Assembly: GCA_028282585.1 (NCBI GenBank)
Contig: JANQHR010000093.1
Span: 1-26,339, forward strand
Direction: 5' to 3'
Length of the DNA stretch: 26,339 nucleotides
Source: Bacteroidales bacterium
GTDB lineage: Bacteria; Bacteroidota; Bacteroidia; Bacteroidales; UBA12077
Part shown: one piece after another, positions 1-26,339 of the stretch
Numbering within the stretch: position 1 is the stretch's first letter
How the letters are laid out: every line of letters begins with the position of its first letter
Notes under the pieces: generated by a model
Told to the model about the DNA's origin: nothing
Database searches by the model: none
The model's input: the letters and a program-made list of their open reading frames with translations, nothing else
Translations under genes and position numbers: made by a program

Positions 1-273
1 GATTTTTTGTGTTTTCGGCACTTTTCGGGGTTTTGTTTTATCTAAAGATACAAATAATTACTTGATATTCAAAATGTTATTTACTTAAGAATGTGCCTAA
101 ATTAATTTAGCGAAATCTTACAAGTTTTTTTAGTAACGGAGGTAAAGGAAATAACCAAAAAACCAGGAAAGATATGAGCTAAACTCAGGAAGTTAAGAAT
201 TAAAAGTGTTATGGGCTGGCTTTTCTATGATTTGTAGTAATTATATCATTTTATCTACTCGCCCAACACCTAT

Positions 274-447
274 CTAACCCGCATCTCCTTTCATCCTAGC
301 TAGAACTAACAATTCACCATTATTTGGTTCAATATCCACTTCAACAATATTCCCTGCTTTGCTTCTAAGGATTTCAAGAATTTCAGTTCTAGAGCTCACT
401 GGAAACCCTTGTGAACTCCCATTTGGATAAAACAAAGTCTTTTCCAT
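274..447 (-). CDS. small hypothetical protein (57 aa), absent from the ORF track
   Basis: ATG at 447 to TAG at 274-276: MEKTLFYPNGSSQGFPVSSRTEILEILRSKAGNIVEVDIEPNNGELLVLARMKGDAG. A-rich Bacteroidota-type leader (TAAACATCAAAAATC-ATG); 48 nt downstream of the OLD gene on the same strand. Confidence 0.5.
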   Translation of the reverse strand: MEKTLFYPNGSSQGFPVSSRTEILEILRSKAGNIVEVDIEPNNGELLVLARMKGDAG

Positions 448-495
448 GATTTTTGATGTTTAGTTTTACTTATAATTAGAAGATTAAAAGTAATT

Positions 496-2223
496 TTAGT
501 TTATTAAGCCATTAATAATTGTTTTTAAATCTTCAATTTTTTCTGATGTTATAAGACCATCTTCAAAGCTTTTCAAAACATTTAGAGGTTTCAAATCACT
601 TCTATTGTCTGGCACATTTGGAATCCCTAAGTAACTTTCAAAATCTTTTTCAAACCCGTGGATTTTTTCTGTTTTCTCCTTGATGAACTGATTAATATAC
701 TTGTGCTGCTTTTTATCCTCATCATAATCCATTAGCACTGAATATGATAATCCAAATCGATTAAGTAGACTAATATATCTATGAATATTGTATTTACCCA
801 TAGCATCAAGACAATATACATGTTTACCTTTTAAATCAATCCAAAGTGTATCAAAGAGATAATCCAAAAAAACCTTTTCAGAAGCACCCTCGCAAATTAT
901 TATATGTTTTGCAAAAAACATTGATGAACGTTCTGAATCTAGCCATATTGAGAATTTCAGCGCTTCTTCAATAAGTTTTATTGCATCATCTTTATCACTA
1001 ATCAATTTCTTTAGCAATGTCCCATCTTCAGGTGGAATCCCATTATCAATTTGTGATTGCAAGTATTGGTTTATTTCAATATTATCTGAGTAGATTGAAG
1101 TTAAAGTAAGACCATCAACTTGATAAAAAATACTTTCACCAGATTTTTTTTCTATCCTTTTAAGTTCTGAAATATTCTCAATGTTTTTGCTGACAAATAC
1201 GGAAGAATGAGATGTGCAAAACACTTGCTGGTCTTCTTTTTTTGCGATCTGTTTCAAACCTATATTCATCAACTCTTGTTGACTTGGATGCAAGAAAGCT
1301 TCTGGTTCTTCAAATAGTATTAATGTAAAATCTGGATAAAATTCTTTTTTGTTTCCAGGTTTTTTACCTTCATCATACTTTGCAGCAAGTTTTATCATAG
1401 TATAAATTAAGTGTCGTTGTAAACCTTGACCAATATTTTTCAAATCGACTCTTTTCTTTCCAATCTGTAAATTATCATCTTCAAGATAATGCTCTATAAG
1501 ATTTTTAATAATTAAATCTGATTTAATTGGATTAATATCAAAACCAAATGAGAATTGCCAATTGTTTAACTCTTCATCAATGTCTCTTTTGAGATTATCC
1601 ATGGAAATGCCCTCGGGTGATTCCTCTGTTTTAAAATCAGTATTAAATCTCTCAAAGGACTTACTCAAATCACCAAATGATTCAGATTTATCAAGAACTT
1701 TTTTGAAAACAAATGAAATAACTTGCCTTAATGGTGATGGTCCAGTAAGTTTAAATGTATCATCTGTCTTAGCAACTTCTGGAATATAAATAACTTTTCC
1801 CAGTTTTGCCTGTGAAATATTTTTTGCCCCATAAAAGTTATTTTCAGAAATAGAACCATCTTTTGCAATGTAAAATATATTACTATTATCTTTATGGAAA
1901 TGATCCTTTGACTTAAAATATCGTCTCACTTTTAAAATGTTGTCATCTCTTTGATATTCTTTCTTTAAATTTTCTTGTTCTTCTTCTGTTGTTAAAAAGA
2001 CTATCTCAACCCAACTATCTGTGTCGGTAGTCTTTGAAAGTTTAGGGGAATCATCTTTATCATTATACTTAAATCCGTCGACTTCATAAAATGCTCGAAT
2101 CACTGAAACTAGATTCGTTTTACCAGAGTTATTCTCACCAACGACTAATGTAAAATCTTTGCAATCAATTGTTTGATGTATAATTGATCGAAAATTATGA
2201 ATTGTAATCTTTTGAATTTTCAT
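496..2223 (-). CDS. OLD-family ATP-dependent endonuclease (ABC/AAA_15 ATPase + TOPRIM)
   Basis: N-terminus MKIQKITIHNFRSI, Walker A GENNSGKT, signature-like GQGLQR, Walker B ILFEEPEAFLHP, H-loop TSHS, TOPRIM ICEGASE and DYD. Start placed at ATG 2223 rather than 2277. Confidence 0.88.
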   Translation of the reverse strand: MKIQKITIHNFRSIIHQTIDCKDFTLVVGENNSGKTNLVSVIRAFYEVDGFKYNDKDDSPKLSKTTDTDSWVEIVFLTTEEEQENLKKEYQRDDNILKVRRYFKSKDHFHKDNSNIFYIAKDGSISENNFYGAKNISQAKLGKVIYIPEVAKTDDTFKLTGPSPLRQVISFVFKKVLDKSESFGDLSKSFERFNTDFKTEESPEGISMDNLKRDIDEELNNWQFSFGFDINPIKSDLIIKNLIEHYLEDDNLQIGKKRVDLKNIGQGLQRHLIYTMIKLAAKYDEGKKPGNKKEFYPDFTLILFEEPEAFLHPSQQELMNIGLKQIAKKEDQQVFCTSHSSVFVSKNIENISELKRIEKKSGESIFYQVDGLTLTSIYSDNIEINQYLQSQIDNGIPPEDGTLLKKLISDKDDAIKLIEEALKFSIWLDSERSSMFFAKHIIICEGASEKVFLDYLFDTLWIDLKGKHVYCLDAMGKYNIHRYISLLNRFGLSYSVLMDYDEDKKQHKYINQFIKEKTEKIHGFEKDFESYLGIPNVPDNRSDLKPLNVLKSFEDGLITSEKIEDLKTIINGLIN

Positions 2224-2306
2224 TGCTTCTATTTTTATCTGGATCGTGTCATTTATGCAAGTAGTTGAGCCCGCCAATTTGGCATATACATTGTTATAGC
2301 TCGGGT

Positions 2307-4307
2307 TTAATTTTTACTATATATTTTAACCATTGGAATGTCCCAGCTTAACCTTAACATCATTCTTATGGAATTTTCTTCAGCAACAATGTTGTCTGTG
2401 GTTATTTCTCTTAGTTCTGGTGTGTATTGTATACCTGCGCCAAGTGTCAGTGGAGAATTTTTAAAAGCCCAGTTTAGAGATATTCCTGGTGAAAATACTT
2501 GTTTAAAAGTAAGTTCTGATGGTAATTGGCTTTTGGAATCATTTAATCTATAGTTAAAAGCAGCTCCAATATCAACAATTGATGCAAAAATACTCCAAGA
2601 TCCTTCTGTTAAATATTTTATAGTCGATTCTGTTACCTTTTTTTTCTTACTTTCTCCTTCTACTTTTGTTTTTTCTGTTTTTTTTGAAATGTATGAAATA
2701 CTACTATTTTCCTTTTTAACGCTCCACATAAATTCAAATCCTATTGGAGTTGTTATCCCTAAATTCATTTTACCTTTATCCCATCTAAAATCCGACAACT
2801 CATTCACCAAATATTCGTTTCCAACAAAAATACCAGGATGTGCACTTATTGTTATATTAAACTTACTTCTCCTCTTGTCCAAATAGGAATACTTCGTTAC
2901 ATTCTTTTGAATCAAAGTTTTAACATCATCAGAATTCTCTGCCTTGACAACGTCAACCATAAAACCACCATACTTGCTAATGCCTTGCGTAATCTTTAAA
3001 ACCTCAACATTTGAAGAACCACATGCAAGTAATACTTTTTCTGTTATGTAAAGGCTATTTGTTACAACATATCCATAATTTTTAGAATAAATCGACTCGT
3101 ATAAATCAAGTGTCTTTTGCATGAATTCTATAGGATCTATCTCTACTTCATTATCTTCTTTTGTTTTAAAACTAATTGAATTTGATAGGTTATTACCCGT
3201 TTTTTTGTCAGCATATTTCACCAATTCAAAGGTATTATCCATGATAGTGATATAATCATCAGCAACCAAAGTCTCTTTTGACTGATAGTTTTCAATGGTA
3301 TTCAAAATACCTATAATTGGATATACAGTTTTATTAAAGAAATCTGCTGCATTATCAGAATTAACACTCAATACATTAGTAAAATAACTCGTGTCTTCAT
3401 GAAAAATAAGTGCTGCAAATAACTCTATTTCTTTTGATTCGTCTAGCTCTTTCAGATTAGAAACTTTAAGCCATACATTTTTAAATTGAGAATAAAAATC
3501 CTCGCTTGTACTTATTTTTTGAAGATTATTTTGAATGATATTGATTCCATGAATAATGTTGTAATAATTGTAGAATCCATCATTTTTATCAGTTGTTTCA
3601 TATTTTTTTTCTAAATAAGCTAATAAATCAATAGGATGGTCTCCTTTAATTAATCTATTAGACAATGAAAAAGAAAAGTTAAATGGATAATATAGTTTAG
3701 CTTCTTCTAATTTCTTCTTTAATTCTTTGTTATCTAAAATATATTGATTTAGATTGAATAAAATATTTTGGATGTCTTCCTCAAATGCTTCCTTAAAATC
3801 ATTTCCAAGTGATGAGTAATTAAAAAAATCGGCATCCTTTAAAAAAGAGTAGGTTTTGGGATATAATATTTGTAATTCGGGTACAGAATCTAATTTTTGT
3901 TTAAACTTATTTATATATAAGATAGTCGCTTCTTCCTTAAAACGTTCAGCAAGAAACTTTGCCGTCCCATCAATAATTGCTGATTGTGATGTTGTTGATA
4001 TAAAAGTAAACCCGTTTGGTGATCCTTGACTTAAATGTTTATTCCCTGATGCTTGAATAATTTTACCATCTTCGGTTATTCTTACACTGGCATCAATAAC
4101 ATCCAATAGACTATCAATCTTTGCAGTATTGTATTGACTATTAAATGGATTTTCATAAAAACCTTTTATAAATTCAGAAGTGCTATCAATTTCGTTATAA
4201 TAATAATTAATCTTAATTGCGTTATAAAAAGCTTTTTGAGAGAAGGATACTGTTTGAAAACAGGTAAAAACAATTACCAGAAATAATAATTTTTTAGGTT
4301 TTCTCAT
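2307..4307 (-). CDS. secreted/outer-membrane hypothetical protein (666 aa), helical N-terminal region and beta-rich C-terminus
   Basis: Signal peptide MRKPKKLLFLVIVFTCFQTVSFS-Q; long helical middle; C-terminal alternating strands (GITTPIGFEF, WSIFASIVDIG, PGISLNW, LTLGAGIQYTP, LRLSWDIP). Confidence 0.75.
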   Translation of the reverse strand: MRKPKKLLFLVIVFTCFQTVSFSQKAFYNAIKINYYYNEIDSTSEFIKGFYENPFNSQYNTAKIDSLLDVIDASVRITEDGKIIQASGNKHLSQGSPNGFTFISTTSQSAIIDGTAKFLAERFKEEATILYINKFKQKLDSVPELQILYPKTYSFLKDADFFNYSSLGNDFKEAFEEDIQNILFNLNQYILDNKELKKKLEEAKLYYPFNFSFSLSNRLIKGDHPIDLLAYLEKKYETTDKNDGFYNYYNIIHGINIIQNNLQKISTSEDFYSQFKNVWLKVSNLKELDESKEIELFAALIFHEDTSYFTNVLSVNSDNAADFFNKTVYPIIGILNTIENYQSKETLVADDYITIMDNTFELVKYADKKTGNNLSNSISFKTKEDNEVEIDPIEFMQKTLDLYESIYSKNYGYVVTNSLYITEKVLLACGSSNVEVLKITQGISKYGGFMVDVVKAENSDDVKTLIQKNVTKYSYLDKRRSKFNITISAHPGIFVGNEYLVNELSDFRWDKGKMNLGITTPIGFEFMWSVKKENSSISYISKKTEKTKVEGESKKKKVTESTIKYLTEGSWSIFASIVDIGAAFNYRLNDSKSQLPSELTFKQVFSPGISLNWAFKNSPLTLGAGIQYTPELREITTDNIVAEENSIRMMLRLSWDIPMVKIYSKN

Positions 4308-4318
4308 GATACGATATT

Positions 4319-5233
4319 TTAAATGATTGAAATTTGGAGTTTTTCGAATATGTCGGGTAAATGTTGGGCAAAAGCAAATTCAAGATAAGCTTTATAGGAA
4401 GAGTTTTCGCCCGCAATATGAAGGCCAATTCCCTCATTTGTATTATTATCGAACCAAACCGCACCGGAGTCTCCACTATTTGAAATCTCAACTATTTCAC
4501 GGTCTTGCCCGTCAAGGGGTACTAATCTAAATCCTGAAATTTCTTTACGTTGTGAATGCGACCTTTGTAAAAAAGTGCCAATACCGTCCACTAAAGCGTC
4601 AGTCAAACCTGTTGTTCTCCCAGATTTAGTTAGAATATCACCTACTCTAACCGCTCTTAGAGCTTTAATAGTATTACCGGTTTCAAATTGTTCCAGTTTA
4701 TATGACCTTCTACCATTTAGACTTGCTATGGCTGCATCTCCATTATTATCAAATCGAAGAATATTTGCAAAACCATGATATTTTGGATGACCTCTATCTA
4801 TTCCTCGCCCCGGTTGTGTTACAATAGCTCCAACAGAACCTTTAATTACATGACCTGCTGTAAGAATACAAGGCTTTGATGAATTAAGTTTATCAAAGCA
4901 GATTAATCCTAAGGTACCAGAATTTGAATATCCGATACTTATACCAGGCTGAATTACCTTTCTGAATTTAATACGCTGTGAATTAACTGGTAAAATTCTA
5001 TTCGTATTTTGTCGTCCATAATTCTTATAATCTATAAACTGAAAAAGCTCATTTTTAATTGGTTCTTCTATTTTTTGTTCAGAATGTATTCTAATGCAAA
5101 GTTCTTCTAATCTTTTCTTATCCTTATATTTACAACCTATATCTACAAGAAAGACATTAGTATTATTTTTATATTGATTTAATGCTATATTATAAGCATT
5201 GATTAAATCATCTGAAAATCCAAATTCTTTCAT
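4319..5233 (-). CDS. trypsin-like (S1, Nal1-like) serine protease without signal peptide
   Basis: His motif ILTAGHV, Asp in GDAAIA, KSGRTTGLT, Ser motif GDSGA, GLHIAG. N-terminal VDIGCKYK...LCIRIH resembles the Nal1-type N-domain. Confidence 0.85.
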   Translation of the reverse strand: MKEFGFSDDLINAYNIALNQYKNNTNVFLVDIGCKYKDKKRLEELCIRIHSEQKIEEPIKNELFQFIDYKNYGRQNTNRILPVNSQRIKFRKVIQPGISIGYSNSGTLGLICFDKLNSSKPCILTAGHVIKGSVGAIVTQPGRGIDRGHPKYHGFANILRFDNNGDAAIASLNGRRSYKLEQFETGNTIKALRAVRVGDILTKSGRTTGLTDALVDGIGTFLQRSHSQRKEISGFRLVPLDGQDREIVEISNSGDSGAVWFDNNTNEGIGLHIAGENSSYKAYLEFAFAQHLPDIFEKLQISII

Positions 5234-5237
5234 GATT

Positions 5238-6230
5238 CTAAGTAATTATAAGTTCAGCTTCACTTAAAACTAGTTGTAAATTAGCAGTACTAATATTATC
5301 ATTAATATGAATTTCACCTTGATAAAAATATCTAGTCGTATTTATCACTAACTCTGCTTCAATAAGGTAAATTCCTATTGGAATATCAGTAAATTGAAAG
5401 CAACCATCATTTTGTGGATTTATAACTTTAATGAAGTCAGATGTAGTTGAGATTAATCTTACTACAGCAAATTCAATATTATTTTTAAACTCCTCTTCTC
5501 TAATATTTTCAATAGATAGTTTACCTTCAATTTTGTTTGTATCATTTTCAACTTCTTCATTGCCGCTTTCAAGCGATTCATTTCCAGTTGGAAGTATTAA
5601 GTCTTTAACTTTACCTAAAAGGATTATAGCTCGTCGTGTGAAGAAGCCAAGAATAAATGAAAGGATTATTGTTCCTTTCCCTATTGATTCAAAAGACACA
5701 GCTCCGTTATTAATTAGGGCATCAATTGAAAAATAAATAATTAAAGATAGAAATGGTGTATAAAAGAACTTTCCAATATGCTCATAAACTCTTGTCTTAT
5801 CAAATTTTTGTGCCCGGGTTACGCTGTATAATAAGTTAGCAAGTAAACCAAATAATGACCAGAATATGACTTCCAGATATACTTTAGCAGATGCTAGCCA
5901 AAAATATGACTTAACATAAAATGTATAAGTAGGTAAAATTGATGGTAGATGTTTGATGCCATATTTTTCCACAATATTTTTACGGATATCGTTTTTATCT
6001 AATTCAAGTAAATCACTTAAATATTCAATAATTAGTGTACTACTTCTAATACTATCGTTTTGCTCATTAATAATAATTGAGTTAACTGTATTTAATTGAT
6101 TCTTATCAAGTAATATTTCTCTTTCTCCATTAATTTTATAATGAGAAACTAAATATGTAATTGACAGTACTAGAACAATTGATGATGTAATTAGTAACCA
6201 TACTGATTTCGGTTTAAGTTTAGTTTTCAT
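5238..6230 (-). CDS. 4-TM membrane protein with C-terminal carboxypeptidase-regulatory/Ig-like beta-sandwich
   Basis: Hydrophobic segments VWLLITSSIVLVLSITYLV, VIFWSLFGLLANLLY, FFYTPFLSLIIYFSI, IILSFILGFF; C-terminal DGCFQFTDIPIGIYLIEAE. ATG at 6230 preferred over GTG at 6254. Confidence 0.72.
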   Translation of the reverse strand: MKTKLKPKSVWLLITSSIVLVLSITYLVSHYKINGEREILLDKNQLNTVNSIIINEQNDSIRSSTLIIEYLSDLLELDKNDIRKNIVEKYGIKHLPSILPTYTFYVKSYFWLASAKVYLEVIFWSLFGLLANLLYSVTRAQKFDKTRVYEHIGKFFYTPFLSLIIYFSIDALINNGAVSFESIGKGTIILSFILGFFTRRAIILLGKVKDLILPTGNESLESGNEEVENDTNKIEGKLSIENIREEEFKNNIEFAVVRLISTTSDFIKVINPQNDGCFQFTDIPIGIYLIEAELVINTTRYFYQGEIHINDNISTANLQLVLSEAELIIT

Positions 6231-6796
6231 GCTTTGGATTATTAGGGGTATCACTATTTTTTCATTCGGGTTTTTAATAAAATATCAAACACAGTTAAAA
6301 TGTACAGTTTTTCTTCCATAATGGTATGTAAATACACACTTTTTGAGTTATTGTTAAAATTGATGAACAAGAACCTTACTAAAGGTTTTATGACAAAATA
6401 GGATTTTATAGATTAACACATTTCCTAAAAAAACGATTAGGAATAGAGATAATAATATTTTGAAGTTTTGAACCATTACAATACTACATTTACTCTCCCT
6501 TTCGTATTCGCAATAGTTCTGTATTTGTGCTAGATGATTAAAATTACGAAATAATTACTTAAGAATCAAATTCTTGGATTAAGTATTGTCACTTTTATAT
6601 ACCACAATGCCATTTATGAGTATCTAAAGAATCTTTACTACTAATGGAGTAAATTCCATGTAAAATCCTAAAAATATACAAAATTTCTCTTAGTGAGTTT
6701 TTTGATGATTTTAATTAAGCTAAAGCTTATCAATCTATTTTAAAATTTTTTAAGCAGATTTCTAAAGACTATCTCTCTTTTATTCGGTTTGGATTG

Positions 6797-6904
6797 TGCA
6801 TTAAAATTAGAGTAAACCTAAAATGTGATGTAAAAATCCATTAAATTATTTGGTGATCCATTGTTGATGCATTAAATTTAGGGTGAATTATAACATAATG
6901 TGCA
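6797..6904. promoter_or_regulatory. putative res site / resolvase-binding repeats
   Basis: TGCATTAAAATTAG (6797-6810) and TGCATTAAATTTAG (6868-6881), with imperfect inverted partners, lie immediately upstream of the resolvase ATG. Confidence 0.4.
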
Positions 6905-6910
6905 ATTGCT

Positions 6911-7558
6911 ATGGAAATTATAAAAACTGTAATATATGTTCGAGTATCGACAAAAGACCAAGACTACAAAAGACAGATTGATAACTTAAAAAGTAAAGCA
7001 GAACAAAAAGGCTGGGATTGTAAAAGGGTGTTTAGTGAAAAGCTATCAGGAACAATAAAAGCAGATAAAAGAAGTGATTATAATAAGATGCTTAAATATG
7101 TAAAAGATAACAGTATTGATGTTGTAATGTTCTCGGAAGTATCTAGAATTGGTCGTAGGGTTATTGATGTTTTAAATATAGTTGATGAGCTCCATAAAGC
7201 TAAATTAAACATTTATATACAACAGTTTGATATGCTGAGCATTGTAGGTGGGAAAGAAAACTATATTTTCAAAATGATGCTTCAAATGTTATCTATCGGC
7301 TCTGAAATGGAGAATGATATGAGAAAAGAACGTCAAAGACAAGGCATTGAAATAGCAAAGGCAAAAGGTATCTATAAAGGACGTGTTGAGGGCTCAAAAC
7401 AAACTGCTGAAATGACTTTAAAAAAATATAGTGACATTGTTGATTGGATTGAAAACAGTTCTCTTTCTCTAACTAAAATAGCTAAAAAACTGGGTTATTC
7501 TCAAAATACGGTATTAAAGGTAAATAGAATATTAAAAAGTGTACATGCTAAGGTATAA
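6911..7558 (+). CDS. serine recombinase, resolvase/invertase family
   Basis: YVRVSTKDQ catalytic motif, EKLSG, SEVSRIGR, ERQRQGIEIAKAKGIYKGR, C-terminal HTH (SLTKIAKKLGYSQNTV). Confidence 0.93.
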   Translation: MEIIKTVIYVRVSTKDQDYKRQIDNLKSKAEQKGWDCKRVFSEKLSGTIKADKRSDYNKMLKYVKDNSIDVVMFSEVSRIGRRVIDVLNIVDELHKAKLNIYIQQFDMLSIVGGKENYIFKMMLQMLSIGSEMENDMRKERQRQGIEIAKAKGIYKGRVEGSKQTAEMTLKKYSDIVDWIENSSLSLTKIAKKLGYSQNTVLKVNRILKSVHAKV

Positions 7559-7661
7559 ATCTGATTAAGAATACTTATGCACAACATCATAAATCAAAAA
7601 TAAATAATATGATAGAAGATGTATTTTTAAATTAACAAAACCATATAAAACACAACAAAAC

Positions 7662-8630
7662 ATGACTGAAAAAGAACTAGAAAATATCATTCACAAAAGT
7701 CCTTGGTTACTTAACGATAGGTTTGTTGTCTCAAATATTGTAGGCAGCAATGGTAAAAAGGGGCGTCAAATTAACATTGGTAATAATAATGGTCGTTTTA
7801 TTGACCTACTTTTTAAAGATATAAGCGACAATAGACCTGTTTTAATAGAATTGAAGAAAGGAAAGTTAAATAGAGATAGCTTATCGCAGATTGTTGAATA
7901 TAGAAGTCTGGTACTATCCCTAAACGATGAATTAAAAAATCAATGGAAAAATGAGTTCGGAGATCATTACCATGCTCCAAAATTAATGCTTATAGGGGAT
8001 GGCATCGATAAAGACACTTTGCTATCTGCTAGTTTACTAGGGATTGAAATAAAAACATTTAACGTTGGTTCTAAGGGGCTTAATAATGATGCTTTAAAAA
8101 AAGTTGAAATTAAGTATAAAGAATTAATTAAATTTAGAAAAACAGGTAATAGAACGTTATCAGATCGCCCAGAATGGATTCAAGCTATTATTGAAAGGAC
8201 AAATGAAGTAGTAAATGAATTTGATGGAGTAACTTCCATTGATACAGCCCATCAGGCTCCAAGTGGTTCAAAAGGTTATTTCCCTCAAACAAATCCATAC
8301 ATAAATTTACCAATTAATTATAAAGATTATAAGATATTAGGATTTTATGAGTATTATGAGTATGTACAGCCCTATGATGACCGATTCATTTATTGTGATT
8401 TTAGAAATGTTTTATATAATAATAAACTTAGCGAAGAACTTTTAAAAAATATTGATAAGCGTATTAATTCACTTGGTCATAAAAGAACTAAAATTGATGA
8501 TTATGTGGTACAGCCGATTTTAATACCTCGTACAAAGCTTGAAGATGAAACTGAGTACAGAAAGATGTTAAAATCACTTATTAAAACAGCTATTGAGATT
8601 TATCATTTGGTAAACACAGATGAAAAATAA
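7662..8630 (+). CDS. NucS/EndoMS-like PD-(D/E)XK nuclease domain protein with unknown C-terminal domain
   Basis: EKELENII...GRQI...RFIDLLFKD...VLIELKKG...SQIVEY is the NucS-C / restriction-like pattern. Confidence 0.7.
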   Translation: MTEKELENIIHKSPWLLNDRFVVSNIVGSNGKKGRQINIGNNNGRFIDLLFKDISDNRPVLIELKKGKLNRDSLSQIVEYRSLVLSLNDELKNQWKNEFGDHYHAPKLMLIGDGIDKDTLLSASLLGIEIKTFNVGSKGLNNDALKKVEIKYKELIKFRKTGNRTLSDRPEWIQAIIERTNEVVNEFDGVTSIDTAHQAPSGSKGYFPQTNPYINLPINYKDYKILGFYEYYEYVQPYDDRFIYCDFRNVLYNNKLSEELLKNIDKRINSLGHKRTKIDDYVVQPILIPRTKLEDETEYRKMLKSLIKTAIEIYHLVNTDEK

Positions 8631-8716
8631 GGCAGCGATAAAAAAAATAGTATTTGGAGTAATTTTAATATCTGTTGAGATGTTAATGGTGAAAAACAGG
8701 TAAATAGATTTAATAT

Positions 8717-9745
8717 ATGAATTATCCTATAACAATTCTTTCAAAAGAAAAACCAACTAGCCTACCTACTAAAATAGATGAGCATGTAAAATCGGGGGAA
8801 AAAGAACACGTTCTCATAAGTGAATTAAAAAACAATTTTGATTGCGATAAAATACTTTTCGAATACGAAGTGAATTTTGGTAGATATAAGAAACCTCAGC
8901 CTGACATAGTCTATTGGGATAAAGCTAGTGATATTTTAATTGACATTGAAGTTGATGAACCATATAATAAAGAGGAGAAACCAATACATTATTTAGATTT
9001 ATATAAAGATAATGAACGAAATTGGACTTTTCAAGATAATGGATGGTCTGTTGTTCGTTTTTCAGAATACCAGGTAGTAAAGCATACTAAAGCTTGCATT
9101 GCATTCTTAAAAGATGTTATCAATTCAATAAGGAATAAACTTGATTTTAAAGCCATTGAAACAAAATATCCAGATAATTTTATACATAAACATTGGAATT
9201 TAAAAGAAACTGAAATTTTAATAAAAAACGATATTCGCAACAAGTATGGATTTAAAATAGGAACTATTATAAATGAAGGTACGTTTATTAGAAGAAGAAT
9301 TATTAATAATTTTGGTATTTTTAGTAATGAAATTTTAAAAGAATCGGGAATTTTCCCAAAGGATTATGATAGGATGATATGTTTAATAAACAATATTAGC
9401 GACATTCTTATAGACGAAGAAACATACCGAGAATATATCTTTATAGAATTACGCTTTTTTGAGCTCCCAAATGTAAAGGATAGAGAACGACACAACGGTA
9501 TTAGACCATATAGGGTTAGCCGTTCAGAAGATATACAGCTTTTTAATTCTTTAATAACGATTAAAGAAAATGGGAAAAGGTTTGTATATAAAGATAGTGA
9601 TAAAGGTTTATATAACCTTTTTTTATTAGCAAATGAAAAGGAATATGATGAACAATGCTATAAGTTAAAATTACAGCCACCATACCCAATTAAATCAGAT
9701 AAAGTTTTATATGTAAGAGAATATTTTACTATAGGATTAGTATAA
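8717..9745 (+). CDS. DUF559/Vsr-like endonuclease domain protein
   Basis: PDIVY...IDIEVDEPY...PIHY...DNERNWTFQDNGWSVVRFSEYQV; C-terminal half not recognised. Confidence 0.7.
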   Translation: MNYPITILSKEKPTSLPTKIDEHVKSGEKEHVLISELKNNFDCDKILFEYEVNFGRYKKPQPDIVYWDKASDILIDIEVDEPYNKEEKPIHYLDLYKDNERNWTFQDNGWSVVRFSEYQVVKHTKACIAFLKDVINSIRNKLDFKAIETKYPDNFIHKHWNLKETEILIKNDIRNKYGFKIGTIINEGTFIRRRIINNFGIFSNEILKESGIFPKDYDRMICLINNISDILIDEETYREYIFIELRFFELPNVKDRERHNGIRPYRVSRSEDIQLFNSLITIKENGKRFVYKDSDKGLYNLFLLANEKEYDEQCYKLKLQPPYPIKSDKVLYVREYFTIGLV

Positions 9746-9788
9746 AAAAACTTGCACAATATATTATGAATAGATTACCTTCAAAGTT

Positions 9789-11087
9789 TTAGCGAAATTT
9801 CTCATTTTGAATGGGTTTGATATTAATTATTGTACTATATTCAATTTTTTCACCGTTGTAATACTTATTGGTACCAGAACCGGAAGTTATTTCATAACGA
9901 ATTTCTATGTTGGCATGACTATATTTGAATGTTGTAATTGATTTTAATTCTTGTATTTTAATCTTATTCTCTTTAATTTCTTTCTTGGACGTTTTTGTTT
10001 TATTATTCTTAAGGTAAGTATTTCTTTTTTCTAAAGAATCAACAGATGAAGTAATATTATACTTAATATATTTTTCAATTTTCCGTACTACTTTACTATC
10101 TACTGTACCTCTTTTAGGGGCAATAATCATCCATCTTTTCTTTTGGGGATCAGAATAACTGCTTCGTGGAATATTTTCTAATTTTGCTGTATAATCATCC
10201 CACGTAACATCAATATAAAATTTAGAATCTATTTTTGCCCTAACAGGAATTCCATAATAAGTAGATGGGGTAAACTTTAAAAATAATCCATCAATCGAAC
10301 CATCCTTATTTACGTAAATAGTCTTTGGAAGTAATAAACTATCATTAATAACATCACCAACTTTTACATCACTTGGCTTATTATCATATTTTTTAAAAAA
10401 ATCTACACATGATTGATAAAGTTTTTTATCGTATTCTTTTTTATTTAATATTTCAAAACGTTCACCATAAAGAAGATCAGAATATGTAAATACCCCCTTT
10501 TCAGCGATATATTTTTCTACTTTTTCATTTTTAGATAGCTGTAAATTTTTCTTTTTCTGTTCTATTTGCTTAAGAATATTAGAAGAAAGATTTTCATTTG
10601 CTGTTTTTCTATATTCTTCTGTAGTGTATCCATTTTTTGCTAAATATATTAACGAGTAATGTTCAAAATCTTCAGAAAAATAATAATCCCCAATTTTTCT
10701 ATGTTCTCCATGAGAATTATTAAAAGCTGATTCTAATTGATGTAAAGAAATATTTTCATATTGTGTTAATACGTATTTAAGCTTTCCATCTTCCATAATA
10801 TAATGTTTGCAAAAATTGGTTATAATTCTGAAATCAATTAAAAAAGCATTTTCATAACATAGGACAACATCTCTAATTTGTCCATTTTGATATTCAACAT
10901 CCAAACTCGCCTCTGAAGATGCTCTGTTTCCGTAACTGTCAGGTTTATTATGATTATTAGTCTGCCATTCAATAAGCATTTTTATTTGTTTAGAATCTTG
11001 ACCAATTTTAATAGTCTGTGATTTTATTTGACTAATTGTAACAAAACCCAACATTAATAAAAGTAAATATTTAATATATATTTTCAT
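9789..11087 (-). CDS. secreted hypothetical protein (432 aa)
   Basis: Long ORF; signal peptide MKIYIKYLLLLMLGFVTISQIKS-Q; no recognised family. Confidence 0.7.
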   Translation of the reverse strand: MKIYIKYLLLLMLGFVTISQIKSQTIKIGQDSKQIKMLIEWQTNNHNKPDSYGNRASSEASLDVEYQNGQIRDVVLCYENAFLIDFRIITNFCKHYIMEDGKLKYVLTQYENISLHQLESAFNNSHGEHRKIGDYYFSEDFEHYSLIYLAKNGYTTEEYRKTANENLSSNILKQIEQKKKNLQLSKNEKVEKYIAEKGVFTYSDLLYGERFEILNKKEYDKKLYQSCVDFFKKYDNKPSDVKVGDVINDSLLLPKTIYVNKDGSIDGLFLKFTPSTYYGIPVRAKIDSKFYIDVTWDDYTAKLENIPRSSYSDPQKKRWMIIAPKRGTVDSKVVRKIEKYIKYNITSSVDSLEKRNTYLKNNKTKTSKKEIKENKIKIQELKSITTFKYSHANIEIRYEITSGSGTNKYYNGEKIEYSTIINIKPIQNEKFR

Positions 11088-11129
11088 GATCCTTAATATT
11101 AGGTAAATGTAACTAAAAACTGTAATTAT

Positions 11130-11495
11130 TTATTTTTCTTTTTCTAGTGAATATCCCATTCTAAGATTTTCACCATCAATATAAAAGATCAAACTATAGT
11201 CACGCATTTTATCAATTATTTTATATATGTCGTCATCTGAATAATTATAAGTGCTGTTAAGCTTATTTTTTAATTCAGTTCTTGTAATTGTTTTATTTTT
11301 AAATAATGTGAATAAGAAATCTTTATATTTAATAATAAAAAGCGTTTTAGATTCTTCTTCTATGAGTTCTTTTGCTTTTTTCTCATTTCGAACTTTAATC
11401 CTTGTTTCTTCTTCTTTTGTAGGTTTAGTAGTATGTTGAGCTATTAAATAAACTATAATAGCTAATACGGTTAAAAATCCAATTGCTTCAAACAT
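11130..11495 (-). CDS. membrane-anchored hypothetical protein, possible C-terminal winged helix
   Basis: N-terminal TM (AIGFLTVLAIIVYLIA); C-terminus ITRTELKNKL...DIYKIIDKMRDYSLIFYIDGENLRMG looks wHTH-like. Confidence 0.6.
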   Translation of the reverse strand: MFEAIGFLTVLAIIVYLIAQHTTKPTKEEETRIKVRNEKKAKELIEEESKTLFIIKYKDFLFTLFKNKTITRTELKNKLNSTYNYSDDDIYKIIDKMRDYSLIFYIDGENLRMGYSLEKEK

Positions 11496-11885
11496 AGTAA
11501 TTGTTTTTTAAATTAGTTTCATTTAAGATTGCATCCAACCGCCCCACGTTTAGGCCATAGGAATTTACTCATTTCTTTCGTAAGAATAATTTCATCACAA
11601 CTTTACTAAGATAAAACTTAGTCAGCAAACCACCAAAATCCAGCATTGCTGTTGGACACGTGTTATAAATTGGCTACTAGTTATTACTTGATTAGTTTGG
11701 AAATCAATATCAATGAAGTACATTATCATTTTAATTTATAGATAGCAAATTGCCTACTAGTGCAAAATGAAAACTCTTTTGCAATTTATTGCAAATGTGA
11801 TTCTAAAAAAGGTACAGAACATTTTTTTAGTGTACTTGTTTAATCAAAAAAGAAAATATCGGATAACCAATCCATCTTTTTTTTC

Positions 11886-11893
11886 TACATTTG
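11886..11893 (+). promoter_or_regulatory. Bacteroidota -7 promoter box for the AAA ATPase
   Basis: TACATTTG matches TAnnTTTG and ends 8 nt before ATG 11902. Confidence 0.5.
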
Positions 11894-11901
11894 TAAATAT
11901 A

Positions 11902-12918
11902 ATGAGTCAGTCAGATTACATAAAAGATATTGCAAGATTTGGCCTTGAAAATGATCAAGAGCAACTACTTGAAGTATTAAATAAACTTATTGAGCATTCA
12001 CGTAAAACTAAAAAAGTTAATTTTGCTTTACAGTTACAGTCAATACTTAAAGAAGGTCTTCGTGTCCAACAAAATAAAGGGTTAACCAAAGTTGGCTCTC
12101 AAAAATATTATTTAAAGGCTGAAGATAATGCAATTAGTGAATTTGTAATTGAAAGATTAACTTCTGATTATTCATTTGAAAATCTTGTTTGTTCTTCTCA
12201 AATTAAAGATGAGCTGGGTTTTTTTGTAAAAGAGCATCAAACGATTGATGTACTTAACAAATTTGAATTACCTGTTTCAAATAAAATTCTATTTCATGGA
12301 CCAGCAGGGTGTGGGAAAACGTTAGCTTCTTACGTTTTAGCCGGAGAACTTGAGAAGATGATGTATGTAATTAATTTAGGTTCAATTGTCTCTTCTAAAT
12401 TAGGTGAAACCAGCAAAAATTTGACAAAACTATTCAAACGTGCTGCTATTGAAGATTGTATAATTTTTCTTGATGAATTTGATTCTTTAGGAAAAGTAAG
12501 AGATTATAGCCAAGATCACGGTGAAATGAAAAGAGTTGTTAATACAATACTTCAATTATTTGATTACTTGCCACAAGAAAGTATTGTTATTGCGGCCACA
12601 AATCAATTACAAATGATTGATGAAGCTTTATTGAGAAGATTTGACTTAAAAATTAAACTTGATTTACCTGATGATGCTCAAATAAGAGAATTAATTGAAA
12701 AGACAATTTCAAGGTCTCCATTTAACATAAAAACTAAAAAAGAATTAAATGAAATAGTAAAGTTATCTAAAGGACTCTCGTTTTATTTAATTCAAAAGTC
12801 AATTATAACTGCTATAAAACGTACTTTGTTTAATATGGATATTGAACGAAGTGAGAATTTACATATAGATTCTAATATCTTAAAAGATTTAATTTTAAAA
12901 GAAAAAGAGCAAATCTAA
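11902..12918 (+). CDS. AAA+ ATPase, IetA-like partner of the S8 peptidase
   Basis: Walker A GPAGCGKT, SSKLGET, Walker B IIFLDEFD, DHGEMKRVVNTILQ, AATN, R-finger ALLRRFD. Start placed at ATG 11902. Confidence 0.88.
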   Translation: MSQSDYIKDIARFGLENDQEQLLEVLNKLIEHSRKTKKVNFALQLQSILKEGLRVQQNKGLTKVGSQKYYLKAEDNAISEFVIERLTSDYSFENLVCSSQIKDELGFFVKEHQTIDVLNKFELPVSNKILFHGPAGCGKTLASYVLAGELEKMMYVINLGSIVSSKLGETSKNLTKLFKRAAIEDCIIFLDEFDSLGKVRDYSQDHGEMKRVVNTILQLFDYLPQESIVIAATNQLQMIDEALLRRFDLKIKLDLPDDAQIRELIEKTISRSPFNIKTKKELNEIVKLSKGLSFYLIQKSIITAIKRTLFNMDIERSENLHIDSNILKDLILKEKEQI

Positions 12919-15374
12919 ACTTCTGCTTCTAATACCAATTCTGTTATAGCATCTAATTTATTAATTAAAGCAAGTTCATTATATAATGATGGTAAAACTT
13001 CATTTTTTAATGGTATCTGTTCGATTGTAATTGCAATACTATATGGTATTGAATTATTGTAAGGCTCTTGTTCTGCACTTGTTAGTAATTTATGAAAGGC
13101 TGAATTAACAGCTATTTTCAAACAATTATTTTCATCAATTATATTTTGTTTTGCAACACCAAAAGAAGTTTTTTGAACGTTACTAACAATTTTACCTTTA
13201 TAGTAATAATCTTGCACCCAACCTTTTGCCGAAGAGTTTAACTTTATATTAGCAGAAGAATTTCCATTATAACCATCTGGCACATTAACGTTCTTAACTT
13301 TACCATTTTCATCTGTTTTTGCAACTTGCTTAAATTTGTTTAAATCTAAATTTTTCCCTATCGCATAAGTGACATGATAAGGACAATATAAAAGTTGGTT
13401 ATCATCTTTTGGAGAAAATTTAAAACATAATGTTGAAGTGACTTTTAATAAACCATTTTTTCTTTTTGCAATATTTAAATGCTTAGGTATAATTAACGAA
13501 AACATTTTAACATAATTAGGATAGATTTCATCTTCAACAATTAAAGTTACCTTATTATCATTTGAAAAAGCTAATGAATTAAAATTGGGTGTTCCATATC
13601 CAATTATACGTTTCTTCAAGTTATTTGAAAAGGAATCAAGTTGACTACCTGTATTAGGTTCAATAGAACCATTAATTATTAATGATTTAATTGTTTGCAT
13701 GTTTAATTCAGGGTAAATCTTTATAAGCTTCGCTGCCATATTTGCAGCAATTGGAGCAGAGTAACTAGTTCCAATCCCAAAATATGTTCTTTCATGTAAA
13801 TCCGCTGATAAAATTTCTAATCCTGCATTTCCGCCATGATCAAATCCGTTTTCTCCCAAATAGTTGAATTCTGTATAATCTCCTCCTTGTAATAAAACAT
13901 CTGGTTTTCTTAATAAAGTGTTCCTGTTGCTGTTATTAAATATGTCTTCATTGTCAAAATCATAATGAAGCTTTCTTGAATACAGTGCTGGAAATATTCC
14001 GCTTGGAGAAAGCATACCTGATTCATCATCTCTAAAATTATTAGCAATTGCACCGATAGTAATGTTGTTCATGCTTTCTGCAGGAGGAGCAATATTTGCA
14101 TTTTCACTTATAAATAAATTTGGATAATCTGTGTGATTTACATTATTCAAATGGTTATTAGAAGTAGAAATAAAAATTAAAATATCCAATTCCGCTGTTA
14201 ATGCATCAAGCATCATTGCATAAGATGAAAATTCTTCATTATCTTTTAAAGGAAAATTTGAATATCCAATTGTAAGAGTAAATATTTTTACACCATAATC
14301 TATATGTGCTTTTCTGATAAACTCTATTATTTTACTTTGCGAAATATCACCATTTGTTGTATCTAATATTTTTATAGGAAGTAATTTTGCATCAGTTTCA
14401 ATTTCTCCCCTATAATCAGGTATCAATTTTTCTCCAAAAGCTGCAAATGCAGCTACACCAGTGCCGTGATCAGCACTATCCACAAAAGACCCAGTGCCAG
14501 TTGCATCAAATTCTCCATTTTCTCCAACCATTATTGAACTTAAAGGAGTTTGTTCAGAAATACCTGTATCAATAACACCTATAATTGGTAAATCCGCACT
14601 TTCATTTGTAATTTCAAACCCAAATTCTCTTTGAGGAATATTATAAATATCTGGTCTTATTATCGCACCAGAACCCGAACACGAAGCATAAATAAAATCA
14701 AAATTGTTAAGTATTTCCAAGAGTCTTTGTTCCGAAATATCATATAATTCAGCTGTTTTATTTGAATATTCATTTTCAATATTATTGGATTCTAAATATT
14801 CAACAAACTTTTCCTTTTGTGGATTAATTGTAGATTCTTCTATTAAACCTTTCCCTAAAAATGATAAATGTATTTTGGAATAATCAGCTATATTCCTAAA
14901 CATATCAGATGTGGCATACAATTTAAAGTCTTTTATAAAGAGAATCTTTTTATCAAATTCATTGTTTAAATCTTGATTTACATTTTCAATAAAAATATTG
15001 ATTTGGTTAAAAAAATGGTCGAATTTTTTCTGATCACTTATTGCAAAAAGAGCTTTCCTATTAAACAAAGATAAATGCATTAACGCCAATCCAAATGTGT
15101 TATAATAGTAACTTTCAAAAATAGGCTGGTCAAAAGCTCCAAAAAACTCTATTTCAATTAAATCAAAGTGTTTTGGCACTTCAATTGTTCGATTATTGTG
15201 TCTTGACTCAATATCACTATTAAATACATCTCTACTTTCAGAAAATATTTCTGCCATAAAAGAGTAATCCTTTTCTTCTTCATCTTCTTGGTCGTTACCA
15301 CCACCACCTATTCTGGACTTATATTCAACTAATCCTATTTCTGGATTTCTAAAGTACAAATGTGTTTTAGCCAT
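12915..15374 (-). CDS. S8 subtilisin-like peptidase, IetS/Y4bN-like
   Basis: Triad motifs GVIDTG, DHGTGVA, GTSYSAP; PAESMNNITIGA; KPDV; IGYGTP; no signal peptide; C-terminal PYSIAITIE...LYNEL...LEAEV. Confidence 0.9.
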   Translation of the reverse strand: MAKTHLYFRNPEIGLVEYKSRIGGGGNDQEDEEEKDYSFMAEIFSESRDVFNSDIESRHNNRTIEVPKHFDLIEIEFFGAFDQPIFESYYYNTFGLALMHLSLFNRKALFAISDQKKFDHFFNQINIFIENVNQDLNNEFDKKILFIKDFKLYATSDMFRNIADYSKIHLSFLGKGLIEESTINPQKEKFVEYLESNNIENEYSNKTAELYDISEQRLLEILNNFDFIYASCSGSGAIIRPDIYNIPQREFGFEITNESADLPIIGVIDTGISEQTPLSSIMVGENGEFDATGTGSFVDSADHGTGVAAFAAFGEKLIPDYRGEIETDAKLLPIKILDTTNGDISQSKIIEFIRKAHIDYGVKIFTLTIGYSNFPLKDNEEFSSYAMMLDALTAELDILIFISTSNNHLNNVNHTDYPNLFISENANIAPPAESMNNITIGAIANNFRDDESGMLSPSGIFPALYSRKLHYDFDNEDIFNNSNRNTLLRKPDVLLQGGDYTEFNYLGENGFDHGGNAGLEILSADLHERTYFGIGTSYSAPIAANMAAKLIKIYPELNMQTIKSLIINGSIEPNTGSQLDSFSNNLKKRIIGYGTPNFNSLAFSNDNKVTLIVEDEIYPNYVKMFSLIIPKHLNIAKRKNGLLKVTSTLCFKFSPKDDNQLLYCPYHVTYAIGKNLDLNKFKQVAKTDENGKVKNVNVPDGYNGNSSANIKLNSSAKGWVQDYYYKGKIVSNVQKTSFGVAKQNIIDENNCLKIAVNSAFHKLLTSAEQEPYNNSIPYSIAITIEQIPLKNEVLPSLYNELALINKLDAITELVLEAEV

Positions 15375-15850
15375 ATGTAATTATTAGTTTATTTACTATA
15401 AAAGTATAAACATTTTTATTGAAAATGATATGAATAAAGTAAAATTTAAACTCTTTAAGCGGCGAAGCGGCTAAATGTATTTAAATTGAATTCTCAATTT
15501 GTGTGAAGCACAATAGCAATTCGAGAAAAACTAAAACTATTTTCTATCATGCTTGCCGAATTAATATTAATAAATTGTCCAAGTTGTCTAATCGTAAGCT
15601 TAAATCAAAAATAGAAGATCCTATTATACTATATTCAAAGCTTTTATGAATTTTCTCTTTATAGCAGAGTATAAGGCAAATTCTTTACAACTACTCCTTT
15701 TTGTTTTGATATATTTACTAAATGATTTTAGCCATTTAATAGTTATGTAAAGAAATAAGTTTACTTCTTATAATTCTAATCTAGAAATGATACGTTTAAA
15801 GTGATTCTAGTGTCTTATTTCTCTCTCTTTTCCTTAAAGTAGATATTTAT

Positions 15851-15858
15851 TAAATTTG
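15851..15858 (+). promoter_or_regulatory. Bacteroidota -7 promoter box
   Basis: TAAATTTG ends 26 nt before ATG 15885. Confidence 0.5.
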
Positions 15859-15884
15859 CGCATTATTAACAATACTAAAAATAT

Positions 15885-16301
15885 ATGAAATCTATTGAAA
15901 ATGTTGAAATTAAAAGGGAGGATTCGCTTACAATAAAACATATAGATGGTGATTATTGTGTGTCAAATTTTATAGATAAAAGTAATGGTGCATTAACATT
16001 CGATAATCTTACTTTAAAATTTCCGAGAGATAAATATTCAAGTTATTCTCTTTTTGAACATAGTAATTATTTAAGTTTATCAGCTATTCCAAAAGCTCTG
16101 TTAATAGAATTTCAAATCGTTTTATTACATGCGTTTGTATATTCTCATGATAAACTTGAAAAAGCAATAGAAAAAGCGCAATCAAAAGATTATTTAGATG
16201 AACTAAAAAATAAAATAATTATCATCCGTAAAATTTTAATGAGCTTAACTAACTATATTGATTCTTACGAAGAAATGTTACAAGAATATAAAGAAATATA
16301 A
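15885..16301 (+). CDS. hypothetical protein (138 aa)
   Basis: ORF with a promoter box and A-rich leader; no recognised motif. Confidence 0.6.
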   Translation: MKSIENVEIKREDSLTIKHIDGDYCVSNFIDKSNGALTFDNLTLKFPRDKYSSYSLFEHSNYLSLSAIPKALLIEFQIVLLHAFVYSHDKLEKAIEKAQSKDYLDELKNKIIIIRKILMSLTNYIDSYEEMLQEYKEI

Positions 16302-16406
16302 ATATATTGTTTAATATCTCTTCGCGTATCTTTTTTCAAGCACTTGTATAATGTCGAGCAAAATGTATTTAGGTTTTGGCAATTTGTTGTTAATAAAAAA
16401 TTAAGA

Positions 16407-17105
16407 CTATCTTATATTTTGTTTTCGGAGAAAATCTTTTTGTGTGGAAACACTTTTCATGAATTTCTTAATTTTTTTATTTGAATACCAATTGCAGGGA
16501 GTTGTTATTTCGCCCCCAGCATATTGAATAATAAAATATTTTCTTTTTTTCAAAGAATGATAAATAAAAAATATAAATGAAAAAACTAAAAATAAACCTG
16601 AAATAGCCCCAATTTCATCACTTCTTAATTCATTAGATGCAAATAATCCGATCACACTTAGTAAAAAGATAATTCCTGCTAATGTTAATTTCCCAGCGGA
16701 ACTACCAACTTGATATTTCATTCCGGTAACCTCTAGAACATCGACTGATTCTTGCCCATGGTAATAGGTTATACCCCTGTTACTTCTTTCGATCAGTTTC
16801 CCTTTTTTATAAATGCGTTTATCAGAACAAATTAGTACAGATTTTTTAAATTTTTCCTGAACAAAAGCAGACGCAAGAAATCCACTCCCTAATACGTCAA
16901 CTAATTTTTCTTCCCTACTATGGAATAATTTAAATTTCTTTATAGCTGAAATTTGTTCTTTATTATCATTCTCATCAGTAAAATGATTCTCGGACTCAGT
17001 ATCATTAATCTCTGATTGTTGTACATTAATTGTTTGACTGGTGCCACATTCTTTACAAAAATTAACATCTTCTTTTAACGGTTTACCACATTCTTTACAA
17101 AACAT
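16407..17105 (-). CDS. zinc-ribbon domain membrane protein
   Basis: MFCKECG...NFCKECG zinc ribbon, PH-like segment VLICSDKRIY, two TM helices. Start placed at ATG 17105. Confidence 0.8.
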   Translation of the reverse strand: MFCKECGKPLKEDVNFCKECGTSQTINVQQSEINDTESENHFTDENDNKEQISAIKKFKLFHSREEKLVDVLGSGFLASAFVQEKFKKSVLICSDKRIYKKGKLIERSNRGITYYHGQESVDVLEVTGMKYQVGSSAGKLTLAGIIFLLSVIGLFASNELRSDEIGAISGLFLVFSFIFFIYHSLKKRKYFIIQYAGGEITTPCNWYSNKKIKKFMKSVSTQKDFLRKQNIR

Positions 17106-17109
17106 TGTT

Positions 17110-19089
17110 TTAATCTTTATAGTGTTTAAATTTTTTATATAATGATTGATATGTATTTTCAAATAAAGAATATTTTATTTCATCTCCAAATTTTAAAATA
17201 AGATTACCATCGAAATCAACTAAACAATAATAAAACTGCATATTAGCTGTATCTCTATATTTTACAATAATAGTGTTTTGAAGTTCACCCGATTCAATAA
17301 CATATTCCATAAATCCTCCTGATATGGATTTAATATTATTAGTATGGGTATCATATCTATCTATCCCTGCACCAAAAGCAGCACTCGCATCGGTTCGCCA
17401 ATTATTATTTACAAATATATATTTCTTACATTTAGAAAAATATACATAAAGATAGCTCCCCCTATAAACTCCAATATCATATTCTCTAATAGTCATAAAA
17501 TCTTTCCTTATACTTAATTTTATTTTTGATAAATAAGTATCTTCATAACTATAATAATATTTTCCTTGTTTATATATATTATATGTTATACCATCGTATA
17601 CTGTATTATTGTAATATTTAGGTATTGATTTCCATTGTTTTATTTTTCCATCAAAATATTGAATTTGTTTCTTTATCCTTTTAGCTTCTTTACTATTTGG
17701 ATAATTATTGATAAATCTTCTATAAACATTAATATTAGGATTTTTTAAAAGATAATTCCAATCACTATTTTTTTTATTTTCTTTTTTTATACGATTAACA
17801 GTATTTTCAGCATCCTTTCGATAATGCCCATCGGGAAAATCTTTCAAAAATTTCTCAAAATTTTCAAGATTATTTGAGTTTTCAATTTTTTCCCATCGAA
17901 CATATTCAAGATCATTCTTGGCTCGTGAGACATTTTTACTGTTTGGATATTTTTTTATAAAATCTTTTAATGATTTACCATCATATTCAAACATATGGTT
18001 ACGAGCATATTCCCAAGAAACTCTTTCTTCTCCTAATATTATTTTTCTTACAATACCTAATTCACGAGAATAACTATATGTTATTAAGGCAATTAAAGCA
18101 ATTAGAATATATATAATATTTGCTATTTTCTTTCTTTTATTTTTCTCCTTAAATTTCTTAAATATTGATTCAGATTCAGAAACTAATTCGCCAATATAAT
18201 TTATACAATCCCATTCTTTTTTTTCTTTGACAGCAATTAATTGATCTGGTAAGATTTTATATTTTTTGTATTTACAGGGTACAATCAATTTTCCTGATGC
18301 GTTTATAAATCCATATTTATCACCACGTTTTAATTTTGCTATATCATCTTTAAAATCAGCAATTACATTATACTCACACGGGAGTATAATTGCCCCAGCT
18401 TTATCTAATAAACCGTATTTTCCATCTTTACTAAATTTTATAAAACTATCCCCAAAATCAGAAAATTTATCATATTCACATTTAAGAATTTCTTTACCAA
18501 GATTATTAATTAAACCACCTCTTGTAATATCTTGATATATATTATGCGTATTTTCCCTGACGGTGACTACACAAAAATTTCCTGAAAAATCACTTATACT
18601 AAAATATTTATTTTGTGTGATTTCTTCTCCTTTTTCATTTATTAATAAGTAATAATCGTCATATTTTACTTTTGCAACATGGTTATTAAAGTCATGGATT
18701 TCAGTATATTTAAACGGGGTTATTTCTTTACATTGTGCATCTATAAATGTCCATTTATCATCTCTTTTCACTCTTGCAAAACCATTAATAAATTTGAGGG
18801 CAAAATCATATTTAAAAGGGGTTAATTCATTCCCGTTATTATCTACAAAAGCAAATTTATTGTTAAATTTTACAACTGCCTTATTTTCAAAAAATTCACC
18901 AGCAAATGAATATTTAGCGGGGACAATTACATCTCTGGTATTAACATCTTTATAGCCAAATAAACTACCTGTTCTAAATGGCTCTAAATTACCATTAAAG
19001 TAAGAAACTTGATCTATTTGCTGACTACCGCAATGTATACAGAATTTGGAGTCATTATCAATTTGCTTTCCACACTTATTACAAATCAT
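17110..19089 (-). CDS. zinc-ribbon + WG-repeat + TM + helical-repeat protein
   Basis: MICNKCG...KFCIHCG; about 7 WG-type repeats (FENKAVVKFNNKFAFVDNNG, FINGFARVKRDDKWTFID, KYGFINASG); TM IANIIYILIALIALITY; three F-x-x-x-(Y/F)P repeats. Confidence 0.85.
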   Translation of the reverse strand: MICNKCGKQIDNDSKFCIHCGSQQIDQVSYFNGNLEPFRTGSLFGYKDVNTRDVIVPAKYSFAGEFFENKAVVKFNNKFAFVDNNGNELTPFKYDFALKFINGFARVKRDDKWTFIDAQCKEITPFKYTEIHDFNNHVAKVKYDDYYLLINEKGEEITQNKYFSISDFSGNFCVVTVRENTHNIYQDITRGGLINNLGKEILKCEYDKFSDFGDSFIKFSKDGKYGLLDKAGAIILPCEYNVIADFKDDIAKLKRGDKYGFINASGKLIVPCKYKKYKILPDQLIAVKEKKEWDCINYIGELVSESESIFKKFKEKNKRKKIANIIYILIALIALITYSYSRELGIVRKIILGEERVSWEYARNHMFEYDGKSLKDFIKKYPNSKNVSRAKNDLEYVRWEKIENSNNLENFEKFLKDFPDGHYRKDAENTVNRIKKENKKNSDWNYLLKNPNINVYRRFINNYPNSKEAKRIKKQIQYFDGKIKQWKSIPKYYNNTVYDGITYNIYKQGKYYYSYEDTYLSKIKLSIRKDFMTIREYDIGVYRGSYLYVYFSKCKKYIFVNNNWRTDASAAFGAGIDRYDTHTNNIKSISGGFMEYVIESGELQNTIIVKYRDTANMQFYYCLVDFDGNLILKFGDEIKYSLFENTYQSLYKKFKHYKD

Positions 19090-19588
19090 ATTAGTTATTT
19101 TTACATGAAATTAATAAAAAAACTACAAACACAATAAGCTTATTAACAATAATTTAAATTTTATTGAGACTGTGGCATAAAATTGTTTTTACTCTATATT
19201 TATCAAGACAATCTCATAAATACATTGGCAAGCGGCGCGATTACATTATGTTTTTCTTATCTAGCTAATCCTATTATGCAGTAAGAGTTTTGAAGTTAAG
19301 TAAATTTCTTTAGTTTAAGGTCATTCTTCTGAATCTTCAGTTTCTATAGATTGTCGAACGTCATCTATTTATGATATACTAGGACACTTTTTTACAATGC
19401 TTCTTTAATTTGCCAAACTAAGCCTGGTAAAAGAATTTGATTTAAAAGATTTGAAGTGATATATTGAGAAGCCCAATACGAATGAAAATGAAAAAAAAGT
19501 TCTTTTATGTATTGAAAAATTAAAAAAAGTCAACTTTTTAATGAGTGCATGGGAATCTCTAGAAACCATATCAAATTCTGGATAAGCC

Positions 19589-19618
19589 TGGTACGATTTT
19601 GGTTTCCGAAACTATGAC
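19589..19618 (+). pseudogene. tiny remnant resembling the Rhs repeat-associated core motif
   Basis: TGG TAC GAT TTT GGT TTC CGA AAC TAT GAC = WYDFGFRNYD, compared with the Rhs-core consensus WYDYGARxYDP. Confidence 0.4.
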
Positions 19619-19682
19619 CTAGTTTGGATCTATAGTTTAAATTACTAAATTCATGAGACTAATCCAATAAATTCAATTTTTG

Positions 19683-19701
19683 GTTGACTAAATGTTGACT
19701 A
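19683..19701. repeat. tandem direct repeat GTTGACTA x2, candidate integrase arm-type site
   Basis: GTTGACTA at 19683-19690 and 19694-19701, about 60 nt beyond the tRNA 3' end. Confidence 0.5.
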
Positions 19702-19713
19702 GATATAAAAATA

Positions 19714-19745
19714 AAAAGGTTTAATGTTTTGTCAATAAACCTTTT
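19714..19745 (-). terminator. hairpin downstream of tRNA-Ala
   Basis: AAAAGGTTTA (19714-19723) and TAAACCTTTT (19736-19745) form an inverted repeat followed by a T-run on the minus strand. Confidence 0.55.
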
Positions 19746-19759
19746 GTAGTTTAATGTTG

Positions 19760-19833
19760 TGGAGCATAGCGGAATCGAACCGCTGACCTTTTGACTGCCA
19801 GTCAAACGCTCTAGCCAACTGAGCTAATGCCCC
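19760..19833 (-). tRNA. tRNA-Ala (anticodon GGC), CCA not encoded
   Basis: Reverse complement GGGGCATTAGCTCAGTTGGCTAGAGCGTTTGACTGGCAGTCAAAAGGTCAGCGGTTCGATTCCGCTATGCTCCA; G3:U70 pair; anticodon arm TTTGA-CTGGCAG-TCAAA; T-loop GGTTCGATTCC. Confidence 0.97.
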
Positions 19834-20110
19834 ATGTTATAGATCATGTGAAAATACATTTTTTTTATTTAAAATGAAAAGTTATTTTAGCAAGCTCAAA
19901 TTATAAAGAGGAGATTAATTGAATTTAAGTTATTAAATAAACAAACATATTTTAAGTTTTTTTAACAATTTAAAGCTTGATTTCAAGAAACTTGTAGTTG
20001 TACACAACGTATAATTAATGCTCAAGAAAAATTTGACTCTATTTTTTGCATTTAAATTTTGAAAAACATTATTATATTATTTATTTTTAGGCATTCAAAA
20101 ATAAACCAAC

Positions 20111-20794
20111 ATGGAAGTTAAAAAAACAGATAAAGCTAATTTAGAGAAGAAAAGAGGCATTTTTCTTCAGTTGGGTTACGTTATCGTTCTGGGCTTAGTA
20201 CTACTAGCTTTTGAATGGGGAACAAAACCAACAAATATTAACTCATTAGGTGAGCTGGATGATTTGGATCTTGAAGAAGAAATTATTCCTATCACACGTC
20301 AGCAAAATGAACCACCTCCACCACCACCTCCACCACAAACTACTGAAGTTATTAATATCGTGGAAGACGATGTGGAAATTGAAGATGAGTTAATTTTAGA
20401 AGATACTGAAGCTGATCAGGATGATATAATTGAAATTGTTGAATTCGATGAAGAAGAAGAAGAAGTTAACGAGCAGGAAGTATTCTTTGTTGTTGAGGAC
20501 ATGCCAACTTTCCAAGGACAAAGTAGTGATGCTTTCCGTATTTACATTCAGAAAAACCTAAAATACCCTATCATTGCTCAGGAAAATGGTATTAGCGGTA
20601 GAGTTTTCGTTCAGTTCGATGTAAACGCAAAAGGTGACATCACAAATGTAGTTGTTGTTCGTGGTGTTGACCCATCTCTTGATAAAGAAGCTGTTCGCGT
20701 TGTTAAATCATCTCCTAAATGGACTCCTGGTAAACAAAGAGGACGTCCGGTTAGAGTTCGATTTACGTTCCCAATTGTATTCCAATTACAATAA
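20111..20794 (+). CDS. tonB: energy transducer TonB
   Basis: MEVKKTDKANLEKKRG, N-terminal TM, poly-Pro and acidic linker, TonB_C domain (LKYPIIAQENGISGRVFVQF...LDKEAVRVV...WTPGKQRGRPVRV). Confidence 0.93.
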   Translation: MEVKKTDKANLEKKRGIFLQLGYVIVLGLVLLAFEWGTKPTNINSLGELDDLDLEEEIIPITRQQNEPPPPPPPPQTTEVINIVEDDVEIEDELILEDTEADQDDIIEIVEFDEEEEEVNEQEVFFVVEDMPTFQGQSSDAFRIYIQKNLKYPIIAQENGISGRVFVQFDVNAKGDITNVVVVRGVDPSLDKEAVRVVKSSPKWTPGKQRGRPVRVRFTFPIVFQLQ

Positions 20795-20809
20795 TATATA
20801 TCTTAAGAT

Positions 20810-20847
20810 AAAAAATAATCCCGCTCATATAAGCGGGATTATTTTTT
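20810..20847. terminator. bidirectional intrinsic terminator between tonB and ruvC
   Basis: AAAAAATAATCCCGCT-CATATA-AGCGGGATTATTTTTT perfect hairpin between convergent genes. Confidence 0.85.
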
Positions 20848-21393
20848 TATACGACCAGGGTTTTTATTAATAAAGTCTTTCCAGCTATTAAATGTTTTTG
20901 CTGTATCAGGTACATCTGATTGATAGAAATGACACATCGCAGCAGCAAGACCATCTGTCGCATCTAAATCAGAAGGTAATTCCTTTATCTTTAGTAAACT
21001 TTTTAATAACATCGCAACCTGCTCCTTGGAAGCATTACCTTGTCCTGTAATAGACATTTTAATTTTTCGTGGAGCATATTCAAAAATTGGTATTGATCTT
21101 GATAATGCAGCAGAAATTGCCACCCCTTGTGCTCTACCTAATTTTAACATAGACTGAACGTTTTTACCATAAAATGGAGCTTCTACGGCCATCTCGTCAG
21201 GATGATATTGTTCAATAAGTGATAATACCCGCTCAAAAATCTTCTTTAATTTTGTATAGTGATCAGCGTACTTTTTTAACTCAATTACTCCTAGTGCAAT
21301 AAGATTTGCTTCTTTTCCAACAACGTTAATAATACCGTATCCCATGATAGTAGTTCCGGGATCTATTCCTAATATGACTTTTTCTTTAACCAA
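20839..21393 (-). CDS. ruvC: crossover junction endodeoxyribonuclease RuvC
   Basis: ILGIDPG, MAVEAPF, KLGRAQG, EYAPRKIK, GNASKEQV, DATDGLAAAMCH; TTG start. Confidence 0.97.
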   Translation of the reverse strand: MVKEKVILGIDPGTTIMGYGIINVVGKEANLIALGVIELKKYADHYTKLKKIFERVLSLIEQYHPDEMAVEAPFYGKNVQSMLKLGRAQGVAISAALSRSIPIFEYAPRKIKMSITGQGNASKEQVAMLLKSLLKIKELPSDLDATDGLAAAMCHFYQSDVPDTAKTFNSWKDFINKNPGRIKK

Positions 21394-21401
21394 ACTTAAA
21401 T

Positions 21402-22679
21402 TTAAATAGCACCAATTTCATCTTTAAAACTAATAATTTCCTTTATTGGTTTTCTAAAAATATCTGAAGACGATTTTAAACTTGAAAAAGAACCAGTTTC
21501 AATATGATATAATACCTCATCTAAAACCGCTTCTCCTTCTCCAAAATTATTAAATACGTCATCCTCAACATAACTATCAGCTGTTAAACCATTATAATAT
21601 CCACCATAATTATCCGCATTAACCAATTTAAATGATATCGGAACATAAACTAAATCGCTTATAGAACTTTGAATAGCATACATCCCGACCGGTTTCCCAT
21701 AAGTATCGTCACCAACAATGTATACATCCAAATAAGGTTCTAAGCTATTAATTATTACTTCACTTGCTGATGCTGATCCTTTACCTGCAATGAAATAAAC
21801 TCTATCTAATCTTAATGAACTACTATTTTGAACAAAATACGAGCTCACATTATTAAGAGACATATTGTTGTTATGTTCATATTTCACAAACAACTGTCCA
21901 TCAACATTATCAGGAATTATCAGTCCAGCCAAGTGTTCAGCAATATCAATTTGACCTCCCCCGTTATATCTTAAATCAATAACCAGTTCATCAATATTTG
22001 CGGCTCTAAAATTACTAAAAACAGTATTCAGTTCCATTTCTGATGGGCCTATAAAACTTTTAAAAAAGAAGTAACCAATTTTTTTGCCTCCAACATCAAT
22101 AACTGTTTCATTTGATACGGTATTCATAGTTACTAGCTTTTTGGTAAACTCTTCGTTAACTATTTGTCCGGTAGGAGATTCAAACTTCATTAAATTCGTT
22201 ACGCCGATTTCGTCATTTCCAAGTAAACTATTTATATCGGTATTGTCATCAACAGAAGTTCCATTTATTTCTTTAATAACCCAACCACGTTCAATTCCAT
22301 AGTTATTTAAATCAGAATCATCAAATAAAAATGTAACTCTAACATTTCCTTCTCCATCCGAAGTATAACCGAATCCATATCCAACGTAAGTTCCTTCATC
22401 ATAATATTGCGCAAAAGCATCTTTGTTAGTTATATAACTCCATTTATCTTTAGGCAGGAAGCGCATTCCTTCTAATAGTTCATCAGGAGTTGCATAATTA
22501 TCAGGTTCAACATTAGGAATGGAATCTATCCAATAATAATAATAAGACATTACATCATAAAACTCATCTGTCTGTTGTCTGTCTGTTGGATGTATTTCAT
22601 CGTTTTCGCAAGCGGTTACAAATACTAAACCAATTACTATACTTAAAAAAACTAACTTATTTAAGGTTCTTGCTTTCAT
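21402..22679 (-). CDS. S41 family peptidase lipoprotein with PDZ-like domain
   Basis: Lipobox VTAC; YYYW; DLRYNGGG; SASASE; TYGKPVG. Confidence 0.9.
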   Translation of the reverse strand: MKARTLNKLVFLSIVIGLVFVTACENDEIHPTDRQQTDEFYDVMSYYYYWIDSIPNVEPDNYATPDELLEGMRFLPKDKWSYITNKDAFAQYYDEGTYVGYGFGYTSDGEGNVRVTFLFDDSDLNNYGIERGWVIKEINGTSVDDNTDINSLLGNDEIGVTNLMKFESPTGQIVNEEFTKKLVTMNTVSNETVIDVGGKKIGYFFFKSFIGPSEMELNTVFSNFRAANIDELVIDLRYNGGGQIDIAEHLAGLIIPDNVDGQLFVKYEHNNNMSLNNVSSYFVQNSSSLRLDRVYFIAGKGSASASEVIINSLEPYLDVYIVGDDTYGKPVGMYAIQSSISDLVYVPISFKLVNADNYGGYYNGLTADSYVEDDVFNNFGEGEAVLDEVLYHIETGSFSSLKSSSDIFRKPIKEIISFKDEIGAI

Positions 22680-23560
22680 AGTTTTTTCCTCTTCATTTGT
22701 TGAATTAATATTCCTAGCACAATCAAAATTAAACCGAATATTGTAGTAATTAATATTTTTTCCTTCAAAACTATACTAATAAATACTAACGAACAAAATG
22801 GAGTTAAGTATATAAGATTTCCAATTTTATCTGTTCTACCAGCTAATTTTAATGCTTTTAACCAAATAACAAAAGTTATGCCCATTTCAAATAATCCAAT
22901 ATATACCCCGGCTAATATCCCTTGCCAACTAATTGAATAAAGATCTGAAAATATGATGGTTGTTATAAATATAAACAACATTGCAAATATAAAGTTAAGT
23001 AACAGCTTTACAATTTCGTCTCGATTATCGCGTACATTAAACAACCAAAACAATGCCCAAATTATTGAACTTCCCAATGCTAGAAATATTCCCAAAGGAT
23101 TAGAAAATTCAAAATTTATTAAATTTCCTTGCGATGAAATTAGAATAACTCCAATAAAACTTAACAATAATGCAATTGCACTTTTTAACTCGAGCTTTTG
23201 TCTTAGAATTGGAATTGACAATAATACAAGAGTTATGGGCCAAACAAAGTTTAAGGTTTGAGCTACTTGGGCAGGTAGCAATGAATAGGCAATAAACAAT
23301 ATAGTGTAGTAAAGAAAGGGATTCAAAAAACCAAGCAATAAAGATTTTCCATACTCTTTTTTTGTTTGATTTTTTAAACCACTCAAATTTCCCTGATAAA
23401 GCAACACTAGGAATAAAAAAACAATCGTAGTTAGAGTTGCTACAAACAGTAATTGAAAATAATCAACATATTTTAGTCCTATTTTAAAAGCAGATGCAGA
23501 TGTTCCCCAAAAAAAGATTGTAAAACCAGCATAAATATATGCTTTAGATTGATTTTTCAT
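22676..23560 (-). CDS. EamA/DMT family transporter
   Basis: About 10 TM helices in two repeats; FWGTSASAFK, LNFVWP, LIYLTP...LKEKI. Confidence 0.9.
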   Translation of the reverse strand: MKNQSKAYIYAGFTIFFWGTSASAFKIGLKYVDYFQLLFVATLTTIVFLFLVLLYQGNLSGLKNQTKKEYGKSLLLGFLNPFLYYTILFIAYSLLPAQVAQTLNFVWPITLVLLSIPILRQKLELKSAIALLLSFIGVILISSQGNLINFEFSNPLGIFLALGSSIIWALFWLFNVRDNRDEIVKLLLNFIFAMLFIFITTIIFSDLYSISWQGILAGVYIGLFEMGITFVIWLKALKLAGRTDKIGNLIYLTPFCSLVFISIVLKEKILITTIFGLILIVLGILIQQMKRKKL

Positions 23561-24052
23561 TTATTGCAAAGAATCAGTTAGTGTATTTTGGAAGTAATAT
23601 TCTGAATCAATAAAAGTTAAGCTTGAATCTACTCTTTCTTCTAAAAACTGAACTAATTCAAGTAATTCTGTTACCTCAATTAAATATTCTGTTTCAGAAA
23701 TATCATTATTTAAATATTCATTTCTTACTGAATTAAGTTGATCTTTTGCAAAATAAATTTCCTGTTGTATTTGAAAAGCTATTTCATTTAATTCAGTTAA
23801 ACTTTTTTCTATAAACTGATAAAAACCTAACGAGTCTGGAAGGTTTAATACTTGAATTATTGAATCTCTTTTAGTACTATCGTCTGAAATAAAATAAAGG
23901 TTTTTTGATATTTCATCAAAACTTAGTTGTAAACGACTTAAAAGACTATCTGTAACAGAAGTTAATCTATCTAAATCAGATAAATCTTTTTCTTTTTTAT
24001 TAGTACAACTTGTTGTTAATAATATAATTAATCCAATAAATAAAATCCTCAT
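23561..24052 (-). CDS. helical hypothetical lipoprotein
   Basis: MRILFIGLIILLTTSC lipobox when started at ATG 24052. Confidence 0.7.
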   Translation of the reverse strand: MRILFIGLIILLTTSCTNKKEKDLSDLDRLTSVTDSLLSRLQLSFDEISKNLYFISDDSTKRDSIIQVLNLPDSLGFYQFIEKSLTELNEIAFQIQQEIYFAKDQLNSVRNEYLNNDISETEYLIEVTELLELVQFLEERVDSSLTFIDSEYYFQNTLTDSLQ

Positions 24053-24151
24053 GATATCAGATATTATAAGGAAATAATAATACAAATAATTTTACAGATA
24101 AAAAAAGAGTAGTTATTAGAGCACTCTTCATCAAATATCATTAAACGTTGT

Positions 24152-25447
24152 TTAATCAATAATATCAAATCCAGTATATTTTCTTAATATCTCTGGAATA
24201 ACGATCCCTTCTTCAGTTTGATTGTTTTCGAGTAAAGCTGCCAAAATTCTTGGTAATGCTAATGCGCTTCCATTTAAAGTATGTGCTAATTGCGGCTTCT
24301 TTTCTCTACCTGCCGACGAGGCAGGTACCTCTTCTTTATACCTTAATCTTAATCTGTTTGCCTGGTAAGATTCAAAATTGGAAACAGAACTAACTTCTAA
24401 CCACTTTTTCTGGGCTACAGAAAACACTTCAAAATCATAGGTTAAAGCAGAAGTAAAACTTATATCACCACCACAAAGTTTTAATATTCTATAAGGCAAG
24501 TTTAATGACTGAACTAGACCTTCTACATGATTTACCATTTCATCCAATGTATCGTATGATTTTTCAGGATGTTGAAACTGAACTATTTCAACCTTATCGA
24601 ATTGATGTAAACGATTTAAACCACGAACATCTTTACCATATGAACCAGCTTCTCGTCTGAAACATGGAGTATAAGCAGTCATTTTTATTGGAAAATCTTT
24701 AGAAGATAAAATGTCTCCTCGAAAAATATTTGTAACCGGCACTTCTGCAGTTGGTATTAAATATAAATTATCAGCAGTTACGTGATACATTTGCCCCTCT
24801 TTATCCGGTAACTGACCTGTTCCAAAACCGGAATCCTCATTCACCATCAAAGGCGGCATCACTTCCATATAACCTGCTTCAATAGCCTTGTCAAGAAAAT
24901 AGCTAATTAAGGCTCTTTGTAGTTTTGCACCTTTTCCCTTGTAAACAGGGAAACCACTTCCGGTAAGTTTATTCCCTAGCTCAAAATCAATAATGCGATA
25001 TTTCTTTGCTAAATCCCAATGTGCCAAAGCATTCTCAGACAAAACAGGCATTTCTCCTCCCGCTTTTACTTCAACATTATCATCTTCTCCTTTGCCGTTG
25101 GGAACAGATTCATGCGGTAAATTCGGTATTTGAACTAATAAATCGTTCAGTTCTTTTTCAATGGATGCTAATTCATCATTTTGCGATTTAACCAAATCTT
25201 TTAACTCAGTATTTTTAGCCTTTAACACATTTGCTTCATTTACTTTTCCGCCTTTAAACAACATTCCTATTTCTTTGGATATTTTATTTAATTCTGCCTG
25301 GTTTTTATCCATGCTATTTTGAGTAGATCGACGTTTTTGGTCTAAATCCAAAATTTGATTTATTAAATCTTCAGCTTGAAAATTCTTAATATTTAATCTT
25401 TCAATAACTAAATCTTTATTCTCCTGAATGAATTTTAAGGTTAGCAT
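24152..25447 (-). CDS. serS: serine--tRNA ligase
   Basis: N-terminal coiled coil, LIPTAEVP, CFRREAGSYGKDVRGLNRLHQFDKVE, EVSSVSN, HTLNGSALALPR. Confidence 0.98.
   Translation of the reverse strand: MLTLKFIQENKDLVIERLNIKNFQAEDLINQILDLDQKRRSTQNSMDKNQAELNKISKEIGMLFKGGKVNEANVLKAKNTELKDLVKSQNDELASIEKELNDLLVQIPNLPHESVPNGKGEDDNVEVKAGGEMPVLSENALAHWDLAKKYRIIDFELGNKLTGSGFPVYKGKGAKLQRALISYFLDKAIEAGYMEVMPPLMVNEDSGFGTGQLPDKEGQMYHVTADNLYLIPTAEVPVTNIFRGDILSSKDFPIKMTAYTPCFRREAGSYGKDVRGLNRLHQFDKVEIVQFQHPEKSYDTLDEMVNHVEGLVQSLNLPYRILKLCGGDISFTSALTYDFEVFSVAQKKWLEVSSVSNFESYQANRLRLRYKEEVPASSAGREKKPQLAHTLNGSALALPRILAALLENNQTEEGIVIPEILRKYTGFDIID
24305..24327. repeat. short palindromic REP-like element inside serS
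   Basis: TACCTGCC-GACGA-GGCAGGTA (24307-24327) perfect 8-bp stem, GC-rich; shares CTGCCGAC(G)AGGCAGG with the rplU leader element. Confidence 0.7.
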
Positions 25448-25477
25448 ATGTTGAAAATGAATGGTTTATAAATAAAA

Positions 25478-25520
25478 AATCTCCTAAGTTTTTACTACAT
25501 AATAGTAAAATCAGGAGATT
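25478..25520 (-). terminator. hairpin/terminator after rpmA
   Basis: AATCTCCT...TTTTACTA-CATAA-TAGTAAAA...AGGAGATT followed by a T-run on the minus strand. Confidence 0.65.
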
Positions 25521-25540
25521 CAAAATTAAGTAAAAATCTT

Positions 25541-25801
25541 TTATTCTTCGAAAGGAATAACCGATACGTATGATTTATTCCCTTGTTTTTTTCTAAATTC
25601 GATTTTACCATCAACTAAAGCAAATAATGTGTGGTCCTTACCCATACCAACATTTTCGCCAGGATAGTGTTTAGTTCCTCGCTGACGAACGATAATGTTA
25701 CCAGCTTTCGCATTTTGTCCGCCATATAATTTTACACCTAATCGTTTACTTTCCGATTCGCGACCGTTACGTGAACTACCAGCTCCTTTCTTATGTGCCA
25801 T
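25541..25801 (-). CDS. rpmA: 50S ribosomal protein L27
   Basis: [24 protein letters not shown]...[10 protein letters not shown]...GKDHTLFAL. Confidence 0.99.
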
Positions 25802-25817
25802 TTCTAAATATTTTTAA

Positions 25818-26132
25818 TTATTCTGTAATAATGTCTTCTACTTGAATTTGGGTAAACTGTTGACGATGTCCGTTTAACTTTTTATACCCCTTTCTTCTTT
25901 TCTTTTTGAAAACAAGCACTTTGTCACCTTTTTGGTGAGCTAAAATCTTAGCGGAAATTTTTGCAGCCTTCACGGTAGGTTTTCCGACTTTTACCTTTCC
26001 GTCATTATCTAACAACAGCACTTTATCGAACTCTACAGTTGATCCTTCTTCTTCCTCTAAACGATGAACAAAAATCTTACTGTCTTTTTCTACTTTAAAC
26101 TGTTGACCTGCTATCTCTACAATTGCGTACAT
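25818..26132 (-). CDS. rplU: 50S ribosomal protein L21
   Basis: [14 protein letters not shown]...[24 protein letters not shown]; adjacent to rpmA. Confidence 0.99.
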
Positions 26133-26150
26133 CTATTAAATTTTTAACAG

Positions 26151-26189
26151 CCTGCCTGTCCTCCTTCAGAGGATAGATCGGCAGACAGG
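26151..26189. repeat. palindromic REP-like element with nested hairpin in the rplU 5' UTR
   Basis: Minus strand reads CCTGTCTGCC-GA-TCTATCCTCTGAAGGAG-GA-CAGGCAGG. Confidence 0.65.
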
Positions 26190-26212
26190 TTCTTATACAT
26201 TTTTTGGGAATG

Positions 26213-26243
26213 CAAAAATATAAAAGTTTATCTGATTCACAAA
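26213..26243 (-). promoter_or_regulatory. Bacteroidota housekeeping-sigma promoter of rplU-rpmA
   Basis: TTTG (26243-26240), 19-nt spacer, TATTTTTG (26220-26213) matches the -33/-7 consensus TTTG-N19-21-TAnnTTTG. Confidence 0.8.
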
Positions 26244-26339
26244 CAATTAATCGTTTTATTTTTAAATCTGATAATAATAAATCGCAAATCAGACGCAAAT
26301 ATATGATAAAAACCTAATTTTGATGAACTAATCTCGGCA

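What the first reader, a model, noticed from the sequence alone, without database searches (positions are those of the whole stretch)
24305..24327. Palindromic element apparently inserted in frame into the essential serS gene (7 extra residues)
Seen: the GC-rich perfect hairpin TACCTGCC-GACGA-GGCAGGTA is exactly 21 nt and lies in the loop just before motif 3, giving RYKEE-VPASSAGR-EKKPQLAHTLNGS. Removing 24307-24327 in silico restores RYKEEGEKKPQLAHTLNGS, which from memory is the usual SerRS loop length. A related copy sits 1.8 kb away in a non-coding position, where the reconstructed unit is 20 nt; the coding copy has one extra G, which keeps the frame. Inference: a tiny REP-like mobile palindrome family that invades proteins, conceptually like Rickettsia palindromic elements but much shorter, with frame-preserving variants retained by selection.
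Basis: partly seen in the sequence, partly recalled or inferred. Interest (0 to 1): 0.75.

Follow-up and report, generated by a model that had tools for sequence, protein, structure and literature searches.

The report
Seven-codon mobile palindrome inside serS
The GC-rich hairpin in this bacterium's seryl-tRNA synthetase gene is one copy of a 21-base repeat that is scattered through Bacteroidota genomes and slips into genes as exactly seven extra codons without breaking them.

Summary
A perfect 8-5-8 hairpin lies at window 24307-24327 inside serS (24152-25447, minus strand). All 29 relatives' SerRS genes that I aligned lack exactly these 21 nt (7 aa), and none of 80 further Bacteroidota serS loci is longer.

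It is not a one-off. It belongs to a dispersed family with a 21-nt asymmetric unit, CCTGYC-N5-GGCAGG-CRGG. In this genome the same unit adds 7 aa to a UbiA-family gene and to another gene. It also sits in the tails of rpsA, rpsB and grpE.

In two congeners, 29 of 43 copies lie in ORFs. Of the 21 sites that this genome's orthologue spans, 11 show an exact 7-aa gap. DNA alignments show clean 21-nt blocks with no target duplication. All six strand and frame combinations are used.

A 20-nt sister form is almost confined to non-coding DNA. Exact units occur in 49 of 401 sampled Bacteroidota genomes, against 0 for the reversed control.

The mobiliser is unproven. A RAYT-like Y1 gene carries in-frame copies in two congeners, but it does not track copy number.

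Verdict: a REP-like mini-element that I did not find described in the papers searched, and a new variant of a known kind.

The parts
24152..25447 (-). serS (seryl-tRNA synthetase, 431 aa). It is the only SerRS-grade match in the genome.
   Evidence: ORF. phmmer E 3.4e-122 to 2dq3_A. In one search the only other G000 match is a weak one (E 9.2e-4) to a 654-aa ORF on C65.
24307..24327 (.). Perfect palindrome TACCTGCC-GACGA-GGCAGGTA (8-bp arms, 5-nt loop). Removing it restores a GGA Gly codon, as in relatives.
   Evidence: A related contig in run X2 lacks 21 letters at 24307-24329.
24305..24325 (-). Family-based delineation of the same insert. On the coding strand it reads CCTGCC-TCGTC-GGCAGG-TAGA, i.e. 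the canonical unit CCTGCCTCGTCGGCAGG+CAGG with two synonymous third-position GC-to-AT changes (GGC to GGT, AGG to AGA). It encodes PASSAGR after a Val codon.
   Evidence: 2 mismatches to CCTGYCNNNNNGGCAGGCRGG. The exact canonical 21-mer occurs in G316 and G033 (L134). The two delineations are offset by 2 nt and cannot be told apart here.
26151..26189 (-). 39-nt insertion in the rplU 5' leader, 18 nt upstream of the ATG. It is a 20-nt sister unit (CCTGTCTGCC + GACAGGCAGG on the minus strand) split in its loop by 19 nt that form their own small hairpin.
   Evidence: for the sequence. In one search, 24 of the 25 relatives' leaders that could be read lack an insertion at this point, and G023 (L008) has a 21-nt unit at exactly the same point. 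Fold (z -2.46 on the - strand).
25818..26132 (-). rplU (L21). It is followed by rpmA (25541-25801) and then serS, and gives the context for the second element.
   Evidence: ORFs. tblastn of L21 against relatives.

Best explanation
The hairpin is one copy of a dispersed, insertion-competent 21-nt palindromic element. In canonical orientation the unit is CCTGYC-N5-GGCAGG-CRGG: a 6-bp GC stem, a 5-nt loop and a 4-nt 3' tail.

Shown:
- Copies appear as clean 21-nt blocks at sites that are empty in orthologues, with no target-site duplication.
- They occur in both orientations and all three phases, in coding and non-coding DNA.
- Because the unit is 3n long, and its commonest variants have no stop in any of six frames, a hit inside a gene adds 7 residues rich in P, A, G, R and S instead of breaking the gene.
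- Such hits survive in loops, linkers and tails. In SerRS the site is the variable loop before the motif-3 strand.
- serS acquired its copy after this species split from its sampled congeners (at most 89% SerRS identity).

Inferred:
- The tail has since drifted by two synonymous GC-to-AT changes.
- The element is copied through a single-stranded DNA hairpin intermediate by an HUH/Y1-type enzyme, as REPs are thought to be by RAYTs. No target duplication, a hairpin plus a 4-nt tail, nesting in hairpin loops, and repeated hits inside a RAYT-like gene all fit this. I put this enzyme assignment at about 35-40%.

The confidence given below is for the family-insertion reading, not for the enzyme.
For: - serS. 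The insert is absent from 29 of 29 aligned relatives. None of 80 further Bacteroidota loci is longer than 1272 nt, against 1293 nt here.
- Same genome. Exact 7-aa insertions with the same core occur in a UbiA-family gene (4 of 4 relatives lack it) and in the C169 protein (2 of 2 close orthologues lack it). Copies also sit in the rpsA, rpsB (two copies) and grpE tails.
- Census of G000 against the 16 specified positions: 2, 7, 20 and 41 hits at up to 0, 1, 2 and 3 mismatches. The reversed control gave 0 at every level.
- Genus. 21 of 24 congeners carry the 17-nt core, up to about 30 copies. The reversed control was 0 in all but two of the 41 genomes, G030 and G034, both outside the genus.
- In G002 and G024, 29 of 43 copies lie in ORFs of at least 80 aa. 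Of 21 sites spanned by a G000 orthologue, 11 show exactly a 7-aa gap, 2 show 14 and 1 shows 15.
- At DNA level, 8 of 10 clean cases give a single 21-nt gap whose ends coincide with the unit. L120, for example, reads TTTAAA[unit]TAAAGA against TTTAAATAAAGA in G000. There is no duplication.
- The tail is conserved: C 43/51, G/A 44/51, G 42/51, G 43/51.
- All six orientation and phase classes are used in ORFs: 7, 1, 5, 4, 5, 7.
- Nested copies occur in hairpin loops (window 26151-26189).
- Phylum. 49 of 401 genomes hold an exact 21-nt pattern match, and the control is 0 in all rows.
- RAYT-like gene. G009 has 2 of its 4 copies in frame inside this 0.6-kb gene and G006 has 1 of its 3; a fourth unit lies about 40 nt beyond a truncated match to this gene in G019, not within the aligned part.
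Against: - No mobilisation event was observed; mobility is inferred from presence/absence at orthologous sites.
- The serS copy lacks the canonical CRGG tail (it has TAGA). The family-based boundary requires a Gly-to-Val change in the flanking codon, whereas the palindrome-based boundary restores Gly exactly. The precise inserted block in serS is therefore ambiguous by 2 nt.
- None of the 32 RAYT-like loci examined is flanked by units in REPtron fashion.
- The richest genome, G033 (about 50 copies, 99% complete), and G002 (about 30 copies, 71% complete) have no match to this RAYT-like protein at E 1e-15.
- Across the phylum sample, 18 of 49 unit-bearing genomes have the gene against 97 of 352 without units. 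This is my hand count. It is a weak excess and the genomes are not independent.
- In four distant genomes, 20 of 23 copies are outside ORFs of at least 100 aa. Heavy colonisation of genes is a feature of this genus, not of the family as a whole.
- No clear target motif emerged from the flanks.
Confidence: 0.82

Rival explanations
1. The family is real and is copied, but by a different enzyme or process than the RAYT-like protein. Candidates are a full-length IS200-type Y1 transposase, another nuclease or recombinase, or capture of hairpin-forming oligonucleotides during break or gap repair or template switching at forks.
For: Full-length PF01797 genes occur in 38 of 41 relatives, and G000 has four PF01797 matches. 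G033, with about 50 copies, has no RAYT-like orthologue at 1e-15 but does have IS200-type matches. No REPtron arrangement was seen in 32 loci. Co-occurrence across the phylum is weak, 18/49 against 97/352.
Against: The units found in or near RAYT-like genes are far more than chance placement would give: 2 of 4 copies of G009 and 1 of 3 of G006 in frame inside a 0.6-kb gene. This mirrors the published hallmark of subclass 2.4 TnpA_REP genes (PMC6006769, passages seen). The 12 loci around full-length Y1 genes that I scanned hold no unit.
Confidence: 0.4
2. The serS hairpin arose locally, through replication slippage, quasi-palindrome template switching or a repair scar. Its resemblance to other CCTGCC...GGCAGG hairpins is coincidence.
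For: The palindrome-based boundary (TA + core + TA) restores the ancestral Gly codon exactly, and the copy lacks the canonical CRGG tail.
Against: No local template for the 13-nt arm plus loop exists in relatives. The identical 17-nt core with a canonical CAGG tail occurs in G033 and G316. The two tail differences are synonymous GC-to-AT changes. Two other genes in the same genome carry 21-nt insertions with the same arms. The reversed control gave 0 hits.
Confidence: 0.04
3. The repeat is kept because it does something for the host, such as acting as a protein-binding or uptake-type DNA site, an mRNA hairpin, or a useful peptide, and it spreads by recombination and selection rather than as selfish DNA.
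For: Many non-coding copies sit close to gene ends or starts. Some CCTGTC...GGCAGG stems pair fully only as RNA through G-U and are followed by T runs. Nearly the same 21-mers recur across classes of the phylum, which implies constraint on the sequence.
Against: In ORFs all six frame and orientation classes are used and give unrelated peptides, so no protein motif is being selected. Copies appear as discrete 21-nt indels rather than by point mutation. They land in unrelated genes, including the candidate transposase itself. Sequence constraint is equally expected from recognition by a mobilising enzyme.
Confidence: 0.1
4. It is an assembly or binning artefact of the metagenome-assembled genome.
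For: G000 is a 173-contig assembly with 3.89% estimated contamination.
Against: A separately built Logan contig of 14 kb reproduces the stretch with 0 differences, although it probably comes from the same reads. The reading frame stays open. The same kind of insertion is seen in many other assemblies, including single-contig genomes.
Confidence: 0.01

Closest known systems
REP elements and their RAYT / TnpA_REP transposases, including intragenic REPs (Di Nocera et al. 2013, PMC3733652; Quentin et al. 2018, PMC6006769; I read passages only)
   Same: It is a short GC-rich hairpin repeat, dispersed and with lineage-specific copy number. REPs inside genes that keep the frame are on record, including in tRNA synthetase genes. 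[quoted passage not shown] I see exactly that arrangement in G009 and G006.
   Different: There is no GTAG or CGTC tag; the conserved 4-nt tail is CRGG at the 3' end. The unit is only 21 nt. No REPtron (a RAYT gene flanked by units) was found in 32 loci. In this genus most copies are intragenic (29 of 43) rather than extragenic. The unit is not among the REP consensus sequences of PMC6006769's supplementary table: its 13 'GGCAGG' occurrences are all unrelated.
Small dispersed repeats (SDR, 21-27 nt) of Nostocaceae, Elhai et al. 2008, Genome Res 18:1484. This is recalled: the paper is not held. I saw only its citation and one sentence about SDR5 in PMC5861425.
   Same: As I recall it, these are very small (about 21-27 nt) hairpin repeats, inferred to be mobile from orthologue comparison, without target duplication, and sometimes nested in one another. 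All of that matches what I see here.
   Different: The phylum and sequence differ. I could not check its text for unit length in codons, intragenic fraction or a proposed enzyme.
Rickettsia palindromic elements (RPE; Ogata et al. 2000, recalled). They are described as inserted in frame within ORFs in the passage of PMC3733652 seen.
   Same: They are palindromic selfish repeats that survive inside protein-coding genes, including essential ones, by adding a peptide segment.
   Different: As I recall, RPE-1 is roughly five times longer or more (on the order of 100-150 nt) and adds tens of residues. Here the unit is 21 nt, or 7 residues. The host here is free-living, not an obligate intracellular bacterium.
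[quoted passage not shown]
   Same: They are non-autonomous, palindromic and dispersed.
   Different: MITEs are 70-300 bp with terminal inverted repeats and, from general knowledge, make target-site duplications. Here the unit is 21 nt and the clean cases show no duplication.

Membership tests
REP / RAYT (REPtron) system | Short (20-40 nt) GC-rich palindromic repeat dispersed in many copies | tested here: met
   21-nt unit. 41 hits at up to 3 mismatches in G000 against 0 in the control. About 30-50 copies in G002 and G033. Present in 49 of 401 phylum genomes.
REP / RAYT (REPtron) system | Conserved GTAG (or CGTC) tetranucleotide at one end of the hairpin | tested here: not met
   The conserved extension is CRGG, 3' of the stem. 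The 5' flank is not conserved.
REP / RAYT (REPtron) system | A RAYT gene flanked by its cognate REPs | tested here: not met
   Of 32 RAYT-like loci with about 1.5 kb of flank each, none has flanking units. Units lie in frame inside the gene in G009 and G006, and one lies about 40 nt beyond a truncated match in G019. The G000 copy (C119:16548-17111) has other repeats beside it.
REP / RAYT (REPtron) system | Predominantly extragenic location | tested here: not met
   In G002 and G024, 29 of 43 copies are in ORFs of at least 80 aa. In four distant genomes, by contrast, 20 of 23 copies are outside ORFs of at least 100 aa.
TnpA_REP subclass 2.4/2.6 (Quentin 2018) for the candidate mobiliser | HuH motif NH[IFVL]H, WQ, Y motif YIxNNP, about 180-195 aa, and REPs inserted in frame between HuH and Y | tested here: met
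   The G000 protein (188 aa) has NHLH, FWQ and YIHNNP, with PF01797 at E 1.8e-8. G009 and G006 carry CLPAGKAG between HuH and Y, and G009 also has LPVRQAG directly after the Y. The motif definitions come from the table passage seen.
IS200/IS605-type single-strand transposition (way of working, not membership) | Insertion without target duplication next to a specific 4-5 nt target | tested here: inconclusive
   No duplication in the clean cases. No consistent target word was found: A is at position -1 in 23 of 51 copies. The same rplU-leader site is occupied in two non-sister species.
MITE | Target-site duplication and a length of 70-300 bp | tested here: not met
   21 nt and no duplication.
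Rickettsia palindromic elements | Long palindromic unit (on the order of 100-150 nt, recalled) inserted in frame in ORFs | tested here: not met
   In-frame insertion is met. Length is not: 21 nt.
Cyanobacterial SDR (Elhai 2008, recalled) | 21-27 nt hairpin repeats, no target duplication, nested copies, restricted to Nostocaceae | not testable with these tools
   Size, lack of duplication and nesting match. The paper and its sequences are not held, so sequence relatedness could not be tested. The host phylum differs.
Seryl-tRNA synthetase (host gene) | Full-length similarity to solved SerRS, including the motif-3 region HTLNGS...LPR | tested here: met
   E 3.4e-122 to 2dq3_A over residues 1-430. 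The extra residues align as gaps in the chain between RFKDS and KNRFVHTLNGS.

The most novel reading that the evidence does not exclude
This is a 'frame-neutral' selfish element. Its unit has been shaped to be exactly seven codons and, in its main variants, free of stops in all six frames, so that coding DNA, including essential housekeeping genes, becomes habitable.

The 20-nt sister form, almost excluded from genes, is the natural control. The element is moved as a single-stranded hairpin by a RAYT-like HUH enzyme whose own gene is a preferred landing site.

In one marine Bacteroidales genus it has become a steady source of 7-residue loop insertions across the proteome.
Probability: 0.3. Interest if true: 0.8.

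Novelty: new variant of a known kind. Interest (0 to 1): 0.63.

Why it matters
It shows that a repeat of only 21 bases can behave as an insertion-competent element and be tolerated inside essential genes such as serS, rpsA, rpsB and grpE.

It gives a natural system in which many independent, dated 7-residue insertions can be read off orthologue alignments. That is useful for three questions: which protein loops tolerate insertion, how the smallest mobile DNAs are recognised and copied, and whether element length is itself under selection (the 21-nt and 20-nt forms).

It also has a practical side. Recurrent 21-nt indels of this kind can mislead gene-based phylogenies and indel-based strain typing in Bacteroidota, and they explain odd P/A/G/R-rich loops in predicted proteins.

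Tried and rejected
- RNA evidence: no RNA holder listed. The laid runs were contigs only, so nothing can be said about expression.
- Rfam over the whole window found only a tRNA at 19760-19833. Nothing matched at the rplU leader or the hairpin.
- Target-site duplication was looked for at serS (TA..TA) and in 10 clean cases. It was rejected: a TA duplication would not give a 21-nt difference from relatives, and the clean cases show none.
- Target motif: the flanks show no convincing word.
- REPtron search: G000's RAYT-like gene is flanked by other repeats, not by the unit. The 12 loci around full-length Y1 genes hold no unit, and none of the 32 RAYT-like loci is flanked by units.
- Co-occurrence of the RAYT-like gene with the unit across 401 genomes is weak: 18/49 against 97/352, by my hand count.
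- My first GC-rich hairpin scan (stem at least 7 bp, GC at least 0.7) missed the serS copy because its 8-bp arm is 62% GC. A broader scan of GC-rich islands gave mostly unrelated hairpins.
- sucD (C100:6031) contains CTGCC...GGCAG. By recall this TAPKGRRMGHAGA stretch resembles a conserved native motif, so I did not count it as a family member; I did not test it.
- Structure: the AlphaFold model from 21 sequences is mediocre (mean pLDDT 75.5). I use it only to say that the insert lies in a non-regular stretch between strands. I ran no fold search.
- Literature: full-text searches for four 17-mers of the unit found 0 papers. Four 10-mers gave 376 papers, and the 25 listed were all unrelated primers or repeats. 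Elhai 2008 is not held.
Full report
**What is at the coordinates**

The window is contig C83 of a 4.89-Mb, 173-contig assembly with 32% GC. Its nearest named relatives by SerRS are Bacteroidales/Marinilabiliales-type bacteria such as Carboxylicivirga and Draconibacterium, at 69-70% identity. The only public run that holds the stretch is labelled a coral metagenome.

The minus-strand ORF 24152-25447 is seryl-tRNA synthetase (E 3.4e-122 to 2dq3_A). Inside it, at 24307-24327, lies the perfect palindrome TACCTGCC-GACGA-GGCAGGTA.

This is not a chance hairpin:
- None of 100 shuffles gave a match to the 17-nt core, even with 3 mismatches allowed.
- The ssDNA fold is -8.3 and -8.1 kcal/mol on the two strands, and 0 of 200 shuffles folded as well.

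**It is an insertion**

I fetched serS from 40 relatives and aligned the 29 that were stored as loci: 22 congeners and 7 other families. All 29 have RYKEE-G-EKK where G000 has RYKEE-VPASSAGR-EKK, a 7-aa gap. At codon level they read GAR GGW GAR, against GAG GTA CCT GCC TCG TCG GCA GGT AGA GAA in G000.

Three further observations agree:
- Eighty more Bacteroidota serS loci match over 1254-1278 nt, none over 1293.
- A separately assembled 14-kb contig of run X1 reproduces 23800-24800 with 0 differences. X1 is probably the source sample, so this is not independent data.
- A contig about 89% identical from another sample of the same study lacks 21 letters at 24307-24329.

serS is the only SerRS-grade match in the genome, so the enzyme presumably works with the insert. 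That last point is inferred.

**It is one of a family in the same genome**

CCTGCC-N(3-7)-GGCAGG occurs 11 times in G000. Three copies with 5-nt loops lie in long ORFs. Comparison with the five closest congeners gave the following:
- The UbiA-family gene (PF01040) has RLPNGQV, absent from 4 of 4 relatives.
- The C169 protein has a 7-aa extra segment around TCPSGRQ, absent from its 2 close orthologues.
- The copy in rpsA sits in a C-terminal tail that cannot be aligned.

Further copies lie in the N-terminal tail of grpE, in the C-terminal tail of rpsB (two copies), and, diverged, at the N-terminus of rsfS.

**The unit**

Across 41 genomes the 17-nt core is present in 21 of 24 congeners and in 7 of 16 other families of the order. 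Counts reach about 30 in G002 and about 50 in G033. The reversed-pattern control is 0 in all but two of the 41 genomes, G030 and G034.

I fetched 40 loci around copies in G002 and G024, which contain 43 copies. Aligning all copies in one orientation shows a conserved 4-nt extension after the stem: C 43/51, G/A 44/51, G 42/51, G 43/51. The 5' flank is not conserved.

The unit is therefore 21 nt and asymmetric: CCTGYC-N5-GGCAGG-CRGG. The main variants are CCTGCCCGTCCGGCAGGCGGG, CCTGCCTTGCCGGCAGGCAGG and CCTGCCTGTCCGGCAGGCAGG.

- Of the 43 copies, 29 lie in ORFs of at least 80 aa.
- For 21 of those, a G000 orthologue spans the site. Eleven show exactly a 7-aa gap in G000, two show 14, one shows 15, and seven lie in low-complexity stretches with other gap sizes.
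- The 11 represent about 9 distinct sites, because L088/L111 are orthologues and L116/L119 are paralogues.
- At DNA level, 8 of 10 clean cases give a single 21-nt gap whose ends coincide with the unit. The other two give 20 and 22 nt because of nearby alignment ambiguity. Flanks are otherwise continuous and there is no target duplication.
- In ORFs all six orientation and phase classes occur (7, 1, 5, 4, 5, 7).
- Five of the seven main variants have no stop in any frame. The TAGCC and TGACC loop variants have one stop in each of two frames.
- Non-coding copies have the same 21-nt unit, so the 3n length is a property of the family and not only of the coding survivors.

**The serS copy within the family**

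On the coding strand the insert reads CCTGCC-TCGTC-GGCAGG-TAGA, which is 2 mismatches from the consensus. The same 17-nt core with a canonical CAGG tail occurs in G033 (L134) and G316.

The two tail differences, GGC to GGT and AGG to AGA, are both synonymous third-position GC-to-AT changes, as would be expected from drift in a 32% GC genome. On this reading the block is 24305-24325 and the preceding codon changed from Gly to Val. I cannot decide between the two; both give 21 nt.

**The second copy in the window, and the 20-nt form**

At 26151-26189, 18 nt upstream of the rplU ATG, G000 has CCTGTCTGCC[19 nt]GACAGGCAGG on the minus strand. Of the 25 relatives' rplU leaders that could be read, 24 have no insertion at this point. 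G023 has a 21-nt unit at exactly the same point. G023 is not the closest relative: its SerRS is 85% identical, against 88-89% for five species that lack the insertion. So either the site was hit twice or the unit was lost precisely several times.

The uninterrupted 20-nt form (stem 6, loop 4, stem 6, tail 4) occurs elsewhere in G000. At up to 1 mismatch:
- There are 14 sites of the 20-nt form. Ten are intergenic, three lie upstream of any ATG in their ORF, and one is in a plausible CDS.
- There are 9 sites of the 21-nt form, five of them in CDS.
- The 19-nt form has 2 sites and the 22-nt form has 0. Reversed controls gave 0 throughout.
- Fisher's test gives p = 0.018 for 1/14 against 5/9. The numbers are small and the copies are not independent.

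Copies also nest in hairpin loops. In G002, for example, a 21-nt unit sits inside a 20-nt unit, and this recurs in six loci.

**Distribution**

In an even draw of 401 Bacteroidota genomes, 49 hold at least one exact match to the 21-nt pattern, and the reversed control is 0 in every row. The same few variants recur in different classes. In four distant genomes with higher GC, 20 of 23 copies lie outside ORFs of at least 100 aa. The heavy use of coding DNA is therefore a feature of this AT-rich genus.

**Candidate mobiliser**

Y1_Tnp (PF01797) matches occur in 38 of 41 relatives. G000 has a 188-aa RAYT-like gene (C119:16548-17111) with NHLH, WQ and YIHNNP motifs.
- Its G009 orthologue carries two units in frame. 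[quoted passage not shown] That is 2 of G009's 4 copies.
- G006 carries one unit at the first of these sites, 1 of its 3 copies.
- G019 has a unit about 40 nt beyond the end of a truncated match to this gene; I did not align it into the gene.

This matches what Quentin et al. 2018 report for subclass 2.4 TnpA_REP genes of Cyanobacteria and Bacteroidetes: REPs inserted in frame between HuH and Y (I read passages only).

Against the link:
- No RAYT-like locus out of 32 is flanked by units.
- G033 and G002 have no orthologue at 1e-15.
- Across the phylum sample the gene is in 18 of 49 unit-bearing genomes and 97 of 352 others (my count).

I therefore rate the RAYT assignment at about 35-40%.

**Where the 7 residues sit in SerRS**

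In the alignment to Aquifex SerRS (2dq3_A), the extra residues fall as gaps in a short variable segment between RFKDS and KNRFVHTLNGS, just before the motif-3 strand. An AlphaFold model built from 21 sequences (mean pLDDT 75.5) puts residues 373-380 in a non-regular stretch between strand 369-371 and strand 389-397, with block pLDDT of 65. The model is too weak for more than that.

**Comparison with what is known**

- Intragenic, frame-preserving REPs are on record, including in tRNA synthetase genes (Di Nocera et al. 2013, passages).
- Rickettsia RPEs are on record (same passage).
- REPs inside tnpA_REP genes are on record.
- Very small mobile repeats of 21-27 nt were described in Nostocaceae by Elhai et al. 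2008. I recall this paper; it is not held.

This family works like those, but it fails the REP definition on the GTAG/CGTC tag, on the REPtron arrangement and, in this genus, on extragenic location. I did not find its sequence in the searched literature or in the REP table of PMC6006769. I file it as a new variant of a known kind.

**Caveats**

- Mobility is inferred from presence and absence, not observed.
- ORF calls are stop-to-stop frames rather than curated genes, and some short ORFs (80-100 aa) may be spurious.
- Related genomes are not independent samples.
- Several counts (18/49, and the distinct-site tallies) are my own tallies from tool tables.

Noticed in passing
window 26133-26189; L008 (G023) upstream of rplU: The same point in the rplU 5' leader, 18 nt before the ATG, is occupied in two non-sister species. 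G000 has 39 nt (a 20-nt unit split by a 19-nt inner hairpin that contains GGAGG) and G023 has a 21-nt unit. The 24 other readable relatives' leaders have no insertion there. This suggests either an insertion hot spot or repeated precise loss.
   Followed up: partly
G000:C59:14833-14853; L084, L087, L090 (G002): Units recur at the same structural spot of several histidine-kinase paralogues, just before the G-(S/T)-x-F-(Y/T)-(F/V)-T-I-P stretch at the C-terminal end. This may be a tolerant loop hit repeatedly, or an old insertion spread by gene duplication.
   Followed up: no
L069/L224 (G009:C15), RAYT-like ORF of 221 aa: One unit (LPVRQAG) sits directly between the presumed catalytic Tyr and IHNNP of the Y motif, yet the frame is intact. 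It is unknown whether this transposase still works.
   Followed up: no
G000:C119:16430-16470 and 17170-17215: The uninterrupted RAYT-like gene of G000 is bracketed by two similar stretches in direct orientation (GC-rich ...GCGCGTGA... followed by AATAAACARAATAATAAAG). These are unrelated to the 21-nt unit and may be this gene's own end structures.
   Followed up: no
G000:C7:61-80, C76:2461-2479, C93:3379-3395 (near contig ends): Units are embedded in a longer repeat (...GTAGCTTCGAGAAGAGAGGGAGAA[unit]GGAGGGAG...) that sits near contig ends, so it may be a larger repeat that breaks the assembly.
   Followed up: no
G000 genome-wide: The 10-mer GGGGGTGTCC / GGACACCCCC occurs 26 times against 0.47 expected. 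This looks like another GC-rich repeat family, unrelated to the unit.
   Followed up: no
G409 (L266, L267) and G219 (L263, L264): In distant genomes the unit has the same flanks in different copies (for example TCATGCCGAGCG[unit]RAGTCGAGGCAT), so there it is nested in, or forms the core of, a longer inverted-repeat element.
   Followed up: no
G000:C6:36731-36805 (rpsB C-terminal tail): There are two diverged units 54 nt apart in the same low-complexity tail. L090 and L097 (G002) show 14-aa gaps, which suggests that double insertions are common.
   Followed up: partly
window 19760-19833: A tRNA gene on the minus strand (Rfam RF00005, 69.2 bits). It is the only Rfam family in the window.
   Followed up: no
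run X2, contig laid on window 23800-24785: A second sample of the same study holds a relative about 89% identical across serS and its downstream neighbour, without the insert. At least two congeneric populations therefore occur in that study's samples.
   Followed up: no
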